The notes under the pieces were generated by a model that was not told where the DNA came from, made no database searches, and saw nothing but the letters and a program-made list of their open reading frames with translations. A stretch of DNA of 64,000 nucleotides from NCBI GenBank assembly GCA_038064695.1, contig JBBTSO010000001.1, forward strand, positions 85,932-149,931. The letters are read 5' to 3'. The position numbers and the translations under genes were made by a program. The DNA is from Patescibacteria group bacterium (GTDB lineage: Bacteria > Patescibacteriota > Minisyncoccia > Phycocordibacterales > Phycocordibacteraceae). Shown one piece after another: positions 1 through 64,000 of this stretch. How positions within the stretch are numbered: position 1 is the first letter of the stretch; the number at the start of each line of letters is the position of its first letter.

Positions 1-102
1 GATACGGGTGTTGCAGTATTCCAAGGCCTTGAAAACTTTAAACGGGTATACGATTCAATTAGCAACCTTCCCAACGGAAGCCGTGTTTTTGTTTTTCAAG
101 GA

Positions 103-510
103 GTGATTTCAGCTCAAAGTGCACTTTCGCACATCAGTAATAAATTTTTTTCCAAACTTCACCAAGCCATTAAAAAAAGGAAGATTATCACTGAAGCTGT
201 TACAGGAGAAAAAACACTGGCGTTGTTTGAGACGCTTCCCACCGAACTCCTTGAGTCCCACTGGGGTCGTGCCACTATTGTCCACGTTGTTCCTGATGAG
301 TACGCTTTTTTTGACGCAGATTTTTTTTCGGTTCAAGACAAACTCTACCTACTTAACTTTTCACAAGAGCTTGCCGTAATCATTTCCAACCCTGCTGTTA
401 CTCACGCATTTCACGCCCTTCTTGGTCTTGCTGTTCACGCAGGAAGACGTGTTGACCTTAACGGTCATATAGGCGCTATTTTAGAAAAAAGAAAATTAAA
501 TCTTCTTTAG
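103..510 (+). CDS. hypothetical protein (may be 5' truncated by window start)
   Basis: ORF of 135 aa with no recognised motif. Nothing rules out the reading frame continuing upstream of position 1. Confidence 0.3.
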   Translation: MISAQSALSHISNKFFSKLHQAIKKRKIITEAVTGEKTLALFETLPTELLESHWGRATIVHVVPDEYAFFDADFFSVQDKLYLLNFSQELAVIISNPAVTHAFHALLGLAVHAGRRVDLNGHIGAILEKRKLNLL

Positions 511-537
511 TTAACGGCGCTACGGTATAGTAACTGT

Positions 538-969
538 ATGGAGGTAACGTTGGAAAAAATGAGAGAATTCGCGGCGCAGTTTGTGGCGAGGTTGCCCAAA
601 GTTCCTGGTGAAAAGGCTCATATAGTGGGGCTTTCGGGTGATTTGGGTGCGGGGAAAACAACGTTTGTGCAGCACGTGGCGCGTGAACTTGGGGTGAAAG
701 AGCAGGTGACGAGTCCCACGTTTGTTATTGCGCAGGCATACCAAACGACGCACCCTCTCTTTACGCGCCTGGTGCATACGGACGCATATCGCCTTGAGGG
801 CGAAACCAAAGACACCGTGGGGTTTGAAGAGTTTTCACACGATCCCCACACCCTTATGCTCGTTGAGTGGCCGGAAAAATTACCTCGTGAGGCAATTTTT
901 CCGGCAGACGCCTCAGTGCTGAAGTTTGAGGTAGTGGATGATAACACAAGAAATATTTCTTATGCCTAA
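538..969 (+). CDS. tsaE: tRNA threonylcarbamoyladenosine biosynthesis protein TsaE (YjeE-type P-loop ATPase)
   Basis: P-loop GDLGAGKTTF, TsaE-like SPTF motif and the characteristic size of about 140 aa. Confidence 0.85.
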   Translation: MEVTLEKMREFAAQFVARLPKVPGEKAHIVGLSGDLGAGKTTFVQHVARELGVKEQVTSPTFVIAQAYQTTHPLFTRLVHTDAYRLEGETKDTVGFEEFSHDPHTLMLVEWPEKLPREAIFPADASVLKFEVVDDNTRNISYA

Positions 970-3364
970 AAAACAAAAGCCGATTTTGGTCTTGATTGAC
1001 TCCCACGCCATTATTCACCGTGCGTACCACGCGCTTCCTGAGTTGACTGACTCTAAAGGAAACCCTGCGGGTGCTTTGTATGGACTCGCCTCAATGTTGG
1101 TGAAGTTGATAAAAGAGCTCAAACCCGAACACATTGTGGCCGCGTATGACTTGGCAGGCCCCACGCACCGCCACGAAGTGTATGAAGACTACAAAGGCAC
1201 GCGTGCAAAAACAGACGACGCGCTCATTGCGCAGCTAGATCGTTCGCGTGATATTTTTGCCGCGTTCCACATTCCTATTTATGAAGCAAAAGGGTTTGAG
1301 GCAGACGACATTATTGGGACTCTCGCCACCACATTAAAAAAAGAATTTGACGTCGTTGTTGCTTCGGGCGATATGGACACGGTACAGTTGGTGGACGATG
1401 TAGGCGTGCGTGTCTTTACTCTTCGCAAAGGCCTTAACGACACCGTGATGTACGACGAGGCGGCGGTTATGGCGCGTTACGGGTTTGCGCCCGAGTTTAT
1501 TCCCGACTACAAAGGGTTTGCAGGCGATGCTTCCGACAACATCATCGGCATTTCTGGTATTGGCGAAAAAACGGCGACAAAACTCATTCAGGCGTACGGA
1601 AGTGTTGAGAATATTTACAAAGCGTTAGAAAAAAAACCGGAAGAATTTAAAGAAAAGACAGGGGTCACCGAGCGCGTTTTTAACTTGCTTCGCGACAACC
1701 AAGAAGAAGCTGAGTTTTCAAAAGTACTCGCCACTATACGCACCGATGCCCCCGTGGCGTTTGATGAAGAAGAAGCACACTGGCAAAAGAATTTTAGTAC
1801 TGACGCCGCAAAAAAACTTTTCACGGAACTTGGATTCAGGTCGTTGATCGCAAGAGTTGAGACTCTTGTGACAGGAAACAGTGATGAAGGGTCAGTAAAG
1901 AGTGAGAAAAAAGAACAGTTAGAAAAAACTGATGATTTGTCACCAATTCCTGTATACACCGCGGATTCCTTGCTTGCCAAGGAATCCGCGGTGATGCTCT
2001 GGCTTTTGCAGTCGGAAACCACAAACCCCTCTGTGGAAGATGTGCTCAACAACACGGACTCAAAAACATTAGAAGAAGCACACGAAAAACTGCTCCGTGA
2101 CCTCAAAAAAGAAAACCTTTTAGATATTTACGAGCGTATTGAAAAACCACTCGTTCGTGTGTTGGACGTAATGAACGCAAACGGTGTGTTAATTGACGCG
2201 CCGTATTTAAAAAATCTCTCCAAGGAGTACCACAAAGAGTTAGACGCGCTCGCAAAAGCGATTTTCAAAAAAGCAGGAAAAGAATTTAATATCAACTCAC
2301 CGAAACAGTTAGGCGAAGTGTTGTTCGTGCATATGGGTATCAAGCAGGCACGCGCGAAGAAAACCTCTACCGGCCAACTTTCTACCAAAGAGTCAGAACT
2401 TTTAAAACTTAAAGATGAAAACCCGATCATTGCTGACATTCTGGCGTACCGAGAACTCCAAAAACTACTTTCTACCTACATCGACGCTATTCCACCGCTT
2501 TTGGGCGAAGACGGTCGTTTGCATACCACCTTTATTCAAACAGGGGCGGCAACAGGCAGACTTGCCTCGCAAAACCCTGGGGTTCAGAATATCCCCGTCA
2601 AAACTGAGTTAGGGCGACGTATTCGTGGTGGGTTCGTTGCTCCAAAGGGCTCGGTGTTACTCGCGCTTGATTACTCGCAAATAGAGCTTCGCCTCGCCGC
2701 CATTCTTTCAGGGGACGAAAAGTTGAAACAGATTTTTATAAACGGGGAGGACGTACACACCGCCGTTGCCGCACGCGTGTTTGGCGTGGCGCCTGACGCA
2801 GTTGAGTATGAAATGAGACGCAGAGCAAAGGTCATTAACTTCGGCATTTTGTACGGTATGGGGGTGAATGCGCTTCGGGAACAGCTGGGAACGACCCGTG
2901 AGGACGCGCAGGCATTTCTTACGCGCTACTTTGAAACCTTTACGGAACTTGAGGCATACCTCACGAAAACAAAAGCAACCGCCACACGCCTCGGGTATAC
3001 CACCACCCTCTTCGGGCGAAAACGATTTTTCCCCGGACTCAAATCAAAACTCCCGTTCGTGCGCGCCTCATCCGAACGTATGGCGATTAACGCGCCCATG
3101 CAGGGGAGTCAGGCAGATATGATCAAACTCGCAATGGTTAATATCCAGGAGCGTATAGAAAAAGATTTTGCCGATACGGTGAAAATGGTACTTCAAATTC
3201 ACGACGAATTGATATTTGAAGTGAAAGACGACGCACTTTCTGTATTCACCCCCATCGCGCGGCATTTGATGGAGTCGGTACTGTCTAAAGAAGACGCGCA
3301 GGGCGTGCCCATTATTGTTTCAAGCGAAGCCGGTCCTTCGTGGGGGGAAATGAAGAGTATATAG
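962..3364 (+). CDS. polA: DNA polymerase I: 5'-3' exonuclease plus polymerase domains, 3'-5' exonuclease domain reduced
   Basis: Family A polymerase motifs DYSQIELR, RRRAKVINFGILYGM and QIHDELIFE. N-terminal FEN-like domain present. Start taken at ATG 962 (MPKKQKP) rather than 938, which overlaps tsaE. Confidence 0.93.
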   Translation: MPKKQKPILVLIDSHAIIHRAYHALPELTDSKGNPAGALYGLASMLVKLIKELKPEHIVAAYDLAGPTHRHEVYEDYKGTRAKTDDALIAQLDRSRDIFAAFHIPIYEAKGFEADDIIGTLATTLKKEFDVVVASGDMDTVQLVDDVGVRVFTLRKGLNDTVMYDEAAVMARYGFAPEFIPDYKGFAGDASDNIIGISGIGEKTATKLIQAYGSVENIYKALEKKPEEFKEKTGVTERVFNLLRDNQEEAEFSKVLATIRTDAPVAFDEEEAHWQKNFSTDAAKKLFTELGFRSLIARVETLVTGNSDEGSVKSEKKEQLEKTDDLSPIPVYTADSLLAKESAVMLWLLQSETTNPSVEDVLNNTDSKTLEEAHEKLLRDLKKENLLDIYERIEKPLVRVLDVMNANGVLIDAPYLKNLSKEYHKELDALAKAIFKKAGKEFNINSPKQLGEVLFVHMGIKQARAKKTSTGQLSTKESELLKLKDENPIIADILAYRELQKLLSTYIDAIPPLLGEDGRLHTTFIQTGAATGRLASQNPGVQNIPVKTELGRRIRGGFVAPKGSVLLALDYSQIELRLAAILSGDEKLKQIFINGEDVHTAVAARVFGVAPDAVEYEMRRRAKVINFGILYGMGVNALREQLGTTREDAQAFLTRYFETFTELEAYLTKTKATATRLGYTTTLFGRKRFFPGLKSKLPFVRASSERMAINAPMQGSQADMIKLAMVNIQERIEKDFADTVKMVLQIHDELIFEVKDDALSVFTPIARHLMESVLSKEDAQGVPIIVSSEAGPSWGEMKSI

Positions 3365-3390
3365 TATTTTGTATAGAGTATTTAGTATGG
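3363..3390. repeat. heptad-periodic ATACTNN array (inverted copy) abutting the start codon of the IVS-family gene
   Basis: Reverse complement reads atactaa-atactct-atacaaa-atactat. It pairs with the direct copy at 3761-3790. Confidence 0.6.
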
Positions 3391-3755
3391 GAATCAAACA
3401 TTTCTCAGAACTCGATGCTTGGAAGAAAGGGCACACGCTCGTTCTTCTTGTCTACGAATATACAAAAAATTTTCCTGATGATGAGCGGTTCGGTCTAGTT
3501 AATCAAATGCGCAGAGCTGCCGTATCAATTACCTCAAATATTGCCGAAGGCTTTGGAAGAACAACCATCAACGATAAAGTACATTTCTATACCATGGCAA
3601 AGACGTCGCTTTCAGAGATTGAAAACCAAATGCTAATAGCCAAAGACCTTGACTACGTGGCCACAAATATCTATGAGCAATTTAAAACTCTGGTCGATGA
3701 AGAACATCGCCTCCTGGGGGGTCTAATGAAATCGGCACGTTCAAAAACGCACTAA
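3387..3755 (+). CDS. four-helix-bundle protein of the 23S rRNA intervening-sequence family
   Basis: About 120 aa helical protein (GIKHFSELDAWKKGH...MRRAAVSITSNIAEGFGR) typical of the TIGR02436-like family. ATG at 3387 preferred over TTG at 3369. Confidence 0.7.
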   Translation: MGIKHFSELDAWKKGHTLVLLVYEYTKNFPDDERFGLVNQMRRAAVSITSNIAEGFGRTTINDKVHFYTMAKTSLSEIENQMLIAKDLDYVATNIYEQFKTLVDEEHRLLGGLMKSARSKTH

Positions 3756-3760
3756 TGCTC

Positions 3761-3790
3761 GATACTAAATACTGAATACTCTATACTGTG
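3761..3790. repeat. heptad-periodic ATACTNN array (direct copy) upstream of the holA-like start
   Basis: gatactaaatactgaatactctatactgtg gives four 7-bp repeats of ATACTNN and is the inverted partner of 3363-3390. Confidence 0.6.
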
Positions 3791-3793
3791 TGT

Positions 3794-4480
3794 ATGCTCC
3801 ACTTGCTTATTGGTGTTGATGTCGTGGCGGCAAAAGCCGAGGCGCGCAAGCGCGCCAAGGGGGAAGTGGTCGTATTTGGCGAAGGCGCGCAGTCATTCGA
3901 CACGGCGCTTTCATACCTTGGTTCACAAGGACTTTTTGCGCCAAAAATTTCACTCCTATTTGACCGCGCGCTTGAATCTGCTGAAGGAAAAGCACTATTT
4001 GAAGAACACGCAGAAACACTCCATTCGCATGATACGGATGTATTTGTGATTGAAACGTCACTGAACGCGGAAGTAAAAAAACTTTTTCCTAAAGGTGTTG
4101 AGGTAACAGACTTTGGGAAAAAAGAAGCGGAGGAAAAGCCGATGCCGTTTACGCTCACTGATTTATTTATGGCAGGCGACCGAAAAGGTGCGTGGATTGA
4201 ATACCAAAAACTTCTGGGGCAGGGACTTTCAGCAGAGGAAATTCACGGAACGCTTTCGTGGGCAGTGCGCAGTGCGCTTTTGTCAGCAAAAACAAAAAGC
4301 GCGGACGAGGCAGGGTTAAAACCATTCGTGTACACAAAATCAAAACGTTTCGCGGAAAAGCTCGGCGTCAATGTCGTTGAAAACCTTTCACGAAAGCTTG
4401 TCCACATTTACCACCGTGCCCGTGCGGGCCAGGGAGATATGACGCTCGGAATTGAGAAATTGATTCTGGAAAAAAGTTAA
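3794..4480 (+). CDS. holA: DNA polymerase III delta subunit-like protein (short)
   Basis: N-terminal LLIGVD resembles the delta-subunit start. Helical C-terminal region (LSWAVRSALL, LVHIYHRARAG). Located next to polA. Confidence 0.5.
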   Translation: MLHLLIGVDVVAAKAEARKRAKGEVVVFGEGAQSFDTALSYLGSQGLFAPKISLLFDRALESAEGKALFEEHAETLHSHDTDVFVIETSLNAEVKKLFPKGVEVTDFGKKEAEEKPMPFTLTDLFMAGDRKGAWIEYQKLLGQGLSAEEIHGTLSWAVRSALLSAKTKSADEAGLKPFVYTKSKRFAEKLGVNVVENLSRKLVHIYHRARAGQGDMTLGIEKLILEKS

Positions 4481-4839
4481 ATTGTTTTTAAAATTTCGCC
4501 TAACTTTGCAATCATTTCTTCAGAATTTTCGTACTCAAAACGCTGAGTAACAACGTTGTCTACGGAAAATGAGACGTGAGCACCTTTTTCAGACATCGCG
4601 ATTACCGGTACACCAAACGCATCTGCCCACCCCATTTCAATGCCTGTTCCGAGCGAGGGACGCGAAACTTCAGCAACAAGCACATCAGCTCCTCGAATCA
4701 TATCTCGCGTGATTTCCTCCACTTCACCCTCGTGGGGAAGTAGAATTTCATGCTCAGTGTTGAGCGAAGAGGTGCGGAATGGTTCGTAAATCTTATTTTT
4801 AAAATCAAAGTCGCTTGAGTGAGCAATGTAGATTTGCAT
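4477..4839 (-). CDS. nucleoside 2-deoxyribosyltransferase-like protein
   Basis: GTGIEMGWA...GVPVIA resembles the NDT active-site region (G.G.E.GYA...GKPV). The MQIYIAHS N-terminus fits the family fold. Confidence 0.5.
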   Translation of the reverse strand: MQIYIAHSSDFDFKNKIYEPFRTSSLNTEHEILLPHEGEVEEITRDMIRGADVLVAEVSRPSLGTGIEMGWADAFGVPVIAMSEKGAHVSFSVDNVVTQRFEYENSEEMIAKLGEILKTI

Positions 4840-4985
4840 ATAAAAAGTATAACAAAAATAGGAAACGTCTCATAACGCTCCGACCCGGACTTTGTCGTCA
4901 CGAATAATTACTCGTCAGCCCTCGTAATTTTCGCGACCCCGGCTCACGGTCTCGTCTGCTGACTCGACATCGTTCCGCCTCGGAC

Positions 4986-5016
4986 AAAATCATAAAACCT
5001 GCCGCAGGGCAGGTGT
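4986..5016 (-). terminator. intrinsic terminator downstream of tRNA-Lys
   Basis: In the minus sense the sequence reads cctgcc-ctgc-ggcagg followed by ttttatgatttt. Confidence 0.55.
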
Positions 5017-5028
5017 TTATGTATTTTG

Positions 5029-5101
5029 TCCGCCCGCTTGGGATCGAACCAAGGACCTTCTCCTTAAAAGGGAGCTGCTCTACCGGCTGAGCTACGGGCG
5101 G
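5029..5101 (-). tRNA. tRNA-Lys (anticodon TTT)
   Basis: Manual fold of the reverse complement: acceptor CCGCCCG/CGGGCGG, D arm GCTCAGCCGGTAGAGC, anticodon loop CTTTTAA, T arm CTTGGTTCGATCCCAAG. CCA is not encoded. Confidence 0.85.
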
Positions 5102-5139
5102 AAGTTGCTCACGAAAATGATGCGGAGCATCGGTTTTGT

Positions 5140-5262
5140 GAGAGAAAGAAAAAGGATGTTTATATACTTTTTCTTGAACAAACAAAACCGTTCGGGAGTA
5201 AATTTTGTTAGAACGCCCCGCCCGTATGAACCGGCTCTGCAAGCCGACGTCATACGGGCGGA
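5140..5262 (-). promoter_or_regulatory. conserved tRNA upstream module (hairpin plus promoter-like segment), copy 1
   Basis: Shares an ordered run of blocks with 17690-17830: ccgcccgtatga...tcatacgggcgg hairpin, ttttgt.agaacgc, acaaaa, tttat.ta. It lies about 40-160 bp upstream of the tRNA-Lys 5' end. Confidence 0.45.
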
Positions 5263-5322
5263 TGTTTGAAATTATGCCTTACTTTTTTACTTTTTTCCAG
5301 CGTTCGTTGTTATACTAACTAT

Positions 5323-5868
5323 ATGACCTTCGTTTTTATTACCGGCCCCATGAAGAGCGGGAAGTCGCTGGAACTGATCGCCCGCGTAGCCCCCTTTGCA
5401 TTTGCCGATAAAAAAATTCTCTACGTTTCACCTGGGCGCAATGTTCGTGAATCAAATGTTCAGTCACGTCTTGGCATCAACGCTGAGGCGATGGTGGCGA
5501 GTTCGCTCAGCGAAATTCCTAGCACCTTTGATGTCGTGGGGGTTGATGAAGTGCACATGTTTGACGAAACAGACGCTCCCATTATTGAGCAGTGGGTGAA
5601 GGGAGGAAAGGATGTTTTTATAAGTGGACTGGATTTAGATTACCGTGGCGGCATGATTCCCATTGTGCAGAGAATTTTTGAATTTCGCCCTGATACCGTG
5701 TTGATGAAAAATGCTGTGTGCGAAGTGTGTCACGTGTACGACGCGCGGTTCACTCAAATTTTAAAAGATGGTGTGGCTGTGCGTGGCGGACTTCCTCCCG
5801 TGGTGCCGGATGATGGGAGTTATCAATATGAGACACGATGCCGCGCGTGTTTTATGAAATCAAACTAG
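5323..5868 (+). CDS. tdk: thymidine kinase
   Basis: P-loop FITGPMKSGKS, VVGVDEVHMF and a C-terminal zinc ribbon (CEVC...CRAC). ATG at 5323 is preceded by ttatact 7 bp upstream. Confidence 0.9.
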   Translation: MTFVFITGPMKSGKSLELIARVAPFAFADKKILYVSPGRNVRESNVQSRLGINAEAMVASSLSEIPSTFDVVGVDEVHMFDETDAPIIEQWVKGGKDVFISGLDLDYRGGMIPIVQRIFEFRPDTVLMKNAVCEVCHVYDARFTQILKDGVAVRGGLPPVVPDDGSYQYETRCRACFMKSN

Positions 5869-6218
5869 TACGGGAGATCAAACGCGATTGCGCCAGCGCC
5901 AGTTAAAACGAGTGTTGCCAAAATAGAAATGGCAAGTATTTTTTCTCGCCAGCCTTCTTTAGGGGCGTCTACCCCAAGCCACATGCCACGTAAAAAAACG
6001 ACCAGTATGCCAAACACGGCAACGAGTTGAGTGAGAAGACCCGCAGCAAAGAAGAGCGCAAACGCGAGCTCTTTGATCGCGAGGAGTTTACTCTTCTGAG
6101 TCTTTAGCATCCACATGCCGTAGGCGTGAAAGAGGAAGTACAACCCAATGCCTGCACGAAGCAGCACAGGGGCAAAGTAGGGGCCTAGAAATAGTAAGTC
6201 TGGAAAAATTGCGTTCAT
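5865..6218 (-). CDS. DoxX family membrane protein
   Basis: About 117 aa with 3-4 predicted transmembrane helices and DoxX-like composition. Confidence 0.55.
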   Translation of the reverse strand: MNAIFPDLLFLGPYFAPVLLRAGIGLYFLFHAYGMWMLKTQKSKLLAIKELAFALFFAAGLLTQLVAVFGILVVFLRGMWLGVDAPKEGWREKILAISILATLVLTGAGAIAFDLPY

Positions 6219-6223
6219 ATGTT

Positions 6224-6257
6224 CAGTATAGAGTATTGAGTATAAAGTATACAGTAT
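6224..6257. repeat. heptad-periodic ATACTNN array filling the 37-bp divergent spacer between DoxX and trmH
   Basis: Reverse complement reads atactgt-atacttt-atactca-atactct-atactg. Both flanking genes start within 8 bp of the array. Confidence 0.6.
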
Positions 6258-6735
6258 GGCTCAAAATATATTTCTCATCATTCACAACGTGCGGAGTGCT
6301 CACAATGTGGGTTCCTTGTTCCGCACCGCTGACGGCATGGGGGTATCAAAAATACTTTTGACAGGCTACACCGGTGCGCCCGTCGATCGTTTTAATAGAA
6401 AAGATTTAAAAATTGCGAAAGTTTCGCTTGGCGCGGAGGATGTGGTGCCGTGGGAAAAGAAAGATATTTTTGAATTGATTTATGATTTACGAAGTAAGGG
6501 TGTAGAGGTTGTGGCACTTGAACAAAGTGCACAGTCTATCTCGCTTGATTCTTTTGTCCCAAAAGGGCCGGTTGCGCTTATTGTGGGGAACGAGATAGAG
6601 GGAGTTACTGAAGATGTGCTGGCTCTTTGCGACGCTGTGATTGAAATCCCCATGAAGGGGGGAAAGGAGTCGCTCAACGTCTCAAACGCTGGCGCTATTG
6701 CGCTCTATCAGTTGTCACAAAAATTGGAATTCTAA
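6256..6735 (+). CDS. SpoU/TrmH family RNA 2'-O-methyltransferase
   Basis: C-terminal SPOUT motif IEIPMKGGKESLNVSNAGAIALYQL. Confidence 0.8.
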   Translation: MAQNIFLIIHNVRSAHNVGSLFRTADGMGVSKILLTGYTGAPVDRFNRKDLKIAKVSLGAEDVVPWEKKDIFELIYDLRSKGVEVVALEQSAQSISLDSFVPKGPVALIVGNEIEGVTEDVLALCDAVIEIPMKGGKESLNVSNAGAIALYQLSQKLEF

Positions 6736-6738
6736 TAA

Positions 6739-6765
6739 GGATTTGAAAAAATTTTTTTCAAATCC
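6739..6765. terminator. bidirectional hairpin terminator between convergent genes
   Basis: Perfect palindrome ggatttgaaaaaatttttttcaaatcc. A second hairpin (gcaatacaaaaa/tttttgtattgc) sits at 6786-6812. Confidence 0.5.
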
Positions 6766-6828
6766 TTGCTAACTTCCTCGACTCAAGCAATACAAAAAAC
6801 TTTTTGTATTGCTCCTCGTTCTACGTCG

Positions 6829-7821
6829 TTAGTAATCCACCGAGTCAATCACTAAGCCGTTTTCATCAAGCAAGCGAATGCGCTCGCGAGTGTTTTTCCA
6901 TAGCTCTTGGTCGCGGTCTAGGTAAATGCGCCACTCATTGTCATAAAAGTTTGTCTCGTTTTTGTACGCGGCCACACAGGCGCTATAGGTGAGGTCTTCC
7001 AAAATAAAGTTTCGACACTGCCCACCAATATTTTGGGGGATTTCGCTCAGGGTACTGCGACACCGCGGAATATTTTCTACAAAGCTAATGCATGCTTCAC
7101 TTGGTACAAAACTTGCCGTGATGGTGTCTGCGAGCACGTCTTCGGGTGCAGGGCACGCTTCTTCAAGGTCGGGTTCAAAGGCTTGGAACTGCGCAAAGTA
7201 GCCGGTGCACACGTTGGTGCGGAATGAGGTGCCAATAGGGGAGCGTCCTGTTACTACATAGATGGTGCTGCCGGGCGAAACCGCCACCGGAGATTCCACG
7301 TTCACCTGCCCCGAATAGGGAAGGTACGCAGCGTTCCCCAACGTTACTCCGAGCGTTGAAACCGTTGAATCAAGACGCCACGATGAAACAACCAGTCGAT
7401 CAGAAATATTTTTTCCAATTTTGATGGTGACATACTCTCCTTCGGGGTCAGTGTCACGAGCTCGTCCGATGCTCAAAGAAACGTCATTCGCGTAGGGGGA
7501 GGTAGATTCATTTATTTCTCCAAATCCGCTTCGAATTCTTTTAATAATACTGTCCAGTGAGTTTTCGGCGTCACGGTCACGGTCGGTGAGATTGGATTCA
7601 CTCGATTCAGGAATGGTGACCCCCGGAATCCCAAAGTCGGTGAGTGAGTACCCCGTTTCATTTCCTAGAGGGAAGGGAGGATTAAGGAAGGGTCCTGAAC
7701 GCGAGATGGCTCGGTCAGGGCCTCCCGTTAACGCCCACACAATTCCAAGCACGACTAAAAAAAAGATAAAAAATAAGAGATCAGTACCAGCGCCACCCTT
7801 TGGTTGTTTCATGGTATGCAT
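6829..7821 (-). CDS. membrane-anchored extracellular protein, possible lamin-tail-like domain
   Basis: N-terminal TM helix (LLFFIFFLVVLGIVW). The GEYVTIKIGKN...LVVSSWRLDS region resembles an LTD fold. No close family recognised. Confidence 0.4.
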   Translation of the reverse strand: MHTMKQPKGGAGTDLLFFIFFLVVLGIVWALTGGPDRAISRSGPFLNPPFPLGNETGYSLTDFGIPGVTIPESSESNLTDRDRDAENSLDSIIKRIRSGFGEINESTSPYANDVSLSIGRARDTDPEGEYVTIKIGKNISDRLVVSSWRLDSTVSTLGVTLGNAAYLPYSGQVNVESPVAVSPGSTIYVVTGRSPIGTSFRTNVCTGYFAQFQAFEPDLEEACPAPEDVLADTITASFVPSEACISFVENIPRCRSTLSEIPQNIGGQCRNFILEDLTYSACVAAYKNETNFYDNEWRIYLDRDQELWKNTRERIRLLDENGLVIDSVDY

Positions 7822-8642
7822 TATACCCTCGTCCAGTGGTCATCAAACGCATCTTCCATAAACCCTGCGATTGCCTGATTTTCAACCATAACTCCCACGT
7901 TATCTTTAAAAGAGAAGAGATATATACGGTTCCCGATCAAATAAATGCCAGCGTTCTGTTCGTCGATGTCGAGATGTTTAATGTCACGTCCCAGTCGTGT
8001 TGACTCGTCGGTGATACGAAAGTCGTCGGGACCTTTCGCAATAAAAAGTTTAGTGATAACCCCCATCGCACTTCGTTTCTTCAAAAATGAACGGATATAC
8101 TCTTCGAGTCCACGTGTTTCCGCAAGAAAGTTGACTCCATATCCGCGAAACCGTTTGTACTTTCCGCGCCTATAGAGGTCAAGCATACTGTCAAATAAGT
8201 GTTCAAGTCCGAGCGACCCTTCATAGTACGTAACGGAGGGAAGTGCAGTGATATTTGACTCGAGGGCTACAGAAGGGGAGAGCCCCGTCTCCAGTGATCG
8301 TTCGATACGTTTGAGTCGTGACTGTTCGTTTTTTATAAATCGGGCAAGGTGGCGATAATCACACACAAAATAACGAATGCCTCCGCGTACAGTTGACGTT
8401 ACTAATCCTTGCTCGCCGAATCGTTTTAAAATGGAATACACCGTTTGACGTGGCTCATCGGTTTTCTTTCCAATGATTGATGCCCGCGCACTTTTTTCTT
8501 CAAGTAACGCCAACGCCACTTTTACTTCCCGTTTTGAAAAGCGAAGGGCAGTCAAAATATCCTCAACATTACCGAAGTCAAAAACGGCTTTACTTCTGAC
8601 CATATCACCATATATACCATAAGTGACGAAAAAATTCGTCAC
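7821..8642 (-). CDS. TrmB-family transcriptional regulator
   Basis: N-terminal wHTH (TVYSILKRFGEQGLVT) plus a C-terminal TrmB-like domain. Confidence 0.5.
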   Translation of the reverse strand: MTNFFVTYGIYGDMVRSKAVFDFGNVEDILTALRFSKREVKVALALLEEKSARASIIGKKTDEPRQTVYSILKRFGEQGLVTSTVRGGIRYFVCDYRHLARFIKNEQSRLKRIERSLETGLSPSVALESNITALPSVTYYEGSLGLEHLFDSMLDLYRRGKYKRFRGYGVNFLAETRGLEEYIRSFLKKRSAMGVITKLFIAKGPDDFRITDESTRLGRDIKHLDIDEQNAGIYLIGNRIYLFSFKDNVGVMVENQAIAGFMEDAFDDHWTRV

Positions 8643-9169
8643 TGTTTCTATAATGAGTTGAGGATAGGTGGCTGACAGGAGAGAAGGGTGCTGAACGGTA
8701 GAAATTTTCTATTTTTATTGCAAAATTTTACTACAGTCTGATAAGAGACTGGTTAAATTTAAAGGAAAAGTATGAATTATAAAGAAAAATATCTCGTAGG
8801 TATGGCTGGCGGGGTTTTGGCTGGTGTTCTATATGAAGTCTTGTTGCAAGGTGGATGTCTTGAGTTTCTCTACTTTGCCGATTAGGAGTTTTCTCCATTA
8901 AAAATATTATTCAAAGTTTTAACTAAAAGATACGTATGGCAAGTGAAAACTTTTCAGAAACTCCTAGGCCTATTTTGAATGGGTACACAATTGGATTTTT
9001 ATCATTTACCGTTGTCATGGTATTGCTAAAACTTACTGACACAATTCCTGCACATAATTCATTTGAGTTGTGTCTTCCTCCTGAGAAATAATGGTGAATC
9101 ACCACACGTAACCTCAAAAGTGGATAGTTGTTAGGCTTTGATGCTTAGAACGCTGCTAGAAACTAACCA

Positions 9170-10402
9170 CTAGTTAAACCCTAGTGCAGCGAGTTCTTCG
9201 CGGACGACGGTGGCGTCGTCCCACGGGGTTTTTTTGCCACCCGCCTCCATAATGTAGGGATCGGTGCCTTTTCCTGAAATTAAAACCGCGTCATTTGCTT
9301 TAGCGAGCGTGAGTGCGTGGTGAATAGCTTCGCGACGGTCCATGACGATGGTGGGCGTTCGTTTCATCTCGGTCGTCATATCATTCACTATTTTTTCAGG
9401 GTCTTCGTCGTATGGGTCTTCATTGGTGAGAATAACGGTGTCGCAATGTTCATCGGCAATTTTCCCCATGAGTGGGCGCTTCCACGTGTCGCGTCCGCCG
9501 CCGGTGTTGCCGAGCACACAAATTTTTCTTTGTGGGTAGGCGCTGTAGAGGGCCTCGAGCGAGTCAGGAGTGTGAGCGTAGTCCACGATAACTTTGAACG
9601 GTTGGCCCGCCTCAATAGGTTCTACCCGTCCGCGGACTTGCGGCAAAGTTTTGAGAGCCTGGAGCGCTGCTTCATGAGGAACACCGAACGCTTCTACCAT
9701 TTTTAATGTTGCGAGAGCATTTAGATTATTGAATGTGCCTGAAAGCGGCGTGAGCGCTGGCATCCCTGACGCCTCTTCATCTCTAAAAGAAATGCGCGTG
9801 GGAACCTGAGCGTTTTCAAAAAAGATACGCACGTTTTCATCGCTCGCGTTTGCTACCAACACGCGGTGTTTTTTGGGGGAGCGCTCCAACTCGTGTACAA
9901 TGGCGCGTTTCGCGGCAACGTAGTTTTCAAAAGAACCGTGACGTTCTAGGTGTTCGCGCTGAATGTTGGTAACGATAAGTCCGTCCAAGTTTAAATAGCG
10001 ATGCCGTTCATCAAGCGTCCCTTCGGAAGTTATTTCAACGATTGCGTGCGTGGCCCCTTCGCGCTTCGCGCGAGCGAGAAAGAAGTGGAGGAACCCTCTG
10101 CCCTGCATAGTCATTTTAAAGCGATTGGGCTCTTCTCCTGACGGGGTTGCAAATCGAATGGTTGAGGCAAGTGCCGTTTTGTACCCCGCATGGGTGAATA
10201 CGACATAGAGCATATCGGCGACGGTTGATTTTCCCTTAGTGCCGGTTACTCCAATCACGGTGAGGTGTTTTGTGGGCGTGCCGTAGTAGTGATAGGCGAA
10301 CAGGGAAAGTGCCTGGTGGTACGGTGCGCGTAGCATATGTACCAGCCACTCGGGCATTACTTTTTTTAAAATCTTTGCAAGAAAAGAAACAATACTATAC
10401 AT
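9170..10402 (-). CDS. Mur ligase family protein (MurE/MurF-like UDP-MurNAc-peptide ligase)
   Basis: ATP-binding GVTGTKGKST and DYAHTPDSLEALY (Mur ligase middle domain). Short for a Mur ligase at 410 aa. Confidence 0.6.
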   Translation of the reverse strand: MYSIVSFLAKILKKVMPEWLVHMLRAPYHQALSLFAYHYYGTPTKHLTVIGVTGTKGKSTVADMLYVVFTHAGYKTALASTIRFATPSGEEPNRFKMTMQGRGFLHFFLARAKREGATHAIVEITSEGTLDERHRYLNLDGLIVTNIQREHLERHGSFENYVAAKRAIVHELERSPKKHRVLVANASDENVRIFFENAQVPTRISFRDEEASGMPALTPLSGTFNNLNALATLKMVEAFGVPHEAALQALKTLPQVRGRVEPIEAGQPFKVIVDYAHTPDSLEALYSAYPQRKICVLGNTGGGRDTWKRPLMGKIADEHCDTVILTNEDPYDEDPEKIVNDMTTEMKRTPTIVMDRREAIHHALTLAKANDAVLISGKGTDPYIMEAGGKKTPWDDATVVREELAALGFN

Positions 10403-10404
10403 GC

Positions 10405-10977
10405 TTATTTGGTGCCTGAGAGGAGTCGTAGCGCCTCGCGGATGCGGTCTTCCGCGCGCGTGAGTTCTTTCGGTATCGCGCGCGCGGTATCGCGCGCCTC
10501 TTTGAGTGAGTACCCCAAGCTGACCAGCGCGTCCACCACTTCGCCATCCGACGCGCCACTGCCCGCGCTCCCCGGTGTTGCCACTACTTTTTCTTTCAAC
10601 TCCAGCACAATTTTTTCAGCTGTTTTTCGTCCAATACCAAACGCTCGCGCCAAGACGCTCGCGTCGTTTCCTGAAATAGCGCTTTCAAGTGTTTGGATGT
10701 CGGCACTGTTTAACACGGCAAGTGCCGAGCGGGGGCCAATGCCGGAAACCGTTAAGAGTAGTTCAAACCACTGTAACTCCTCCTTACTTTCAAAGCCGTA
10801 GAGGTCGTGAGAATTTTCTCTAACCGCAAGATGAGTCCATAATGAAAGCTCAACCCCTTCGCGGGCGCTGGCAAGTGTAGGGGCAAGAACCCGCACACGG
10901 TAGCCCAACTGACCCGCGGAAATGATGACCGAGTCTCGAATGGCTGAGAGTACGGTGCCGTGGATATGTCCGATCAT
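10405..10977 (-). CDS. ruvA: Holliday junction DNA helicase RuvA
   Basis: MIGHIHGTV N-terminus, OB fold, HhH region LLTVSGIGPRSALAVL and C-terminal domain III. Confidence 0.85.
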   Translation of the reverse strand: MIGHIHGTVLSAIRDSVIISAGQLGYRVRVLAPTLASAREGVELSLWTHLAVRENSHDLYGFESKEELQWFELLLTVSGIGPRSALAVLNSADIQTLESAISGNDASVLARAFGIGRKTAEKIVLELKEKVVATPGSAGSGASDGEVVDALVSLGYSLKEARDTARAIPKELTRAEDRIREALRLLSGTK

Positions 10978-11049
10978 AAAGACAGTATAGAGCACTCCGC
11001 ACTCATCATTCAGTGCCAGTGCGGTTCAAACAAAAATGCTGATTTCCTT

Positions 11050-11077
11050 GATACTTTATACTGAATACCGTATACTG
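11050..11077. repeat. heptad-periodic ATACTNN array upstream of rpsT
   Basis: gatactttatactgaataccgtatactg matches 3761-3790 at 22 of 26 positions. It ends 10 bp before the rpsT ATG. Confidence 0.6.
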
Positions 11078-11086
11078 CTTTTCTAT

Positions 11087-11353
11087 ATGGCAATTACTAA
11101 AAGCGCAAAAAAGGCTATTCGCTCTCAAGAGCGAAAGCGTGTATTTAACGTCCGCACCAAACGCGCACTTTCAAGCACCGTAAAGGCGACCTCAGCGGCT
11201 CTCGGGAAAGATCGAAAAGAGCAAAATGAAGTCTTAAAAGCCGCCTACAAGGCAATTGATAAAGCAGCAAAACGCGGCGTCATAAAGAAAAATACCGCAG
11301 CGCGTAAAAAGTCCCGCCTCGCACAACGCCTCAAGAAATCATCCGCAAAATAA
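11087..11353 (+). CDS. rpsT: 30S ribosomal protein S20
   Basis: MAITKSAKKAIRSQERKRVFNVRTKRA is typical bS20. Start set to ATG 11087. Confidence 0.85.
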   Translation: MAITKSAKKAIRSQERKRVFNVRTKRALSSTVKATSAALGKDRKEQNEVLKAAYKAIDKAAKRGVIKKNTAARKKSRLAQRLKKSSAK

Positions 11354-11381
11354 AAAACCGCCCTCAGGGGCGGTTTTTGTT

Positions 11382-11831
11382 TTATGCGTGTGAGAGTTTT
11401 CTCCCTCCCAGCATTTTTTTTACTATAGGAACGCCAAATTTAAATCCTACCCCCGCTAGCGCTGTTGCTACTCCCGCCGCCAAAATTGTTTGAGGCATGT
11501 TTGATTTCTGCTTCATAGGAACATACTCGCCCTCCGCGTCGCGTACGTATCCCTGCGCGCGTGCCCACTCGTCATTTTTCATTTGTCCTTCTTCAATATA
11601 ACTTTGGTATTGTCGATTGCCTGCGAGGTCAGTTTTATACCCGAGCTCATCAGTAAAAGGGGAGCGAGTAGGTTTTGCTGCTGGATCAGCATCGCCACTT
11701 TCAAGGTCTATTCCAAGCACTTCACGCACCTCTTCTAAGTTTGAATAAATCGCTACGATTGCTGCTACTGCCGCAACAAGCATTCCACCCATTAAAATAA
11801 AGTTAGGTCGTTCTTTTTTTGTTTCTGCCAT
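11382..11831 (-). CDS. hypothetical membrane protein
   Basis: Two predicted TM helices. No recognised domain. Confidence 0.35.
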   Translation of the reverse strand: MAETKKERPNFILMGGMLVAAVAAIVAIYSNLEEVREVLGIDLESGDADPAAKPTRSPFTDELGYKTDLAGNRQYQSYIEEGQMKNDEWARAQGYVRDAEGEYVPMKQKSNMPQTILAAGVATALAGVGFKFGVPIVKKMLGGRKLSHA

Positions 11832-11915
11832 AAAAGTAAATTTAAACGCGCCAATAAAAGCGCTATTTGAGCATTATATACTTAAATTCTTATTTTGTCA
11901 AATATTCTGTAAGAC

Positions 11916-12866
11916 CTATTTTGAAAGGGTAGTGATGGGGCGGCTTTGGAGAATATAGAGCGTGCCGTTTTCAATTGCCCACTCAATGTCTTGTGGCCTT
12001 CCGTAGTGCTTCTCAATCATTTCTATAACGTCGGCAAGGTGAAGAATATGTTCATCGGCGAGTTTCTGGGCCTCTCTTTTTTCAGAAGGAATGTCTCTCC
12101 ACTCGCTGTCTCCTGTCTGTTTTTTGTAAAGTCCCTTTTCTTGAGAGGCAATATTTTTTTCAATAATTTCTCGTGGTTGTTTGGAAATCACGTACGCGTC
12201 TGGGGTCACGTGCCCTCCCACCACTGCTTCACCTAAACCCCACGCTCCTTCTATGAATAGGTGATTATGGTCTTCCGTAACGGGGTCTACGGAGAAGGCG
12301 ACACCTGAGGCGTCGCTCTGCACCATTTTTTGTATTACCACTGAAACAGAAATGTCGGTTTGACCAAGATTTTTCTCGTAGCGATAAAAAATAGCGCGTG
12401 GGGTGTAGAGCGATGCCCAACAGCGGCGCACATTCTGAAGCACGTGTTCTTTTGTGGTGTTGAGGTACGTATCGAGTTGACCTGCCCACGCAGCGTCGGG
12501 GCCATCTTCAACGGTTGCGCTGGAACGTACCGCCACAAATTCTGCGTTGAGTGCTCCAAACGCATCCATTATTTCGTTCGCCATCTCTGTAGGAATGGGG
12601 TGGGTATTATTTAAAATGCGCTCCTGAATTTTTTCTGACGCGAGGTCCACGCTCGCCGAGTTTTCAATGGAAACAGGCTTTAAAAGTTCTTCAATTTCTG
12701 CTTTGAGCGACGTTGAGGTAATAAAATGTTCAAAGGCTCCTGCCACCACCACAAACCCTCCTGGAACAGGAATTCCCGCACGGGTCATTTCACCAAGCGA
12801 TGCGCCTTTTCCCCCGGCGATGTTTGCGTCGTCTTTTCCGAGCTCTTGGAAGCGTTTAGTCCACAC
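11916..12866 (-). CDS. PEP-utilizing enzyme, N-terminal ATP-grasp (PPDK_N) domain protein; split pyruvate-phosphate dikinase / PEP synthase, part 1
   Basis: GGKGASLGEM...GIPVPGGF start and the YILQSRPITT C-terminal hallmark of the PEP/pyruvate-binding domain. The N-terminal 72 codons of the listed ORF look like a spurious extension. A GTG at 12866 is the proposed start, but it is uncertain. Confidence 0.7.
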   Translation of the reverse strand: MWTKRFQELGKDDANIAGGKGASLGEMTRAGIPVPGGFVVVAGAFEHFITSTSLKAEIEELLKPVSIENSASVDLASEKIQERILNNTHPIPTEMANEIMDAFGALNAEFVAVRSSATVEDGPDAAWAGQLDTYLNTTKEHVLQNVRRCWASLYTPRAIFYRYEKNLGQTDISVSVVIQKMVQSDASGVAFSVDPVTEDHNHLFIEGAWGLGEAVVGGHVTPDAYVISKQPREIIEKNIASQEKGLYKKQTGDSEWRDIPSEKREAQKLADEHILHLADVIEMIEKHYGRPQDIEWAIENGTLYILQSRPITTLSK

Positions 12867-12958
12867 AATGATACAGATTGTATCGTATGAGCTCCCGAGA
12901 CGCCATCTACCGAGTGAACCAATACTCTTGTACACTGTGGATACAAGATCTGGTTTGT

Positions 12959-14254
12959 ATGAAGATTGCTCACATTCACGCGCGCGAAGTTTTTGATTCG
13001 CGAGGCACACCCACTTTAGAGGCAGAAGTAACCACTGAACACGACATAGTGGGGCGCGCCATAGTTCCTTCAGGTGCTTCAACAGGTACCCATGAAGCTC
13101 ATGAGCTCCGAGATAATGATGAAAAACGCTTTGGGGGAAAGGGAGTATTGAAAGCGGTTAGGCACGTGAACGAAGACATCGCGCGAACGCTCATCGGGAT
13201 GCCCATAGATGCGCAGGAAACCATTGACGAGGCACTGATTACGCTTGACGGGACTCCGAATAAAAAACGCCTCGGGGCGAACGCGCTTCTCGGGGTGTCG
13301 CTTGCGACCGCTCACGCCGCAGCGAAAGAAAAAAACATTCCTCTCTATGAGTACGCGAGTCTTCTTTCAGAAGAAAAACGCGAGCCGGTGTTGCCGCTTC
13401 CGCTCATCAATATTTTAAATGGGGGCGCGCATACGCTCTGGGAATCTACCGACATTCAAGAGTTTATGATTGCTCCCGTGGGAGCTGACTCGTTTTCGCA
13501 CGCGCTTCAGATGAGCGCGGAAATTTTTCACGCGCTCAAAGGCGTCTTGAAAGAAGCGGGATACGGGACGGGAGTGGGGGACGAGGGAGGGTTTGCGCCT
13601 GCGCTTAAAGACGGTAACGAAGAAGCGTTTGCACGAATTGCCGAAGCGGTCGGGAATGCAGGGTACGTGTTGGGAAGCGACGTGGTGTTTGCGCTTGATA
13701 GTGCCGCTTCAGAATTTCATCGTGGAGAATCGTACGCGCTTCCGCTTGCGGGCAGAACTCTCACGAGCGATGAGATGATTTCGTGGTATCGCTCACTTTC
13801 AAAAAAATTCCCCATTGCTTCTCTTGAAGATGGGCTTGCAGAAGGTGATTGGGATGGGTGGAGACTCCTTACTCGTGAACTAGGGGACACGATGCAACTT
13901 GTAGGAGATGATCTTTTGGTTACCAACACCACGTTTTTAAATCGGGCAATAGAGGAAAAGGCAGGGAACGCTATTTTAATAAAGGTGAACCAAATAGGAA
14001 CACTCACTGAAACTATTCGTGCCGTTGATAGTGCGCACCGCGCAGGGTGGCGCACCGTTATGTCGCATCGTTCAGGAGAAACAGAGGACACTACCATCGC
14101 ACACCTTGCGGTAGGGTTGGGGTGCGGGCAGATAAAAACAGGGTCGCTCAGTCGTTCTGACCGTGTCGCGAAATACAACGAACTGCTTCGTATTGAAGAA
14201 CGTTTAGGAGACCGCGCAGTATTTGCGGGAAATGTTTTTCTTACTAATAACTAA
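12959..14254 (+). CDS. eno: enolase
   Basis: [38 protein letters not shown] and [10 protein letters not shown]. Start at ATG 12959. Confidence 0.95.
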
Positions 14255-14280
14255 CCACTAGCCACTAAACACTAATTTCT

Positions 14281-14898
14281 ATGGCACATCTTTTTTTAAT
14301 GCGACACGGCATGAGCGAGTGGAACAAGCTCGGACTCTGGACTGGGTGGACTGACGTTGATTTGGCTCCGGAAGGGAGAAATGAAGCACGTGCCGCTGCA
14401 AAGTTTTTTAAAGATGTTGCAATTCAGAGTGTACACACTTCTACACTGAAACGCGCGCAACAGACTTTTGCTGAAATTCAAAAAGAACTTTCGTGGCATG
14501 ACCTTGAGCCGTGTGTCTCACCGGCATTAAACGAGAGAAACTATGGGGTTTACACGGGACTCGTAAAAGAAGAAGTGCGAAAAAAGGTAGGGGAGGAGGA
14601 GTATAAAAAAATTAGACGCGGTTTCTCCCATCCCATTCCTGAAGGAGAGTCACTCGCAACCGTGTTTGAGCGCATTAGCTGTTATTTTGAAGATCATGTT
14701 CGCCCTGAACTTCGTCATGGGAAAAACGTGCTCATCGTGGCTCACGGCAACTCGCTCCGCGCACTCGTCAAATACTTAGAAAACATTGACGACGAATCTA
14801 TTGTTGACGTGCATATAGAAACGGGGGAAGTGTACCGGTATGAATTTGATTCGCGCGGACTCTTGGTGGGGAAGCAGATACTAAAAAACGCCGCGTGA
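14281..14898 (+). CDS. gpmA: 2,3-bisphosphoglycerate-dependent phosphoglycerate mutase
   Basis: LMRHGMSEWN (RHGxSEWN motif) and a histidine phosphatase fold. Confidence 0.85.
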   Translation: MAHLFLMRHGMSEWNKLGLWTGWTDVDLAPEGRNEARAAAKFFKDVAIQSVHTSTLKRAQQTFAEIQKELSWHDLEPCVSPALNERNYGVYTGLVKEEVRKKVGEEEYKKIRRGFSHPIPEGESLATVFERISCYFEDHVRPELRHGKNVLIVAHGNSLRALVKYLENIDDESIVDVHIETGEVYRYEFDSRGLLVGKQILKNAA

Positions 14899-14912
14899 GC
14901 GGTGGCGCGTGT

Positions 14913-16211
14913 TTAACGTTTCGCTTCAACGTCGCCGATGATGTTGCGGGTTGCAATAACTGCGTCAGGACTCACCGATACCGAAGTGATACCCCACTCC
15001 ACCAACTTTTGAGTGAGGTCAGGGTAGACCGAAGGCGCTTGCCCGCAAATAGAAACAGGAACACCTCTCTTTTTGCATGTGGTAATAATACGCTCCAGTG
15101 ACCACAATACGGCTTCATTTCGTTCATCAAATAGTTCTGCAAAACGCTCGTTGTCGCGATCAACCCCGAGGGTGAGTTGGGTGAGGTCGTTTGAACCAAT
15201 AGAAACGCCGTCAACACCAACATCTAAAAACTTGTCTAACAAAATAACATTGGAAGGAAGCTCAGCCATCATCCAGATACCCGCCTTTCCTATATTTTTT
15301 TCTTTGAGAAGCGCTTTCACTGTGCGCAGTTCTTCGGGAGTGTGAATGAAAGGGATCATGATGCGCACGTTATCGAATATTTTTTCAACCCGATGTAGCG
15401 CTTCTGCTTCAAGGTCAAATACATCCTTATCCACTGAGTAGCGGAATGCTCCACGAAATCCAATCATCGGGTTTTCTTCCACGGGCTCGTACTTTTCACC
15501 GCCTTCCAAGTCGCGGTATTCGTTTGTTTTAAAGTCAGTGAGGCGATAGGTAACAGGGCGGGGATGAAATGCTTTTGCAAAGATAGAAATTTTTTCAGCG
15601 AGGGTTGCGGTAAATTCTTCTCCCTTTCCTTCTTCAATCATAAAGCGGGGGTGGCGCCCAAGGTGCGCTACGATAAACTCTGCGCGAAGTAATCCTACGC
15701 CGTCAACGTTCATTTTTGCGACTTCTTCGGCGCGTTCGGGGTCAGCGAGGTTCACGTACACGTTCGTTTTTGTTTTTGAATGACGCATTGTTGCGGCAAG
15801 GTTGGTATCGGGAGTAATAGTTTGCTCTCCCGCATAGACTTTTCCTGTCGTTGCGTCAACGGTTATCATTTGGCCGTCTTTTAAGACTTCAAGCGCGTTG
15901 CCTGTTCCCACAATGCAGGGGATACCAAGTTCGCGAGACACAATTGCCGCGTGACATGTGCGCCCACCCTTGCAAGTAATAATTGCTGCCGCTTTTTTCA
16001 TGAATGGCACAAAGTCTGGCGTGGTCATATCGGTCACCAAAATAGACCCTTCGGTGAACTTTATATGAGCTTCCTTCGCATCTCTGATGATAATGACTTT
16101 CCCGGTTGCTGAACCACGACTTGCGGGAGACCCTTTCACGATCACGTCAGATGGTGTGTCCATAATTTTTTGTAGTATGGCGTTCATTATACCTAACAAG
16201 TGAATAAACAC
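14913..16211 (-). CDS. PEP-utilizing enzyme, phosphohistidine swivel domain plus C-terminal TIM barrel; split PPDK / PEP synthase, part 2
   Basis: GGRTCHAAIVSRELGIPCIVG (mobile His domain) and SIGSNDLTQLTLGVDRDNE (PEP-utilizers C-terminal domain). Confidence 0.8.
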   Translation of the reverse strand: MFIHLLGIMNAILQKIMDTPSDVIVKGSPASRGSATGKVIIIRDAKEAHIKFTEGSILVTDMTTPDFVPFMKKAAAIITCKGGRTCHAAIVSRELGIPCIVGTGNALEVLKDGQMITVDATTGKVYAGEQTITPDTNLAATMRHSKTKTNVYVNLADPERAEEVAKMNVDGVGLLRAEFIVAHLGRHPRFMIEEGKGEEFTATLAEKISIFAKAFHPRPVTYRLTDFKTNEYRDLEGGEKYEPVEENPMIGFRGAFRYSVDKDVFDLEAEALHRVEKIFDNVRIMIPFIHTPEELRTVKALLKEKNIGKAGIWMMAELPSNVILLDKFLDVGVDGVSIGSNDLTQLTLGVDRDNERFAELFDERNEAVLWSLERIITTCKKRGVPVSICGQAPSVYPDLTQKLVEWGITSVSVSPDAVIATRNIIGDVEAKR

Positions 16212-16227
16212 GTATTACACTCATATA

Positions 16228-16255
16228 TTGACGTTCAATTTTTTGGTTATATAAT
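16228..16255 (+). promoter_or_regulatory. sigma70-like promoter (TTGACG, 16-nt spacer, TATAAT)
   Basis: ttgacg at 16228-16233 and tataat at 16250-16255. The ATG of a small ORF follows at 16264, implying a leaderless transcript. Confidence 0.45.
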
Positions 16256-16263
16256 ATATTTAT

Positions 16264-16428
16264 ATGGTTAGTATGGATCAAAAAGTACTTAGTTCTTCTG
16301 AAAATCCATTCGGATTGTCTACACTCCGTGGTCCGGTCGCGTTATTGGTTGTAGCACTTGCTGGGGCAGGTCTTCTTGCAGGAGGTGCAGCATGGGGAAT
16401 TGGTGAAATGATTAAACACTACTTATAA
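16264..16428 (+). CDS. small glycine-zipper membrane peptide (54 aa)
   Basis: MVSMDQKVLSSSENPFGLSTLRGPVALLVVALAGAGLLAGGAAWGIGEMIKHYL. Below the ORF-track cutoff, but it is driven by the promoter above. Confidence 0.3.
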   Translation: MVSMDQKVLSSSENPFGLSTLRGPVALLVVALAGAGLLAGGAAWGIGEMIKHYL

Positions 16429-16480
16429 AGATTCCCAAGCATCGGCTTGAAGAGTGTTTCACCTCTGCGCTTAATGGATT

Positions 16481-17107
16481 TTATTTTTCAGCCGCAAGAA
16501 ACTTTTGTTCCCATAACTCCATACGTGTCGGAATCTCATCAATGAGTCCTCTCTTTCTTAATATTCCATAAAAGCCTCGATCTATGGTACAAAGTTTCCC
16601 TCGGGAAATACCCTCATAGTGTTCATGATAGTAAGCGAGAAGCTCTTGGTCAGACATCGAAACCCAGTCACGATACGCAGTAGGAATCTCGTCAATTAAA
16701 TTGCGGTTTCGTAGTGTTTGATAAAAACTAGGATCAATGTCTTGTAGTTTTCTCCTCGATAGTCCCTCGTAATGTTCTTTGTAGTAGGCGAGCATCTCGC
16801 TGTCGCTCATTGTTTTCCATGAACGATATTCGCGCGTTTCTTCAGCAGCTTCTCGAGAACGGCCTCCTTCACGTTCGCGAATGCGTCTCTCATCCTCGCC
16901 TTCTCCTGCAGCGCGGTCAGTACCAAGTCGCACGTCGTCTTCACTTCCTGAATCGTTAGCGGTCAGCACTATGCCTATAGCTACAGCCGCAATACTCATA
17001 CCAAGCAAAATCACACCAGTATTGTCTTTGGTTTGTGAGGTATTATCCACACCAAAATAGAATAGCGCTGACTCGGTATTACGCATAGTTCTAAAACCTC
17101 TCAACAT
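16481..17107 (-). CDS. hypothetical membrane-anchored protein with an internal 45-aa tandem duplication
   Basis: N-terminal TM helix. Two copies of MSD(S/Q)E(M/L)LAYY(K/H)EHYEG(L/I)SR.KL..ID..FY..LR.R.LIDEIPT. Confidence 0.4.
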   Translation of the reverse strand: MLRGFRTMRNTESALFYFGVDNTSQTKDNTGVILLGMSIAAVAIGIVLTANDSGSEDDVRLGTDRAAGEGEDERRIREREGGRSREAAEETREYRSWKTMSDSEMLAYYKEHYEGLSRRKLQDIDPSFYQTLRNRNLIDEIPTAYRDWVSMSDQELLAYYHEHYEGISRGKLCTIDRGFYGILRKRGLIDEIPTRMELWEQKFLAAEK

Positions 17108-17201
17108 TGATGGACTTTACTCTCTCCCGGCGTTTGTTGTCAAATAACTACTAATTTTTTGTGGTCACGAGTCACTAAGTATTTCAAACGCTCTCGGTAC
17201 C

Positions 17202-17335
17202 TGCGGGCCGAGCATTATACCCTCGGTCATTGGCATGCAAGCACGCCATGACCCTCGTGTGTGCTCTCGGTAACTAACGTTGCCGATTCGCACAACTTCA
17301 AAAATACTGAAGCAAGCTTCGTATTTTGTTCAGTT
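17202..17335 (-). repeat. additional tandem copies of the tRNA-Arg(GCG) 3' end separated by long hairpins
   Basis: gctctcggta-type copies at about 17202 and 17264. A 17-bp-stem hairpin (cacaacttcaaaaatac...gtattttgttcagttgtg) lies between copies. Confidence 0.5.
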
Positions 17336-17498
17336 GTGCTCTCGGTAGGAAGTGTCTTGTGTAAGACACAAGCACGCATCGGTCACGGATAATTTTCTGC
17401 TAAAAATTTCCGCGACCCGACAAAAGCGACGGCAGGCAGTTTTTGTCCCTGCATAGACAGGTGAGGCGCCGTCGCGCCTCCGGTTTTCGATTCCTACC
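17336..17498 (-). mobile_element. miniature tRNA-3'-end-associated element (copy at the tRNA-Arg-GCG locus)
   Basis: In the tRNA sense it starts ggtaggaatcgaaaaccggag, an inverted copy of the cognate T-loop region. It ends gacacttcct followed by taccgagagcac, a direct repeat of the tRNA 3' acceptor. It contains the ~75 bp core shared with 28033-28105. Confidence 0.55.
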
Positions 17499-17590
17499 TT
17501 TTTGCGTAGCAACACAAACCCCCGTTCAGGAAGATAGGAGTGTAAACGACGTAAGAAACCTTTGGTGTCTTACGTGGGGGTCGGGGGTTT

Positions 17591-17662
17591 GTGCTCTCGG
17601 TAGGAATCGAACCTACATTGCAAGCTCCGCAAGCTTGCGTCCTATCCATTGAACGACGAGAG
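17591..17662 (-). tRNA. tRNA-Arg (anticodon GCG by manual fold)
   Basis: Reverse complement gives acceptor GCTCTCG/CGAGAGC, anticodon stem CAAGC/GCTTG with loop TTGCGGA, and T arm GTAGGTTCGATTCCTAC. Confidence 0.7.
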
Positions 17663-17689
17663 CATAGTTGCTTACGGGAAGCGCGTAGC

Positions 17690-17830
17690 GCGTGTTTTTG
17701 TGCAAAGAAGGAAAATAGAAGCTCGTTTATATTTTCCTGAATGAACAAAAATTCGAGTAAGCAGATTTTGTCAGAACGCGCTTTCGTATGAACCGGTCAG
17801 TCGACGTCATACGAAAGCATTTACTGACTC
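17690..17830 (-). promoter_or_regulatory. conserved tRNA upstream module, copy 2
   Basis: cgtatgaaccgg...gacgtcatacg hairpin, attttgtcagaacgc, gaacaaaaa and tttatatttt, in the same order and spacing as 5140-5262. Confidence 0.45.
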
Positions 17831-18046
17831 TCTATTTCGAGAGCAGCATAGTGGAATGTACCACGAGAGCGGAGTTTTTTCACTGGTTGGCGAAGCCAGA
17901 AAGCCACAGCCGTAAGGCTATGGCTGAATGGTCGCATAGGAAAAGAACGCCCGGTGGGGCGTTCCCTGACCAGCAAAACGCCACTGGTAGCCGCCCGCGG
18001 AAAGCCCCGTCCGTTAGGGTGAGGTTAGACGGACGGCTCGTTTTAC

Positions 18047-18505
18047 CTATAATCCCAATTTTTCAACGAGCATTTCAGTGAAGGAGTCAATATCGTCAAC
18101 TTCTTCAATGTTGTTGTTTTTAAATTCGGTACGTACCGCGCGATGGTCAATATCAATAAGGGGAATGACCGTGGTTCCAAGCAACGTTTTAGTTTTGATA
18201 GTGAGACGGTAGGGGCTTGCGCGGTCGTTTATTGAAAAGAGTTCTACCGATGCCCAGGGAATGATGCGTTCATCAAGGTGAACTCCCGAATCGCTGAGTC
18301 CGTACTTTTTTTCACCCGCAGGACGAGACCCCGCAAGCATCACGGTAAAACCTCCGATTAAGATAAGGAACCCAAAAAGAATATTCCCCACAATGAAGCT
18401 CGCAAGTGCGACACCTCCCGCCACGATGCCGATAGTGACGTACCAGTTTTTGGTTTTTTTAGAAGCCGCTTCCTGGTGGCTTTGCCACATGTACTTTTTC
18501 TTCAC
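18047..18505 (-). CDS. hypothetical membrane protein (bacterial PH-domain-like)
   Basis: Two TM helices followed by a small beta-rich domain. Confidence 0.35.
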   Translation of the reverse strand: MKKKYMWQSHQEAASKKTKNWYVTIGIVAGGVALASFIVGNILFGFLILIGGFTVMLAGSRPAGEKKYGLSDSGVHLDERIIPWASVELFSINDRASPYRLTIKTKTLLGTTVIPLIDIDHRAVRTEFKNNNIEEVDDIDSFTEMLVEKLGL

Positions 18506-18567
18506 CTCTTTATTGTATATGAAAAAAGAAGTTTCATATTCACCTTGTTTAGGTATACTAAGATGTA

Positions 18568-19479
18568 ATGAAAAAACAAATAGGACTCGTTGGCTTGGGG
18601 AAGATGGGCAAGGGAATTAGCCTTCACTTACACGAACAAGGGTGGGACGTAGTAGGGTTTGATGTGTCGCCTGACGCTACTAAAGCAGTAGCTGATGCGG
18701 GGGTAAAAACAGTTGCGTCTCTCGCTGAAATGGCTAAGCAGCTTTCTGCACCACGCGTAGTGTGGGTTATGTTGCCCGCAGGATCTGTAAGCGAAGAAGT
18801 GTTTCTCGGTAAACAAGGGTTACGTGAACTTTTATCTGCAGGTGACGTAGTCATTGATGCGGCGAATGCATTTTATGAAGACTCAATGAGGAGGGCAAGT
18901 TCTTTTGAAAAAGAAAACATTTCATTTATTGATGTAGGATTTTCTGGAGGGCCACAGAGCGCTCGTACAGGAGCGTGCATTATGGTAGGGGGGGTTTCAT
19001 CTGTCGTATCTTCGCTCGCATCGCTTTTTGATGCACTGACAGTAAAAGAGGGCTGGGCACATTGCGGGTCTTCAGGGGCTGGTCATTTTACTAAAATGGT
19101 GCACAACGGAATTGAATACGGCATGATGCAGTCTCTCGCGGAGGGGTTTGCGGTTTTGCGGGAGTCTCCTTTTAACTTAGATTTAGTCACTATTGCTAAC
19201 CTGTATAACCATCGCAGTATCATTGAGTCGCGTCTTGTTGGGTGGGCGGAGAGTGGGCTTGAGCAGTTTGGTATTGATTTGGAAGAAGTATCAGGGACCG
19301 TGGCTCACACAGGAGAGGGGAAGTGGACAGTGGAAACGGCAAAAAAACTTGGCGTCCCCGTGCCGTCTATTGAGCTGGCGTACAATTTCCGCGTAGAGTC
19401 AGAAAAAAATCCTTCCTACATCGGTAAAGTGCTCTCCATGCTCCGTAACCAGTTTGGGGGACATGTCGCAAAAAAATAA
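18568..19479 (+). CDS. 6-phosphogluconate dehydrogenase (decarboxylating)-like NAD(P)-binding protein, short form
   Basis: Rossmann start MKKQIGLVGLGKMGKGI and a 6PGDH-type C-terminal helical domain. About 300 aa, like YqeC/Gnd-like proteins. Confidence 0.7.
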   Translation: MKKQIGLVGLGKMGKGISLHLHEQGWDVVGFDVSPDATKAVADAGVKTVASLAEMAKQLSAPRVVWVMLPAGSVSEEVFLGKQGLRELLSAGDVVIDAANAFYEDSMRRASSFEKENISFIDVGFSGGPQSARTGACIMVGGVSSVVSSLASLFDALTVKEGWAHCGSSGAGHFTKMVHNGIEYGMMQSLAEGFAVLRESPFNLDLVTIANLYNHRSIIESRLVGWAESGLEQFGIDLEEVSGTVAHTGEGKWTVETAKKLGVPVPSIELAYNFRVESEKNPSYIGKVLSMLRNQFGGHVAKK

Positions 19480-19481
19480 GT

Positions 19482-20489
19482 ATGGACATCGCGCGTATTG
19501 TTCAGCACTGGCCCGTTGAATTTTCTGCCGAAGCGCTCGGGAGTGCGAAACGTCCGACGACGGGGCTTTTAAATAAAACATTCTTGCTGCGGGAAGCGGG
19601 GGTTTTGTACGTGTTGCAGTCGGTACACCCGGCAGTGGCGTTTGACGGTTCGTTTAAAAACTATGACAACGTGACGCAATTTTTAAAATCAAAAGGATTT
19701 CAAACACAAACCTTCGTGCGCACCAATTCGGGAGCGCTGTGGCATGAAGAAGAAGGAGCGCGTTGGCGCCTACTTGTTGGGGTTGAGGGTGTCACCCACG
19801 AGTTCACGACCGACCCCGCGCTCGCACGGGAGGCAGGAAGTTTTTTAGGGAGTTTTACCGACGTGCTCGCTTCGTACCCTCACGCGCTTGATGAGGGGCG
19901 CCGGTCATTTGTGTATGAAGGAGAAATTGAAAGACTTGACCTCTACCACGATGAACTTATGCACGACCCTGACCCGCGTATGGGGGAGGCTGCCGAGCTG
20001 CTGCTCCGTGAATTGCCGCACCTGTTGTTGCCGAAAGATTTGCCCGAGCGCATTATTCACACCGATCCAAAAATTTCTAATTTTCTTTTTTCCTCTGACG
20101 GTCGTGCGGTTTCAATGATTGATCTAGACGCGCTTCAGGTTTTGAGCCCACTCTACGACCTCGGCGATGCTATTCGTTCGTGGTGTGGGCAAGCGGAAGA
20201 CGACCCGAACAACACCTTTAATAGTGGAATATATGAAGCGTTGGTAAAAGGGTACACAGGAGCTCTAAAAACAAGTCCACTTTCTGAAAGGGAAGTGGCG
20301 CTTATTCCAAACGCTGCAAAGTTGGTGATGCTAGGGCTCACGACACGATTTTTAAATGACTACATAGACGATTCATATTTTGGGTGGGATGCCACTCGGT
20401 ATACAAGTCGCAAAGACCATAACAAGGCGCGAGTTATGGGGCAGTTGTCACTCTATAAAACATTCGAGAAGTTTCAGGCGAATATTTGA
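19482..20489 (+). CDS. phosphotransferase family protein (APH / homoserine kinase type II-like)
   Basis: Catalytic loop IIHTDPKISNFLF and metal-binding MIDLDAL. Kinase-like fold. Confidence 0.55.
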   Translation: MDIARIVQHWPVEFSAEALGSAKRPTTGLLNKTFLLREAGVLYVLQSVHPAVAFDGSFKNYDNVTQFLKSKGFQTQTFVRTNSGALWHEEEGARWRLLVGVEGVTHEFTTDPALAREAGSFLGSFTDVLASYPHALDEGRRSFVYEGEIERLDLYHDELMHDPDPRMGEAAELLLRELPHLLLPKDLPERIIHTDPKISNFLFSSDGRAVSMIDLDALQVLSPLYDLGDAIRSWCGQAEDDPNNTFNSGIYEALVKGYTGALKTSPLSEREVALIPNAAKLVMLGLTTRFLNDYIDDSYFGWDATRYTSRKDHNKARVMGQLSLYKTFEKFQANI

Positions 20490-20544
20490 CAAGTTGTTTT
20501 TGTTAAGTATAATTTAAAAATATTTAGTTAATTAATTTTATTGT

Positions 20545-20781
20545 ATGGCGGAAATTACTAGAGCAGAGGGGGAAGGACTTCGTAATAATGCAGCGTGGTG
20601 GGCTATTTTCATCGGCGGAATTTTTATGGCTGCCGTTGGCTTGGATGTAGAAATTGAAGAGGGCAATGAAGTGGGTAAGGGTGCACCTGTCATTGTAGCT
20701 GGTGCTTTGATGGCAGTTTCTCCATGGGTGGTTAAGGCACTTTTGAAAAAGAAACCTGCAGTTGGACCAAATCAACACTAA
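20545..20781 (+). CDS. small membrane protein
   Basis: 78 aa with two hydrophobic helices. Followed by a strong terminator. Confidence 0.35.
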   Translation: MAEITRAEGEGLRNNAAWWAIFIGGIFMAAVGLDVEIEEGNEVGKGAPVIVAGALMAVSPWVVKALLKKKPAVGPNQH

Positions 20782-20790
20782 TTAATTTAA

Positions 20791-20820
20791 AAACCCTCCG
20801 CAGTGCGGAGGGTTTTTTGT
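20791..20820 (+). terminator. intrinsic terminator
   Basis: ccctccgcagtgcggaggg followed by ttttttg. Confidence 0.6.
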
Positions 20821-20878
20821 TGCGTGCACACGGATAATCAACTTTAACAAAAAACAATATTTTATATTGTTAATGTGT

Positions 20879-20967
20879 TGGCGGAGGCGGTGAGATTCGA
20901 ACTCACGGTACCGTAAAGGTACGGCGCATTTCAAGTGCGCTGGAATAAACCACTATCCGACGCCTCC
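20879..20967 (-). tRNA. tRNA-Ser (anticodon TGA), CCA encoded
   Basis: Reverse complement gives acceptor GGAGGCG/CGCCTCC, anticodon stem GCGCA/TGCGC with loop CTTGAAA, a long variable arm, T arm GAGTTCGAATCTC and a 3' GCCA. Confidence 0.85.
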
Positions 20968-20972
20968 CTAGC

Positions 20973-21452
20973 CTAGTGAGATAGTTTACCACCTAACCAA
21001 CTTTTTTCCAGGTAGTGTTCTTCATAGTGACAATTGGGACAAATGAGTTCAAGATTTAGAAGATCATTGTTACTCCGGTCGCGGTCTTTATGGTGCACGT
21101 GTAAAATTTCTTTTCGACTATACTGGCATCGCTCACACTCTACTCCACGTAGCTGGAGTAGTCGGATTTTTAGAGCTCGTTGTGTTGCCACTTTATCTTT
21201 TGGTCTACCAATATGGTATTTAATGCCAGCTCTATTTTTATTTGCGCAGCTTCGGCTACAAGTTTTTTTATGAAGTTGGGCGAGAATAGGTTTTTCACAT
21301 ATCACACAAGGTTTTTCTTTTCGTTGAGCTTGCGCGTAGCATTTCTGGCCACAAAATACGCGTCCGCGTTTAATTTCACTCGGTCTCCGGTATATCTTTG
21401 TCCCACAAACACTACATCCAATATTAGGATTTCTTTTGTACGATGTGTTCAC
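20973..21452 (-). CDS. HNH endonuclease with N-terminal zinc-ribbon repeats
   Basis: HVHHKDRDRSNNDLLNLELICPNCH (HNH motif) and four CxxC pairs in the N-terminal part. The stop codon lies 6 bp from the tRNA-Ser 5' end. Confidence 0.7.
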   Translation of the reverse strand: MNTSYKRNPNIGCSVCGTKIYRRPSEIKRGRVFCGQKCYAQAQRKEKPCVICEKPILAQLHKKTCSRSCANKNRAGIKYHIGRPKDKVATQRALKIRLLQLRGVECERCQYSRKEILHVHHKDRDRSNNDLLNLELICPNCHYEEHYLEKSWLGGKLSH

Positions 21453-21582
21453 TCATTCAGTATACCACTCATTCATTCAGCCACTCGAGTTGCATTGAGA
21501 CATTTTTGTTTATAACAAAGGTTTCTGAGCCGGGGTCGCGAACCTTAGCATTTTACGAACCAGGGGAGTAAAATGGTTAGGA

Positions 21583-22008
21583 ATGAAACTAATCAAACCG
21601 TTGAATGAAAATACTCTGGACGAGTTTGTTGTTGTTCTCTCAGAAATCAACGAGGAGCCTCTTTTGACGGAAGTAATCCAGCGTCTGAAAGACGATTTTC
21701 TACGGAACCACTACCGTGGTTTTTTGCAATATGAAGATGAAAAGATATGCGGAGTTGCGATTGTTGTTGAAGCATACTCCGCAATTCACGCAAGAAAAAT
21801 TCTCATACTCGACGAGCTTTATATACGAAAAGAATTTAGACAAAAAGGATTAGGAAAGGTTCTTTTCGATCACATTGTAGAGTATGCAAAAGGGTCCAAG
21901 TTTATGCGTCTTGAGTGGCGAACCGAAAAAGGCAACATCACTGCGCAAGATTTTTATTCTCACTATGAAGCGGATACAGACTGGATTTTTTACGCTATGA
22001 AACTCTAG
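21583..22008 (+). CDS. GNAT family N-acetyltransferase
   Basis: Acetyl-CoA-binding region RQKGLGKVLFDHIVEYAK. Confidence 0.75.
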   Translation: MKLIKPLNENTLDEFVVVLSEINEEPLLTEVIQRLKDDFLRNHYRGFLQYEDEKICGVAIVVEAYSAIHARKILILDELYIRKEFRQKGLGKVLFDHIVEYAKGSKFMRLEWRTEKGNITAQDFYSHYEADTDWIFYAMKL

Positions 22009-22014
22009 GAGTTT

Positions 22015-22452
22015 ATGAAAGTCTTTATAGAGCAACCTGTTCAAGAGAATAAGAAAAATGTTTTTGATAAGAAGACAGGACAGTTTTTGAAGACTGTACC
22101 TATTAAGTTGACCTACCCATTTCCATATGGATATATTCTAGATACTCTGGCAGAAGATGGCGACAACTTAGACTGTTATGTTATTACCAATAAGAAACTG
22201 AAAACAGGAAACATTATTGAATGTGAGCCAATCGGTATGGCGGAGTGGTTTGAAGACGGGCAAGAAGACCATAAAATACTCACCATCCTAAAAGGTGAAG
22301 ATACCGATATTACAGCGGAGATGAAAAGTAAAATAACCTATTTCGCTGAACATTTCTTTGATGATCAGCCAGATAAGAAATACAGAATGGGAAAATTTTA
22401 CGGGAAAGAAAGTGCGTTAGAGCTCATCCAAAAATATTCTAACCCTGCATGA
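22015..22452 (+). CDS. ppa: inorganic pyrophosphatase (family I)-like
   Basis: PYGYILDTLAEDGDNLDCYVI corresponds to the DGDPLDVLV motif region. Short at 145 aa. Confidence 0.65.
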   Translation: MKVFIEQPVQENKKNVFDKKTGQFLKTVPIKLTYPFPYGYILDTLAEDGDNLDCYVITNKKLKTGNIIECEPIGMAEWFEDGQEDHKILTILKGEDTDITAEMKSKITYFAEHFFDDQPDKKYRMGKFYGKESALELIQKYSNPA

Positions 22453-22532
22453 TTTTTGAGTTGCTCACTAAAATTGAGCGAGGATGCAGTGAGAGGAATG
22501 CATAAAAGTAAATGTTCACGTTAAACTGAAGT

Positions 22533-23033
22533 ATGCAAAAATACGCTTTTCTCGATAGAGACGGGACGTTTCTCTATGAGCCAGAGAAACCCGAAAAGGT
22601 AGACCCTCGCGAAACGTTTCCGCTCAAATCTATGAGTGAGTTTAAGTTTATGGACGGGGCCATAGACGGAATTCGTGCTCTCACTGAAAAAGGATTCAAA
22701 TTGGTGATGGTTACTAACCAAACATTTCTGGGAACACCAAAGCACCCGAAAGAGATGTTTGACGCAGTGATGGATAAAATAGATGAAGAATTAAAAAAAT
22801 ATAACATCAGTTTTGAGTTTAAGATGGTCTGTCCGCATGGGCCTGACGAGGGGTGCGAATGTCGCAAGCCAAAAGTCGGCGGATTAGAAGAATTTTTCAA
22901 AACGCACGAGGTTGATTTTAAAAATTCTCTTATGTTTGGCGATCGTGCCACGGATAAGGAGTTTGCAAAAAACATTGGAGTCCGCTTTGTGGAAATTAGT
23001 ACTAACGGAAAGTTTGCAGTGCCCAACGATTAG
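22533..23033 (+). CDS. HAD-IIIA phosphatase (GmhB / histidinol-phosphatase-like)
   Basis: FLDRDGT (DxDGT motif) and the Zn-binding CPHGPDEGCECRKP insert typical of GmhB/HisB-N. Confidence 0.7.
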   Translation: MQKYAFLDRDGTFLYEPEKPEKVDPRETFPLKSMSEFKFMDGAIDGIRALTEKGFKLVMVTNQTFLGTPKHPKEMFDAVMDKIDEELKKYNISFEFKMVCPHGPDEGCECRKPKVGGLEEFFKTHEVDFKNSLMFGDRATDKEFAKNIGVRFVEISTNGKFAVPND

Positions 23034-23038
23034 TTTTT

Positions 23039-23569
23039 ATGAATGAGCTGGATCTTTTTTTATTTTTCGCACTGCACAACCTGTCAGGACAATCAGCACT
23101 GGTTGATGGACTCATTGTGTTGGTAGGGCAGTACGCGCTCTACCTCGTGTTAGCCATGCTCGCGTTCTTTTTTATTCGCGCTCTGCAGCAGAAAAAGATA
23201 TCGCAGGTGTACGGAGGGGTAAGCGCGACCGTGGTCGCGCTCATTGCCCGTTTTGGTGTTGCTGAAGTCCTCTATGCGTTGTTCCAGCGTCCGCGTCCGT
23301 ATGTTGCTTTTGATATCTCACACCTCCTCTCAAGTTCTGCTTTTTCATTCCCTTCGGGGCATACCGTTTTCCTTTTCGCACTTGCTACTGGTATGTATGG
23401 AGTACATAAGACGTTTTCGCTTATTCTTTTTGGTGTCGCGGCTCTCGTAGGAGTTGCGCGTGTTATGGGGGGCGCACACTATCCTTCAGACATTCTCGCA
23501 GGCGCGGTTTTAGGAACCCTCATCGGAGGAGCAGGGATTATCTTTTTAAAAAAAATAACGAAACACTAA
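23039..23569 (+). CDS. PAP2 family phosphatase (undecaprenyl-diphosphatase-like)
   Basis: PAP2 motifs SFPSGHT and GAHYPSDILAG. Multi-pass membrane protein. Confidence 0.8.
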   Translation: MNELDLFLFFALHNLSGQSALVDGLIVLVGQYALYLVLAMLAFFFIRALQQKKISQVYGGVSATVVALIARFGVAEVLYALFQRPRPYVAFDISHLLSSSAFSFPSGHTVFLFALATGMYGVHKTFSLILFGVAALVGVARVMGGAHYPSDILAGAVLGTLIGGAGIIFLKKITKH

Positions 23570-23580
23570 CGAAGAAAATG

Positions 23581-23832
23581 CTACGGAGTAGAAGGTTCGG
23601 TGACCGGAGCTGCTTCTTTTGATTTTTTGCCGATGAAGAAAATATAAATTATTTCAAGAATGCCGAGCGTATTTATGAGGAGGAGTGCTACAAACCAGTA
23701 CCGGTGGTTGTTGCGCGCCGCTCTCCACAGTGCCCACCCTTTCCACGCAAGAGACCAGAGTAAAAGTATTCCAAACACCATCAAGAGTGAACTGCCCATA
23801 AAAAACCCTTCCATATTAGTGTATGGTATCAC
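23581..23832 (-). CDS. small membrane protein (PLD-nuclease N-terminal-like)
   Basis: 83 aa with two TM helices and W-rich loops. Confidence 0.4.
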   Translation of the reverse strand: MIPYTNMEGFFMGSSLLMVFGILLLWSLAWKGWALWRAARNNHRYWFVALLLINTLGILEIIYIFFIGKKSKEAAPVTEPSTP

Positions 23833-23873
23833 CCCTGTATACTAGACACTATGAATCCCGTTAGAATTTCTAG

Positions 23874-23907
23874 AAAGAAAAATTATCATATATGATAATT
23901 TTTCTTA
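23874..23907. promoter_or_regulatory. 32-bp perfect palindrome inside the ruvX leader (candidate operator)
   Basis: aagaaaaattatcatat|atatgataatttttctt. It lies between the inverted repeats at 23854-23870 and 23974-23987. Confidence 0.5.
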
Positions 23908-23986
23908 AAATGTTACCGTTGGAGCAAACTATCCAGAATGGGTACCCGATACACGCATGAATAACAAAAACCAAAATTCTAACGGG

Positions 23987-24385
23987 ATGAAGTGCGTTGG
24001 CATTGACTACGGAACAAAGCGCGTCGGGGTTGCGGTGTCGGACGAGGCGGGGAGACTCGCATTTCCTAAAATGACGCTCCCTAATGACAAAATGCTTATC
24101 AGCGACGTGGTTGCTTTTATAAAAAAAGAGAAAGCAGAGTGCGTCGTGGTGGGGGAATCTAAAAACAACCAGGGCCTGGAAAACCCCGTGATGCAGGGCG
24201 CGCGCGACTTCGCCAAAATGATAGAGCGTGAGACGGGGCTCACGGTTGTGTTTGAGCCAGAGTTCTATTCATCTCTAGAGGCGCGCCGTTTAATGGACGG
24301 CGGAGGCCAAGTCGATGCGGAAGCAGCTGCTATTATTTTAAATAGTTATCTTGCTAGAATAAATACCTATGACGATTTCAATTGA
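23987..24385 (+). CDS. ruvX: Holliday junction resolvase-like protein RuvX/YqgF
   Basis: MKCVGIDYGTKRVGVAVSD, a RuvC-like fold. Start taken at ATG 23987. Confidence 0.85.
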   Translation: MKCVGIDYGTKRVGVAVSDEAGRLAFPKMTLPNDKMLISDVVAFIKKEKAECVVVGESKNNQGLENPVMQGARDFAKMIERETGLTVVFEPEFYSSLEARRLMDGGGQVDAEAAAIILNSYLARINTYDDFN

Positions 24386-24698
24386 TCAGTTTAAAGAAGC
24401 AGACATTCGCGTGGGTACCGTACGCACGTGTGAAAAAGTTCCTGATACCGACAAACTCCTTCATCTGGAAGTTGATTTTGGTGACGAAGTGGGAGTACGA
24501 CAAATTGTTTCAGGCATCGCGCTGTACGTGTCTCCAGAAGAAATGGTGGGGAAGCAAGTGTTGTTTGTGGTGAATTTAGAGCCGCGAACACTTCGCGGTC
24601 TTGAATCGCAGGGCATGTTGCTTGCAGTTGGCGAAGGAGACACTTTTTCATTTTTAGTACCCACCAAAGCAGTCGCGCCGGGGAGCAAGGTTCGCTAA
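24369..24698 (+). CDS. tRNA-binding domain protein (CsaA / MetRS C-terminal EMAP-like)
   Basis: OB-fold tRNA-binding signature RVGTV...DKLLHLEVDFGDE...QIVSGIA...VNLEPR. Confidence 0.7.
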   Translation: MTISIDQFKEADIRVGTVRTCEKVPDTDKLLHLEVDFGDEVGVRQIVSGIALYVSPEEMVGKQVLFVVNLEPRTLRGLESQGMLLAVGEGDTFSFLVPTKAVAPGSKVR

Positions 24699-24703
24699 TT
24701 CGC

Positions 24704-25327
24704 ATGGATGATATGTCGCCGCAAAAAAATATAGTGTCGCGCTTGCGCGCGTGGTGGGCGTGGTTTCGCACACAGGCAGAATCACGCCATGCGCCACTTG
24801 CGGTTGCCGTGTGGTCATTTTTAAATCCGCTCCTGGTTCCGTTTCCCGCGGAGTCTCTCCTTGCTCCTATTGCGCTTGCCAATCGAAAACGAGCAGTATT
24901 TTTAACCGCACTCGCATCCGTCATGAGCACCCTTGGCGCGGGGACTGGGTACCTGCTCGCGATGTTTCTTTTTGATGCGTTTGTAGCCCCTTTGGTGGTA
25001 GGGGCAGACCTCCAAGCTCAACTTTCCGCCTTCACCAGCGCCGCGGGCCCACTCACCATTTTTTGGATTGTATTCATCGCAGCGCTCACCCTTATTCCAG
25101 ATCCGCCCTTCATCGCGGCGGCAGGGTTGCTGCACGTTGATTTTTTTACCTTTATGATTGCCTTCTTTCTTGGACGCACCCTGCGTTTTGTGCTGGTAAT
25201 TGGCGTGGTGCTTCTTTTTGGGCGGCGTGCGTGGTTTTCTTTTGAAAAAAACGAAAAACGCATCGCGCTCGCGCTTTTTCTTCTCACCATACTTCTGGGC
25301 GCGGCTTTTTTCTTTTTCTTCACATAA
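24704..25327 (+). CDS. DedA/YqaA family membrane protein
   Basis: Multi-pass membrane protein with DedA-like topology. Confidence 0.4.
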   Translation: MDDMSPQKNIVSRLRAWWAWFRTQAESRHAPLAVAVWSFLNPLLVPFPAESLLAPIALANRKRAVFLTALASVMSTLGAGTGYLLAMFLFDAFVAPLVVGADLQAQLSAFTSAAGPLTIFWIVFIAALTLIPDPPFIAAAGLLHVDFFTFMIAFFLGRTLRFVLVIGVVLLFGRRAWFSFEKNEKRIALALFLLTILLGAAFFFFFT

Positions 25328-25440
25328 AGCAAATCGTCCGCGCGTTTTGAATGTAGGGCGCGTTTTTTGTTGCGTATAATAGTGGTATGGATTTGTTTAC
25401 GCACCTCGGCGCTGTGTTTCCACCTCCCGCGTACCTTGCG

Positions 25441-26478
25441 ATGTACGCCGCGGGTGTTGATATTGGAGAACGTTCAGTGAAGGCGGTTACGTTTAAGTCA
25501 CACGTGGGGAGGTGTTTCCTTGAAAATTATACGCAGGCAGAGCTCGCTGATGGAGTCGTGGTGGGTGGAGACATTGAAAAACCCGACGCACTCGTTGAAG
25601 TGCTTCGCTCGTTTCGCCTGCGTGAACGTATTCATTTTGCGCACGCCTCTCTTCCTGAGCGTAAAGCGTACCTGTACCAAACACTCATTCCGCGCGAATC
25701 AAAAGATGATCTTAAAACGGGAGTTGAGTTTTCTTTAGAATCGCACGTTCCCATCGCGCCGTCTGATGTTCTTTTTGACTACGAAGTGGTGCGCACCGTT
25801 GAAAGTGGGACCATTGTGAGCGTTACCGCCTATGCAAAGCGAGTTGTTGAGCAGTATGTAGATGTGTTTCAGCGTGCCGGCATCACACTTCGGTCACTTG
25901 AAATTGAATCCCAAGCGCTCGGACGAGCGTTGTGGGGGAAGGAAGATAAAAACCGCACGGTGATGGCAGTTGATTTCGGAAGAAAGACCACGCGTATTGC
26001 CGTATTTGACCACGGGTCGGTAGGGTTTACCGCGACCGTTGATGTGGGAGGAGACGCACTGACGAGTGCCGTTATGAAAAACTTTTCTATATCTGCAGAG
26101 GAGGCAGAAAAAATAAAAAGTGAAAAAGGATTTTTAGAAGGAGAGAGTAATCGTCAGCTGTACGAAGCGCTCGCCACGACTGCCTCGGTGTTGAAAGATG
26201 AAATTTTGCGACACCTCTCCTATTGGAATACGCAGTCGGATGACGATATTCCTCGCCACGCCGTTGAGGCGATTGTGTTGGTGGGTGGGCACGCAAACCT
26301 CAAAGGACTACCCGAACACCTTGCGCGCTTCTTGCACATTCCCGTCTTAGTGGGGGACGTGTGGAAGAACGCGGTATCATTAAATGAACACATTCCAAAA
26401 ATGCCTCACAATACGTCGCTTGAGTTTTCAACGACCGTGGGGCTAGCACTCCGAAGTTGTAATTGTCATACATGGTAA
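25441..26478 (+). CDS. pilM: type IV pilus assembly protein PilM (actin-like ATPase fold)
   Basis: N-terminal AGVDIGERSVKAV, actin/HSP70-like fold and PilM-like length. Confidence 0.65.
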   Translation: MYAAGVDIGERSVKAVTFKSHVGRCFLENYTQAELADGVVVGGDIEKPDALVEVLRSFRLRERIHFAHASLPERKAYLYQTLIPRESKDDLKTGVEFSLESHVPIAPSDVLFDYEVVRTVESGTIVSVTAYAKRVVEQYVDVFQRAGITLRSLEIESQALGRALWGKEDKNRTVMAVDFGRKTTRIAVFDHGSVGFTATVDVGGDALTSAVMKNFSISAEEAEKIKSEKGFLEGESNRQLYEALATTASVLKDEILRHLSYWNTQSDDDIPRHAVEAIVLVGGHANLKGLPEHLARFLHIPVLVGDVWKNAVSLNEHIPKMPHNTSLEFSTTVGLALRSCNCHTW

Positions 26479-27011
26479 ACGTACTCCCTCCCAAACACAC
26501 CCGAATGATGACTGTGCGGTACTATACCCGCCTCGCGACGCTTCTGTTTTTCATACTCGCGGGGTCGTTTTTAGTGGGAGGGGCGCTCCTCATTCCTTCT
26601 TACATCGCCTCATCAGCGCAAGCAGATTCGTTTGAGCAGTACCGCGACGCGCTGGCGGGAAGCATTGGGCTTAAGGAGCGCGGGCAGACAGAAAGCACCG
26701 TGCTCGCGCTCGCAGAACGGCTTCGCATTGTGAAAGAGCACCACGAACTCGTGCGTGTCGTTGATGTACTGGAGACACTGTTTGCAAAACAGTCATCAAC
26801 GATTCTGATTGACGCGGTGTCGCTGTCGCGTACCGAAGGGGGCGTTACCATTAAAATTGCAGGAGTTGCCGACACTCGCGCCGCGCTCATTGCATTTGTT
26901 GATGTGGTGCGTGCAGATACTGCATTCAGTAACGTCGCACTCCCTGTCGCGCAGTTGGTTATTGAAAAAGATGTTCCATTTTCGCTCGGTATGGAATACC
27001 GAATTCCGTAA
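26463..27011 (+). CDS. PilN-like pilus assembly protein
   Basis: Single N-terminal TM helix plus periplasmic domain. Follows pilM in an operon. Confidence 0.45.
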   Translation: MSYMVNVLPPKHTRMMTVRYYTRLATLLFFILAGSFLVGGALLIPSYIASSAQADSFEQYRDALAGSIGLKERGQTESTVLALAERLRIVKEHHELVRVVDVLETLFAKQSSTILIDAVSLSRTEGGVTIKIAGVADTRAALIAFVDVVRADTAFSNVALPVAQLVIEKDVPFSLGMEYRIP

Positions 27012-27020
27012 CATACTTCT

Positions 27021-27536
27021 ATGAAACCTTTCTTACCACTCATTGCAACATCTATCGCAGTACTCCTCCTCGGGGGCGGATATTTTTTCATGCTGACACA
27101 AGTAGACGCATCGGTTTTGCGCATTGAGAGCGCCATTGCGTCTGCTGAAGCGTTGACGAAAAAAGATGTTGGGTTGCAAACGACAGAAGTTTTTCTTAAA
27201 GAAACCACCGAACTCAGGGAAACGCTTGCGACCACCGTGATCGGAAAAGATGATGTGGTTGAAATAATCCAACTATTGGAAACGGTTGCGCGCGACACCA
27301 ACACTGACCTCTCCATCTCTGATGTTGTTCTTGAAAGCGGGGGAGGATGGCAAAGTCACGAGCGAGCGATTGTAGTGTTTTCTCTTGAGGGGTCATTCGG
27401 TGCACTCGTTGAGTTTATGGGGACGATAGAGTCTCTTCCGGTCGTTGCACGTGTGGAAAATTCAAACTTAGAAAAATCGGGTGCACGCACGTGGTTTGGT
27501 ACGTTTACCGTCACCGTGGTAAAAGAAAAACTATGA
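27021..27536 (+). CDS. PilO-like pilus assembly protein
   Basis: N-terminal TM helix, then coiled-coil and ferredoxin-like domain. Operon context. Confidence 0.45.
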   Translation: MKPFLPLIATSIAVLLLGGGYFFMLTQVDASVLRIESAIASAEALTKKDVGLQTTEVFLKETTELRETLATTVIGKDDVVEIIQLLETVARDTNTDLSISDVVLESGGGWQSHERAIVVFSLEGSFGALVEFMGTIESLPVVARVENSNLEKSGARTWFGTFTVTVVKEKL

Positions 27537-27838
27537 AATTCACTTTTTCTCTCAATGACTTTGTCCGATCGCTTTCCCGCCCGCACCCTATTCGCGATTG
27601 GTTTTTACTCATTATTCTTGGAGCAGGGACGCTCATTTCACTTGTTACCTTCGCGGTGTATTACTTTCTCGGCATTCAGTCGGGGAGCATTATTGGAGAT
27701 GCAAGCCAAAACGTGACTCCTATCCCACGAGTGTCACGAGTAGAGTTACAAGAAGTAGTGGACGTACATACGCTACGAGCGGTGAATTATGAAGAAGGGG
27801 AAATTTCTATCCCCGACATTTCTGACCCGTCGCTGTAG
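27533..27838 (+). CDS. small membrane protein (possible PilP-like or other pilus accessory)
   Basis: One TM helix. Start at the MKFTFS ATG. Operon context only. Confidence 0.3.
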   Translation: MKFTFSLNDFVRSLSRPHPIRDWFLLIILGAGTLISLVTFAVYYFLGIQSGSIIGDASQNVTPIPRVSRVELQEVVDVHTLRAVNYEEGEISIPDISDPSL

Positions 27839-27867
27839 GGTATCAATAATGGTATTATCGGCACATT

Positions 27868-27940
27868 GGCCCCGTAGTTTAATGGATAAAACAGGAGACT
27901 TCTAAGCTCTTGATCCAGGTTCGATTCCTGGAGGGGCCAC
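27868..27940 (+). tRNA. tRNA-Arg (anticodon TCT)
   Basis: Acceptor GGCCCCG, D arm GTTTAATGGATAAAAC, anticodon loop CTTCTAA and T arm CCAGGTTCGATTCCTGG. One mismatch at 31-39 and one at 7-66. Confidence 0.8.
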
Positions 27941-27948
27941 CCGCATAA

Positions 27949-27977
27949 AACGCCGACTCTATGTCGGCAGTTTTTAT
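27949..27977 (+). terminator. intrinsic terminator after tRNA-Arg(TCT)
   Basis: gccgactctatgtcggc followed by agttttt. Confidence 0.55.
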
Positions 27978-27992
27978 AAGGGAGGGGCGCTG

Positions 27993-28116
27993 GGCCAGGA
28001 ATCGAAAACCGGAGATGCGACGGCATCGAGGTGGGGTCGCGGAATTTTTCAGCAGAAAAATATCCGTGACCGATGCGTGCTTATGTTTTATATAAGACAC
28101 TTCCTGGCGGGGCCAC
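27993..28116 (+). mobile_element. miniature tRNA-3'-end-associated element (copy at the tRNA-Arg-TCT locus)
   Basis: Starts ggccaggaatcgaaaaccggag, an inverted copy of the tRNA T-loop/3' stem. Contains the ~75 bp core at 28033-28105. Ends acttcctggcggggccac, a direct repeat of the tRNA 3' end ttcctggaggggccac. Confidence 0.55.
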
Positions 28117-28826
28117 TAAAGCACTATTTCTTTTTTCTCTCTGAGTAGGCGGATACCGAGGTAGGAGAGCGGGGTATACAAGAAACCCATCGCTACCTTA
28201 AAGAGCCACCACGTAATAATAATGCTAATGAGCGTGTTGGTGTCGTAGACTCCCAAAAATGCAATGAGCATAAAAATGACCGTGTCTAAAAGTTGAGACC
28301 ATGTGTTTGAAAGGAATGAGCGAAGCCAAAATAATTTTGCGCCGAATTTTTCTCGAAAAAAGAAAAACGACACTACGTCTTGATACTCTGCAATTAAAAA
28401 CGCCGCGAGCGACGCTACGGCAATGCGAAGCGAAATACCAAATACTTGGTTGTACCCGTTGTGCACCCACTCACCACTTTCTGCCCAGGGAAGCGCGAGC
28501 GAAAGTAGTGAGAATGCAATAAAGAGTGCCGTACTTATAAACCCCGCAAACACAAACAGTTTTGCGATGCGTTTTCCGTACACTTCACCAATAACGTCGG
28601 TCATTAAGAATACGATAGGGAATGAAAACACCGCCACCGAGAGGTGTGAACCAAACAAAAAAGGCATTATTTTTAGCCCGAGCGTGTTTGCGGCAAAAAG
28701 CGCTGTGAGGTACACCGTGAGTGCAATACCAAGGTTGCGAATGGAGCGTTCGGAGAGTTCAGGCATAGTGAATGAAAACAGTATGCCACAGAGAAACAAT
28801 AAGCCGAACATTCTTTTTGCGGTCAC
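28116..28826 (-). CDS. YhhQ-family (queuosine-precursor transporter-like) membrane protein
   Basis: VFSFPIVFLMTDVIGEVYGKR resembles the YhhQ/DUF165 signature. Six TM helices. Confidence 0.55.
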   Translation of the reverse strand: MTAKRMFGLLFLCGILFSFTMPELSERSIRNLGIALTVYLTALFAANTLGLKIMPFLFGSHLSVAVFSFPIVFLMTDVIGEVYGKRIAKLFVFAGFISTALFIAFSLLSLALPWAESGEWVHNGYNQVFGISLRIAVASLAAFLIAEYQDVVSFFFFREKFGAKLFWLRSFLSNTWSQLLDTVIFMLIAFLGVYDTNTLISIIITWWLFKVAMGFLYTPLSYLGIRLLREKKEIVL

Positions 28827-29062
28827 AATTCTTTATTTTGTGGTCACCCGGCGCTGAGAGACTTGGTCAAGCGCTCGTTCGGCGTATAAAACAATGAGCC
28901 GAACATTCTTTATGTGGTCACTCGTCACTAAGTATTTTTCTTCCTGTTGTCGAAAAATACTAAGTGCGTTCGACCCCGCCTCGCGGTCGCGTGCTTCACG
29001 CGACATCACTCCGGCCCCCACAAAGCAAAAAACCGGTACGCAGGTACCGATTTTTGTCTTTG

Positions 29063-29135
29063 TGGGCGCTGAGGGACTTGAACCCCCGACCTTCTCAGTG
29101 TAAATGAGTTGCTCTACCAACTGAGCTAAGCGCCC
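29063..29135 (-). tRNA. tRNA-Val (anticodon TAC)
   Basis: Reverse complement gives GGGCGCT acceptor, GCTCAGTTGGTAGAGC D arm, anticodon loop TTTACAC and T arm GGGGGTTCAAGTCCCTC. Confidence 0.85.
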
Positions 29136-29194
29136 GCTGAGTTTGAATCATAGTATATTAAGCGCCGTTTTTCAAACCGCGGTATAGTTCTTGC

Positions 29195-29473
29195 ATGGGC
29201 GCCGCACTGCACACAATTATTTCCGGGCGAGTACAAATGGTGATGTTTCGTGACTTCACCCAACGTAAGGCTCGTGAACTTGGATTAGTTGGGGAGGTGG
29301 AAAATCTCCCCGACGGTACCGTGCGTGTGTACGCCGAAGGGGAGAAAGAAAAACTTGAAAAGCTCGTTGAACATCTTAATAAAGGGCCTCTGCTTGCACA
29401 TGTTGAGAATGTGGCGGTGTCTTTTTCTGATGCGGTTGGGACCCATAAAGATTTTGTCATTCTATTTGAATAA
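29195..29473 (+). CDS. acyP: acylphosphatase
   Basis: VQMVMFRDFTQRKARELGLVGEVENLPDGTVRV matches the acylphosphatase signature pattern. Confidence 0.75.
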   Translation: MGAALHTIISGRVQMVMFRDFTQRKARELGLVGEVENLPDGTVRVYAEGEKEKLEKLVEHLNKGPLLAHVENVAVSFSDAVGTHKDFVILFE

Positions 29474-29475
29474 CT

Positions 29476-30195
29476 ATGGATATTATTTTTGAAAACAGTG
29501 ACGTGTGCGTCATCAATAAGCCAGGTGCGATGAGTGCTCACCAGGATGGTTTTCGTGAAGAATATACGGTGTCCGACTGGTTTGTGGAGCATGTGCCTTC
29601 CGCAAAAGATGTCGGGGAGCCGCTGGTTTTAAAAGATGGAACGAGTGTCCCCAGACATGGCGTGGTACACCGGCTCGACAAAGAAACCTCAGGGGTAATG
29701 ATACTCGCCAAAACACAAGAAGCGTTTCTCTTTTTAAAAACACAATTTCAAGACCGCGAAGTTGAAAAAGTGTACCGAGCTTTTTTGTGGGGGGAGATAA
29801 AAGTAGACGGTGGTGTTATAGACAAACCAATCGGGCGCTCTCGAGGGGACTTCCGCACGCGTTCAGCAGAGTTTGGCGCCAAACCACCGCTCCGTGAAGC
29901 CACAACAAACTTCACCGTACTCGCTCGTGGCGGGGGATTTACCTACGTTGAAGCACGGCCAGAAACGGGACGCATGCACCAACTGCGGGTGCACTTTAAG
30001 GCACACGGGAACCCCATTGTGTGTGACAAACTCTATATGCCCAGGCGTGACTGTGCCCTTGGCTTCTCTCGCCTTGCGCTCCATGCCCTTTCCCTTTCTC
30101 TAACCCTTCCCACGGGAGAAAAACATACTGTAGAGGCGCCACTTCCTGAGGATTTTCGCCAGGCAGAAGAAGAGATAAGGAAAAACATTGCTTAA
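29476..30195 (+). CDS. RluA-family pseudouridine synthase
   Basis: Catalytic motif HRLDKETSGVMILAKT. Confidence 0.85.
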   Translation: MDIIFENSDVCVINKPGAMSAHQDGFREEYTVSDWFVEHVPSAKDVGEPLVLKDGTSVPRHGVVHRLDKETSGVMILAKTQEAFLFLKTQFQDREVEKVYRAFLWGEIKVDGGVIDKPIGRSRGDFRTRSAEFGAKPPLREATTNFTVLARGGGFTYVEARPETGRMHQLRVHFKAHGNPIVCDKLYMPRRDCALGFSRLALHALSLSLTLPTGEKHTVEAPLPEDFRQAEEEIRKNIA

Positions 30196-30225
30196 AAGCT
30201 CGCTTCATGGTATTTTTCTCCGTAC

Positions 30226-30789
30226 ATGACTATTACGCTAGACGCTAAGACTCTCTCACCGGTAAACGTTGAGGAACGCAAAAATCTCGGTATTCGCGCA
30301 GGGGACACTGTTCGCGTACACCAGAAAATTCAGGAAAAGGGTAAAACTCGTATCCAGATTTTTGAGGGGCTCGTTATTGCGCGAAAACACGGCAGTGAAG
30401 CAGGGGCAACCTTCACCGTTCGCGCCACGCTCTCGGGAGTAGGCGTTGAAAAAATCTTTCCTCTTTATTCACCTCTCATTGATAGAATTGAAATCGCTCG
30501 ACGTTCAAAAGTACGACGCGCAAAACTGTACTACATTCGTGAAAAAGTTGCTCGTGAAATCCGCCGACAACTTCGCAATATGCGCATGGTGTCGCTTTCA
30601 ACCGAAAGTGAACGCGAAGTAGCGGAACGTGCTGAGAAAGAAGCTGCTGATGCCGCTGCGACGCTTCAAGCAGAAGCAGAGGCGAAGGCACTTGCTGAAA
30701 AGGAAGCAGCCGAAAAAGAAGCGGCAGCTGCCGCTCCCGCTCCCGTAGAGCCAACTCCAGAGGTGGCCGAGGAAAACAAAGAGGCGTAG
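30226..30789 (+). CDS. rplS: 50S ribosomal protein L19 with a C-terminal Ala/Glu/Lys-rich extension
   Basis: [29 protein letters not shown] is bL19. A low-complexity tail of about 60 aa follows. Confidence 0.85.
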
Positions 30790-31122
30790 TATAGGATATA
30801 TATATATGTCTTCTATAGAAGAAAGGGCAGGTTTAAAACAGGCTGGTAGAGAACTAAGAGACGTTGGAGTGTATGTAATAGGATGGAGTGCGTTCCATTT
30901 GTTTGCGACCATTCCTGCCATTGTTGTAGGAATAGTTGCAACGCATGCCCTTTTTAATGACATTCCTCTTGATGAGGCGTTTTCTATATTTGCCACAGAG
31001 GAATAGTTTTGTTTGCAAAAAGGCAAAAACCCCATAGAATACAAACACGCGCAGGTATGCAAGTATACCTGAGCAGCATTCGTAGAAAATGCGCACGTTG
31101 TCGCTCGTTTTCCTACTCATTT

Positions 31123-31206
31123 GCGCAGGTGGCGAAATTGGTAGACGCACTACCTTGAGGTGGTAGCTCCCGCAAGGGAATGGAGGTTCAAATCCTCTCC
31201 TGCGCA
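31123..31206 (+). tRNA. tRNA-Leu (anticodon GAG)
   Basis: Acceptor GCGCAGG, anticodon stem CTACC/GGTAG with loop TTGAGGT, a long variable arm and T arm GGAGGTTCAAATCCTCT. Confidence 0.85.
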
Positions 31207-31210
31207 CACG

Positions 31211-31243
31211 GCCCAAAAACTCAAACTTCTTTGAGTTTTTGGG
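31211..31243 (+). terminator. intrinsic terminator after tRNA-Leu
   Basis: gcccaaaaactcaaa-cttc-tttgagtttttgggc. Confidence 0.6.
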
Positions 31244-31371
31244 CACGTATGCGGGCCGGAGCCATGTTTTCCGTTTCGGAAAACGGGCGAGGAGGGGTCA
31301 CAACCGAGGCGAACGACGGTAAGCCGAGAGTTGTGACCACACGGCGATAAATCCGCATCCCGCTTCTTCAT

Positions 31372-31444
31372 GGTGGCTATGGTGTAACGGTTAACACTGG
31401 AGCTTGTGGAGCTCTCGATCAGGGTTCGATTCCCTGTAGCCACC
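31372..31444 (+). tRNA. tRNA-His (anticodon GTG) with genomically encoded G-1
   Basis: GGTGGCTA...TAGCCACC gives an 8-bp acceptor including G-1. Anticodon loop TTGTGGA, T arm CAGGGTTCGATTCCCTG. Confidence 0.85.
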
Positions 31445-31507
31445 CAGAATAATAAAATTCCGCGCGTGCGGGTTTTTTATTGCTCTGGGGGCTAAACGAG
31501 CAAATTG

Positions 31508-31627
31508 TTTTGCTCGTGTTGGGAATCGAAAGTCGGAGCCATGTCGCTTGCGACAGGTGAGACCGGGTAGGAGCCACTTAACGAGTGTGGCGAGTTTAGT
31601 GAGCTGGCGCCGATTCCCTGTAGCCAC
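31508..31627 (+). mobile_element. miniature tRNA-3'-end-associated element (copy at the tRNA-His locus)
   Basis: Starts gggaatcgaaagtcggag, an inverted copy of the tRNA T-loop region. Ends ccgattccctgtagccaccca, a direct repeat of the tRNA-His 3' end. Confidence 0.5.
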
Positions 31628-31655
31628 CCATTTTGTACGTTATAGTTTGAGTAAC

Positions 31656-32735
31656 GTGAAAAGTTTTTTTGAGTTACTGGAGAGATACAAACAACGCCTT
31701 CCTACCGTTGCGCTGGTGGTTGGTTTCGTTGTTGACATCATTACCTTTCGAAATCTTAACCTCTTCTACTCGCAAATTATCCTTGCAACACACCTTGCCA
31801 TTGTGGCGTTTTCAATTTTGATTATCGCGCTTCCCGTAAAAGCTGCTCGAGACTCATTTTTTATGAAAGTGCGGTCATGGCTACCAGTTGCACAGCAGTA
31901 TTCAACGGGTAACCTTCTCTCTGCGTATGTGGTGTTGTACTCAGCGAGCGCCTCAATCGTGAACAGTTGGATATTTTTTGCGCTCCTTGCGCTCAGCGTG
32001 TTAGGAAATGAACTCTTCAAATTAAAGAAGTATCAACTATCTTTCAACACCTCGCTCTTCTTTTTAAACCTGCTGCTCTTCTTTGCTCTAGCGCTTCCGA
32101 TTGTGGTGGGTTCAATTTCAGTAGCGACTTTCTTGCTCGCGTTGATTGCCGGTGCGGTTGTTTTTCAGATTTTTCAATGGATTCTCAGATTCGTGGCGAA
32201 AGAGGTTTTTTTGCGAAACCGCAAAGGCATTCACCGCGGCGCGCAATTCGTGTTTGTGTTCCTTACCGTTCTTTATTTTTTGAACATCATTCCACCTATT
32301 CCGCTTTCACTCAAAGTTGCTGATTTTTATCACCGCGTAGAAAAGGTAGGAAGCGAGTATGTGGCGTACGACGAACCGCGCGGGTTTTTTGAACATTTTT
32401 TTACCGTGCAGGGGAAAACGCTCCGCCTTGCGCAAGGTGAAGACGCATACCTCTTTAGTGCCGTTTTTGCTCCGGCGCGCATCGACGCGAACATCGTTCA
32501 CCGGTGGGAGTTTTTTGACCTGACCTCTGGGCAGTGGCATGCAAAAAATGAAGTAGGGTTCTCTATTGTAGGAGGGCGAGACTTAGGGTATAGAGTATTT
32601 TCTTATACCGAAGACCCCGTGCCTGGCAGGTGGCGGGTATCGGTTGCGACCACCAAAGGTCAGGTGATCGGGCGAGCGTATGTTTTTGTTGAGCGCGTAA
32701 ATACGCCGCCCCTCTTAGAAAGTTTTCAACAGTAA
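31656..32735 (+). CDS. multi-pass membrane protein with a C-terminal soluble domain (hypothetical)
   Basis: The listed ORF starts inside the tRNA-His 3'-end repeat, so it is trimmed to the in-frame GTG at 31656. Six to eight TM helices. Confidence 0.45.
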   Translation: MKSFFELLERYKQRLPTVALVVGFVVDIITFRNLNLFYSQIILATHLAIVAFSILIIALPVKAARDSFFMKVRSWLPVAQQYSTGNLLSAYVVLYSASASIVNSWIFFALLALSVLGNELFKLKKYQLSFNTSLFFLNLLLFFALALPIVVGSISVATFLLALIAGAVVFQIFQWILRFVAKEVFLRNRKGIHRGAQFVFVFLTVLYFLNIIPPIPLSLKVADFYHRVEKVGSEYVAYDEPRGFFEHFFTVQGKTLRLAQGEDAYLFSAVFAPARIDANIVHRWEFFDLTSGQWHAKNEVGFSIVGGRDLGYRVFSYTEDPVPGRWRVSVATTKGQVIGRAYVFVERVNTPPLLESFQQ

Positions 32736-32775
32736 TTTTTTTGAGAAGTAGCTATGACGGTGTACGGTTACCCAC

Positions 32776-33006
32776 ATGAGAGAGAAATTTTTTAATTCAC
32801 TTTACGCGTCTCTAGAGTGGCGATTTTTTGCCTTTGTCATCACGAATCTTTTTCTTTGGACAACCTCGCACTCCTTTTGGAAGGCGGCAGGACTCGCGTT
32901 AGCGCTTCAAATTATTCTTTTTGTCGCGTACACCTTCTGGCATTTTGTTCGCCACGAACACGGGCTTGACCGAATGTTTGCTGGTACGCCCCCACAACGC
33001 TCATAA
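32776..33006 (+). CDS. small membrane protein
   Basis: 76 aa with two TM helices. Confidence 0.3.
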   Translation: MREKFFNSLYASLEWRFFAFVITNLFLWTTSHSFWKAAGLALALQIILFVAYTFWHFVRHEHGLDRMFAGTPPQRS

Positions 33007-33035
33007 GGGTAGTAGGAGTTTGCTAGACTGAATGT

Positions 33036-33419
33036 ATGCACTACATTCAAAACCTTGAAGACGATACACGCGCCAACACGAACTTTAGAACGGTCGTCTA
33101 CACGGACCCTCGTTTTCAGTTGGTCCTTATGAGTCTTTTACCAGGGGAAGACATTGGAGAAGAGGTGCACGACCTGGATCAGTTTATTCGCATTGAAGTA
33201 GGTAATGGGCAGGCAGTTGTTGACGGTACTACCCATGTGCTTTTTCCAGGAAGTGCCGTCATTATTCCAAAAGGAGCGCGCCACAACATTGTAAATACCT
33301 CAGAGGCCGAAGCGCTTAAGCTCTACTCCGTGTATGCGCCCGCACAACATCCCGCGGGAACCGTGCATAAGACTAAAGCTGAAGCGCAAATCGCTGAAGC
33401 AGGAGAGCACGGAAATTAA
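33036..33419 (+). CDS. cupin domain protein
   Basis: Two-His cupin motifs (EEVHDLDQFIRIEVGNG; PKGARHNIVNTSE). Confidence 0.7.
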   Translation: MHYIQNLEDDTRANTNFRTVVYTDPRFQLVLMSLLPGEDIGEEVHDLDQFIRIEVGNGQAVVDGTTHVLFPGSAVIIPKGARHNIVNTSEAEALKLYSVYAPAQHPAGTVHKTKAEAQIAEAGEHGN

Positions 33420-33635
33420 TAACTAATGCAGGTCGGCGCTTGCGTCGCGTCGTAAGGACGGTACGCGACATGATCCCGCAGGATCAATTGCGCCGGCCTG
33501 ACTTCGCTAAGTCACATGAAAAAACAAATTCCTTTTCGAGGCACTGGAGATAAACGAACGTCACCTATGCGCGTTGCCCCTCGTATGGGCAATCAGCAGA
33601 AAAATAGGGGAATGAAAAAATCTTCTCGAGGGTAA

Positions 33636-34424
33636 CTATTCAACCAAGAGGAGCGCGAACATTATTCCAATACCAACAATAACGGCAATAAATTCAACCG
33701 CTGACTTGACCGGGTGATGCGTTTTTTGTAATTCAGGAACAAGATTTGCGGCGGCAATATAAATAAACCCGCCGGCGGTGAGCGCGATGGCAATGGGCTC
33801 AATTGATTCTATGCGGTCTCCGAGCGCGAGGAACGCAAAAATGCCCAAGAACGCAGTGATGGCAGAAATAAAATTCCAAAACAGTGCTTCGGCACGCGTG
33901 TACCCTGAGTGTAAGAGGAGCGCGTAGTCGCTCACTTCCTGAGGAACTTCGTGAAGAAATACGGCAACGGTCGTTGCAATACCTACAGGAATTGAGACAA
34001 AGTAACTGGCAGCAATAATACCGCCATCTATAAAGTTGTGAACACCGTCTCCGAAGAGCACCAAAAGCCCGAGTGGTTTTTTATTGCTGACGACACACAC
34101 CTCTCCCGGCGGGCATACTTTGTGGTGATTTGTTTTATTGTACCAACGGAGGTATTTCTCCAAGAAAAAAAAGAGGACAATGCCCGACAGTACGGCCCCC
34201 GCAAAAAGAGCACCGCTCAAACCTGCTTCAAAGACTTCAGGAATAAGGTGAATAAACGCGTCTCCTAAAAGGGCGCCCGCGGCGAGTCCAATAAAAACGT
34301 GCATACTTTTTTTTATCAGCCGGTCGTGTTTTGAGAATATAAAAATGCCAATGAGTGAGATGAGACTCACTATAAGGGTACTGAGAAGTGCGTAGGCAAG
34401 GGGGGTTGTCATAAGTTCCTGCAC
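33636..34424 (-). CDS. ZIP family metal transporter (ZupT-like)
   Basis: HNFIDGGIIAAS and GIATTVAVFLHEVPQEVSDYALL, the ZIP metal-binding helices. Confidence 0.8.
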   Translation of the reverse strand: MQELMTTPLAYALLSTLIVSLISLIGIFIFSKHDRLIKKSMHVFIGLAAGALLGDAFIHLIPEVFEAGLSGALFAGAVLSGIVLFFFLEKYLRWYNKTNHHKVCPPGEVCVVSNKKPLGLLVLFGDGVHNFIDGGIIAASYFVSIPVGIATTVAVFLHEVPQEVSDYALLLHSGYTRAEALFWNFISAITAFLGIFAFLALGDRIESIEPIAIALTAGGFIYIAAANLVPELQKTHHPVKSAVEFIAVIVGIGIMFALLLVE

Positions 34425-34573
34425 AGAGAGGATTCCTATATTCTAGTATACCTCTCCCTGCGCCAGGTGAAAGAAATTCGTTGCTCAGGCGTCTTTGAAT
34501 TGTAACCACCCTTTATTACAACAGTGGTACAATTTTGAGATAGAAACCTAAACGTCATAACCATAAAAACCAT

Positions 34574-35362
34574 ATGAAACTTTTCGAAAGTGCCCGCATT
34601 GAAAAACTTGCCGCACTCTTTCTGTTAGTCGCTGCACTCCTCGTTGCTTTCCAAGCGATTGGTGCACTAAAGGGCCTTTTTGAGCCACGCGCTGCCTACG
34701 GCAACGTCATCACCGTGGAAGGGGTAGGAAAGGTAACGGCAATTCCTGACATTGCACGCGTCTCGTTTAGCGTAAACGAAGAAGCTGACACTGCAGCCGA
34801 TGCACAGGAAATGGCAGCGGAGAAAATTAATGCCGCATTGGATCTTCTAAAAGGCGAGCTCGGAATTGAAGAAAAAGATATCAAAACCACGTCGTACAAC
34901 ATTTCTCCAAAGTATTCGTACCCACGTCCTTGCTACAGCGGATTCTGTCCCGAAATACAGTACGAACAAACTATCATCGGATATACCGCGTCACAGTCCA
35001 TTGAAGTAAAAATCCGTGACACTAAAACAGTAGGGGATGTGCTTGTAGCGCTCGGAGGTGTCGGTATTGAAAACCTCTCAGGGCCAAGCTTCACCATTGA
35101 TGATCCTGAAGCGCTCAAAGCAGAAGCGCGCGAAGAGGCAATTGAGCAAGCACGTACTAAAGCGAAGGAGTTAGCAAAAGACCTCAACGTGCGTTTGGTT
35201 CGCGTGACGGGGTTCTGGGAGAACACTGGCGGATATTACCCTTACGCTGAAAAAGCATACGGCCTTGGGGGTGACATGGCAGTCAGTTCAGTTGCACCAG
35301 AATTGCCTCTCGGGGAGAGTGAAGTGCAGGTAAACGTCTCAGTGACCTACGAAATTCGCTAA
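34574..35362 (+). CDS. SIMPL/DUF541 domain periplasmic protein
   Basis: Signal/TM region followed by a SIMPL-like fold (GVGKVTAIPDIARVSFSV...). Confidence 0.65.
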   Translation: MKLFESARIEKLAALFLLVAALLVAFQAIGALKGLFEPRAAYGNVITVEGVGKVTAIPDIARVSFSVNEEADTAADAQEMAAEKINAALDLLKGELGIEEKDIKTTSYNISPKYSYPRPCYSGFCPEIQYEQTIIGYTASQSIEVKIRDTKTVGDVLVALGGVGIENLSGPSFTIDDPEALKAEAREEAIEQARTKAKELAKDLNVRLVRVTGFWENTGGYYPYAEKAYGLGGDMAVSSVAPELPLGESEVQVNVSVTYEIR

Positions 35363-35666
35363 GAAACTTTTCAAAAACAGCACCTTGACAAAGGTGCTGT
35401 TTTTTTGTTTCATATACTCTATGAGTAAATTCATTGAGTCTTTTGACACAAATCAATCAAGCTCTGTTGAGTGGAATGAAGTTCTTGGTCCCATTGTGGC
35501 CATTCTAGCTATAAGTATCCTTCCTTACCTGCTGAATCGGCTAATTTGGGGCAAGCACGTAAGTGTACCTCCAGGTCAGGATTTTTCACTAAAGTTTTGA
35601 CTCCCGTTGTTCCACATGCTAGTATTTAAAAAGGCCCGGGGAAGGGGCCTTTTTAAATACAAAAAT

Positions 35667-35855
35667 ATGAAATCATTCTTGGACTATCTTGCTGGCGTTC
35701 GCGCTGAACTCACTCACATAAAGTGGCCTACCACCGCGCAGGCGATGGGGTACACGGTGCTCGTTATCGTGGTGTCTCTTGTCGTTGCGGCACTCCTCGG
35801 GGTGTTTGATTTTGCGTTCACGCTCGGTATTGAAGAAATTATTAAAAACTTTTAA
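35667..35855 (+). CDS. secE: preprotein translocase subunit SecE
   Basis: [22 protein letters not shown] plus a single TM helix. Sits directly before nusG. Confidence 0.8.
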
Positions 35856-35863
35856 TTTTTTCT

Positions 35864-36409
35864 ATGGCAAAACAAACACAACAGGGAGAGCGAGGATGGT
35901 ACGCGGTGCACACCTACTCAGGGTACGAAAACGCAGTACTGCGCAATTTGAAACAGCGCATTGAAAGCCTAGGTATGGGACACAAAATTTTTGATGTCGT
36001 GATTCCTTCGGAGAAAAAAATTAAAGTAACCGGCGGAAAGCGTCAAACGGTAGATGAAAAAATTTACCCAGGCTACATTCTCATTGACATGGTGGTTGAC
36101 GACGAAAGCTGGTTCGTTGTTCGTAACACTCCGCGCGTAACGGGCTTTGTGGGAGCAGGGACTACGCCGGTTCCACTCACCCAGGCAGAGCTGGACGTAC
36201 TGTTTAAACGTATGTCCACCGATACCGCAAAACACAAAATTGATTTCACTCCTGGCGAGGCGGTTGTGGTTATGGACGGTCCTTTTAAAGACCTGGAAGG
36301 GAGAATTGGCGAAATTGACGAGGAGAAAGGAAAAATTAAAGTCTTGGTTTCAATGTTCGGTCGCGAGACCCCCGTTGAACTGGACTTCTTGCAAGTCAGG
36401 AAAATATAA
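35864..36409 (+). CDS. nusG: transcription termination/antitermination factor NusG
   Basis: NGN domain [15 protein letters not shown] and a C-terminal KOW domain. Confidence 0.9.
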
Positions 36410-36428
36410 GTAGTATTGAATAACCTCT

Positions 36429-36857
36429 ATGGCAAAAAAGAAAATCACTAAGGTCATTAAGCTTCAGATCCCCGGCGGGGCAGCAACTCCTGCGCCACCT
36501 ATCGGTACCGTTCTTGGTCCTGCAGGCGTTAACATCGGTGAGTTTGTAAACCAGTTTAACCAGAAAACACAAGACAAGCGTGGCGACATCGTTCGTGTAG
36601 AATTGACCGTCTACGAAGACCGTACGTTTGATTTCATAATGAAACAGCCACCTGCGGCTCGCATTCTCTTGAAACTTCTTGGGAAAGATAAAGGATCAGG
36701 AAAAACTCCTGCGGTAAAAGCTGGCGTACTCACCAAAGCGCAACTTCGTGAGGCAGCAGAGAAAAAAATGTCAGACTTAAACACCGAAGATGTTGATCAA
36801 GCCATGAAAATTATGGCAGGCACCGCCCGAAGCATGGGGATTGACGTGAAAGAATAA
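36429..36857 (+). CDS. rplK: 50S ribosomal protein L11
   Basis: [29 protein letters not shown] is uL11. Confidence 0.9.
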
Positions 36858-36882
36858 AAACATCTGACACTATACAAACAAT

Positions 36883-37158
36883 ATGACGCAGGAAAATCCC
36901 GGTAAAAAAGATTCAAAAATAAAACCGTTTGTGCCGCACCCTGTTCTAGCACAACGTAAAAAAGAGGCAGATAGATTTATTGTTGCAACTATTAGAGAGG
37001 TGCTTAAGTCGGCTGGAGTTTTAGGGGCAATTTTTTTAGCACTTGATGTTACCGATTCAGCATATGCTGCAACCGATTGGTTTGACCTCTCTCCAGAGCC
37101 AGATTCAGTAGATGAGTTCTTGACCACGTACGAAGACTATCAAGTTTCCTCACGATAG
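36883..37158 (+). CDS. hypothetical small protein (occupies the usual rplA position)
   Basis: 91 aa. No uL1 similarity. Confidence 0.3.
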   Translation: MTQENPGKKDSKIKPFVPHPVLAQRKKEADRFIVATIREVLKSAGVLGAIFLALDVTDSAYAATDWFDLSPEPDSVDEFLTTYEDYQVSSR

Positions 37159-37198
37159 AAAAAGCGCCGTGGCGCTTTTGCCGGTTTAGGATGTACGT

Positions 37199-37945
37199 AT
37201 GCAATTTATCCCGTATAAAACGCGTGTCCTCACTCCGCCTAAAGACGACCTTTTTGAAGCTATTAAGAGTGCAAAACTCAATATCAAAGATGGGGACGTG
37301 ATCGTCGTTTCTTCAAAGGTGGTGAGTATTGGTGAGGGGAGGTGTCTTCCTTTCAAAAACCAAGCTCAAAAGGATCGCCTTGCCAAAGGTGAAGCTGACT
37401 ATTTTGTAGACATACGCCGTTCCTCTGTATGGAAATCGCTCTTTACGGTTACCGAAGGGGTGCTTATAGGGCGAGCGGGAATTGATGAAAGTAACGGCAA
37501 AGGTCACCTCATTCTGTATCCGAAAAACCCTATGAAAAGTGCGGATACTTTACGAAAATGGTTTCAAAAAACGTACTCAGTAAAAAAACTTGGAGTCATA
37601 ATTTCCGACTCGCGCAGCACCCCTTTGCGTCGTGGTGCTATCGGGTTTGCACTTGGGTGGGCAGGCATTGTGCCCTTAAAAGACTACCGAAAAACAAAAG
37701 ATTTATTTGGGCGCGCGTTTCAGGTTGAAATCGCGAACATCGCCGACGGACTCGCGGGAGGAGCGGTGGTAGCGATGGGGGAAGGGAATGAGCAAACGCC
37801 GATAGTTGTTATACGAAATGCGCCGGTGGTATTTACTGAAAAAAAACGACCACAAGAGCGAATAGTAAAAGTGAAATTAGAAAATGACCTTTTCAGTCCG
37901 TTTCTTTTAAAATTGAAGTGGAAGAAAGGAGGGGGAAGAGATTAA
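37199..37945 (+). CDS. coenzyme F420-0:gamma-glutamyl ligase (CofE)-like protein
   Basis: DGDVIVVSSKVVS.EGR and GIDESN motifs of the CofE/FbiB N-domain family. Confidence 0.55.
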   Translation: MQFIPYKTRVLTPPKDDLFEAIKSAKLNIKDGDVIVVSSKVVSIGEGRCLPFKNQAQKDRLAKGEADYFVDIRRSSVWKSLFTVTEGVLIGRAGIDESNGKGHLILYPKNPMKSADTLRKWFQKTYSVKKLGVIISDSRSTPLRRGAIGFALGWAGIVPLKDYRKTKDLFGRAFQVEIANIADGLAGGAVVAMGEGNEQTPIVVIRNAPVVFTEKKRPQERIVKVKLENDLFSPFLLKLKWKKGGGRD

Positions 37946-38439
37946 ACTTTTTCGTAGCGCGCCCACTGGTACACTACTCCGCCTTCTTCACGTGGTGCTT
38001 CACGACTTACTTCTCTAAAAAGATTTTCATACGCGGGGAAGAATGTGGTTGCGTTTGGTTCTTCGCCTTCAATGTGGGTAAGTTCAAGATGGGTGGCAAA
38101 GGGAAGTGCTTGCGTGTATATTTCTCCGCCGCCAATCACAAACACTTTGCTACTCCCTAATTCGTGAGCATAAGAGGATGCTTTTTCTAAGGAGTGGGCA
38201 ACCACCACGCCTTCGTGCGACCAGTTGGTGTCGCGGGTGACGACGATGTTGATGCGATTCGTGAGTGGTTTTCCGATTGAGTCAAACGTTTTCCTTCCCA
38301 TGATGATGGGGTACCCGGTGGTCAGCTCTTTAAAGTGCTTCAGGTCATCTTTGAGACGCCACGCAAGTTCGCTTCCTACTCCCAACTCTCGGTTTTTGCC
38401 AATCCCCGCAATGATAATTATTTCGTCTTTTTGTGCCAC
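37942..38439 (-). CDS. folA: dihydrofolate reductase
   Basis: IIIAGIGKNRELG...MGRKTFDSIG. Confidence 0.85.
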   Translation of the reverse strand: MAQKDEIIIIAGIGKNRELGVGSELAWRLKDDLKHFKELTTGYPIIMGRKTFDSIGKPLTNRINIVVTRDTNWSHEGVVVAHSLEKASSYAHELGSSKVFVIGGGEIYTQALPFATHLELTHIEGEEPNATTFFPAYENLFREVSREAPREEGGVVYQWARYEKV

Positions 38440-39116
38440 GGCTGTTTCTTTTTTATATCACGATCATTCCAGAGTTGGGGAAGCATCATTTCAGGTTTCC
38501 AACTTTTTTTCAACTTTGCGAGGTCGGTAGTTGTTTGGTATTTGCCGCTCGCGGTATAGTCGCGCGCGATAATGGGTCCTGTTTCGTAAAAAATAATTTG
38601 CGCGATGCGTCGCCCCACGACTAGCGGAATAATGTAGTGTTGAGAACTGTTCTGAATTTCCATCGTCCAGCGGTTGATATACCCCACGTCGCCCCACCCT
38701 GCGCACTTGCAGACGTTTATAAAATTTCTTCCTAAAGACGAGCGCGCCTTCATCATCGTCGTTACGGTGTCGCGTCCGCCAATAAATTCTTGCGTGTGGG
38801 CAAGAATAGTTTCCCCCGGTTCAAGCAGAATGACCTTATCGTCGGGGCGGATGCCATCGTGCACCAAACTCACGTTTTTAAACGATTCCTTGGCGCTCTT
38901 GGCTCGGTGCGGTTCAGCGCCCCACACTTTCTCCGTGTCGCTTTTGCTGTAGAGGTTAAAAACTTTTTTGTGATTTTCGGGTGGTTGTTCGCGGTAGTAC
39001 CATTCGCCAAGAGTTACGTCGTAGCTTGAAGTCGCGAGGTTTTCTTTCGCAAACGGTTCAATAACCACCGTTCCTTTTTTCTTTTCTTCTAGAATGCGTT
39101 TGTCAGAAAGTGCCAT
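38418..39116 (-). CDS. dCTP deaminase family protein
   Basis: N-terminal MALSDKRILEE...GTVVIEPF resembles dCTP deaminase / dUTPase-like beta-barrel. Larger than canonical Dcd. Confidence 0.5.
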   Translation of the reverse strand: MALSDKRILEEKKKGTVVIEPFAKENLATSSYDVTLGEWYYREQPPENHKKVFNLYSKSDTEKVWGAEPHRAKSAKESFKNVSLVHDGIRPDDKVILLEPGETILAHTQEFIGGRDTVTTMMKARSSLGRNFINVCKCAGWGDVGYINRWTMEIQNSSQHYIIPLVVGRRIAQIIFYETGPIIARDYTASGKYQTTTDLAKLKKSWKPEMMLPQLWNDRDIKKKQPWHKKTK

Positions 39117-39233
39117 GGAAGACAGTGTACAGCGGATAGTGTTCAGTGGATAGTTGAAAACAAAAAACTAGATATTTGTGGAGAGCCATACGTCGCTTGA
39201 CATTTCTTTTTTACCATAGTATAAAGGATTTCT

Positions 39234-39500
39234 ATGAATAAATTTTCTGCTGTGCCTTTGGGGGTACTGTCTTTATTCGCCGCTTATGTAAGCTTGGTCA
39301 GTGTCGATATGTGGGATGGTGAAATGAACTGGTTCACCTTACCTGACGATGTTAGCGCGGAAGAGCAGGCAGAATATGCAGATGGTGCGCGAGAATATGC
39401 CGGTGAATACTCTGCATTTAAAAAAGGAGTTATTACGAGTAGTTTTGCTGGACTCTCGGCGCTTTCTGGATTTACCTCTTATCGAATTGCCCGACGTTAA
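39234..39500 (+). CDS. hypothetical small secreted protein
   Basis: Signal-like N-terminus. No recognised domain. Confidence 0.3.
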   Translation: MNKFSAVPLGVLSLFAAYVSLVSVDMWDGEMNWFTLPDDVSAEEQAEYADGAREYAGEYSAFKKGVITSSFAGLSALSGFTSYRIARR

Positions 39501-39511
39501 ATTCTTGTATT

Positions 39512-39542
39512 AAAAAACGGGCGCAAAAAGCGCCCGTTTTTT
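39512..39542. terminator. bidirectional intrinsic terminator
   Basis: aaaaaacgggcgcaaaaagcgcccgtttttt, a symmetric hairpin with a U-run on both strands. Confidence 0.55.
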
Positions 39543-40374
39543 ACACCGCCATGTTGGCTTTGATGGGGGGGTGTGATTCGTACCCTTCAAGTTTGATGTC
39601 GTCCATTTTAAAGTCGTCTATATTTTTTATATCAGGGTTGAGCCAGAGTGCTGGCGGTTTTAAAGGGGTGCGTGACAGTTGTTCTTTGACCGCGTCAAAG
39701 TGGTTGTTGTAAATGTGCGCGTCTCCAAGTGAGTGGACAAGCTCTCCTGGCTTTAATCCCGTCACCTGCGCCACCATCTGCAAGAGAAGCGAGTATGAAG
39801 CAATATTGAATGGGACACCAAGAAACATGTCGCACGAGCGTTGGTGCATGAAGAGCGACAATTTGCCATCTGCTACAAAAAATTGGAAAAACATATGGCA
39901 GGGAGGTAACGCCATTTCAGAAAGTTCCCCTGGATTCCAGGCGGTGACAATCATACGTCGGTCGGCGGGGTTCGTTTTTATTTTTTGAATTACTTCCGCG
40001 ATTTGGTCGACGGTTGTACCATCTGGTTTCTTCCACGCTCTCCACTGCACGCCATAGATACGTCCTAGATCCGTTTCGTGTGCACGTTTCGGTTTCCAAT
40101 AATCTGCTTCAAGATTTGCAGTCCAAATTGTTTTCTCACTCCCGTTTAACTCGCGTAGTCGCGCGTCGTCGTTTGACCCTTCCAAAAACCACAACAATTC
40201 ACTCTTCACTGCCTTGAACGCGAGTTTTTTGGTGGTGACTGCGGGGAACCCTTCCGAGAGGTCAAAACGCATTTGCAATCCAAACAGTGCACGTGTTCCC
40301 ACTCCCGTTCGGTCTTTACGGTCTGACCCCTCGTTAAGAATCTTTTGGAGGAGTGAAAGGTACTGCGTTTCCAT
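39541..40374 (-). CDS. thyA: thymidylate synthase ThyA
   Basis: HMFFQFFVADGKLSLFMHQRSCDMFLGVPFNIASYSLL. Start set to MET at 40374 (METQYLSLLQ). Confidence 0.9.
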   Translation of the reverse strand: METQYLSLLQKILNEGSDRKDRTGVGTRALFGLQMRFDLSEGFPAVTTKKLAFKAVKSELLWFLEGSNDDARLRELNGSEKTIWTANLEADYWKPKRAHETDLGRIYGVQWRAWKKPDGTTVDQIAEVIQKIKTNPADRRMIVTAWNPGELSEMALPPCHMFFQFFVADGKLSLFMHQRSCDMFLGVPFNIASYSLLLQMVAQVTGLKPGELVHSLGDAHIYNNHFDAVKEQLSRTPLKPPALWLNPDIKNIDDFKMDDIKLEGYESHPPIKANMAV

Positions 40375-40395
40375 ATAAGGTATATTGTAGCAAGA

Positions 40396-41016
40396 ATGAA
40401 AAAAGGAGTTTTTATTGCTATTGAAGGGGGAGACGGGTCGGGAAAGTCCAGCGCGGTCCAATGGCTTAAACAAGAACTCGGAGAAGAAAAATTTTTATTC
40501 ACTCGCGAACCGGGGGGAATAGACTCTGCGGAGGAAATTCGTAACGTGTTGGTGAAGCATCGCGAACAAGACTTGGAAGTGTTGACGCAACTTTTTTTGT
40601 TTGAAGCGGGGCGCACGGAACATGTGACAAAAAAAATACGCCCCGCGTTGGAGTCAGGTATGCATGTTATTACGGATCGTTTTTCTGCTTCAAGCTACGC
40701 CTATCAAGTTGTTGCCGGAGGCGCGCCGCATCTTAAATCTTTTTTTGAGGACGCCGACCAACGCGCGCGCGGAGGGTTGCTCCCCGATCTCACTATTTTC
40801 CTTGACGTCGCTCCGGAGATAGGGATTGCGAGAAAAAGTTCTTCGGGGGACGAGCTGAACACTTTTGATACCAAAGAACTCGCGTTTTACACCAATGTGC
40901 GCAATGGGGTAAAGGAGTACCTCGCCGACAAACCGCACGTTACTATTAACGCAGAGCAATCGCAGGAAAACGTGCGTGGAGCAATCAAAAAAGAAATTTT
41001 AAAAATAACGACGTAA
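40396..41016 (+). CDS. tmk: thymidylate kinase
   Basis: P-loop FIAIEGGDGSGKSS. Confidence 0.85.
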   Translation: MKKGVFIAIEGGDGSGKSSAVQWLKQELGEEKFLFTREPGGIDSAEEIRNVLVKHREQDLEVLTQLFLFEAGRTEHVTKKIRPALESGMHVITDRFSASSYAYQVVAGGAPHLKSFFEDADQRARGGLLPDLTIFLDVAPEIGIARKSSSGDELNTFDTKELAFYTNVRNGVKEYLADKPHVTINAEQSQENVRGAIKKEILKITT

Positions 41017-41025
41017 TAAAAATAT

Positions 41026-42270
41026 ATGCACGACGAAGCAGTATTCAATGCCATCGCGGGAGAAGAGAAACGCCAAAGGGAAGGACTGGAGTTAATCCCT
41101 TCTGAAAATTACGTGTCACGCGCGGTGCGTGAAGCTTTGGGAAGCGTGATGACCAACAAGTATTCAGAAGGATACCCGGGCGCTCGCTACTACGGAGGTC
41201 AAACGTACACTGATGTTGTTGAAGACCTTGCTCGTGAGCGCGCTAAACAACTTTTCAACTGTCAGTTTGTGAATGTGCAGCCGCTCTCGGGTGCCCCAGC
41301 AAACTTAGAACTCTACGCGGCACTTTTGAACCCCGGCGACACGGTTTTAGGAATGGACCTCTCCCACGGTGGGCACTTGACCCACGGCCACCCCGTCACG
41401 CTTCCCGCAAAAATTTACAATTTCGTTCGATACAAAATGAAAAACCCTGACACGGGTGAAATTGACTACGACGAAATGCGCGAGGTGGCGAAGCGTGAAA
41501 AACCAAAAATTGTGCTTGCGGGTTTTTCCGCGTACTCTCGCGAACTAGACTACGATGCCTTTGTTTCTATCGCGCGTGAAGTGGGGGCGTTCGCCGTGTT
41601 TGATATCGCGCACATTGCAGGGTTGATTGCGGGGAAGGCGATCAGAAATCCGTTTGACGCAGGATTTGATGTGATGACCACCACCACGCACAAAACGCTC
41701 CGTGGTCCGCGGGGCGGGATGATTTTGACTCGCGAGGATGCTGACATTGCAAAGAAAATTGATAAGTCTGTTTTTCCTGGGCTTCAGGGAGGCCCCCACA
41801 TGAACGTCATTGCCGCAAAGGCCGTTGCGTTTGGCGAGGCGCTCACGCCAGCGTTTGGAACGTACGCCATGCAAATTTTGAAAAACGCGAAAGCGATGGA
41901 GGTCGTGTTTGCCAAAGAAAAAGTGCGTATGTTGGGAGGAGGAACGTCTAATCACCTCATTTTGGCGGACGTGTTCGGTAGCTTGGGTGTCACGGGCGCT
42001 GAAGCGGAAAAAGTATTGGATGAGGTAGGCATTACGCTCAACAAAAACTCCATCGCTGACGATACGCGGAAACCAATGGACCCTTCAGGTATTCGCTTTG
42101 GCACCCCTGCTGTTACCACGCGCAATTTTAAAGAGGCAGAGTGTACGCGTGTTGCCGAGCTTATGATCCACACCCTCAAACATAAGGATGAAGAGAAGGT
42201 AAAACTAGACGTACGCGCGGAAATCAAGGCACTCGCCGAAAAATTTCCGATTCCCGAGTCGTTTGTCTAA
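41026..42270 (+). CDS. glyA: serine hydroxymethyltransferase
   Basis: LIPSENYVS and TTTHKTLRGPRGG (PLP-lysine region). Confidence 0.95.
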   Translation: MHDEAVFNAIAGEEKRQREGLELIPSENYVSRAVREALGSVMTNKYSEGYPGARYYGGQTYTDVVEDLARERAKQLFNCQFVNVQPLSGAPANLELYAALLNPGDTVLGMDLSHGGHLTHGHPVTLPAKIYNFVRYKMKNPDTGEIDYDEMREVAKREKPKIVLAGFSAYSRELDYDAFVSIAREVGAFAVFDIAHIAGLIAGKAIRNPFDAGFDVMTTTTHKTLRGPRGGMILTREDADIAKKIDKSVFPGLQGGPHMNVIAAKAVAFGEALTPAFGTYAMQILKNAKAMEVVFAKEKVRMLGGGTSNHLILADVFGSLGVTGAEAEKVLDEVGITLNKNSIADDTRKPMDPSGIRFGTPAVTTRNFKEAECTRVAELMIHTLKHKDEEKVKLDVRAEIKALAEKFPIPESFV

Positions 42271-42280
42271 AAGTTTTCAA

Positions 42281-42302
42281 CAGGCCGAAAGGCCTGTTTT
42301 TT
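42281..42302 (+). terminator. intrinsic terminator after glyA
   Basis: caggccgaaaggcctg followed by tttttt. Confidence 0.6.
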
Positions 42303-42359
42303 ATATACAAAACCTGTGCACACCGTACTATATGCGTATAACAATAAATACGAAAAGAA

Positions 42360-42761
42360 ATGACACAGGCTGTTGCACTAAAAAGTGCATTAGAAGTTGA
42401 GTACGATACGCAAAAATGTTGGGGGGTTGTTGCTTCCGTCAACGTGTATGGGTGCCATAGCGAGTACATCAAAACTCCAGAGAAAATAAAACAGTATGTA
42501 ACCGAACTGTGTGAAAAAATTGGGATGATAAAGCACGGTCCCACGCTGGTTGAGCGTTTTGCGGAAGGAGCATTGGAGGGGTATTCAGGGTTTCAGTTCA
42601 TTGAAACGTCATCCATTACGCTCCACTTCGACGAAACAGAAAACCGCGCGTTCATTGATATATTCAGCTGTAAATACTTTGACCCGGAACTTGCTAAAAA
42701 GTTCAGTTTAGAGTTTTTTGAAGGAACATCTGCCTCTGTAGTACACTTACTCAGGAGCTAG
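42360..42761 (+). CDS. speH: S-adenosylmethionine decarboxylase proenzyme (SpeH-type)
   Basis: GFQFIETSSITLHFDETENRAFIDIFSCKYFDP parallels the SpeH self-processing region (ESH.T.H..PE......D..TCG..DP). Confidence 0.6.
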   Translation: MTQAVALKSALEVEYDTQKCWGVVASVNVYGCHSEYIKTPEKIKQYVTELCEKIGMIKHGPTLVERFAEGALEGYSGFQFIETSSITLHFDETENRAFIDIFSCKYFDPELAKKFSLEFFEGTSASVVHLLRS

Positions 42762-44438
42762 ATGGAGGAACTTTTAAAGAACAAAATTAAAGAGGCACTA
42801 CAGGCGCTCGGGATTGAGGATGTCCTACCGGCGTTGGAATTTCCTGCGGAACTATCACATGGGGATTTTTCCACCAACGTGGCGTTGGTGGCTGCAAAAA
42901 ACGCGAAGCTCTCTCCAAAAGCGCTCGCCGAAAGAATTGTTGACGAGCTTGGTACTATAGACGGTGTTGAGAAAATTGAGGTCGCGGGCCCCGGATTCAT
43001 CAACTTCATCCTTCCCCGTGCATATTTTTCAAATACGATTTTAGGGATAGATGAGATGTGGGGGGAAAATAGTGTCCACTACGGGAAAAAGATTGTTGTT
43101 GAACACTCAAGTCCGAATTTGTTTAAGCCTTTTCACATCGGACACGTAATGAATAATGCTATCGGTGAATCGATGGTGCGTCTCATGCGGTTTTCCGGGG
43201 CAGAAGTTGCCGCTATTTCGTACCCTTCCGATGTCTCGCTCGGAATTGGCAAAGCAGTCTGGGTCATCCTCAATGATGGGGGAGTAGATAAACTTAGATC
43301 AATTGGTGGCTCTGTGGAGACACTCGCGTATCTGGGTGATTGCTATGTTCAGGGCACAAAACTGTATGAAGAAAACGCAGAAGTTGCACAAGCAATGAAG
43401 CAAATAACTTCTGACCTTTACGAAAAAAAGAAAGGTGAGGCGTACCGTGTATATGAAGAAGCAAAAGAAATTAACCTCGCTTATTTCAAAACAATAACAA
43501 GTCGTCTCGGGTCAACGTTCGATGATTTTATTTTTGAAAGTGAGGCGGGCATTGAGGGAACCGAAATCGTTCGAGCCAATACACCGGCGGTGTTTAGTGA
43601 GTCGCAGGGAGCATTCATATATGAAGGAGAAAAAGACAACTTACACACACGCGTTTTTATAAACAAGGAAGGGTATCCTACCTACGAAGCTAAAGATGTC
43701 GGTCTACTTTCGCTTAAATTTAAAAAATATAATCCCGCCCTTTCGATATTTGTCACTGACCACGAGCAAGAGCAATATTTTAAGGTGGTGATAGCGGCGG
43801 CAGGAAAAATAAAATCTGAGTGGAAAGATAAAACAGTACATGTAACTCATGGCCGAATGACCTTTAAGGGTAAAAAAATGTCTTCACGGCTCGGAGGTGT
43901 TCCCATCGCTCAAACGCTTGTCGATTCTCTATTTTCAGAAGTTGCTGAACGCGCTGAAAGACTCGATGCGGAAAAAGATTGGTCGAGTATTAACGCGATT
44001 GGTGTCGCGTCTCTCAAATATAGTATTTTGCGTGCTGGGTGTGGAAAAAATATTGATTTTGATCCGGAACAGTCGCTCTCATTTGAAGGGGACTCAGGTC
44101 CGTATTTGCAGTATTCATATGTGCGCGCAAAGAGTGTTTTGGAGAAGGCGAATAGTCAGCATCCAACAGTCAGTAGTCAGCCTGAAGTGTTATCTCAACT
44201 TGAACGTTTACTCCCACGTTTTCCACACGTAGTTCTACGCGCGCAGCGCGAATTTGAACCTCATTTCGTTACGACATACCTCACTGAACTTGCGAGCGCG
44301 TTTAACAGCTGGTACGCGAACGAAAAAATTATAGGAGGCGAGCACGAAGCCTACAAGCTCGCGCTTACGCGAGCGTTTGCTCAAACGATGAAAAATGGCC
44401 TCTGGCTCCTCGGTATTGCCGCACCGGAAAAAATGTAA
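42762..44438 (+). CDS. argS: arginyl-tRNA synthetase
   Basis: N-terminal HGDFSTNVALVAAK, HIGH-like PFHIGHV and a C-terminal DALR anticodon-binding region. Confidence 0.85.
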   Translation: MEELLKNKIKEALQALGIEDVLPALEFPAELSHGDFSTNVALVAAKNAKLSPKALAERIVDELGTIDGVEKIEVAGPGFINFILPRAYFSNTILGIDEMWGENSVHYGKKIVVEHSSPNLFKPFHIGHVMNNAIGESMVRLMRFSGAEVAAISYPSDVSLGIGKAVWVILNDGGVDKLRSIGGSVETLAYLGDCYVQGTKLYEENAEVAQAMKQITSDLYEKKKGEAYRVYEEAKEINLAYFKTITSRLGSTFDDFIFESEAGIEGTEIVRANTPAVFSESQGAFIYEGEKDNLHTRVFINKEGYPTYEAKDVGLLSLKFKKYNPALSIFVTDHEQEQYFKVVIAAAGKIKSEWKDKTVHVTHGRMTFKGKKMSSRLGGVPIAQTLVDSLFSEVAERAERLDAEKDWSSINAIGVASLKYSILRAGCGKNIDFDPEQSLSFEGDSGPYLQYSYVRAKSVLEKANSQHPTVSSQPEVLSQLERLLPRFPHVVLRAQREFEPHFVTTYLTELASAFNSWYANEKIIGGEHEAYKLALTRAFAQTMKNGLWLLGIAAPEKM

Positions 44439-44485
44439 TAAAAGCCTTCTATCTTCTAAAAACCCCTCCGTGATACTATAGAAAA

Positions 44486-47368
44486 ATGAATGAGGAAGTT
44501 CAGAAATCTGAATCCGCGTTACGGGAAGAGAAGATTTTAGAGTTTTGGCACGACAGAGATATTTTCGCAAAAACCCTGCAGAAAAAATCCCCCAAGGGTG
44601 AGTTTGTGTTTTACGATGGGCCGCCCTTTGCGACGGGGCTTCCTCACTACGGACATATTCTGGCGTCGGTTATCAAAGACACCGTGCCGCGGTACTTCAC
44701 CATGCGCGGGTACCACGTGCCGAGAGTGTGGGGGTGGGATTGCCACGGACTCCCGATAGAAAATATTGTTGAAAAAGAGCTCGGATTCAAACATAAAAAA
44801 GAAATCCGCGAGTATGGAGTGGCAAAGTTTAATGAAACCTGTCGTGAACGTGTTTTAACCTACACATCGGAGTGGGAAAAAATTATTCCTCGCATCGGGC
44901 GATGGGTAGATATGAAAAACGCGTACCGAACCATGGACAAGTCGTTTATGGAAAGCGTGTGGTGGGTTTTTAAATCAATTTATGACAAGGGGTTGGTGTA
45001 CGAGGATTACCGTTCAATGCACGTTTGCCCGCGATGTGAAACAACGTTAAGTCAGCAAGAGGTATCAGAAGGATACAAAGACGTAAAAGATATTGCGATA
45101 ACCGTCAAATTTAAATTGAAAAAAAATAACGTGATCGGATTGTCTGGGGATGTGTATGCTCTTGCGTGGACCACGACCCCTTGGACACTTCCTGGTAACG
45201 TTGCCCTCGCAGTAAACTCAGAAATTGAGTACGAAGTATGGGAGAAAAACGGCGAGATGTTACTTGCGTCTAAAAAATACTGGGAGGAGCATCCTGGCGA
45301 TAAACCCGTAACACGCGGGGTATTATCTGGGGTCACTCTCCTTGGTCTTGAGTACGAACCGCCGTTTGATTACTACAAAAACGATACGACACTCAAGAAT
45401 CGCGAAAATGGATGGAAGGTGTACCATGCTGACTTTGTGACGGCAGATGCGGGAACGGGTATTGCGCATGAAGCCCCTGCCTTTGGTGCGGATGACTGGG
45501 AACTTTTAAAGAAAGAAAATCTTCCTTTTGTTCAGCACGTGAATTACGACGGAACCATGAAGACAGAAGTTGCTGCATTTGCGGGGATGGAAGTAAAGCC
45601 ACGCTCTGACGATGACCGAGTTCGTCTTGGTACCGATATCGCTGTCCTCACGTACCTTCAAGAACACAATCTCCTCTTTTTGAAAGAAAATATTACACAC
45701 GCGTATCCTCACTGTTGGCGATGTGATTCACCACTTTTAAATTACGCTACTTCGTCATGGTTTGTAAGTGTAGAAAAAATTAAAGACCGAATGTTAAAGA
45801 ACGCGCAGTCAATCAACTGGTCTCCCAAACATATAAAAGAGGGGAGGTGGGGAAAGTGGTTAGAGGGCGCGCGCGACTGGTCTATTTCACGTCAGCGCTT
45901 TTGGGCGAGCGTCATACCGATTTGGGTATGTGAAACCTGCAAAGAAAAACGTGTGTTCGGTTCAGCGTCAGAGCTTGAAAATGCGAGCGGAAAAAAGGTA
46001 GATGACCTTCACAAGCACATCGTGGATGAAATTACTGTTCCGTGCGCGTGTGGCGGCGTGATGCGACGCGTTTCTGATGTACTCGATACGTGGTTTGATT
46101 CAGGGTCCATGCCGTATGGAGAAAAACACTATCCTTTTGAAAAAAAAGAAGCATTTGACCGTACGTTTCCGGCGCAGTTTATTGCCGAGGGGCAAGACCA
46201 AACGCGAGCGTGGTTTTACTATCTTCACGTTTTTGCGACGGCGCTTTTTAACAAACCAGCCTTTCAAAATGTCATTGTGAACGGGATTATGCTTGCCGAA
46301 GATGGCAAGAAAATGTCTAAAAGGCTTCAAAACTATCCTGACCCAATGAAGGTGGTTGACCGCTACGGCGCAGACGCGCTTCGCTACTACCTCCTCTCGT
46401 CTCCCGTGGTCCAATCAGAAAACTTAAGCTTCGCTGAGAGCGGTGTTGACGAGGTATTGAAAAAACACATCAATCGTTTAATGAATGTGCTCTCATTTTA
46501 CAAACTCTATGAAGACGGAACAAAACGTTCGGGGGAGAGTAAACACGTTCTTGATCGTTGGATATTGCTCCAACTTGATGAACTCGTGTGGGAAATAACC
46601 CGTGCGTATGAGCGCTATGAATTAAACAATGCAGTACGACCGCTCGCGCTTTTTGTTGATGACCTTTCGGTGTGGTATTTGAGAAGAAGCCGAGATCGTT
46701 TAAAAAACAGCAGTGCTGACCAAAAAGCTGCACTCGCGACCCTGCGTCAGGTACTCTATACACTTTCACTGGTGATTGCTCCTGCCATGCCATTTACGGC
46801 AGAATCGCTCTACCAAGAAGTTAAAGAAGGTGACGATCTGGAGAGTGTTCATTTATGTAGTTGGCCTGAAAGACGTAAACCATTCTTTTCTTTCCCTCAC
46901 CACTTTGGCAGATCTCTTAAAGAGTCGCCCCTTATTGCGGACATGAGCGAGGTACGTCGCGTGGTGTCGCTCGCGCTTGAAAAGCGTTCGTCGGTAAACA
47001 TTAAGGTGCGCCAGCCACTGCAGCAGCTCACCGTGAAGGATGAACGGTTGAAAGGGAAATATGAACTTGTAGAACTTATTAAAGAAGAGGTGAATGTGAA
47101 GGACGTGGTGTTTGATAAGAATCTTTCCGAAGATGTTCTCCTAGACACGGCTATCACCGACGCATTAAAAGAAGAGGGAGATGTTCGTGAGTTGGTGCGT
47201 CTCATTCAAGATTTGCGAAAAGCATCAGACCTTTCGCCAAAGGATACAGCGACTCTTACGTTTGCGGGAGATGCTACGCTCTTAGAAAAATACTGGGAAC
47301 AAATTTCAAAGACGACGAACCTTGCGCGATTTGAGCGCGGAGACGAGAACCATGTCACGAAGTCATGA
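44486..47368 (+). CDS. ileS: isoleucyl-tRNA synthetase (eukaryote/archaeal type)
   Basis: FYDGPPFATGLPHYGHIL, KMSKRL and a CP1 editing domain. 960 aa. Confidence 0.9.
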   Translation: MNEEVQKSESALREEKILEFWHDRDIFAKTLQKKSPKGEFVFYDGPPFATGLPHYGHILASVIKDTVPRYFTMRGYHVPRVWGWDCHGLPIENIVEKELGFKHKKEIREYGVAKFNETCRERVLTYTSEWEKIIPRIGRWVDMKNAYRTMDKSFMESVWWVFKSIYDKGLVYEDYRSMHVCPRCETTLSQQEVSEGYKDVKDIAITVKFKLKKNNVIGLSGDVYALAWTTTPWTLPGNVALAVNSEIEYEVWEKNGEMLLASKKYWEEHPGDKPVTRGVLSGVTLLGLEYEPPFDYYKNDTTLKNRENGWKVYHADFVTADAGTGIAHEAPAFGADDWELLKKENLPFVQHVNYDGTMKTEVAAFAGMEVKPRSDDDRVRLGTDIAVLTYLQEHNLLFLKENITHAYPHCWRCDSPLLNYATSSWFVSVEKIKDRMLKNAQSINWSPKHIKEGRWGKWLEGARDWSISRQRFWASVIPIWVCETCKEKRVFGSASELENASGKKVDDLHKHIVDEITVPCACGGVMRRVSDVLDTWFDSGSMPYGEKHYPFEKKEAFDRTFPAQFIAEGQDQTRAWFYYLHVFATALFNKPAFQNVIVNGIMLAEDGKKMSKRLQNYPDPMKVVDRYGADALRYYLLSSPVVQSENLSFAESGVDEVLKKHINRLMNVLSFYKLYEDGTKRSGESKHVLDRWILLQLDELVWEITRAYERYELNNAVRPLALFVDDLSVWYLRRSRDRLKNSSADQKAALATLRQVLYTLSLVIAPAMPFTAESLYQEVKEGDDLESVHLCSWPERRKPFFSFPHHFGRSLKESPLIADMSEVRRVVSLALEKRSSVNIKVRQPLQQLTVKDERLKGKYELVELIKEEVNVKDVVFDKNLSEDVLLDTAITDALKEEGDVRELVRLIQDLRKASDLSPKDTATLTFAGDATLLEKYWEQISKTTNLARFERGDENHVTKS

Positions 47369-47942
47369 CATCACCGCGCGAGGAGTGGTGGTGAGTCGTG
47401 CTCCCTCCGGGGAAGGAAGCGTGCGGGTTTCTATTTTTACTGAAAGCTTGGGGTTAGTGAATGTGCTTGCGAAAAGCGCGCGTGAAGAGCGTTCCAAACT
47501 TCGCCCCCACTTGCAGGTTGGGTCGTACGGGTCGTATACGCTTGTTCGTGGTCTCTACGACTGGCGCGTTACCGGTGCTGTTGATACAGAAAATTCATAC
47601 TTTGAACTTAGGGGCAAACGGTACGCGCAAACGGCAGGCGCGCGTGTTGTTGGTGTGGTTCGTCAGTTAGTTCACGGTGAAGAAAAAAACGCTGAATTGT
47701 TTGAAGCGCTGTGGTTTTTTCTCTACGCGCTCGGTACGTTGTCGGAAGATGAAGTAAAAACTGCCGAACACCTCGCGGTGGTGCGCATTCTCTCAGCTCT
47801 CGGCTACGTTCCTCCTCAGAAAGAAGTGCCGTTTGTGGAAGAGGTGTCCTACACTGCTGAAGTCTTAAACGCGGTAAAACCGTATGAAAAAAAGCTTGTA
47901 AGGGCAATTAATGAAGCACTTTTGGCAAGTAATTTGGCGTAA
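47352..47942 (+). CDS. recO: DNA repair protein RecO
   Basis: N-terminal OB fold (GVVVSRAPSGEGSVRVSIFTESLGLV) and helical C-terminus. Overlaps the ileS end by 17 nt. Confidence 0.6.
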   Translation: MSRSHDITARGVVVSRAPSGEGSVRVSIFTESLGLVNVLAKSAREERSKLRPHLQVGSYGSYTLVRGLYDWRVTGAVDTENSYFELRGKRYAQTAGARVVGVVRQLVHGEEKNAELFEALWFFLYALGTLSEDEVKTAEHLAVVRILSALGYVPPQKEVPFVEEVSYTAEVLNAVKPYEKKLVRAINEALLASNLA

Positions 47943-48026
47943 TAATAGGAAACAGTAATGAGTGAAGAGTAATCAGCGGTGAGTAATGAGAGATAGAAAT
48001 GAGTATCGTATAATGCAAAGATATGG

Positions 48027-48139
48027 ATCCCGTTAGAAATAACGGACTCCTAAAAGTTTTCATGTTTATTTTTATTAAAAAACTTAACCGAATAGGCGTG
48101 CGTAATAAAATTACGTTTACGTCCTATTTCTAACGGGAT
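48027..48139 (+). promoter_or_regulatory. inverted-repeat-bracketed 5' leader of the surface-protein gene
   Basis: atcccgttagaaat (48027-48040) pairs with atttctaacgggat (48126-48139). The downstream arm abuts the ATG at 48138. Same architecture as the ruvX leader. Confidence 0.45.
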
Positions 48140-50003
48140 GGAAAAAAAGAGCGCGCTTGAGCGCCTCGCGAAAAAATTAAACTCGCGCACCGACGGAGAG
48201 TTCCACGCGCGTCGCTCAACACTTTCCGCGGAAAGTACTACTCCCGCTCGGTCGTGGCAGAGTGAAAAGCCGGTCACCGCGCTTGAAACAGGTGGTCGTA
48301 AAAAAATGAAAAGACTGAGTTACCTAGAACTATTTTTTATTGGCTCAGTGGTCTTTTTTGTTATTGCTGGCGCGTCCGCCGCGTTCCTCTTCTTTTCGGG
48401 AAGCAACACGGTTTCAACGAGAAACGTAGATATTGCCATAAGCGGTCCGACTTCAGTGCGCGCCGGCGAAGTACTTCCACTCCAAATAGTGTTGACTAAC
48501 CGCAACTCGGTGCCGATGGAACTTACCGACCTCGTGGTTGAGTTTCCACCAGGCACGCGAAGCGAGAATGATGTCACGCTTGAATTGCCGCGTATTCGCG
48601 AAAGCCTCGGCACCATAAAACCAGGGGAGAGCGTGAACCGAACCGTGCGCGCCATTATGTTTGGACAGGCAGATCAAAATTTAGACATCACCGTTTCGGT
48701 TGAGTACCGCGTACCATCTTCAAACGCCATTTTCCTTGCTGAAGAAACGTACTCGCTCCCCATTAGCCAGTCGCCCGCAAGCATCACGGTGGAGTCGCTC
48801 CAAGAAATAGTGTCAGGTCAAGAAACCGCGCTCACGGTCACGGTCACTTCAAACGTGACCGAGGTGTTAGACAACCTTCTCTTAGTTGCGGAATATCCGC
48901 CAGGGTTTTCATTTAAATCCGCCTCGCCTACCGCGGTGACGGGGAGCAACACATGGCGCTTGGGCGACATAGAGGCGGGAGGAAAACGCACCATCACTAT
49001 TCGTGGGGTGTTTACAGGCGAAGATGGTGACGAGCGCGTGGTGCACTTCACGACGGGAACTGAAAATGGAAATGCAAAAGATGAAATTGCGGCGCCACTG
49101 GCAACGGGGGATGTCGCGTTGAAATTGGCAAAGCCATTTGTTTCACTTTCGCTCTCGCTCGACGGGAGTGTTGCAACGGAAAAGGTGGTCGTGCGTGGGG
49201 CTCCCGTTCGCGTGGACTTGCGTTGGGTGAACAACCTGCCCCAGCGCGCGCAGGATGTTGAGCTAGAGGTGAAATTAAACGGCGCTATTTTGGATAGAAA
49301 CAGCATCGTGGCGCAAAAAGGTTTCTGGCGCTCTAGCGACAACACCGTTATTTTCAGTCGAGAAACTGACTCTGCACTGAACGATGTGGCTCCAGGGGGA
49401 ACAGGAACGTATTCGTTTAGTTTTGCGTCACTTCCGTTTGAATCTGGAGTATTTAAAAACCCCGAAATAACACTCTCGGCAACGGTGCGCGCGCGCCGTA
49501 TTACCGAATCAAACGTACCTGAAACTATTGAATCTAAAACAACGTCGCGGGTGCTGGTGGCAACAGACCTTTCACTCGCAAACTCTCTTTCATACCTCTC
49601 GGGGAGCAAACCTCCCAAAGCAGACACCGACACCACCTACCTTGTCAGTTGGACAGTGAACAATACCGCAAACGCGGTGGCGAACGCGCAAGTAACAGCA
49701 GCGCTGCCGAGCTACGTAAAATTTGTTCAAGGGTCAACGAACGACGCTATTTCGTACAACTCAATTGGTGGCGTGGTGACGTGGACGGTGGGGGATTTGG
49801 AGGCAGGGCAGTCAAAAAATGCCACATTCCAGGTTACCTTAACCCCATCTCTTTCTCAGGTGGGGAATATGCCAACGGTGATTTCTGACCAGCGTGTCTA
49901 CGGGTTTGACCGCTTTACCAGAACTAACATAGAACGTTCTGCTCAGGCACTGACCACGCAGAGCGCCGGCGCTACACCGCAGCTGTCGTCTGTGGTACCG
50001 TAG
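48138..50003 (+). CDS. large membrane-anchored extracellular protein (hypothetical)
   Basis: TM helix at about aa 60-85, then about 530 aa of beta-rich Thr/Ser/Val-rich repeats. Confidence 0.5.
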   Translation: MEKKSALERLAKKLNSRTDGEFHARRSTLSAESTTPARSWQSEKPVTALETGGRKKMKRLSYLELFFIGSVVFFVIAGASAAFLFFSGSNTVSTRNVDIAISGPTSVRAGEVLPLQIVLTNRNSVPMELTDLVVEFPPGTRSENDVTLELPRIRESLGTIKPGESVNRTVRAIMFGQADQNLDITVSVEYRVPSSNAIFLAEETYSLPISQSPASITVESLQEIVSGQETALTVTVTSNVTEVLDNLLLVAEYPPGFSFKSASPTAVTGSNTWRLGDIEAGGKRTITIRGVFTGEDGDERVVHFTTGTENGNAKDEIAAPLATGDVALKLAKPFVSLSLSLDGSVATEKVVVRGAPVRVDLRWVNNLPQRAQDVELEVKLNGAILDRNSIVAQKGFWRSSDNTVIFSRETDSALNDVAPGGTGTYSFSFASLPFESGVFKNPEITLSATVRARRITESNVPETIESKTTSRVLVATDLSLANSLSYLSGSKPPKADTDTTYLVSWTVNNTANAVANAQVTAALPSYVKFVQGSTNDAISYNSIGGVVTWTVGDLEAGQSKNATFQVTLTPSLSQVGNMPTVISDQRVYGFDRFTRTNIERSAQALTTQSAGATPQLSSVVP

Positions 50004-50046
50004 GTCATACGAAGTATGACCAGTAAACAGGAATCAGTAATGAGTT

Positions 50047-51453
50047 ATGAGTGAAAACCAAGAAAACGTAATGGAAAAAATTGTGTCGCTCGCCAAAAGG
50101 CGCGGGTTTATTTTTCAAGGTTCTGAAATTTATGGGGGGCTTGCGGGCGTGTATGATTTTGGCCCGAACGGAGTGGAACTTTTAAGTAACATCAAACAGT
50201 CGTGGTGGAAAGCGAATGTGTACGATAAAGAAAACTATTTTGGTATTGATTCTGGAATGTTCAAACATCCCAAAACGTGGGAGGCGTCTGGCCACACGAG
50301 CGGGTTTTCAGACCCACTTGCGGAGTGTAAAAACTGCAACACGCGCATTCGTGTTGATAAAGAGCTCGCCGCGCTTGGTGTAGAGGCGGATGAAAAAATG
50401 TCTGAGAGCGAGCTCAACGAGTTGTTTGACGCGCATCGGGAGAAAATAAAATGCCCTACCTGTGGTAAAAAAGATTTTTCAAAAGTCCGCGCGTTTAACT
50501 TGTTGGTGAAATCAAATCTCGGCGACTTCACTTCCGAAGGTACCGACCCGGTGTACCTGCCGGGCGAGGCGTGCCAGGGAATCTACCTCAACTTTAAAAA
50601 TATTGTGGACAGCATGCACCCGAAAATTCCTTTCGGCGTTGCGCAAATCGGTAAGGCATTTCGAAATGAAATCAGTCCTCGTAACTTTCTTTTTCGTACA
50701 CGCGAGTTGGAACAGGCGGACACGCAGTACTTTGTAAAACCAAACGAAAACAAAGATGCGTACGAAAAAATAAAACAAGAACGCTGGCAGTGGTATCTAA
50801 GTTTGGGCATTGAAGAAAACAAACTGCGTTGGAAACAACATGAAAACCTTGTCTTCTACGCGAAAGACGCGTGGGACATTGAGTACGAATTTCCGGGAGG
50901 GTTTGATGAAGTGGAAGGTATCCACGACCGCACTGACTACGACTTAACCCAGCATATGAAGTTCTCTGGAGTTGACCTACGCTACACCGACCCGGAAACC
51001 GGCGAGAAGTACATTCCGTGGATTCTTGAAACTTCTATGGGTGTGGGGCGCGTATTCCTTGCGGTGCTTGCAAACGCGTACCGCGAAGATGAACTCGGAG
51101 GGGAGAAGCGCGTGTACTTAAAACTTCCTCCGCACCTGGCGCCCGTAAAAGCGTGCGTGTCGCCACTCCTTAAAAACAAACCAGAGTTGGTTGAAAAAGC
51201 GCGGGAAGTCTATGCAACACTCAAAAAAGAGGTTCCACAAATCGTGTGGGACGACAACGGCAATATTGGTAAACGCTACCGCCGTCAAGACGAAATTGGT
51301 ACGCCGTTCTGCATCACCGTTGATTTTGACACCTTGGGCGAACACGCGGAACTAAAAGACACCGTAACGCTGCGCCACCGTGATACTGGAGAACAGGAGC
51401 GTTTGAGTATTGAAGATGTCGTTAAAAAAGTAAAACAGAAAATTACTTTGTAA
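50047..51453 (+). CDS. glyQS: glycyl-tRNA synthetase (alpha2 dimeric type)
   Basis: RRGFIFQGSEIYGGLAGVYDFGPNG, class II motifs, a zinc-ribbon insert and a C-terminal anticodon-binding domain. Confidence 0.85.
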   Translation: MSENQENVMEKIVSLAKRRGFIFQGSEIYGGLAGVYDFGPNGVELLSNIKQSWWKANVYDKENYFGIDSGMFKHPKTWEASGHTSGFSDPLAECKNCNTRIRVDKELAALGVEADEKMSESELNELFDAHREKIKCPTCGKKDFSKVRAFNLLVKSNLGDFTSEGTDPVYLPGEACQGIYLNFKNIVDSMHPKIPFGVAQIGKAFRNEISPRNFLFRTRELEQADTQYFVKPNENKDAYEKIKQERWQWYLSLGIEENKLRWKQHENLVFYAKDAWDIEYEFPGGFDEVEGIHDRTDYDLTQHMKFSGVDLRYTDPETGEKYIPWILETSMGVGRVFLAVLANAYREDELGGEKRVYLKLPPHLAPVKACVSPLLKNKPELVEKAREVYATLKKEVPQIVWDDNGNIGKRYRRQDEIGTPFCITVDFDTLGEHAELKDTVTLRHRDTGEQERLSIEDVVKKVKQKITL

Positions 51454-51459
51454 TTTTTT

Positions 51460-52287
51460 ATGCAAAAAAGTGCTTTGTGGCGTTTTATTTGGCTGCAAGC
51501 TTTCTTTAAAAACTTTCATTACTACATTTCTAATAGAGATGTGTATAGGGCCTTCAGAAGGGCTGAGCAAAAAGGAATGTTTAATCTTGGCACTGGCAAA
51601 ACCGAACTACGTGCAGAGGTTCAGAATCCAAACATAACTGATATTTTAATTAAAGAATTTAAACCCCACGAAAACGTTTTCCAGCTCACCATTACCGATC
51701 ATTATAAGATTCAAAAAGAACGCGACTTAGTAAATAAAAAATATGAGAAACAGCTAGAGAGAAGCAAGGAAACCGCAGGCCCAGGCATAGGAGGGGAAGT
51801 TTTTGCAGTTGATGGATTGATTTATATTGGCACTTTTGTTTTGACGTTTTTTATACAGTGGATAACACAACATCTTGCTGGAGAAATAGATGATAAAGCG
51901 TGGTCACTATTTAAAAAATCATTTATAAATGTTTTTGAAAAGTTAAAAAAACAAAAAACTGAAGGCAGTATTGCCATTGTCACATCTTATAAACCAGAAC
52001 AAGCTCCAAGACCAACCATTTACTTTGTTCTCCCGACATCTATTTCTACAGAAAAGGAATTAATGGAAATATTAGAAACAATTAGAAATTTTACTTACGT
52101 TATTAACTCTATACACCAGGAGTTTAATGGGCGAATATCAGTTTACTCCATATGTTTTGATACTGAAGCCAAGATATGGAGGCTCGGTACTTCCGGTGAG
52201 TGGAATCCGGAAGAATCAGAGATTCAGGAAAACATAGAAAAGGTGATTCATGAAAAAACAAACATTCAAATCATAATTCGAAAATAG
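51460..52287 (+). CDS. hypothetical protein (low-GC gene)
   Basis: 275 aa. No recognised domain. Visibly AT-rich relative to its neighbours. Confidence 0.35.
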   Translation: MQKSALWRFIWLQAFFKNFHYYISNRDVYRAFRRAEQKGMFNLGTGKTELRAEVQNPNITDILIKEFKPHENVFQLTITDHYKIQKERDLVNKKYEKQLERSKETAGPGIGGEVFAVDGLIYIGTFVLTFFIQWITQHLAGEIDDKAWSLFKKSFINVFEKLKKQKTEGSIAIVTSYKPEQAPRPTIYFVLPTSISTEKELMEILETIRNFTYVINSIHQEFNGRISVYSICFDTEAKIWRLGTSGEWNPEESEIQENIEKVIHEKTNIQIIIRK

Positions 52288-52314
52288 CGTATAACTCTTT
52301 GATATAGTGCCGGT

Positions 52315-52872
52315 ATGAAAAAAGTTTTTATTCTCCACGGGTGTCCGTCTTTTGAAAAAGAAGGTCCAGAGCAGACCTATGCGAAACACTGGATGCCGTG
52401 GATAGAGAGAGAACTTATTGAAAGGGGATATGAAGTAGTGCGCCCCATGATGCCAGAGCCGTGGGCGCCGAAGTACGCTGCATTTAAAGAAGAATTTGAG
52501 AAAAACGAAATACCTGATGATGCTATTTTGATTGGCCACTCTTGTGGCGCCGCGTTTTTAGTTCGGTGGCTTGGAGATACAAAGCACAAGGCCTCACAAT
52601 TAATTTTAGTCGCTCCTTGGAAAATTCCTGATGAAGGTGATGTGGGGCGGCAAAAATACTATGGCTACGACATAGACAAAACAATTCCATCTCGAGTGCC
52701 GAATATCGTGATGTTCACTTCTGACACTGAGGAAGAAGAGGGGAAAGAGAGTGTAAAAATTTTTCACGAAGCGCTCGGCGGAAAGTTGATAGAATTAAAA
52801 AACAAAGGACACTACAAGCTTGGGGAAATGGGCGGAGAAGAGTTTCCTGAACTTCTTGAAGAAATTTTATGA
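52315..52872 (+). CDS. RBBP9/YdeN-family serine hydrolase (alpha/beta fold)
   Basis: LIGHSCGAAFL nucleophile elbow and the family-typical length of about 185 aa. Confidence 0.65.
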   Translation: MKKVFILHGCPSFEKEGPEQTYAKHWMPWIERELIERGYEVVRPMMPEPWAPKYAAFKEEFEKNEIPDDAILIGHSCGAAFLVRWLGDTKHKASQLILVAPWKIPDEGDVGRQKYYGYDIDKTIPSRVPNIVMFTSDTEEEEGKESVKIFHEALGGKLIELKNKGHYKLGEMGGEEFPELLEEIL

Positions 52873-53591
52873 ACCTCATCGTTGATGCAAAACTTCAGGA
52901 AACAATTGATGCCATAACATTGAACTTTAATCCGGTGTCAATTTTTCTTTATGGTTCGCGTGCTCGTACCGATGCACTTGATCAAAGTGATTATGAAATC
53001 GGAGTACTTTATAAAAGAGAAAATAAAATATCACGTCTAGAGTTAAAAGCTATAAACCCACACGAAGAGGTCGTTATTTATCCATTTGAATATGAGGATT
53101 TTCTGGCGTACAAAATTGATACGCCCTTCCCTGAAGGGATTTATTTTAGAGAGCTTATTGGTGTGGGAAAAACTTTGTATGGTGAGGAGGTTCTTGAACA
53201 CCTAGATTCGCCCAAAATCACTACACTGGATTTATTGCAACGTGTCCGTTTTGATACCGCTTTTGCACTTGCGGCCATTTTGTCAAAACGGAATGGCGAC
53301 GAAACTACTGCAGCAACAGAATTTTCAAAATCATGTCTGTTCGGGGTGCGTTGTCTGATTATTCTTGAGACAAAACGATTTCCGTTCACCTATGACGATA
53401 TTTATGAACAGTCTAAATTACTCGACTTAGGTGAGTATGGTCACGTTGTTGAACACGCTTTTGCTGTACGAAAAGGAACAGAGAGGCTAGACGAAAATTT
53501 GCTTTATCGCAATGTATCGTTGTTAAATAAAATTATTAAAAACCGAATTGTAGATTTAATGGGGAAAGAGGGGAATAAAGGATTGTTGTAA
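52869..53591 (+). CDS. nucleotidyltransferase (Pol-beta superfamily) with fused helical C-terminal domain (KNTase/ANT(4')-like architecture)
   Basis: LYGSRARTDALDQSDYEIGVLY (GS...SD.D motif) plus a helical substrate-binding-like C-terminus. Confidence 0.5.
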   Translation: MNLIVDAKLQETIDAITLNFNPVSIFLYGSRARTDALDQSDYEIGVLYKRENKISRLELKAINPHEEVVIYPFEYEDFLAYKIDTPFPEGIYFRELIGVGKTLYGEEVLEHLDSPKITTLDLLQRVRFDTAFALAAILSKRNGDETTAATEFSKSCLFGVRCLIILETKRFPFTYDDIYEQSKLLDLGEYGHVVEHAFAVRKGTERLDENLLYRNVSLLNKIIKNRIVDLMGKEGNKGLL

Positions 53592-53596
53592 CTTAT

Positions 53597-53956
53597 ATGA
53601 ACCTCATCGTTGATGTACAGGCGAAAGATTTGAATAGGGCAGTGAAGTTTTATACTGATGTTCTTGGGTTAAAGTGTCGTATTCATGAAAAAGATTGGGC
53701 GGGGATAGTGGTTGGGGATGCGGAAATACATTTGTACGTTGACGGGGGTGTCACTGAAGGAGTTGAATTTTATGTGGATGACATTGACACAGAAGTGAAA
53801 CGTCTTTCGGCGCTTGGGGTACAGTTTTTTGCAGGAAGCGATAAACCAAGTTTTATAAAGGCAGATGAACAAAACATCAGTGAGTTTCCATTCGGCCGCT
53901 TAGCATACTTCAAAGACTCCGAAGGCAACGAACTCGCTCTCGTTAAAGATTTTTAG
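53597..53956 (+). CDS. VOC family protein (glyoxalase / bleomycin-resistance fold)
   Basis: KFYTDVLGLK...HLYVDGG...FKDSEGNELALV. Confidence 0.7.
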   Translation: MNLIVDVQAKDLNRAVKFYTDVLGLKCRIHEKDWAGIVVGDAEIHLYVDGGVTEGVEFYVDDIDTEVKRLSALGVQFFAGSDKPSFIKADEQNISEFPFGRLAYFKDSEGNELALVKDF

Positions 53957-53996
53957 TAAGGAGTTTTGAAGGTATAATGCTTTTTGAAAATGTTTT

Positions 53997-54992
53997 ATGA
54001 AAACTCTAGCATTTTTTACGCCATCATTGATTATCTCCGTGTTCGTTTTGGGAGCGGTGTTTTGGTACGGGGGAGTGGAAGCACTTTTTTTGGCGGCGCT
54101 TCTTTCAGTCTTGGAAGTAACCCTCTCCTTTGACAACGCGGTGGTGAACGCCAAAGTGTTGGCGCGCATGACCCCTGCATGGCAACAACGCTTTCTTACG
54201 TGGGGGATTTTGATCGCCGTGGTAGGGACACGGCTCATCTTGCCTATTTTAATTGTGGCGGTAACCGTGTGGACCTCCCCGTGGGTGATTGCCAAACTCG
54301 CGTTTTTTGATCCTGAAGCGTATGGGCACCTGTTAGAAGGTGCGCGATACGCCATTAATTCATTTGGCGCATCATTTCTGCTTATGGTGTCTTTAAAATA
54401 TTTTATGAATGCTTCAAAGGACCGTCACTGGCTCCATGTGATTGAACATTATCTTGCGCGTTCAGGGAAGATTGAATCTATCGCGGTTGCGGTAGTGTTG
54501 ATAGCCCTCACCGCCGTTTCGTTTTTGGTGCCTGACGAAGCATCAACAGTGGTACTAGTTGCCGGTATTGTGGGGATAGTTATTTTTATTTTAATGGAAG
54601 GTATCACTAGTTCGTTTTCGGTTTCTACCGAGGAAGTAGAAAAGGCAGGACTCGCGATGTTTATTTACCTTAACGTCTTAGATACCGCATTTTCATTGGA
54701 CTCTGTCGTTGGTGCGTTTGCGCTTTCAAATTCCATTCCGGTTATTGTAGCGGGCTTAGGTATTGGTGCGTACTTTGTTCGTACACTCACCATTTACCTT
54801 GTAAAGAAAAAAGCACTCGACACCATTATTTTTCTAGAGCATGGTGCTCACTGGGCAATTTTTGGACTTGCTGCTTCAATGTTAGTGGGGACGCTGGTTG
54901 AAGTTCCTGAAATTATTACAGGAGGTATCGGTCTCTTTTTTGTCGTTGCTGCCTATTACTCATCGTTACTCTTAAAGAAAAAAGAAGTATGA
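53997..54992 (+). CDS. TerC/DUF475-family integral membrane protein
   Basis: LSFDNAVVNA (SxDN-type motif). Eight to nine TM helices. Confidence 0.5.
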   Translation: MKTLAFFTPSLIISVFVLGAVFWYGGVEALFLAALLSVLEVTLSFDNAVVNAKVLARMTPAWQQRFLTWGILIAVVGTRLILPILIVAVTVWTSPWVIAKLAFFDPEAYGHLLEGARYAINSFGASFLLMVSLKYFMNASKDRHWLHVIEHYLARSGKIESIAVAVVLIALTAVSFLVPDEASTVVLVAGIVGIVIFILMEGITSSFSVSTEEVEKAGLAMFIYLNVLDTAFSLDSVVGAFALSNSIPVIVAGLGIGAYFVRTLTIYLVKKKALDTIIFLEHGAHWAIFGLAASMLVGTLVEVPEIITGGIGLFFVVAAYYSSLLLKKKEV

Positions 54993-55201
54993 CTCTAAAA
55001 ACACTGCTTAAATTTCTGCGAACATTTTCTATCGTTATCGGACTCGTCCTCATTTGGCGGGGAATTTGGTACATTTTGGATTGGATAGACTTCACCTTTT
55101 TAGCGAGTCAGCACGTGTGGACAGCGGTCGGGGGGATTGTGTTGGGGCTCCTTATTCTCTACATTCCCGACGGAGATTTGAAAGAAATTGAAAAGTTGTA
55201 A
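54989..55201 (+). CDS. small membrane protein
   Basis: 70 aa with two TM helices. Start overlaps the stop of the preceding gene (translational coupling). Confidence 0.3.
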   Translation: MTLKTLLKFLRTFSIVIGLVLIWRGIWYILDWIDFTFLASQHVWTAVGGIVLGLLILYIPDGDLKEIEKL

Positions 55202-55281
55202 TCTTTGTCCTAAAAAATACAATACGTCAGTTTTGTGCCGGCACACCGGTGAGTGGTTGACAGGGTTGATAGAATAAGAGT

Positions 55282-55821
55282 ATGAAAACCGTTGCCGTTC
55301 TTGTAGGTAGTCTGAGGAAAGAGTCGTTTAACCGATCGCTCTTTGAGGCGTTTAAAAAGTATGCTCCCGCTGACCTTCACTTCCAAGAGGTGTCTCTTAC
55401 GATGCCTCTTTATAATGCTGATGTGGAGGAGCGTGGAATTCCTGAAGAAGTTCAACGCGCAAAAGAAATAATTGACCGCGCCGATGGGGTGCTTATCGTC
55501 ACCCCTGAATATAACCGCTCACTACCGGGGGTGTTAAAAAACGCCATCGACTGGACTTCGCGCCCTGGTGGAAAAAGTTCGTGGAAGGGGAAACGAGTTG
55601 CGGGAGCGGGTGCTACCAACGGGTCACTAGGCACGGCACCAGCACAACAACACCTCCGTTCGATATTGGTATATCTTGACACCCGCGTTATGGGTCAGCC
55701 GGAGTTTTATCTCTCTGGGGTTAAAGAAAAAATTGATACCGATGGAACTGTCCGCGATGTGCCTACCAAAGAGCGTGTAGAAAAATTTCTTGCGTCATTT
55801 CTGGCGTTTTTAGAGGCATAA
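55282..55821 (+). CDS. NAD(P)H-dependent FMN reductase
   Basis: VAVLVGSLRKESFNRSL and IVTPEYNRSLPGVLKNAIDW. Confidence 0.8.
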   Translation: MKTVAVLVGSLRKESFNRSLFEAFKKYAPADLHFQEVSLTMPLYNADVEERGIPEEVQRAKEIIDRADGVLIVTPEYNRSLPGVLKNAIDWTSRPGGKSSWKGKRVAGAGATNGSLGTAPAQQHLRSILVYLDTRVMGQPEFYLSGVKEKIDTDGTVRDVPTKERVEKFLASFLAFLEA

Positions 55822-55847
55822 AGTTGTCTTTGTGTTACTATTTGCCT

Positions 55848-56921
55848 ATGGCAACGAAGGCGCCTTCTCCCATTATTATTCATATTTCTCCGACCAGCGT
55901 TCTCTCCACGATCGCTATCGCGCTTGCTATTTGGCTCTTGTTTTACCTCAAGGATCTCGTTCTTATTGTCTTAACCGCCATTGTCATTGCTTCGTCCATT
56001 GAACCCGCGGTCTTATGGTTTATGCGCTATCGGGTAATTCGCCCGGCGGCGGTGGCACTGGTATATGCGCTAGTGTTTGGGTTTTTGTTTGGGTTTGCAT
56101 ACCTCCTCTTTCCACCGCTGATTGAAGAAACAAGTGGATTTGTTTCAACACTTCCAAAGTACATTGAGACATTTAATTTGAGCAGCCTTCTTTCAAATCA
56201 GTTTGCCGCTACCACGCAAGAAGTTACCTCTACCGCTTCACTTGCCACCACCTTGAGCGAGTTCCAGAGTATTTTCACTGCAACAGGTGAAGGTGCATTC
56301 CGTGCTGTTGCCGGTGTGTTCGGCGGGGTGTTCTCCTTTTTCCTCATTCTTCTCTTATCGTTCTATTTTGCCGTTCAGGAAACAGGCATTGATGACTTCC
56401 TTCGCGTCGTGACCCCTATCAAACACCAAAAGTACGCCATTGGCCTTTGGCGCCGCTCACAAGTAAAAATTGGGCTCTGGATGCAGGGACAACTCCTCCT
56501 ATCGCTCATTGTGGCAGTGTTGACCTACCTTTGGCTCACCGTGCTCGGCGTGCCGTACGCCCTTCTCCTTGCCATATTTGCGGCTATTGCTGAGCTAGTT
56601 CCGGTGTTTGGCTCCTTGGCGGCGGCAATACCCGCTATCGCGGTTGCAGGGACTTTTGGGGGCCTCCCTACGGCTCTTTTGGCGGGAGGTGGGTACCTCA
56701 TCATCAACCAAATTCAGGGAAACTTAATTTACCCCCTCGTGGTGAAGCGTGTGGTGGGAGTACCTCCGCTTTTGGTTATTTTGGCGTTGATTGCCGGCGC
56801 GCAGTTGGCAGGATTTTTGGGTGTTCTTCTTTCAGTGCCAATCGCGGCGGCTTTGCAAGAGTTGGTTTCTGATGTAGAAAAGAGCAAGCGCGAACACGAA
56901 CTCGCTGAACAGAATGGATAA
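55848..56921 (+). CDS. AI-2E family transporter (PerM/YhhT-like)
   Basis: Eight-TM topology and a conserved LVPVFGSLAAAIPAI region. Confidence 0.65.
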   Translation: MATKAPSPIIIHISPTSVLSTIAIALAIWLLFYLKDLVLIVLTAIVIASSIEPAVLWFMRYRVIRPAAVALVYALVFGFLFGFAYLLFPPLIEETSGFVSTLPKYIETFNLSSLLSNQFAATTQEVTSTASLATTLSEFQSIFTATGEGAFRAVAGVFGGVFSFFLILLLSFYFAVQETGIDDFLRVVTPIKHQKYAIGLWRRSQVKIGLWMQGQLLLSLIVAVLTYLWLTVLGVPYALLLAIFAAIAELVPVFGSLAAAIPAIAVAGTFGGLPTALLAGGGYLIINQIQGNLIYPLVVKRVVGVPPLLVILALIAGAQLAGFLGVLLSVPIAAALQELVSDVEKSKREHELAEQNG

Positions 56922-58359
56922 GAAACCGCTCTACATTACCACCACATTGCCGTATGTGAACGCCGATCCGCATATTGGGTTTGCGTTAGAAATTTTACAA
57001 GCAGACGTGTTAGCACGACACGCATCGCTTTCAGGCAGGGAAGTATTTTTTAATACCGGCACCGACGAGCATGGGCAGAAAATTTTTGAAACCGCACAGA
57101 AAGCAGGGCGTGACGTGCAGGAATATGTTGATTATTATGCGAGCGAGTTCAAAAAATTAAAAGATGCGCTTGGACTTTCTTCCAGTCTTCATTTCATTCG
57201 CACTACAGAACCTCGTCATATTGAAGCAGCGCAAGAAATGTGGAAACGATGTGCAGCAAACGGCGACATTTACAAAAAAGCATACGAGGGGCTCTACTGT
57301 GTAGGGTGTGAAAAGTTCCTCACCCAAAAGGAAATAGTAGACGGCAAGTGTCACATTCACGGGAAAGAGCCGGTTTTACTTAAAGAAGAAAATTATTTTT
57401 TTAAATTCTCAGAGTACCAAGAAAAATTACTCCAATATCTAAATCGTACTGACGTGGTCATACCAGAGTGGCGCAGGCAAGAGGCAATCAACTTTGTGAA
57501 AGAGGGACTGGAAGACTTCAGTATTTCGCGAGAGAAAGCGCGACTTTCATGGGGTGTGCCAGTGCCGGGGGACGATACGCAGGTGATGTATGTGTGGTTT
57601 GATGCGTTGACGAGCTACATCTCCACCTTAGGTTGGCCGAATGAGGGAGGGGACTTTGAGAAATTTTGGCAGGAAGGTCATGTATTGCAGATGGCGGGGA
57701 AGGATCAAATTCGCTTTCAGTCTTTAATATGGCAGGCGATGATTATGTCGGCAGGAGTAAAAAACACCGACCAAGTTTTCTATCACGGATTTATCAACTC
57801 CGGCGGGCAGAAAATGTCCAAGTCACTAGGGAACGTCATCAACCCGTACGAGCTGGTGCAGAAGTATGGCACTGATGCCACGCGCTACCTTTTGCTTCGC
57901 CACGTTCACTCAACCGAAGATACCGATGTCACGTGGGAAAAACTCGATGAGTGGTATACGGCAGACTTGGTAAACGGAATCGGTAACTTTGTCGCGCGGG
58001 TAATGAAGTTAGCTGAAGAGTACCTACCAGGCCCAGTTGCTATTACCGAAGAGAAAAATTCTCTCATGGTCTCTGCCACCTTAGGTGCTTTTGATTTCAA
58101 CGCCGCACTAGGCTCTCTAATGGGAGTTATTAGTGAAGAGGATGAGTTTATTCAAAAGACAGAGCCATATAAAAAAATAAAGAGCGAAAGTTCTGAAGAA
58201 AAAAAACAGGCAGTAGAAAATATTGAAAGGTTAGTGAGACAAATTGAGTGGTTGGCGTATTATTTTCAACCTTTCATGCCCGAGACCTCAGGAAAAATTC
58301 TTAAGGCCATAGCAGAAAACAAAAAACCAGAGAATTTGTTCCCTAGACTACATGATTGA
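56914..58359 (+). CDS. metG: methionyl-tRNA synthetase (core enzyme without C-terminal tRNA-binding domain)
   Basis: TTTLPYVNADPHIGFA, KMSKSLGN and a zinc knuckle CVGCEKF...C.IHG. Confidence 0.9.
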   Translation: MDKKPLYITTTLPYVNADPHIGFALEILQADVLARHASLSGREVFFNTGTDEHGQKIFETAQKAGRDVQEYVDYYASEFKKLKDALGLSSSLHFIRTTEPRHIEAAQEMWKRCAANGDIYKKAYEGLYCVGCEKFLTQKEIVDGKCHIHGKEPVLLKEENYFFKFSEYQEKLLQYLNRTDVVIPEWRRQEAINFVKEGLEDFSISREKARLSWGVPVPGDDTQVMYVWFDALTSYISTLGWPNEGGDFEKFWQEGHVLQMAGKDQIRFQSLIWQAMIMSAGVKNTDQVFYHGFINSGGQKMSKSLGNVINPYELVQKYGTDATRYLLLRHVHSTEDTDVTWEKLDEWYTADLVNGIGNFVARVMKLAEEYLPGPVAITEEKNSLMVSATLGAFDFNAALGSLMGVISEEDEFIQKTEPYKKIKSESSEEKKQAVENIERLVRQIEWLAYYFQPFMPETSGKILKAIAENKKPENLFPRLHD

Positions 58360-58621
58360 AGTTGTTCTCGGATACGCTCTGATGTTTATGAGCCTACTTG
58401 TGGTATTTTTTGCCTTTCCCAGCCAAGTTTGGAAGAATCATAAAGATAAAAAATTTGGAATTTCTCTCATTTTAGTTTTATTTGGAATTGGAATTTATTC
58501 CTTGCGCATCCCATATACTTTTATTCGTGAAGATTATTTTATTCTCATTCCCGATATTTTCGGTTTACTGGTACACCTAATACTAATTTATCAATTTTTC
58601 TTATACAGGCGTTCAAAATAA
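58352..58621 (+). CDS. small membrane protein
   Basis: 89 aa with three TM helices. Confidence 0.35.
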   Translation: MIEVVLGYALMFMSLLVVFFAFPSQVWKNHKDKKFGISLILVLFGIGIYSLRIPYTFIREDYFILIPDIFGLLVHLILIYQFFLYRRSK

Positions 58622-58630
58622 GAAGTTAAT

Positions 58631-59482
58631 ATGCAATTTAAGTATATAGATATTCATTGCCATCCAAACTTGTCGGGGCTTAAAGAAAACCAAGATGAAG
58701 TGATTGCAAAAATGGCAGAGGAGGGGGTGTTAGGAGTTGTCGTCGGCACTAACCTTGAAAGTTCCCGCGAGGCGGTGAAACTCGCCGAGCAGTACAAACA
58801 TCTCTACGCCACCGTGGGGCTCCACCCCAATTACACTCAAAAAGAAAAATTTGATATATCAAATTTTTCGGAGCTTTTGAAACATGAAAAGGTTGTGGGA
58901 GTGGGGGAATGCGGGGTGGATTATTTTAGGCAAAGCACATCTGCGCCAGGAGACACGCATCAAGACGGATGGAAAGAAAAACAGTGGGAAGTTTTTAAAC
59001 AGCACGTAGAGCTTGCGCTAGAGCACGACAAACCCCTCATGATCCACTGCCGTCCCTCAAAGGGAAGCATGGACGCTTACGAAGAGGTCGCCACCTACCT
59101 CGAGTCATTTGGTCAATGTCCGGACATTGACCAAAAGGGGGGAGGGCGGCACGTAAAAGGGAATATGCACTTTTTTGTGGGGAACGTGGAAGTGGCGAGG
59201 CGGTTTTGGAGTTTAGGATTTACTACTTCGTTTACGGGGGTTTTAACGTTTACCAAAGACTACGACGAGGTGGTACGCGAAGCTCCTGCCGATATGATTC
59301 TCTCTGAAACCGATGCGCCGTGGGCCGCCCCGGTTCCTCACCGCGGGGAAACGAACCATCCTACTTACGTTCGCTACGTCGCAGAAGCGATAGCGCGTAT
59401 TCGTGAAGAACCTGTCGAGGAGGTTCAAAAGACTCTCTTTGCCAATGCGAAGCGTATTTTCGTAATTTCTTCGAAAATTTGA
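58631..59482 (+). CDS. TatD family metal-dependent hydrolase
   Basis: IDIHCHPN, GECGVDY and TDAPW motifs. Confidence 0.8.
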   Translation: MQFKYIDIHCHPNLSGLKENQDEVIAKMAEEGVLGVVVGTNLESSREAVKLAEQYKHLYATVGLHPNYTQKEKFDISNFSELLKHEKVVGVGECGVDYFRQSTSAPGDTHQDGWKEKQWEVFKQHVELALEHDKPLMIHCRPSKGSMDAYEEVATYLESFGQCPDIDQKGGGRHVKGNMHFFVGNVEVARRFWSLGFTTSFTGVLTFTKDYDEVVREAPADMILSETDAPWAAPVPHRGETNHPTYVRYVAEAIARIREEPVEEVQKTLFANAKRIFVISSKI

Positions 59483-59542
59483 CAATCTCGTTTCTACAAA
59501 GCATAATTAGTTCGTTTGTTATAAAAATAAAATCCCTTATCT

Positions 59543-60016
59543 ATGGTCCTAGAAGCTTTTGATTTCATTTCAGATTTTTTCCACGCTCATGGTGCGGATG
59601 CGCATGGCAGTGATCTTCTCTATCGCCTTTTCAGTCATGACACAATGAGTAATCTAAACAACCAACAAGTTGTCGCTGATTACGATTCGATAACGGTTTT
59701 GGAAGAAGTTTCACAAGAACAGCCTCCGTCCAACGCTGCTCTGATTGAAAAATGGGACATTGAACTCCAACAGTCGATTAATGATGCTCAGCAAGCAATC
59801 AATAACATGCCTGTCACTACAGATGTCGAAAAAACTTATAAAATCTATCTTCAAAATCAACTTGATCATGTGAGTGATGAGGAACACAAAGTTCTAAAAA
59901 ATTTCCATTACACAAGTCATGAAAGACTTCAAAAACTTTCAGAGCTAAAACAGGCCGCTGACTCAATCGAGTTGCACGCCGAAAATCCTAACTGGAACAA
60001 TCCTTATAATCCCTAG
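59543..60016 (+). CDS. hypothetical protein
   Basis: 157 aa, AT-rich. No recognised domain. Confidence 0.3.
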   Translation: MVLEAFDFISDFFHAHGADAHGSDLLYRLFSHDTMSNLNNQQVVADYDSITVLEEVSQEQPPSNAALIEKWDIELQQSINDAQQAINNMPVTTDVEKTYKIYLQNQLDHVSDEEHKVLKNFHYTSHERLQKLSELKQAADSIELHAENPNWNNPYNP

Positions 60017-60237
60017 GACACTACTCCAGGTCATTTCGTGCCTGCCTCGGTTCCGCACTGTGGGAAGCTAAACCAGCTTGTGCATGTTCAATATGTTGCC
60101 GTGGCGGTCGCGTATTCGAGGAGAAGCAGTTGAAGATGTTCAACGAGCACTCCTTTCGAACGCAAAGCGGGGGTTTGGCATTGCTACAGAGCCCCGTATT
60201 GCCTGAATAACGACCCCGTGATACGCTGTCCTAACTT

Positions 60238-60750
60238 ATGGATACTGATATGGAAGTTACCGATTACAGCGCCGTTGTGGAGGCGGATGCAGCCAAGGAC
60301 GCTACAGGAGTCTATGAAGTGGGATACCACCTCATCCCTTCTCTTTCTGAATCAGACGTTGAAGGACAGGCATCTGCCTTGGTGGTCGCTCTTAAAAAAG
60401 CAGGAGGTTCGGTTATTGGTGAGCGCGCTCCTATTAAAATGAATCTCGCGTACGCGCTTGAAAAAAAAGTTGCGGGCGCCAAACGTTCATATAACGAAGC
60501 GTACTTCGGATGGGTTGCCTTTGAAGCACCAACTGCATCTCTCAAAACGATTGAAAGCGTTTTTGCTAAAGAAGAAAATGTACTTCGCCACCTGCTTGTT
60601 ACCACCACGGGCGACACCGTTGCGGCGGTACTTGCTGACCCGCTGCTTGACGCGGCATCAGTTCCAGAAGAACTTCCTGAAGTAGCTGCCGAAGCTGAAG
60701 CGGGAGGAGTGGTAGAATCAGTAGGAGCCGATTCTTCTGAGGAGGTCTAA
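60238..60750 (+). CDS. rpsF: 30S ribosomal protein S6 with an acidic C-terminal tail
   Basis: YEVGYHLIPSL...NLAYALEKK...AYFGWVAFEAP...VLRHLLV matches the bS6 pattern. Sits before ssb and rpsR. Confidence 0.7.
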   Translation: MDTDMEVTDYSAVVEADAAKDATGVYEVGYHLIPSLSESDVEGQASALVVALKKAGGSVIGERAPIKMNLAYALEKKVAGAKRSYNEAYFGWVAFEAPTASLKTIESVFAKEENVLRHLLVTTTGDTVAAVLADPLLDAASVPEELPEVAAEAEAGGVVESVGADSSEEV

Positions 60751-60762
60751 ACAATTCTACCT

Positions 60763-61206
60763 ATGTATCTCAATAAAGTCTTTGTTGCGGGTAATCTCAC
60801 TCGTGACCCGGAGTTAAAAGCGCTTCCGAGCGGATCGTCAGTCTGCACCTTTAGTGTTGCCACGAACCGTGTATGGTTTGATCAAAATAAACAAAAACAA
60901 GAAGCGGTAGAGTATCACAACATCGTGGTGTTTGGCCGACAAGCTGAAACATCCGCGCAGTATTTAAAAAAGGGAAGTGGGGTGTTGATAGAAGGGCGCA
61001 TACAAACTCGTAGTTGGGAGAAAGAAGGGCAAAAACAGTACCGCACTGAAATCGTTGCTGAGCGCGTTCAGTTTGGTGCACGTGCAGGGACTGCAGGGCC
61101 TACCCAAGAAGTGCGTGGCGGCGACCAGCCAGGCCAGGAGGGAAGTAGCGCGGGAGGTATAGAGTACCCTACTGAAGAAATTAGCCCTGACGATATTCCA
61201 TTTTAG
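60763..61206 (+). CDS. ssb: single-stranded DNA-binding protein
   Basis: OB-fold start VFVAGNLTRDPEL and a C-terminal DDIPF tail. Confidence 0.9.
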   Translation: MYLNKVFVAGNLTRDPELKALPSGSSVCTFSVATNRVWFDQNKQKQEAVEYHNIVVFGRQAETSAQYLKKGSGVLIEGRIQTRSWEKEGQKQYRTEIVAERVQFGARAGTAGPTQEVRGGDQPGQEGSSAGGIEYPTEEISPDDIPF

Positions 61207-61252
61207 GGAATAGTTGAAAATGTAATGAAAAGCGTGTAGAATCTCTGAACAT

Positions 61253-61435
61253 ATGGATAGCACCCCCAAATACCTTGATTATAAAAATACTGCCTACCTT
61301 AAGCAGTTTTTGAATCCACACGGACGAATTTTAGGAAAGAAGCGTTCTCGTGTCCCTGCTTCACACCAACGTGAAATTGCTTCTGCAATAAAACAGGCAC
61401 GCTTCATGGCGCTCCTCCCGTACGTCATAAAATAG
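61253..61435 (+). CDS. rpsR: 30S ribosomal protein S18
   Basis: YLDYKNTAYLKQFLNPHGRILGKKRSRV is bS18. Confidence 0.85.
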   Translation: MDSTPKYLDYKNTAYLKQFLNPHGRILGKKRSRVPASHQREIASAIKQARFMALLPYVIK

Positions 61436-61475
61436 CACTCCACAAAACCCCCTTCTCAAGGGAGATAAACGCTAC

Positions 61476-61500
61476 AAGCCCTTTCGAAAGGGCTTTTGTT
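61476..61500 (+). terminator. intrinsic terminator after rpsR
   Basis: aagccctttcgaaagggctt followed by ttgttt. Confidence 0.55.
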
Positions 61501-61581
61501 TCGTTTGGCAGGGAGATATAAAAGGAAACTAACGGTTTCTCGGGCCGGTTCGTATAATCATAAGCGCGCAGCAGTGCGCGT

Positions 61582-62157
61582 TTATGATTTACTCACCCTT
61601 TCTACGTACTCTCCGGTTTCGGTGTTGAGGCGCACAATGTCGCCTTCATTAATGAAAAGGGGAGTATTCACGACTGCTCCTGTTTCAAGCACTACCTGCT
61701 TTGAGCCGCCTTGGGCGGTATTTCCTTTAACCGCGGGAGGTGCCTCTTTAACCATAAGCTCTACTTTAATAGGAATTTGAATACCAATGACGGATTCGTC
61801 CCACACGAGGGCGGTGACTACGCTCTTTTCCTTTACGTACTGAATTTGTTGCCCCACCATTTCCTCTCCGAGAGCAATGCGGTTTTGAGGTTTTCCTACC
61901 TCATGAAACCACACCTCACCTTTTGCTTTATAAATATAGACAAACTCTTTTTTCTCCACGTCAGCTTCTTCCACCGTTTCAGTTTGGTGGAATGAAATTT
62001 CCAGTACTTTGCCTGTTTTGATGGCGCGGAGCTTCGTTTGGTTCACCGGTTTTCGTTGCTGTTTTCTAAAAACCCACGAAGAAAGAACCTCAAAGGGTTC
62101 GTTGTTATAAATGATCACTTTTTTAGGAAGGATTTCGTTGTATGAAAGTATTGCCAT
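61582..62157 (-). CDS. efp: elongation factor P
   Basis: Three-domain EF-P pattern (GEYVERVSK at the C-terminus; VWDESVIGIQIP in domain II). Start set to MAILSYNEI. Confidence 0.75.
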   Translation of the reverse strand: MAILSYNEILPKKVIIYNNEPFEVLSSWVFRKQQRKPVNQTKLRAIKTGKVLEISFHQTETVEEADVEKKEFVYIYKAKGEVWFHEVGKPQNRIALGEEMVGQQIQYVKEKSVVTALVWDESVIGIQIPIKVELMVKEAPPAVKGNTAQGGSKQVVLETGAVVNTPLFINEGDIVRLNTETGEYVERVSKS

Positions 62158-62246
62158 GTAACCTTTGATGAGTTCGTCGAGTAGTAACAGTAGTAGCCTG
62201 CGCCAGGGAGTACTATACACCACAATACGACGCGCGCGCTACCTCT

Positions 62247-62873
62247 ATGATACCGGTCAAACTTCTTGACAAAGTACATCTGCTCCCGCTTGATGTAGTG
62301 GTACGTATGCACATACACACTGATGACATAGAGAAACTTTCAGACGAGTCACTCTTGTCATACGCGCTTGAACACCCCGACGCGTTCTCATTTTTGGTCA
62401 AGCGGTATCAGCGAGAGTTTCTGGAACGTGCGCAGTACATAGTGAAAAGTCGTGATGACGCAGAAGATGTAGTGCAGGACGCGTTCGTGCGCATTTATCG
62501 GTTTGCGCCACGTTTTCGCGGCCAGTCGGGAACCTTTAAGAATTGGGCACTCACCATTCTTATGAACGTAGCGCGTACGCGGTATCAACAAAAAGCGCGA
62601 GAGTGGAAACGTACCGCGCCTTTAACTCAGGAGCACTACGAGGGGCTCGCTGCGCCTAGCGGGGAAGAGGGGGCTCTCGCGAAGGACATCATTGAGCGCG
62701 CGCTTCTCCACGTGGGGGAAGAGACTGCCACGCTGCTTAAACTGGCCTTCATTGATGAACTGCCGTACGAAGAAATTGCAAAGCGACAAGGTATTCGGGT
62801 AGGTGCCGTGAAAACGCGCGTTCACCGCGCAAAGAGATCACTCCGTTCTATTATTGGAAACATTACACTATAA
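62247..62873 (+). CDS. ECF-type RNA polymerase sigma factor
   Basis: Region 2 (DVVQDAFVRIYRF...FKNWALTILMNVARTRYQ) and region 4 HTH (ELPYEEIAKRQGIRVGAVKTRVHRAKRSL). Confidence 0.8.
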   Translation: MIPVKLLDKVHLLPLDVVVRMHIHTDDIEKLSDESLLSYALEHPDAFSFLVKRYQREFLERAQYIVKSRDDAEDVVQDAFVRIYRFAPRFRGQSGTFKNWALTILMNVARTRYQQKAREWKRTAPLTQEHYEGLAAPSGEEGALAKDIIERALLHVGEETATLLKLAFIDELPYEEIAKRQGIRVGAVKTRVHRAKRSLRSIIGNITL

Positions 62874-62880
62874 TTACTCT

Positions 62881-63240
62881 ATGAAAACTGACCAGGATAT
62901 TACCGATACTATTATGCGCCGCGTGCACGTCGTGCACGCGCGCCGTATGGTGCTGGCGCCCCGCACGCGCTTTTTTGCATTGGTAGTGGTGACGTTTGCG
63001 CTTGGTATTTCAGTTTCAATTAAGAACGTGATTGGGAATGCGCTCGCAGCCGCTTCTTCATGGAGTGGTTTTTTGTTTTTTATTGGAGATGCATTCCGTT
63101 CAACGGAATTTTTTGTTCAACTCTTTATACTGGGCGCAATCATCCTTGCCGTGTTTTCAATTCGCGACGTGTGCGTGTACTGTGTTGCTCACGACTTCAT
63201 TCCGTTTCTTCGCCACGCCGAACACGAACGCTCGGCCTAA
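62881..63240 (+). CDS. putative anti-sigma factor (membrane protein co-transcribed with the ECF sigma)
   Basis: Position immediately downstream of the ECF sigma gene. N-terminal cytoplasmic segment plus three TM helices. Assigned from context only. Confidence 0.4.
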
Positions 63241-64000
63241 CCCGTCTTCAATTTCTCGCGTATCTCTTTGAGTAATTTGTTGGCGATTGGTTTGTTTTCA
63301 CGCAAATAGGTTCGCGCCGCGTCATACCCGCGTCCCAATTTTTCTTCTCCGTACGTGTATGAGCTCCCCGTTTTAGTAACGAGTGCGTATTTTTCGCCAA
63401 GCGCCAAGAGCTCTCCCTCTTGAGAAATACCCTCGTTGTACATGAGGTCAAACTCGGTTTGTTTAAAGGGCGCGGCAACTTTATTTTTTACCACTTTCAC
63501 CCGCACGCGGCCTCCCACCACTTCCTCGCCTTTCTTAATTTGCGCAATGCGGCGAATATCCATACGAACTGAGGTGTAGAACTTGAGGGCTTTTCCTCCC
63601 GGAGTTGTTTCAGGGTTGCCAAACATCACGCCAATTTGCATACGGATTTGGTTAATGAAAATAACCACGGTCTTACTTTTTGCGACAATAGCGGTTAGTT
63701 TGCGGAGCGCTTGGCTCATCAAGCGTGCTTGGCGTCCTACGTGTGTCTGCTCCATATCGCCCTCAATTTCGGCGCGGGGAGTGAGCGCGGCGACGGAGTC
63801 AATGACGATGACGTCTATTTTTCCGCTTCTGACCAGCGACTCTACAATATCCAACGCCTGTTCTCCGGTATCGGGCTGTGAAACCAAGAGGTCGTCTATT
63901 TGTACCCCAAGGCGTTTTGCATACTCAGGATCAAGCGCGTGCTCAGCATCAACGAACGCGCAGATGCCGTTCTTTTTTTGTGCTTCAGCAACAATATGGA
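63237..64000 (-). CDS. recA: recombinase RecA (C-terminal two thirds; N-terminus lies beyond the window end)
   Basis: [51 protein letters not shown] and SVRMDIRR. The reading frame stays open to position 64000. Confidence 0.9.

Follow-up and report, generated by a model that had tools for sequence, protein, structure and literature searches.

A family of miniature structured insertions at tRNA genes of Patescibacteria and its possible guidance by base pairing

Introduction

Patescibacteria have very small genomes and few mobile elements. The question raised by the locus described here is what a short non-coding sequence repeated behind tRNA genes in one such genome is, and how it may have come to lie there. 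The locus is part of a stretch of 64,000 nucleotides from a Patescibacteria group bacterium (GCA_038064695.1 JBBTSO010000001.1:85932-149931), referred to as a whole as the window; near-identical contigs (99.97-100%) have been found in Hainich (Hain_H41) metagenome assemblies. A preliminary description of the window noted a core of about 75 nt at 28033-28105 that resembles the reverse complement of 17347-17421, a degenerate copy of it behind tRNA-Lys, and a 16-mer common to two other loci. The core was suggested to be the functional body of a miniature tRNA-linked element, holding either recombinase-binding arm sites or a small RNA, or else to be an independent regulatory module. The results presented below support that interpretation in part.

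The repeat is part of a longer unit

The inverted similarity is real. A repeat search aligned 28031-28116 on the plus strand with 17336-17421 on the minus strand over 86 nt at 85% identity, and returned a second inverted block further upstream (17468-17495 and 27997-28024; 28 nt, 93%) that is absent from the preliminary description. The 75-nt core is a portion of a longer structured unit, further copies of which, behind tRNA-Val, tRNA-Leu and tRNA-His, had gone unnoticed. The degenerate copy behind tRNA-Lys was likewise confirmed, with 4895-4983 (minus strand) scoring 34 bits (E ~8e-6) against a covariance model built from other genomes. The shared 16-mer is an exact match of 17 nt, TGAGCCGGGGTCGCGAA, between 21526-21542 (plus strand) and the Lys copy; about 3e-5 such matches were calculated as the chance expectation in 64 kb. 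It spans the most conserved part of the family core, namely the 3' strand of P2a, J2/3 and the start of P3. At 21526..21560 (plus strand; sequence alignment) the similarity runs on into the 5' half of a P3 of the 'CTTAG' type, like that of the Val copy, and this segment is therefore regarded as a truncated relic; its alignment score is 37, against a shuffle maximum of 24, and it sits 40 nt upstream of a GNAT gene.

Copies in the window

ARAGORN located seven tRNA genes in the window, six of which have a unit downstream on the tRNA strand; when the sequence behind all seven was read, tRNA-Ser was found to have none. Read along the tRNA strand, a unit consists of a hairpin with a T-run, a guide (7-13 nt in the window), a three-way junction and a direct repeat of the tRNA 3' end. 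The junction is made up of P2, with a GGA/GA internal loop, then GG, and then a long P3 hairpin ending GTGAC. The window guides are complementary to the T-loop or to the 3' end of the tRNA. A terminator-like hairpin separates each tRNA in the window from its core, and transcription of the core is thus not assured.

The copy behind tRNA-Arg(TCT) lies wholly on the plus strand. Its occupied target, the tRNA gene, is at 27867..27942 (ARAGORN, Rfam), and the first repeat copy (X, or DR1) is the 3' part of that tRNA from C56, CGATTCCTGGAGGGGCCAC, at 27922-27940. Between the tRNA and the guide there is a terminator-like hairpin with a T-run (27952..27975; terminator scan, sequence). The guide ('anti') strand CCAGGAATCGAA (27995..28006; sequence, fold) is an exact 12-nt complement of the T-loop/T-stem sequence TTCGATTCCTGG and forms the P1 stem with the downstream repeat. 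P2 (28008..28032; fold, covariation) has a 3-bp stem, the GGA/GA internal loop and a hairpin, ACCGGAG-ATGCGACGGCAT-CGAGGT, and is followed at 28033..28071 by J2/3 (GG) and P3, GGTCGCGG...CCGTGACC, the latter occupying 28035-28071 (fold, covariation, 85 bits). This P3 is a long hairpin whose loop is CAGCAG and whose stem contains a near-invariant G·U and a bulged A; the last C of P3 is shared with the target. An extra hairpin, P4 (28077..28100; fold, sequence), is restricted to one sub-lineage and is common to the window Arg(GCG) copy and to the ortholog in L132, a contig syntenic with the window whose RluA is 66% identical. The second repeat copy (DR2), TTCCTGGCGGGGCCAC at 28101..28116 (sequence, fold), is the displaced tRNA 3' end and provides the 3' strand of P1. 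Folded alone, the strand is predicted to form the closing stem between guide and second copy together with three hairpins (-49.4 kcal/mol, z = -5.1).

The Arg(GCG) and His copies follow the same plan, each with the sequence of its own tRNA in both complement and repeat. As with tRNA-Arg(TCT), the Arg(GCG) copy is on the strand of its tRNA, here the minus strand, at 17334..17498 (repeat search, 45 bits, 18/18 repeat), with the guide at 17486-17498, P2 at 17463-17483, a 44-nt insertion, P3 at 17381-17418, P4 at 17352-17375 and DR2 at 17334-17351. The His copy (31427..31630, plus strand; fold, sequence and a weak 10 bits) has X, from C56, at 31427-31446, a terminator-like hairpin, the guide GGGAATCGAA at 31521-31530, a degenerate core at 31531-31610 and DR2 CGATTCCCTGTAGCCACCCA at 31611-31630. 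The direct repeats of the tRNA 3' part from C56 thus pair 27922-27940 with 28101-28116, 17591-17609 with 17334-17351, and 31427-31446 with 31611-31630.

The Lys, Val and Leu copies have a short repeat, and their complement corresponds to the tRNA's final bases together with its trailer. The Lys copy (4890..5030, minus strand; 34 bits, fold, sequence) comprises X GACAAAAT (5023-5030), a hairpin (4997-5014), the guide ATTTTGTC (4983-4990), P2 (4941-4979), P3 (4897-4938) and the 3' strand GACAAAG (4890-4896). The Val copy (28908..29066, minus strand; 33 bits, fold, sequence) has X CCCACAAAG (29058-29066), a hairpin (29028-29055), the guide CTTTGTGGG (29017-29025), P2 (28978-29015), P3 (28916-28975) and the 3' strand ACATAAAG (28908-28915). 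The Leu copy (31203..31345, plus strand; 29 bits, fold, L132 ortholog) has X CGCACACGGC (31203-31212), a hairpin (31210-31244), P2 (31255-31292), P3 (31295-31338) and the repeat ACACGGC (31339-31345).

Two of these loci are layered. Behind the Arg(GCG) copy, 17155..17272 (minus strand; sequence, repeat search) holds partial repeats of the tRNA 3' end at 17260-17272 and 17190-17199, and a relic at 17155-17184 consisting of the 3' half of a P3 that ends GTGACC-ACAAAAAA. The Val copy is trailed by a partial-repeat tail (28794..28907, minus strand; repeat search, sequence) with two more such ends, GTGACC-ACAAAA and GTGACC-GCAAAAAG. To judge from their sequence, the partial repeats and GTGACC-ACAAA ends behind tRNA-Arg(GCG) and tRNA-Val are remains of earlier copies.

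A conserved fold on one strand

The consensus core reads GAAAG-CCGGAG-CGCGACGGCG-CGAGGC-GG-GGTCGCG(variable hairpin, loop CAGCAG)CGTGACC, or in short form GAAAG-CCGGAG-hairpin-GAGGCGGGGTCGCG...CGTGACC. Across the family a unit measures about 90-260 bp without cargo, in which case it contains no ORF, and up to about 2.4 kb with cargo; the guide is 5-19 nt long, and the leader is variable, often a hairpin with a T-run.

RNAalifold, given 33 cores from different genomes in a plain MAFFT alignment, predicted P2a, P2b and P3, with compensatory changes at 14 of the 22 pairs, so that the covariation check proposed in the preliminary description gave a positive answer in both P2 and P3. When flanks were included, 86.7% of cells were paired in the named structure; shuffles gave 70%, and sliding the partner gave 34-45%. 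The covariance model built from the 33 cores recovered all six window copies as well as 90 copies in 68 loci, and among the 89 distinct copies 97% of cells pair (shuffles 74%, slid controls 33-46%), with double changes at 19 of 23 pairs; the alignment of these 89 sequences was fitted to the covariance model, and its pairing counts are for that reason biased towards the structure. Copies are clearly not confined to those first noticed, nor do they lack a conserved structure. The small-RNA suggestion was right in outline: RNAalifold and the pair counts indicate, far above chance, a folded single strand that is most simply RNA.

At one position of P3 a G·U pair stands in 85 of 87 sequences, and the pair next to it is variously G·U, G-C or A-U; on the opposite strand the P3 G·U pairs would become A·C mismatches, and the covariance model scores 16 bits there against 85. 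Within a single genome P2b and upper P3 vary freely in sequence and length with complementarity kept, and the conserved nucleotides cluster in the junction strands and the internal loop. On account of the covariation, the near-invariant G·U and the strand-specific scores, the fold is assigned to the tRNA-sense strand, where it appears to behave like RNA, G·T wobbles being tolerated in folded single-stranded DNA sites too.

Distribution of the family

A pattern of conserved positions matched against contigs representing one genome per species gave at least 120 loci, about 65 of them true among the matches listed and the rest high-GC chance matches, while a stricter pattern gave at least 120 further loci in metagenomes. 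Core copies in Patescibacteria contigs number at least about 190. A same-strand tRNA lies within 300 nt upstream of 131 of 186 cores (70%) and an opposite-strand tRNA accompanies six; 19 tRNA isotypes are represented among the 186. The spacing from tRNA to core is 9-27 nt in some copies, which would consequently be co-transcribed with the tRNA. The core is thereby borne out as the conserved body of a miniature tRNA-linked element.

Among the matches listed, the family is restricted to Patescibacteria (CPR bacteria): the true ones come only from records of Saccharibacteria, Paceibacterota/Parcubacteria and Kaiser-, Adler-, Yonath-, Berkel- and Moranii-bacteria, from MAGs, and from one record labelled Elusimicrobiales. 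Viral contigs searched with the core pattern yielded nine matches, all of them high-GC chance matches, indicating that the core is not a phage attP. The genes adjoining the element have nothing in common.

The guide and the insertion point

The guide follows its target. Against its own upstream sequence it has a mean Watson-Crick run of 9.1, compared with 5.7 against the upstream sequences of other copies, and runs of at least 9 occur in 47% and 5% of cases, respectively. With the bases just 3' of the core, where it forms the closing stem, the mean is 6.2 bp against 4.05. The guide tracks the T-stem of each tRNA (CCAGG, GTAGG, GGG, etc.). Mismatches inside the guide-target helix number only 10, of which six are G·U, one is A·C and three are others; in one sub-family GAGAA replaces TCGAA, giving tandem G·A opposite G57-A58 of the T-loop.

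The geometry of the junction is the same across targets. The element ends ...GTGA(C), and the next base is the target's own (C56 in tRNAs, T in rplK) and is able to pair with the first G of GGTC; in nearly all copies X begins right after GTGA(C), so that core and target meet at an exact boundary. The guide reaches over about 2 nt 5' of the junction (T-loop TT; CG; GA) and over 5-16 nt 3' of it, the 5' nucleotides being T54-T55 of the T-loop in tRNAs. That the guide is complementary to the site occupied suggests that base pairing directs insertion. The converse, that the guide is copied from the target during insertion, was considered and judged unlikely in view of the fresh rplK insertion of L132, in which the guide pairs through two G·U although the 44-nt repeats are identical.

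Target duplication, gain and spread

Direct repeats range from 7 to about 97 nt: about 7 nt in the class located at the tRNA 3' end, 16-26 nt in the T-loop class (class 1), where they run from C56 and mostly stop near the tRNA 3' end, and 44-97 nt in others. Several long repeats are 100% identical, host-specific trailer included (56 nt in L029, 44 nt in L113 and 44 nt in L132). Left flanks end in unrelated sequences, and it is the target that is duplicated. Tandem arrays occur in L119, which has perfect 150-nt units, in L078, L115 and L047, and at the Arg(GCG) locus of the window. Targets other than tRNA genes include the 3' end of topA (L015, L074), the 3' end of rplK (L132), a 5S rRNA gene (L002), uvrC (L010), where the element is read through in frame, and the terminator region behind an S9-like gene (L083); in L070, L036 and L106 the 5' half of tRNA-Ser is occupied. 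Cargo has been seen in L075, with 2.4 kb encoding small membrane proteins and a DnaJ-type zinc-finger protein, and in L067, with two ORFs and the genes for tRNA-His and tRNA-Arg.

The element is gained and lost between relatives. L132 has an element at rplK where the window has an empty site, and tRNA-Val carries different element classes in the two. At tRNA-Leu the trailer, hairpin, guide and P2 are about 93% identical (compared by eye) between the window and L132, whereas the tRNA bodies differ; an element more conserved than the adjacent tRNA body indicates recent spread. L254 has a unit at tRNA-Arg that its close relative L067 is without, and there the downstream repeat is the empty-site sequence, the upstream copy differing from it at a few bases. 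Repeat copies that differ from one another in this mosaic fashion (L015, L074, L254) fit the acquisition of a foreign allele by recombination.

Searches for a partner enzyme and a known identity

Pfam scans of the 40 ORFs of the window and of the cargo ORFs of L075, L067 and L247 detected no recombinase, integrase or reverse transcriptase, and the first 52 kb of the window hold housekeeping genes only. No integrase adjoins any of the approximately 190 cores listed. By tblastn, only two genes for large serine recombinases were found in about 250 loci (L247 and L010), both on separate islands; that of L247, considered as the element's own integrase, was rejected, as a decayed tRNA 3' half separates its island from the mini-element. 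No reverse transcriptase was seen in the DNA loci examined. Group II introns are absent from Patescibacteria in a published survey (PMC13011429), so that these introns, the obvious source in bacteria of a reverse transcriptase with endonuclease, are removed from consideration; the group I introns in Patescibacteria tRNAs with which that paper deals are a feature other than this element.

Rfam 15 at gathering thresholds returned only tRNAs over the whole window, and at E up to 10 over 27850-31700, which contains four copies, it returned tRNAs and noise, with no match to an intron or to a self-cleaving ribozyme, the hammerhead, HDV-like, twister, hairpin, pistol and hatchet classes included. A literature search by topic and by core sequence produced nothing relevant and no paper quoting the sequence. 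Several known structures were also compared by eye and provisionally set aside: the hammerhead, whose junction strand lengths (7/3/1) are similar and whose sequences are not; HDV-like and hairpin ribozymes, the k-turn and retron msr/msd, none of which fits; group II domain V, which has a similar 9-bp lower helix with a 3'-strand bulge and still does not fit; and DGR TR/VR pairs, as the differences in L015 are not adenine-specific.

A model of insertion and its alternatives

Units of common anatomy with covarying helices, guides that match their targets, duplicated targets, and gain and loss between relatives characterize a family restricted to Patescibacteria among the matches listed. On balance we think it probable that this is a Patescibacteria-specific family of miniature non-coding mobile insertions guided by base pairing. 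Base pairing would select the insertion site: the guide would pair with the target across the insertion point, about 2 nt of the pairing lying 5' of that point and 5-16 nt lying 3' of it, and the element would land immediately 5' of the paired target segment. That segment would be duplicated (7 to about 97 nt), leaving the upstream gene intact, and the displaced copy would close the junction as stem P1. The exact 3' junction, the variable leader and the variable-length duplications that include host trailer suggest a reaction more like target-primed or staggered-nick insertion than classical conservative site-specific recombination. Occupied alleles would later spread between relatives, probably by homologous recombination, which would be in keeping with repeats ending where the tRNA does and with the mosaic repeats of L015, L074 and L254; natural competence in these organisms makes such spread plausible. 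Against guided insertion, it should be said that class-1 repeats ending with the tRNA are also expected if the element carries its own tRNA end, like classical integrative elements.

The G·U and tandem G·A pairs suggest that the active form of the element is RNA, and insertion would proceed through a trans-acting enzyme or through the fold's own chemistry. A bolder version is a protein-less element that programs its own target, with the junction RNA either catalytic itself or acting as the specificity subunit of a conserved host enzyme; the guide would pick any complementary site of 7-16 nt, the element's own copy would be inserted beside it, and the host gene would survive by virtue of the duplication. 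This we offer as a tentative proposal that is more likely wrong than right.

The alternative that survives best, though we consider it unlikely, is that the units are integron-like or integrative mini-cassettes, in which an excised circle of X, cargo, guide and core is recombined with a tRNA gene by a tyrosine or serine recombinase. The accompanying idea, that single-stranded DNA folded into the junction serves as a structured attachment site whose P1 mimics the target duplex and whose recombinase is of the host or separately encoded, is equally unlikely. The topology is attC-like (an inverse core in the form of the guide, a structured region, a core repeat, and crossover at the stem base), the bulged A and G·T of P3 recall the extrahelical bases of attC, class-1 repeats finish at the tRNA 3' end like those of tRNA-integrating islands, and units accrete in tandem at a single tRNA. 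Versions with cargo, namely the 2.4 kb of small proteins in L075 and the two ORFs and two tRNA genes in L067, also speak for cassettes. However, an incoming circle would bring no host-specific trailer, whereas fresh copies have 44-97 nt of it duplicated; conservation lies in the junction and not in the stem to be cut, the reverse of attC; and the targets are too diverse for a sequence-specific recombinase. The absence of an integrase beside any of the roughly 190 cores listed and the location of the two large serine recombinases (L247, L010) on separate islands point the same way.

Chemistry belonging to the core itself would be required if the core were a small self-cleaving or self-ligating ribozyme and the unit were retrozyme- or viroid-like, with one guided active site cutting 5' of either repeat to release a unit-length RNA that circularizes and re-enters X targets. 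The exact GTGA(C)/X boundary at the three-way junction in nearly all copies would suit such a site, as would two repeats that provide equivalent cleavage sites for one core, the perfect 150-nt tandem units of L119, the conserved nucleotides of the junction strands and internal loop, and the presence of RNA-type pairs. Yet an Rfam search at E up to 10 matched no ribozyme family, comparison by eye gave no fit to hammerhead, HDV-like or hairpin cores, and no reverse transcriptase was found to turn the RNA back into DNA. We regard both the ribozyme and the cycle built on it as quite unlikely; catalysis by the core, which would make it a new ribozyme class, is conceivable.

Slightly less likely again is a structured RNA that serves the host from the tRNA 3' trailer, in processing, stability, termination or the regulation of tRNA maturation, with the repeats as by-products and no mobility today. 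Cores stand behind most tRNAs in two genomes, same-site copies are kept where the RluA proteins are only 66% identical, and those lying 9-27 nt from a tRNA would be co-transcribed with it. Such a role accords poorly with copies in or behind topA, rplK, uvrC and 5S rRNA, with presence that differs between close relatives, with different element classes at the same tRNA in different genomes, with tandem arrays and truncated relics, and with an element that outconserves the adjacent tRNA body and so has spread recently.

The duplex-DNA module of the preliminary description, whether it held arm-type recombinase sites or was an independent regulatory unit, is hardly credible: P3 is near-palindromic in duplex form with a centre of 4-6 nt and the relic at 21526 lies 40 nt upstream of the GNAT gene, but upper P3 and P2b change in sequence and length within one genome with complementarity kept, the fold is strand-specific (16 versus 85 bits), the near-invariant G·U (85/87) and the bulged A break the palindrome on one strand only, neighbouring genes share nothing, and cores also lie in or behind protein genes and a 5S rRNA gene, form tandem arrays, and are present in one relative and absent from another.

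Significance

Despite the very small genomes of Patescibacteria, most tRNA genes examined here carry at least one unit, and an unannotated family of structured RNA or DNA apparently extends across much of a major bacterial lineage. Gene callers can be misled at tRNA loci by displaced tRNA 3' ends and by tRNA-like fragments, and annotation there should improve once the family is recognized; the family could also supply markers of strain-level variation. The element also opens the question of what moves DNA in Patescibacteria, a group whose genetic manipulation is the subject of PMC10633639. If the protein-less reading were true, a minimal, naturally retargetable RNA-guided insertion system would be widespread in these bacteria.

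Comparison with known systems

Like the attC sites of integron cassettes, the element folds at its 3' end, on one strand only, into a non-coding imperfect palindrome closed by an inverse-core/core pair with the junction at the base of the stem, and it forms arrays at one site with optional cargo. Unlike attC, its closing stem is variable and matches the target while its interior is conserved, which is the reverse arrangement; its target is any tRNA or other gene end, with no dedicated attI; and its repeats are long and of variable length. The attC R''/R' core (RYYYAAC...GTTRRRY) was looked for and no GTTRRRY core was found, the closing stem differing at every target (GGAATCG/CGATTCC, GTTTGTG/CACAAAC, ACGTCGAT/ATTGATGT). 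Nor is there a platform of intI, attI and a Pc promoter, as no IntI-type integrase was detected among the 40 window ORFs by Pfam or beside cores at other loci.

Short, non-coding, non-autonomous units with truncated copies and tandem arrays recall SINEs and other non-LTR (target-primed) retroposons as well as retrozymes, and target duplication of variable length, a conserved structured 3' part and the exact GTGA(C)|X junction are shared with SINEs and target-primed retroposons. In contrast to SINEs, the units showed no 3' tail, no internal promoter and no known ribozyme motif, a search for a partner reverse transcriptase was likewise negative, and the internal target-complementary guide is without a SINE counterpart. 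The guide is closer to the guide sequences of introns, in that a short internal stretch pairs with both sides of the insertion point, covaries with it and tolerates G·U. The core, however, is only 60-100 nt long and fits none of the intron models, and splicing is not needed, since the target gains a second copy instead of being interrupted.

The bridge (seek) RNAs of IS110/IS1111 elements offer a parallel in that an element-borne non-coding RNA could specify the target by pairing. The present units differ in having no DEDD/serine recombinase ORF in or beside them, in having one guide stem and two hairpins instead of two internal guide loops, and in making long duplications where IS110-family elements have a 2-nt core only. 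They resemble tRNA-integrating islands and CIMEs in inserting at the 3' part of a tRNA, in keeping the gene intact through a repeat of the tRNA end and in accreting at one tRNA, but fall short of the size of genomic islands by one to two orders of magnitude and contain no integrase gene. MITE-, REP- and Correia-type repeats are likewise small and present in many copies; unlike MITEs, the element has neither terminal inverted repeats of its own nor a duplication of fixed length, the only end-to-end stem being one in which one strand is the target itself. A fold with RNA-type covariation across a phylum-level group distinguishes it from islands and from MITE, REP and Correia repeats alike, and it differs from IS200/IS605 or PATE elements in lacking a conserved left-flank target of 4-5 nt and in duplicating its target.

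Each of these systems fails at least one defining feature that was tested, and none has therefore been adopted as the class of the element, which we rate, in broad kind, as a small non-autonomous insertion element of a family that is apparently undescribed so far. Even if it were only a passive site for some recombinase, a folded junction that mimics its target would represent a novel type of attachment site. Should the guide indeed select the site, a core of about 60-100 nt would constitute a very small sequence-programmed insertion system, with a mode of targeting distinct from those of CRISPR-associated transposons, IS110 bridge RNAs and group II introns.

Breadth of the element family

Two divergent cores, one in L254 (1555-1790) and one in L132 (6326-6499), the locus syntenic with the window, lack the CCGGAG/P2 signature and retain the guide, the GGGGTCG-type hairpin and the GTGA(CC) end directly before the target repeat. 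The family of tRNA-linked elements is therefore broader than is captured by the search pattern and the covariance model. Among the matches listed, the only true match lying outside Patescibacteria-named or unclassified records was L029 (JBAYJD010000001.1), which belongs to a metagenome-assembled genome labelled Elusimicrobiales. The copy there is typical of fresh insertions, and its repeat is perfect over 56 nt; its occurrence under this label may reflect mis-binning or a genuine presence beyond Patescibacteria.

Modular sub-families

Elements at L132 11600-11660 and 4008-4068 carry the same extra domain of approximately 60 nt (CACAGGAGTACTTCCATTTCTCTAATTCG...ATAAGAGAAATTG) inserted in P3 and constitute a modular sub-family. 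Across many copies, the variable leaders also show three recurring modules: a loop, GAATRCTTGGAGC; a hairpin, GCAGGCAAA-CTGC-TTTGCCTGC, whose CTGC loop is also present in the Lys and Val hairpins of the window; and AAAGGTGTACAGYTCCTGTAAGGA. Examples, all from loci of other genomes, are the copies in L103, L115, L031, L036 and L002; in L113, L101, L081, L053 and L090; and in L132 (16760-16790), L005 and L080.

Insertion sites and adjoining genes

The uvrC gene of locus L010 (2915-4249) contains an element, and its 444-aa ORF stays in frame through the insertion, which adds approximately 30 residues between the conserved Cys motifs. Nearby, an ORF for a large serine recombinase (631 aa; L010 5077-6972) crosses tRNA-Ala antisense. 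A large serine recombinase of 598 aa is also encoded in a 5.3-kb island inserted in the tRNA-Val of L247 (7366-12700), where the island stands between the tRNA gene and an older mini-element accompanied by a decayed tRNA 3' half.

Within the window, tRNA-Ser is the only tRNA gene without an element. Directly upstream of it lies an HNH endonuclease ORF (20973-21452, minus strand; Pfam HNH and HNH_3), which also adjoins the truncated element relic at 21526-21560. Element relics are stacked at tRNA-Arg(GCG), and just past them is a 208-aa ORF (16481-17107, minus strand) that returned no Pfam match and contains two copies of a repeat of approximately 50 aa (…SMSDxELLAYYxEHYEGxSRxKL…IDxxFYxxLRxRxLIDEIPT).

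An AT-rich intergenic motif

The repeat search of the window also recovered an AT-rich motif, GTATAGAGTATTTAGTAT, which together with its inverse is clustered with a periodicity of approximately 14 nt. The clusters occupy four intergenic gaps, at gene boundaries (3357-3388, 3755-3788, 6224-6257 and 11031-11077), and could represent a common promoter, operator or terminator signal.

Follow-up and report, generated by a model that had tools for sequence, protein, structure and literature searches.

Integron attC sites and the folded CTX attP share several features with the element reported here, which follows the tRNA-His gene in the 64-kb stretch of DNA analysed (hereafter, the window). They are 60–140 nt long, and their structure is conserved above their sequence. 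A 5′ inverse core (a′ in the element) pairs with a 3′ core that runs into target-derived sequence, and a variable terminal arm has a second conserved box at its base. The fold belongs to one strand, here as in attC an imperfect hairpin with two paired boxes and a variable terminal structure. Copies are found in tandem arrays, sometimes with genes between them. Unlike attC, the element ends in GGAATCG and CGATTCC or other tRNA-derived sequence and not in RYYYAAC/GTTRRRY. No intI is adjacent, no tyrosine recombinase was found nearby, nearly all elements are empty, and the equivalent of attI is dozens of different tRNA genes. Unlike both attC and CTX attP, the element has an extra conserved branch (P2), its identity to the target extends over 17–50 nt, and it is under strong purifying selection in vertical orthologs.

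Integrations at tRNA genes leave direct repeats of the tRNA 3′ end that start in the T loop. As in integrase islands and prophages at tRNA and tmRNA genes, the repeat associated with the element begins within the T loop and ends a few bases beyond the gene, the tRNA stays intact, tmRNA genes are also used, and tandem accumulation leaves displaced 3′ ends. The element differs from these insertions in its length of ~100 nt, with no kilobase cargo and, in Pfam scans, no integrase, in the presence of an inverted target copy besides the direct copy, and in its interior, which is a folded module conserved across Patescibacteria classes. MITEs and REP/BIME are likewise short, non-coding and multicopy, with terminal inverted repeats and hairpin potential, and with similar copies as well as decayed or truncated ones within a genome. 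Unlike them, the element occurs only 3′ of tRNA and tmRNA genes, and shows a multi-helix junction, conserved unpaired bases, covariation and conservation like that of functional RNAs. Its inverted ends are locus-specific tRNA copies, whereas those of a MITE are common to all copies, and the duplicated segment has no fixed length but spans 8–50 nt, starting at C56 or at the tRNA 3′ end.

Two further comparisons concern RNA. Like tRNA-like domains and minihelix mimics (tmRNA, RNase P external guides and viral mimics), the long subtype of the element has an acceptor-like helix continuing a T-stem-like helix, ends in the cognate discriminator, and carries a single side hairpin in place of the D- and anticodon arms. 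Unlike these mimics, it has a three-way junction instead of the T loop and lacks the elbow, its acceptor helix often extends over the discriminator and trailer, and there is one element per tRNA gene, not per genome; the Rfam tRNA and tmRNA models do not match it. The stacked helix is 17–19 bp, compared with 12 bp in tRNA. As at the primer-binding site of retroelements, a′ and an acceptor-5′-like strand complement the 3′-terminal ~20 nt of a specific tRNA, and the 3′ end of the element (A2) has the sequence of a tRF-3, the 3′ tRNA fragment cut at the T loop. However, the element has neither reverse transcriptase nor long terminal repeats, its complement is interrupted by a hairpin (H), and complement and target mimic are paired in cis.

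The region after tRNA-His is one copy of a large Patescibacteria family that follows tRNA and tmRNA genes and is apparently undescribed. Each element spans about 90–150 nt; the complete copies tabulated measure 85–130 nt, with no cargo inside. A motif scan of one genome per species yielded 41 loci, ~28 of them in Patescibacteria; the other 13 are GC-rich matches within ORFs, approximately the number estimated for chance. In metagenomes, the motif scan yielded at least 120 loci. About 175 covariance-model matches from Patescibacteria genomes and metagenomes were tabulated, and the family amounts to hundreds of copies. Nearly all the matches sit some 50 nt 3′ of a tRNA or tmRNA gene and share its strand. 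A same-strand tRNA gene lies within 300 nt upstream of 129 of the 175 matches (median gap, 53 nt). Another 13 are located at the edge of a locus, where an upstream tRNA is not judgeable. Of the other matches, at least eight come after a tmRNA gene, and one comes after a tRNA that contains a group I intron. The family is found at no fewer than 20 tRNA species and at tmRNA, and is always compact. The "long" subtype, including the His copy, adds hairpin H and the acceptor-5′-like strand. The "short" subtype does not have the latter, so that the full tRNA-mimic picture is limited to the long subtype.

No Rfam 15 family (4227 models; gathering threshold and E ≤ 10) matches the window elements or the copy at locus L018. 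With Rfam RF00005 and ARAGORN, only the seven true tRNAs of the window score, and no match overlaps 31447–31632 even at E ≤ 10. The models of catalytic cores do not match the elements in Rfam, while the same search detected a group I intron at locus L084. Viral contigs gave no motif match, and phages and plasmids gave no blastn match. By-eye comparison with the hammerhead, the K-turn, the IS200/IS605 guide "AAAG", antisense-tRNA and group II domain V revealed none that fits. Full-text literature searches found no description of the element family; PMC13011429 concerns group I introns at position 35/36 and is unrelated.

The tRNA-His(GTG) gene occupies 31373–31445 (+), with G-1 at 31372, and does not encode the full CCA (ARAGORN; Rfam tRNA model, 61.5 bits). 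Its 3′ end from C56, CGATTCCCTGTAGCCACCCA, is the first copy of a direct repeat (A1, 31427–31446, +). The same 20-mer is repeated exactly at 31611–31630, where 0.00 repeats are expected by chance, and ~165 nt separate the two. The second copy (A2, 31611–31630, +), defined by the repeat, the model alignment and the fold, begins with the 3′ strand of helix P1 (CGATTCCC) and duplicates the T-stem 3′ strand, the acceptor 3′ strand and the discriminator of tRNA-His. Downstream of the tRNA, GGAATCGAAAGTCGGAG lies at 31522–31538, or at 31521–31538 if its 5′ G is included. Each sequence feature pointed out in the earlier note is confirmed, with its coordinates there 1–14 nt too low: the note placed the inverted T-loop match at 31508–31525 and the direct repeat at 31607–31627.

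Between the two repeats, the parts of the element follow one another closely. A terminator-like trailer hairpin (31447–31485, +; stem at 31459–31472 followed by a T run in the terminator scan) is 78% identical to its ortholog at locus L042. With 31486–31494 added, it extends into a long imperfect palindrome, of which the tRNA acceptor 3′ strand forms part. The acceptor-5′-like strand TGGGGGCTA (31486–31494, +) pairs with TAGCCACCCA (31621–31630) in the minimum-free-energy fold of 31484–31632, with one A bulged. Hairpin H, CGAGCAAATTGTTTTGCTCG (31497–31516, +), is seen in the fold and is a recurrent module of the long subtype with the consensus GAGCAAAYTGNTTTGCTC; its stems covary across many loci, as in GCCAA/TTGGC, GAACAAA/TTTGTTC and GCAAT/ATTGC. 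The 5′ strand of P1, a′ (TGGGAATCG; 31520–31528, +; from sequence and model alignment), is the reverse complement of the T-loop and T-stem positions 56–63 of tRNA-His. In the model alignment it is followed by J1/2 (AAAG) and P2 (31529–31563, +), and by J2/3 (CGGG) and the variable arm P3 (31564–31610, +). P2 of this copy consists of a short covarying stem G-N-C/G-N′-C, an internal loop GGAG/(U)GA and the P2b hairpin CCATGTCGCTTGCGACAGG. P3 is of "type B", in which GGGTAGGAGCC...GAGCTGGCGCC replaces GGGGTCG...GTGACC. Folding of the full element (−62.7 kcal/mol, z = −3.84) gives the acceptor-like helix together with H, P1, P2 and P3. The DUF2914 membrane-protein gene (Pfam) lies outside the element at 31656–32735 (+) and has a GTG start. 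A longer ORF from 31548 to 32735 overlaps the element and is spurious. The trimming of this gene to 31656, already proposed, is borne out by the identity of its 359-aa product to a deposited DUF2914 protein and by homologs of 352–364 aa.

Six of the seven tRNA genes in the window (Lys, Arg-GCG, Arg-TCT, Val, Leu and His) bear a copy; the three previously claimed were an undercount. The 17-mer GGAATCGAAANNCGGAG is found elsewhere in the window only at 17478–17494 (−) and 27998–28014 (+), each 3′ of a tRNA-Arg gene, so that it occurs three times in all, where chance predicts 0.23. A covariance model derived solely from copies in other genomes matches the His copy across its internal core (53.8 bits, E = 1.5e-11), in agreement with the proposal of a repeat family with tRNA-derived ends. 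The copy after tRNA-Arg(TCT) (27994–28116, +) scores 71.4 bits with the same model (E = 5.5e-16; fold z = −4.95) and that after tRNA-Arg(GCG) (17335–17498, −) scores 44.1 bits (fold z = −6.5). The likeness therefore reaches beyond the tRNA-derived ends, which was the test set earlier. In the Arg(TCT) copy, a′ CCAGGAATCG is followed by the core, GTGACCGAT (28066–28074), an extra hairpin (28075–28100) and A2 TTCCTGGCGGGGCCAC (28101–28116). In the Arg(GCG) copy, a′ GTAGGAATCG is followed by a core with a 41-nt insertion in P2, an extra hairpin and A2 TTCCTACCGAGAGCACA (17351–17335). The motif GCGAC(A)GG, described as common to the His and Arg copies, does lie within the P2b hairpin, although in different registers: in the His copy it makes up the 3′ strand of the stem, in the Arg copies stem plus loop. 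This part of the resemblance is therefore loose.

Older remnants are present downstream of the Arg(GCG) copy (17156–17273, −; by sequence, repeat families D9 and D13). They comprise two more copies of the tRNA-Arg 3′ end (17273–17260 and 17199–17190) and an orphan P3 3′ fragment, AAATACTTAGTGACTCGTGACCACAAAAA (17184–17156); four copies of the tRNA-Arg 3′ end stand in a row in the window. In the copy after tRNA-Lys(TTT) (4887–4992, −; 41.2 bits, E = 2.3e-8), P1 forms between the trailer hairpin's descending arm and a sequence that duplicates the tRNA 3′ end together with the trailer (GACAAAGTCC). The copy after tRNA-Val(TAC) (29029–28906; 34.1 bits, E = 1.5e-6; families D9 and D12) extends with its trailing ends over 28794–29029 (−). 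They consist of an incomplete duplicate of the tRNA-Val 3′ end and two additional "GTGACC + ACAAAA..." ends. A divergent "type C" copy between tRNA-Leu and tRNA-His (31245–31360, +) has CCGGAGCCATGT and a P1 of ATGCGG/CCGCAT. It matches the model weakly in the window (31249–31342; 13.5 bits, E = 0.25) and better at its ortholog in L042 (3602–3695; E = 0.0016), and its P3 type is also present in locus L004. The motif CGGAGCCATGT upstream of tRNA-His, which the earlier note had pointed out, is part of this copy. It occurs at 31257–31267 and 31534–31544, although two matches are reached in 15 of 100 shuffles and the motif alone is not significant.

The conserved core of the family is a three-way junction, consisting of AAAG, P2 with a GGAG/CGA internal loop, GG(GG), and the variable P3 ending in GTGAC. 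The closing helix P1 is formed by a′ on the 5′ side, which complements the T loop and the T-stem 3′ strand of the neighbour tRNA, and by A2 on the 3′ side, which is the duplicated 3′ end of that tRNA from C56 onward. Among 120 distinct sequences, pairing cells amount to 89.7%, against 78.4% in shuffles, and both-sided changes are seen at 17 of 21 pairs; none of 500 shuffles reached the observed values. The signal collapses when partner columns are shifted by 1–3. The middle pair of P2a is CG in 56, AU in 29, GC in 26 and UA in 5 sequences family-wide. The base of P3, GGUCG/UGACC with a G·U pair, is conserved, while distal P3 varies from ~20 to 170 nt. One G·U pair is kept in 108 of the 120 sequences, so that the fold is specific to the tRNA-sense strand.

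The ends of the element are not merely tRNA-derived, but are matched to the specific tRNA immediately upstream. Of 110 loci, 68 have an a′ that agrees with positions 56–65 of its own tRNA in at least 9 of the 10 positions, compared with 12% for other tRNA types. Of 117 pairs, A2 is identical to the tRNA at all 18 of positions 56–73 in 37, and at no fewer than 12 of the 18 in 95. The spacer of the element itself contains a complement of the acceptor 3′ strand in 36 of 110 loci, compared with 2.6% of controls. The tRNA-His of L042 has the T loop TTCAATT, and its a′ (GGAATTG) and A2 (CAATTCC) carry the matching change. Degenerate A2 sequences account for 22 of the 117 copies. When the two repeats disagree, it is almost always A1, the copy inside the tRNA, that gives the better pairing with the 5′ half of the tRNA (31 cases against 1), and therefore the acceptor part of A2 is not always maintained. 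The tRNA-Arg(TCT) gene has a G7·A66 mismatch, with C in A2. The idea that A2 serves as the better acceptor strand came from this case, and it holds in only 1 of 58 differing pairs.

Elements are conserved as strongly as the tRNA itself. Between the window and L042, the third codon positions of seven flanking orthologous genes are saturated (39–53% identity), whereas identity is 93% in the type C element, 81% in the His core, 85% in H and 86.5% in tRNA-His. Substitutions either compensate one another or change A to G, which preserves G·U pairing on the sense strand, and P3 of the His copy shows many compensatory changes. Within a genome, cores at different tRNAs are 100% (L084), 94% (L005), 88% (L037) or 85% (L010) identical, against a background median of 62%. 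The L005 pair has only AAAG..GTGAC in common, and each a′ and A2 fits its own tRNA. Tandem arrays are present in L005, L020 and L102, truncated 5′ halves and orphan 3′ ends also occur, and the orthologous tRNA-His loci of L044, L046 and L047 are without the element.

The best reading, on which the balance is about even, is that the element is a selected, structured RNA of the sense strand that mimics the tRNA 3′ end and spreads duplicatively. As in structured non-coding RNAs in general, its helices covary on one strand and it is under purifying selection relative to neutral sites. Such an RNA would be read from the tRNA strand and would offer a mimic of, or a complement to, the 3′ end of its cognate tRNA to a factor common to tRNA and tmRNA biology. 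Candidate roles are 3′-end processing, CCA addition, surveillance and repair. In the long subtype, the element resembles the acceptor/T-arm half of its cognate tRNA, with the junction replacing the T loop. Spreading probably occurs by a duplicative process at tRNA 3′ ends, which would copy the target sequence and leave decaying older copies downstream. Against this reading, a terminator-like hairpin with a T run lies between tRNA and element in 53 of 116 loci, and such a hairpin follows the element in only 20 of 116. No promoter of the element's own was seen. Transcription would accordingly need read-through, unless the upstream hairpin is a processing stem. The truncated halves, the orphan ends and the loss in relatives also look like selfish-DNA dynamics, and no partner protein was identified.

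A tentative but serious possibility is a DNA-level miniature mobile element, whose single-stranded fold would be a structure-specific recombination site comparable to integron attC and the folded CTX attP. P1 and the base of P3 would be two recombinase boxes and the remainder of P3 the variable terminal structure. With a recombinase encoded elsewhere and strand exchange at GTGAC|C56, a small circle (A + spacer + a′ + core) would enter the T loop of a tRNA or tmRNA gene, and the insertion would restore the gene and shift the original 3′ end to A2. The direct repeats of the tRNA 3′ end do start at C56, and the T-loop position is reportedly the classic site for tRNA-targeting integrases (Reiter 1989; Williams 2002). 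The use of tmRNA genes, the tandem A-B-A-B′ arrays, the several generations of displaced tRNA 3′ ends in a row, the 94–100% identical cores at different tRNAs with A2 fitting the local tRNA, the variable presence across orthologous loci and the decay of A2 over time all suit such an element, as does a 3.2-kb block of accessory genes between element copies in L004. tRNA genes usually point with replication, so that the sense strand, on which the fold is found, is usually the lagging-strand template.

On the other side, neither integrase, transposase nor reverse transcriptase recurs among ~150 loci and ~30 ORFs of the window. Pfam searches of the cargo and neighbour genes in L004 and L019 and of the ~30 window ORFs revealed no recombinase, only UDG, toxin-antitoxin-like and housekeeping genes, and all-against-all clustering of 928 ORFs from ~150 loci grouped only syntenic housekeeping neighbours. 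Some tRNA genes are abutted on their 5′ side by HNH genes or by members of an HTH + LAGLIDADG-like family; these are present at too small a number of loci for a link with the element. The elements are short with no cargo inside, and cargo in the variable arm was rejected since all complete copies are 85–130 nt. The attC core sites are absent, as stated above. The 81–93% conservation in vertical orthologs, by compensatory or wobble-preserving changes, is unexpected for a selfish site unless it is constantly used, and no known recombination site is as elaborate as the P2 branch with its invariant GGAG/CGA loop. Simple insertion also leaves unexplained why a′ fits the local tRNA at cores that are 94% identical to each other.

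A more doubtful version of the RNA reading is that the element is a dedicated partner RNA for each tRNA or tmRNA, guiding or templating an activity on tRNA 3′ ends. A conserved protein-binding junction would hold an internal strand able to pair with the final ~20 nt of the cognate tRNA, and this strand would be masked in cis by the copy of the tRNA end. The guided activities could be the repair of damaged ends or their resynthesis, targeted processing, or the capture of 3′ fragments. The alternative to this version is a structure-guided mobile element that would rebuild the direct and the inverted target copy upon each insertion.

It is very unlikely that the element is an intervening sequence of the T loop, in which A2 would be the true 3′ exon and A1 would be cut out of the precursor RNA along with the element. 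tRNA introns are abundant in Patescibacteria (PMC13011429). One L084 copy (E2) lies inside the T loop of tRNA-Ser(UGA) with no intact copy upstream, and the Rfam tRNA model aligns this gene (37.1 bits) with an 80-nt T-loop insert. However, only 1–2 of ~175 copies interrupt a tRNA; unlike in a tRNA intron, an intact tRNA comes first in 129 of the 175 and a complete tmRNA in at least eight more. U55 is missing at the L084 junction, so that precise excision gives no normal T loop. The core is also far too small for a group I or II intron, and no ribozyme family matches. The interruption is confined to L084 E2, and the intron was rejected as the general case.

Still less credible is the scar of a prophage or genomic island, with the tRNA-His 3′-end copies as attL and attR of an integrase-borne element deleted nearly wholly. 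Such an integration would be expected to leave the tRNA 3′ end directly repeated over 20 nt from the T loop onward, and in L019 the end of tRNA-Glu does carry a separate insertion of 3.8 kb, flanked by a 10-bp repeat. Yet the 165 nt between the repeats are a homologous, covarying and conserved module at hundreds of loci, no integrase is present, viral contigs, phages and plasmids have no match, and independent deletions would not converge on one 100-nt structure. Conservation of the interior throughout the family effectively refutes this explanation. Chance resemblance or simple reuse of a common T-loop sequence can be dismissed: GGTTCGATTCC is contained in most tRNAs, so that short matches to it or its complement are common, and the repeat of CGGAGCCATGT has no significance of its own, but the repeat counts (17-mer, 3 vs 0.23 expected; 20-mer, 2 vs 0.00), the model E-values (1e-8 to 1e-16) and the covariation controls exclude coincidence.

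The family gives rise to false ORFs, such as 31548–32735, and to calls of tRNA fragments, and is worth modelling in annotation pipelines. Because of the per-tRNA matching, each element predicts its partner and can base-pair with the 3′ end of that partner, which is directly testable. If true, a per-tRNA guide system would have no known precedent. Patescibacteria (Candidate Phyla Radiation) represent a large and mostly uncultured share of bacterial diversity and have very small genomes. A non-coding module that follows six of seven tRNA genes here and is conserved like tRNA points either to unrecognised tRNA/tmRNA biology or to a new route for the colonisation of tRNA genes.

The tRNA-His(GTG) gene (31373–31445, plus strand) is followed by a terminator-like hairpin (31459–31472) with a T run and, 3' of these, by GGAATCGAAAGTCGGAG (31522–31538). 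The 3' end of the tRNA, CGATTCCCTGTAGCCACCCA, is repeated exactly over 20 nt (31427–31446 and 31611–31630; chance expectation 0.00). The window contains the 17-mer GGAATCGAAANNCGGAG three times (0.23 expected), always downstream of a tRNA. The sequence features listed for this locus in the earlier note, an inverted T-loop copy and a displaced tRNA 3' end among them, were all found, but 1–14 nt downstream of where it had placed them.

On the tRNA strand, the His copy starts with an acceptor-5'-like strand, TGGGGGCTA (31486–31494), and hairpin H (31497–31516). Next is a', TGGGAATCG (31520–31528), the reverse complement of T-loop and T-stem positions 56–63 of tRNA-His, directly followed by AAAG. 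P2, composed of a short stem, a GGAG/(U)GA internal loop, and a hairpin, extends to 31563, and a G-rich joiner connects it to P3, which extends to 31610. Finally, CGATTCCC (31611–31630) pairs with a' and continues into a copy of the acceptor 3' strand. Every one of these helices is present in the fold predicted for 31484–31632 (−62.7 kcal/mol, z = −3.84). The folding energy of the His core alone is indistinguishable from that of shuffled sequence (z = −0.9), while those of both tRNA-Arg copies differ from it (z = −6.5 and −4.95). An ORF beginning at 31548 runs over element sequence. The start at 31656 proposed in the earlier note for the downstream membrane-protein gene holds: a DUF2914 protein deposited for a Patescibacteria MAG matches the 359-aa product with 100% identity, and homologs of this product range from 352 to 364 aa.

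The element adopts a three-way-junction fold on the tRNA strand. Among 120 distinct sequences, aligned by fitting to the model and thus in a way that favors the structure, 89.7% of the cells are paired (78.4% in shuffles), and both-sided changes are seen in 17 of 21 pairs (336 cells against 123 expected). None of 500 shuffles reached these values, and the signal disappears when partners are slid by 1–3 columns. The picture is the same in a MAFFT alignment made independently from 21 copies. In the short P2 stem, the middle pair is CG in 56, AU in 29, GC in 26, and UA in 5 sequences, and two pairs of P3 switch between AU, GC, and CG. At the base of P3, 108 of the 120 sequences retain a G.U pair, which would be a C.A mismatch if the opposite strand folded.

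This family is widespread and restricted to Patescibacteria. A motif scan with one genome per species found 41 loci, about 28 of them in Patescibacteria (Saccharibacteria, Paceibacteria/Parcubacteria, Collierbacteria, and WWE3). The remaining 13 lie within ORFs of GC-rich genomes and show no further element features; by our own estimate, this is about the number expected by chance. Metagenomes yielded at least 120 loci. Among the 175 model matches listed, 129 are preceded within 300 nt by a tRNA on the same strand (median gap 53 nt) and 13 sit at locus edges; of the rest, at least eight are downstream of tmRNA genes and one is downstream of a tRNA with a group I intron. In L084, a group I intron (7812–8057, plus strand) lies within a tRNA gene missed by ARAGORN and followed by an element copy (8190–8301). 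tRNAs for at least 17 amino acids carry elements. Complete copies are 85–130 nt long and contain no ORF.

The ends of the element are matched to the neighboring tRNA or tmRNA. At least 9 of 10 nucleotides of a' match positions 56–65 of its own tRNA in 68 of 110 loci, versus 12% when it is compared with other tRNA types. In 36 of 110 loci, the spacer of the element itself contains the complement of the acceptor 3' strand (2.6% in controls). A2, the copy of the tRNA 3' end that closes the element, is identical to the tRNA over positions 56–73 in 37 of 117 non-redundant pairs, and at 12 or more of these 18 positions in 95. Where A2 differs from A1, the tRNA's own 3' end, the better partner for the tRNA 5' half is A1 in 31 cases and A2 in one, indicating that it is A2 that drifts. 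There are two subtypes: the long one, including the His copy, contains H and the acceptor-5' strand, and the short one, of about 80 nt, only a generic GGAATCG.

A covariance model built only from copies of other genomes finds five copies in the window (E = 1.5e-6 to 5.5e-16), after tRNA-Lys (4992–4887, minus), tRNA-Arg-GCG (17498–17371, minus), tRNA-Arg-TCT (27994–28081, plus), tRNA-Val (29029–28906, minus), and tRNA-His (31518–31621, plus). The Lys and Val copies build their closing helix from the extreme tRNA 3' end and trailer, not the T loop. A sixth, divergent copy (type C, a P3 variant) lies between tRNA-Leu and tRNA-His (31245–31360) and encompasses CGGAGCCATGT, which the earlier note had recorded upstream of tRNA-His. 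It scores weakly alone (E = 0.25); its L042 ortholog, 93% identical, reaches E = 0.0016. tRNA-Ser(TGA) (20879–20967, minus) is the only tRNA of the window without a copy.

tRNA-Ser(TGA) is also the only one with an encoded CCA, and an HNH-endonuclease-like ORF (20973–21452, minus) adjoins its 5' side. Likewise, in L046 an HNH ORF (2364–2864) precedes a tRNA-His (2866–2942) that has no element. tRNA-Arg(TCT) (27867–27942) has a G7.A66 acceptor-stem mismatch in the Rfam register; its displaced 3'-end copy (28101–28116) has C at position 66 and would pair perfectly. Three repeats of GTGACC plus ACAAAA(T)AAAGAATGTTCGGCTNATTGTTT (28794–28937) lie between the tRNA-Val element and the start codon of a Vut_1/YhhQ-type transporter gene (28116–28826, minus) and are read as element remnants; Rfam detects no preQ1 riboswitch there. 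A 14-nt unit, GTATAGAGTATTNAGTAT / ATACTGAATACTCTATACTG, forms direct and inverted repeats at intergenic positions 3357–3388, 3742–3788, 6224–6257, and 11031–11077, and a similar ATACT-rich repeat is found upstream of tRNA-Glu in L040.

L042 shares the gene order tRNA-Leu, type C element, tRNA-His, type B element (the His-copy P3 variant), and DUF2914 gene with the window. The DUF2914 proteins are 62% identical. Third codon positions of seven orthologous genes are only 39–53% identical (44–60% within identical amino acids), so neutral sites are saturated. Despite this, the type C element (93%), H (85%), the His core (81%), and A2 (85%) are conserved about as strongly as tRNA-His (86.5%), and are under comparable purifying selection. 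The T-loop change G57A of tRNA-His is matched by changes in both a' and A2. In type C, a G-C pair of P1 is replaced by A-U, and TCACAAC of P3 by TCGCGAC; the facing GTTGTGA is unchanged, so that G.U pairs form on the sense strand only. The tRNA-Leu trailer hairpin shows two double compensatory changes. All these differences preserve structure and point to a function of the tRNA-sense strand, the simplest form of which would be an RNA.

The population is duplicative and decaying. The element is absent from the orthologous tRNA-His loci of L044, L046, and L047, and the Leu-His copy from L038. Cores at different tRNAs of the same genome reach identities of 100% (L084), 94% (L005), 88% (L037), and 85% (L010), where the background median is 62%. 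The common part of the L005 pair is exactly AAAG to GTGAC, and a' and A2 each fit their own tRNA; it arose through either recent core copying between loci or gene conversion between cores. Tandem arrays are found in L005, L020, L102, and L016. In the window, the Arg-GCG locus contains four consecutive tRNA 3'-end copies and an orphan P3 end, and the tRNA-Val locus three GTGACC ends.

Some loci are rearranged further. In L019 (256–4066), 3.8 kb encoding a malic enzyme and a MacB-like ABC transporter, bounded by the 10-bp repeat GGCTACCAAA, separates tRNA-Glu from its element; the near-identical L010 locus (1302–1343) lacks this insert. The tRNA-Glu(CTC) array of L004 (2300–6190, minus) comprises several copies, each with a terminal tRNA 3' end, bracketing about 3.2 kb with a UDG-family gene and unknown ORFs. 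Beyond it are a SocA/Panacea antitoxin-like gene and a winged-helix (HTH) gene with a weak AbiEi-like match; the array region contains no integrase. In L136 (773–960, minus), a core lies within a partial upstream duplicate of tRNA-Thr(GGT), between D arm and anticodon arm, mirroring the usual arrangement.

The sequence rules out an attC site; a classical island scar is also rejected. An intron is rejected as the general case. In L084 (3341–3498, minus), the T loop of tRNA-Ser(UGA) does hold an element (Rfam tRNA model 37.1 bits, 80-nt insert), but U55 is missing at the junction. The core of this copy is 100% identical to that of the copy after an intact tRNA-Ser(CGA) 840 nt away. Neither the surroundings of the loci nor the scanned window ORFs yielded an integrase, transposase, or reverse transcriptase, and the element has no phage, plasmid, or viral-contig matches.

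ORFs of about 220–240 aa lie a few bases from the 5' end of tRNA genes (Leu, Gly, Arg, Ile, and Trp) in L042 (2811–3473), L038 (3403–4044), L064 (611–1336), L037 (3641–4306), and L084 (7015–7704), and also in L120, L128, L151, L065, and L078. They fall into two sets without detectable mutual similarity, a LAGLIDADG-like pair (L042 and L038) and a group with an N-terminal helix-turn-helix (L064 and others), and resemble free-standing, tRNA-associated genes of the homing-endonuclease type. No connection between them and the element emerged.

The element matches no Rfam family, and Rfam 15 contains none of this kind. No description was found in the full-text literature searched, although one may exist beyond it; the nearest paper concerns group I introns at position 35/36 (PMC13011429). 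The main rival, a folded single-strand DNA recombination site inserting at the T loop, is possible but rather unlikely. Terminator-like hairpins between tRNA and element, seen at 53 of 116 loci, count against function as RNA. The two readings are not mutually exclusive. With moderate confidence, we regard the element as a putative RNA that would present or mask a sequence equal and complementary to the 3' end of its cognate tRNA.

What the first reader, a model, noticed from the sequence alone, without database searches (positions are those of the whole stretch)
52866..53616. Two adjacent unrelated genes begin with the identical 19-bp segment ATGAACCTCATCGTTGATG (MNLIVD)
The nucleotidyltransferase gene (52869) and the VOC gene (53597) both start ttATGAACCTCATCGTTGATG, differing only afterwards. 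Identical starts on unrelated proteins suggest that the NTase gene was inserted by recombination at the VOC start and duplicated it. Start-switching of this kind resembles cassette exchange.
Basis: seen in the sequence. Interest (0 to 1): 0.5.

Follow-up and report, generated by a model that had tools for sequence, protein, structure and literature searches.

The report
Gene start copied from its neighbour
A nucleotidyltransferase gene in an uncultured groundwater bacterium lost its own start and promoter and now begins with a copy of the first 19 bases of the next gene. This is a clear but mechanistically ordinary scar of a recombination event in a fast-changing stretch of the genome.

Summary
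ATGAACCTCATCGTTGATG occurs exactly twice in the window, at the starts of the NTase gene (52869) and the VOC gene (53597). Chance predicts 0.01 matches.

The direction of copying is clear. All 120 VOC homologues begin M-x-(L/A/V/I)-(I/V)-(I/V)-D, so the segment is native to VOC. NTase homologues begin M-D/E-x-K-L and are 4-5 residues shorter. Only the window protein and one 84%-identical relative begin MNLIVDAKLQ.

Three relatives (L006, L215, L216) have NTase directly before VOC with the normal NTase start and a promoter box of its own. One relative (L209) has hydrolase followed by VOC with no NTase.

The window therefore looks like a recombinant of two forms of this locus. The joint is an in-frame illegitimate one at a GAT(G) microhomology, resembling homology-facilitated illegitimate recombination. 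NTase now sits inside the hydrolase operon, with an ATGA stop/start overlap.

The fused gene is under purifying selection (dN/dS 0.06). The six captured residues form an unstructured tail.

Nothing supports integron-like cassette exchange. There is no room for an attC site, no recombinase gene, and no other gene carries this start. This is an instructive but ordinary recombination scar.

The parts
52303..52308 (+). TATAGT -10-like box 6 nt before the hydrolase ATG. It is the likely promoter of the hydrolase-NTase*-VOC unit.
   Evidence: TATAGT-N5-9-ATG occurs 5 times in the window against 0.93 expected. The same box precedes the canonical-start NTase genes in L006 and L215. Its function is inferred, not shown.
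52315..52872 (+). Ser_hydrolase (YdeN-type, PF06821) gene. Its TGA stop overlaps the NTase* ATG (ATGA).
   Evidence: The same 3' end (GAAGAAATTTTATGA) is found in L210, and its orthologue is directly followed by VOC in L209.
52868..52887 (+). Left copy of the 20-nt repeat: a VOC-type 5' end (codons 1-6 plus 1 nt) that now serves as the start of the NTase gene.
   Evidence: Homology with the L209 hydrolase-VOC junction runs continuously through this segment.
52885..52888 (+). Recombination joint at the GAT(G) microhomology. VOC-type sequence lies to the left and canonical NTase sequence (CAAAACTTCAGG...) to the right.
   Evidence: Alignment with canonical NTase starts ATGGATCCAAAACTTCAGG (L006, L216). 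The Ala codon GCA may be a hybrid of VOC GTA and NTase CCA (inference).
52869..53591 (+). NTase* gene: a two-domain nucleotidyltransferase of 240 aa with a captured MNLIV(D) N-terminus.
   Evidence: Pfam Polbeta 27.3 bits against a 26.9 cut-off. The AF2 model has pLDDT 96.7, with residues 1-6 in coil at low confidence and helix 1 starting at residue 7. The fold resembles ANT-type adenylyltransferases and Hailong HalB. dN/dS is 0.064 against L005.
53596..53615 (+). Right copy of the 20-nt repeat: the native start of the VOC gene.
   Evidence: M-x-(L/A/V/I)-(I/V)-(I/V)-D begins (or lies just after a short predicted N-terminal extension in) all 120 VOC homologues. The same DNA start is found in 11 related loci.
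53597..53956 (+). VOC (glyoxalase / bleomycin-resistance superfamily) gene, the conserved anchor of the locus.
   Evidence: Pfam PF00903 30 bits against a 20.6 cut-off. It is present in every related locus between GlyRS and the AI-2E transporter.

Best explanation
The repeat is the scar of one illegitimate, in-frame recombination joint between two structural forms of a variable locus in a clade of Patescibacteria.

Form A has VOC directly behind an upstream gene (hydrolase-VOC, as in L209). Form B has a promoter-bearing NTase with its normal start (M-D/E-x-K-L) directly before VOC (as in L006, L215, L216).

I propose that the crossover on one side was homologous, either within VOC and downstream or within the hydrolase and upstream. 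The crossover on the other side joined VOC nucleotide 19 (...GTTGATG) to NTase codon 2/3 (ATGGAT[C/G]|CAAAA...) at a 3-4 nt microhomology, GAT(G).

The product is hydrolase-ATGA-ACCTCATCGTTGATG|CAAAA...NTase...TAA-CTTAT-ATGAACCTCATCGTTGATG...VOC. VOC's first 19-20 nt are therefore present twice. NTase lost its own ATG, terminator and promoter. It is now translated from the captured VOC start, which overlaps the hydrolase stop codon and so allows translational coupling inside one operon.

Shown: the repeat, the direction of copying, the existence of both parental forms, the position of the joint, and purifying selection on the fused gene. Inferred: the recombination pathway (of the homology-facilitated illegitimate recombination type), which partner was donor and which recipient, and the expression benefit.
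For: 1. Direction of copying. All 120 VOC homologues carry M-x-(L/A/V/I)-(I/V)-(I/V)-D at or just after the predicted start. NTase homologues are 235-236 aa and start MD(K/P)KL or MEKKL. Only the window protein and P0002 (84% identical) are 240 aa and start MNLIVDAKLQ.
2. Form B exists. L006, L216 and L215 have a -10-like box (a terminator hairpin plus TGCTATAGT in L006 and L215, CATAAT in L216), then a canonical NTase, then VOC. The NTase-stop/VOC-start junction TAAYTTAT-ATG is shared with the window in L006 and L216.
3. Form A exists. L209 has hydrolase directly followed by VOC. Homology with the window runs from the hydrolase 3' end straight through ATGAACCTCAT.GT.GA.G.
4. The joint. Window sequence right of ...GATG matches canonical NTase from codon 3 onward. 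GAT or GATG is shared by both parents, within the 3-10 bp microhomology range reported for HFIR junctions (PMC3240628).
5. The canonical ATG is gone (GTT in its place), so the captured ATG is the only start that yields the conserved helix 1.
6. The fused form is old and functional. It is shared with L005 (dS 1.38, dN/dS 0.064). In L005 it sits behind a different upstream gene (Methyltransf_33), again with an ATGA overlap.
7. No mobile-element machinery. The flanking genes of 39.5-64 kb that were identified are housekeeping genes. The 19-mer is absent from viral contigs.
Against: The exact predicted parent, hydrolase-ATGA-VOC with overlapping stop and start, was not found. L209 has TAA plus 4 nt before the VOC ATG.

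The NTase tree is (window,(L005,L006)), with 84.7% nt identity for L005-L006 against 79.3% and 77.2% for the window pairs. The fused start is thus found in two lineages that are not each other's closest relatives. That requires later spread of the fused 5' end by homologous recombination, loss in L006, or two independent events. The mosaic signal in the first ~100 nt of the L005 gene is only suggestive (permutation p = 0.011 with the junction sites, 0.097 without).

In classical HFIR, recipient DNA is deleted rather than duplicated by 19 nt. The age of the event cannot be read from the repeat: synonymous conservation of VOC codons 2-6 is 0.66 against 0.50 for the gene body. Only about a dozen related loci could be retrieved.
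Confidence: 0.65

Rival explanations
1. Template switching within a single genome (MMBIR/FoSTeS-like). The ancestor had hydrolase-ATGA-p107-terminator-promoter-NTase-VOC. The replicating strand jumped from the hydrolase end (TATGAA) to the VOC start (TATGAA), copied about 14 nt, then jumped back to NTase codon 2 at GAT(G). This deleted p107 and the promoter and left a templated copy of the VOC start.
For: L210 has hydrolase-ATGA-p107 with the same hydrolase 3' end as the window. L215 has p107-terminator-promoter-NTase-VOC. A combined ancestor is therefore plausible. Microhomologies exist at both switch points (ATGAA and GAT(G)).
Against: It needs two switches across roughly 1.2 kb and 0.7 kb. 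No locus with the full hydrolase-p107-NTase-VOC order was found. It does not explain the same fused start behind a different upstream gene in L005 without further recombination.
Confidence: 0.12
2. Tandem duplication followed by loss. An unequal crossover at GAT(G) between the VOC start and the NTase start duplicated the 728-nt unit. This gave canonical NTase, then VOC start fused to a second NTase, then VOC. The upstream copy with its promoter was later lost or replaced.
For: From established knowledge, microhomology-mediated tandem duplications are among the most frequent spontaneous rearrangements in bacteria. This route produces exactly this joint and the 728-nt period.
Against: It needs a second event whose endpoint falls exactly at the ATG of the second copy. 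No relative with two NTase copies was seen. The sequence left of the repeat is homologous to a hydrolase-VOC junction, which this model does not predict.
Confidence: 0.1
3. Cassette-like mobility. The unit 'NTase body + VOC nt 1-19' excises as a circle by recombination between the 20-nt repeats. It then re-enters at the VOC start of other genomes by a single crossover, so the VOC start acts as a docking site.
For: The same fused NTase* lies behind two different upstream genes, the hydrolase in the window and Methyltransf_33 in L005. In both, identity begins exactly at the ATG. The first ~100 nt of the L005 gene look window-like while the rest looks L006-like. In L005 a Fic/RhuM gene is also inserted exactly after a VOC-type ATG.
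Against: Only NTase* carries the copied start, in the window and in about 110 kb of related loci. There is no recombinase, no attC-like element and no room for one. Nineteen to twenty nt is at or below the usual minimum for RecA-dependent exchange (established knowledge). Breakpoints at the VOC ATG are expected anyway, because VOC is the conserved anchor next to a variable region.
Confidence: 0.08
4. Coincidence or convergence. Both proteins independently start MNLIVD because of a common N-terminal signal or a preferred initiation context.
For: Short hydrophobic beta-strand N-termini (MK.IV.) are common here, for example p107 MKGIVIE and unk304 MKIIVT. One gene in L007 starts ATGAACCTC by apparent chance.
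Against: The identity is 19/19 at the nucleotide level, against 0.01 expected matches. 118 of 120 NTase homologues lack the segment and are 4-5 residues shorter. In the model the segment is an unstructured addition before helix 1.
Confidence: 0.01

Closest known systems
Homology-facilitated illegitimate recombination (HFIR), described in Streptococcus pneumoniae, Acinetobacter baylyi and Pseudomonas stutzeri (summarised in PMC3240628)
   Same: One crossover lies in homologous DNA and the other is an illegitimate joint at a 3-10 bp microhomology (here GAT or GATG). The outcome is a non-homologous gene gained or swapped next to a conserved anchor gene, inside an otherwise syntenic housekeeping backbone.
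   Different: Here 19-20 nt of the anchor gene are duplicated, and the joint is in frame, so it creates a working chimeric start. Classical HFIR products usually carry a deletion in the recipient. The pathway (transformation, RecA dependence) is inferred, not observed. The organism is an uncultured Patescibacterium.
Displacement arrays at T6SS effector-immunity, Rhs and CDI loci (e.g. Vibrio cholerae, PMC5361080)
   Same: A conserved gene part serves as the anchor, and incoming modules are joined to it by one homologous and one illegitimate event. This leaves duplicated or orphaned gene ends as a record of past insertions.
   Different: In those loci the constant part is the 5' body of a large toxin gene, and the variable parts are 3' toxin tips plus immunity genes, often in long arrays. 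Here a single 6-codon start segment of a small enzyme gene is duplicated once. No toxin-immunity logic is evident.
Integron gene cassettes
   Same: A promoter-less gene is inserted in one orientation behind a resident promoter, at a fixed point at the head of a gene row.
   Different: There is no attC, attI or IntI. The repeat is coding sequence of the neighbouring gene. The repeat is not found at other genes. Tested here and not met.
Campbell-type (single-crossover) insertion-duplication
   Same: The inserted DNA ends up flanked by direct repeats of the homology segment.
   Different: The repeat is only 19-20 nt. A non-replicating 728-nt circle would be needed. There is no evidence for such an intermediate.

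Membership tests
Integron gene cassette | attC recombination site (imperfect inverted repeats, roughly 55-140 nt) at the 3' end of each cassette | tested here: not met
   The NTase stop to VOC ATG gap is 5 nt, and hydrolase and NTase overlap by 4 nt. No inverted repeat of that kind was found in 51000-56000.
Integron gene cassette | IntI tyrosine recombinase and attI next to the cassette row | tested here: not met
   The larger + strand ORFs of 39.5-64 kb (and the thymidylate synthase ORF on the - strand) that were scanned or identified by synteny are housekeeping or small-enzyme genes (ThyA, Tmk, SHMT, ArgRS, IleRS, RecO, GlyRS, MetRS, TatD, S6, sigma-70 and others). None is a recombinase. Several smaller ORFs (for example 60763-61206, 61582-62223, 63237-63887), and the rest of the genome, were not scanned.
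Integron gene cassette | The same site recurs at the boundaries of many different cassettes | tested here: not met
   The 19-mer, including its degenerate MNLIVD-coding form, occurs only at VOC and NTase* starts in the window and in 10 related loci.
HFIR product | Short (3-10 bp) microhomology at the illegitimate joint | tested here: met
   VOC ...GTTGATG|TACAG and canonical NTase ATGGATC|CAAAA share GAT (GATG if the parent had Ala at codon 3). The joint is at 52885-52888. The range is defined in PMC3240628.
HFIR product | The other side of the exchanged segment lies in DNA homologous between the two partners (the anchor) | tested here: inconclusive
   Both flanks have homologues in the proposed parental forms: the hydrolase 3' end in L209 and L210, and NTase-VOC in L006, L215 and L216. 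The actual parents and the crossover point are unknown.
HFIR product | RecA-dependent integration of linear DNA taken up by transformation | not testable with these tools
   This needs genetics in a cultivable host. recA is present in the syntenic region of relatives, which is only permissive.
Transposon or IS insertion with target-site duplication | A transposase gene and terminal inverted repeats between the direct repeats | tested here: not met
   The 708 nt between the repeats are entirely the NTase ORF. There are no terminal inverted repeats.
VOC (glyoxalase / bleomycin-resistance / dioxygenase) superfamily, for 53597-53956 | Match to the Pfam PF00903 profile above the gathering score | tested here: met
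   30.0 bits against a cut-off of 20.6. Matches to bleomycin-binding and fosfomycin-resistance equivalogs are far below their cut-offs (25 against 140-260), so no specific function is assigned.
Pol-beta-type nucleotidyltransferase, ANT-like two-domain architecture, for 52869-53591 | GS...D-x-D/E catalytic motif in an N-terminal NTase fold, plus a C-terminal helical domain | tested here: met
   PF18765 27.3 bits against 26.9. G29 and S30 are invariant, and D41 and E43 nearly invariant, in 57 homologues. The AF2 model has pLDDT 96.7. Foldseek hits to AadA, AAD(9), ANT(4') and Hailong HalB have TM 0.45-0.63 and 12-17% identity. Membership in any aminoglycoside-resistance family was not established.

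The most novel reading that the evidence does not exclude
The first 19 nt of the VOC gene act as a portable 'start module'. Promoter-less genes fused to it can move between strains by short-homology recombination at the VOC start and are translated at once by coupling to whatever gene lies upstream. This would be a recombinase-free, cassette-like way of shuffling accessory genes in the reduced genomes of Patescibacteria. Three observations leave it open. The same fused NTase* lies behind two different upstream genes. The L005 gene may have a mosaic 5' end. A Fic gene in L005 is inserted exactly at a VOC-type ATG.
Probability: 0.08. Interest if true: 0.6.

Novelty: new member of a known kind. 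Interest (0 to 1): 0.3.

Why it matters
The locus is an unusually legible record of how a gene is re-wired when it moves inside a compact genome. Both parental arrangements, the exact joint, the microhomology and the functional outcome can all be read from natural sequences. The outcome was the loss of the gene's own start and promoter and the capture of its neighbour's start.

It also shows that the stretch between GlyRS and the AI-2E transporter is a gene-by-gene variable region in this Patescibacteria clade, embedded in housekeeping genes and free of mobile-element genes. That is relevant to how these ultra-small, uncultured bacteria exchange accessory genes. It does not reveal a new mechanism.

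Tried and rejected
1. A scan of GTDB species genomes with a VOC alignment found no close relative (best 68% identity) and gave no useful synteny.
None of the 120 loci encodes VOC or NTase. The single metagenome scan was therefore spent without result.
3. A viral-contig scan for the 19-mer gave 0 hits.
4. In L007 the gene after GlyRS starts ATGAACCTC (MNL), which looked like a second capture. Its orthologue in L211 starts MNPDNK, so this is most likely chance.
5. A 13-nt inverted repeat brackets the NTase* start (52842-52854 / 52891-52903). Only 0.7% of random positions have such a repeat. However, the RNA fold is unexceptional (z = -1.1) and the repeat is absent in L005. I rejected it as a regulatory hairpin.
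6. I tried to date the event from the identity of the two copies. Synonymous conservation of VOC codons 2-6 is only mildly raised (0.66 against 0.50, rank 15 of 112), so the identity is uninformative.
7. The promoter/terminator consensus scan of 51300-54200 gave nothing above background.
8. Sequence searches against PDB and NCBIfam gave no specific function for NTase, and only sub-threshold bleomycin-binding-like matches for VOC.
Full report
**1. The observation**

The 19-mer ATGAACCTCATCGTTGATG occurs exactly twice in the 64-kb window, at 52869-52887 and 53597-53615 on the + strand. Shuffles expect 0.01 matches even when 3 mismatches are allowed. One upstream T is also shared, so the exact repeat is 20 nt. 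Extended further upstream it is 24/26, with a spacing of 728 nt.

Both copies begin the only long ORFs at those positions:
- 52869-53591, 240 aa, a Polbeta/NTP_transf_2 nucleotidyltransferase.
- 53597-53956, 119 aa, a Glyoxalase/VOC protein.

Upstream lies a YdeN-type Ser_hydrolase gene (52315-52872), whose TGA stop overlaps the NTase ATG as ATGA. The only other near-match (3566-3584, - strand, 3 mismatches) lies inside a + strand ORF and starts nothing.

The window comes from a Patescibacteria genome from Hainich groundwater. The same arrangement was assembled independently from several samples.

**2. Which gene owns the segment**

Among the 120 best VOC homologues, every one has M-x-(L/A/V/I)-(I/V)-(I/V)-D at the start or just after a short predicted N-terminal extension. 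The closest homologues read MNLIVDV. This is the first beta-strand of the VOC fold (established knowledge of the family).

Among the 120 best NTase homologues the usual length is 235-236 aa, and the start is MD(K/P)KL, MEKKL or similar. Only the window protein and P0002 (84% identical) are 240 aa and begin MNLIVDAKLQ.

An AlphaFold model built on 57 homologues has pLDDT 96.7. Residues 1-6 are low-confidence coil, and the conserved first helix starts at residue 7. The segment is therefore native to VOC and is an add-on in NTase.

**3. Related loci**

Twelve context look-ups gave the following orders. The backbone IleRS-RecO-CLIPPER-GlyRS ... VOC ... AI-2E transporter-MetRS is conserved. The genes between these anchors vary one by one.

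| Locus | Gene order |
|---|---|
| Window | GlyRS, unknown 275 aa, hydrolase, NTase*, VOC, DUF475, p70, FMN reductase, AI-2E |
| L209 | GlyRS, hydrolase, VOC (no NTase; TAA + ATTT + ATG) |
| L210 | GlyRS, p60, hydrolase (same 3' end GAAGAAATTTTATGA as the window), p107, VOC |
| L007, L211 | GlyRS, unknown 220 aa, VOC, AI-2E |
| L213 | GlyRS, unknown 304 aa, p107, VOC |
| L214 | Fic (139 aa), VOC |
| L006 | terminator hairpin, TGCTATAGT, NTase starting ATGGATCCAAAACTTCAGG (MDPKLQ), TAATTTAT, VOC |
| L216 | CATAAT, NTase MDPKLS, TAATTTAT, VOC |
| L215 | GlyRS, p107, terminator hairpin, TGCTATAGT, NTase MEKKLQ, VOC |
| L005 | GlyRS, Methyltransf_33, NTase* (ATGAACCTCATCGTTGACGCAAAACTC, with ATGA overlap), then TAATTTATATG followed at once by a terminator and a Fic/RhuM gene, then VOC |

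Three conclusions follow:
- NTase directly before VOC is widespread and older than the fused start. The junction is TAAYTTAT-ATG in L006 and L216 (and survives as a remnant in L005); L215 has a different spacer (TTTTAACT).
- In those loci NTase has its own -10-like box and the family's normal start.
- A hydrolase-VOC form without NTase exists.

**4. The joint**

To the left of ...GTTGATG, the window aligns with the L209 hydrolase-VOC junction. Homology runs from the hydrolase 3' end straight into ATGAACCTCAT.GT.GA.G, whereas L210 diverges right after ATGAA.

To the right of the joint, CAAAACTTCAGGAAAC... aligns with canonical NTase genes from codon 3. VOC (GTT GAT G|TA) and canonical NTase (ATG GAT C|CA, or GAT G|CA) share GAT or GATG. 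The Ala codon GCA of NTase* may be a hybrid of the two, since its closest canonical relatives have Pro (CCA).

The canonical ATG is replaced by GTT. The captured ATG is therefore the only start that yields the complete helix 1.

**5. Mechanism**

The simplest reading is one recombination between a form-A allele (upstream gene-VOC) and a form-B allele (promoter-NTase-VOC). One crossover was homologous and the other was an illegitimate in-frame joint at GAT(G).

This is the pattern of homology-facilitated illegitimate recombination, which is described as one homologous end, one illegitimate end, and usually 3-10 bp of microhomology (PMC3240628). A similar process has been invoked for displacement arrays at T6SS and Rhs loci (PMC5361080).

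Two polarities give the same product:
- NTase-VOC DNA entered a hydrolase-VOC genome.
- Hydrolase-VOC-start DNA entered an NTase-VOC genome and deleted what lay upstream of NTase.

I cannot tell which occurred. The pathway itself is inferred.

**6. Consequence**

NTase lost its terminator, promoter and ATG. It now sits inside the hydrolase unit, which has a TATAGT box at 52303. No terminator-like site lies between the genes beyond chance level. NTase* starts at an ATG that overlaps the hydrolase stop.

The fused gene is maintained. Against L005, dN/dS is 0.064 with dS 1.38, similar to the values for VOC and the hydrolase. That the captured start was selected because it already worked in a coupled, internal position is a plausible inference and is untested.

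**7. History and open points**

NTase nucleotide identities are L005-L006 84.7%, window-L005 79.3% and window-L006 77.2%. The two fused genes are therefore not each other's closest relatives over the gene body.

Informative sites suggest that the first ~100 nt of the L005 gene are window-like (11 of 14 sites) while the rest is L006-like. The maximum chi-square permutation test gives p = 0.011 with the three junction sites and 0.097 without them. This would fit spread of the fused 5' end by homologous recombination, but it is only suggestive.

The identity of the two copies in the window does not date the event. Synonymous codon identity among VOC orthologues is 0.66 for codons 2-6 and 0.50 for the rest of the gene.

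**8. The cassette idea**

The relevant gaps are -4 and 5 nt, so there is no room for an attC-like site. No suitable inverted repeats were found. No recombinase was found among the larger ORFs of 39.5-64 kb that were identified. The 19-mer, including its degenerate coding form, occurs only at VOC and NTase* starts in the window and in about 110 kb of related loci. It is absent from viral contigs.

Variable neighbours ending exactly at the VOC ATG are expected anyway, because VOC is the conserved anchor beside a variable region. A weak cassette-like reading remains possible, in which the fused NTase* spreads by short-homology recombination. I put it at about 0.08.

**9. What the genes are**

The NTase model resembles two-domain adenylyltransferases (AadA, AAD(9), ANT(4')) and the Hailong defence enzyme HalB, at TM 0.45-0.63 and 12-17% identity. 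Sequence searches give only the generic NTase domain.

VOC passes the Pfam threshold. Its matches to bleomycin-binding and fosfomycin-resistance models are far below their cut-offs. No specific function is claimed for either protein.

**10. Verdict**

The NTase-VOC adjacency, however, predates the duplication, and the integron-like analogy fails its membership tests. This is a well-resolved natural example of a known kind of event, microhomology-mediated illegitimate recombination that created a chimeric gene start, in a variable locus of an uncultured Patescibacterium. Interest is moderate to low.

Noticed in passing
window 51460-55821; loci L005, L007, L209-L216: The stretch between GlyRS and the AI-2E transporter is variable gene by gene in this Patescibacteria clade. 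VOC and often p70 stay fixed, while single genes between them differ from genome to genome (unknown 275 aa, hydrolase, p107, NTase, Fic, Methyltransf_33, DUF475, DUF1993, DUF4406, C39-like, SAM_HAT_C, FMN reductase). No mobile-element genes are present. The region 51450-54000 has lower GC (0.33-0.42) than its flanks (0.45-0.55).
   Followed up: partly
L005:1855-2925: A terminator plus a Fic/RhuM gene (334 aa) is inserted exactly after a VOC-type ATG. This leaves an orphan TAATTTATATG-TAA behind NTase*, and only TATG is duplicated at the two ends. It is a second, independent insertion at the VOC start codon.
   Followed up: partly
window 52303-52317, 526-540, 11412-11427(-), 29183-29197, 36861-36874(-); also L006:34-51, L215:912-929, L210 several: TATAGT (often TGNTATAGT) lies 5-9 nt before an ATG. 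There are 5 cases in the window against 0.93 expected, and many gene starts in the related loci show the same pattern. This suggests leaderless or near-leaderless transcripts are common in these genomes.
   Followed up: partly
window 52842-52854 and 52891-52903: A 13-nt inverted repeat (12/13 complementary) brackets the NTase* start codon. One arm is in the hydrolase 3' end and the other in NTase codons 8-12, and each arm is native to its own gene. Only 0.7% of random positions are so flanked, but the RNA fold is unexceptional (z = -1.1) and the repeat is absent in L005. It is probably chance. A role in bringing the two partners together cannot be excluded.
   Followed up: yes
L007:2082-5519, L211:74-3508, L213:1-2874 versus window 44486-47368: The IleRS of several relatives is about 1145 aa and carries a histidine-phosphatase (His_Phos_1) domain hit inside the synthetase. 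The window's IleRS is 960 aa and has no such hit. A free-standing His_Phos-like ORF (RHG motif) lies just upstream of NTase in L216.
   Followed up: no
window 50047-51453 versus L007:8020-9345: GlyRS is only 55% identical between the window and L007 (468 aa against 441 aa). The nearby VOC and AI-2E transporter are 86% and 88% identical. Divergence along the locus is therefore very uneven, which hints at recombination or at different GlyRS lineages.
   Followed up: no
window 52869-53956: The NTase has an ANT/AadA-like two-domain fold and also resembles Hailong HalB. The adjacent VOC has weak, sub-threshold similarity to bleomycin-binding proteins. From memory, an ANT(4') gene lies next to a ble gene on plasmid pUB110, so the conserved NTase-VOC pair might be a small-molecule resistance pair. 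This is a lead only.
   Followed up: partly
L007:9342-9356: The 220-aa gene after GlyRS starts ATGAACCTCGATGAG (MNLDED), sharing the first 9 nt with the VOC start, and it overlaps the GlyRS stop (ATGA). Its orthologue in L211 starts MNPDNK, so this is most likely coincidence.
   Followed up: yes
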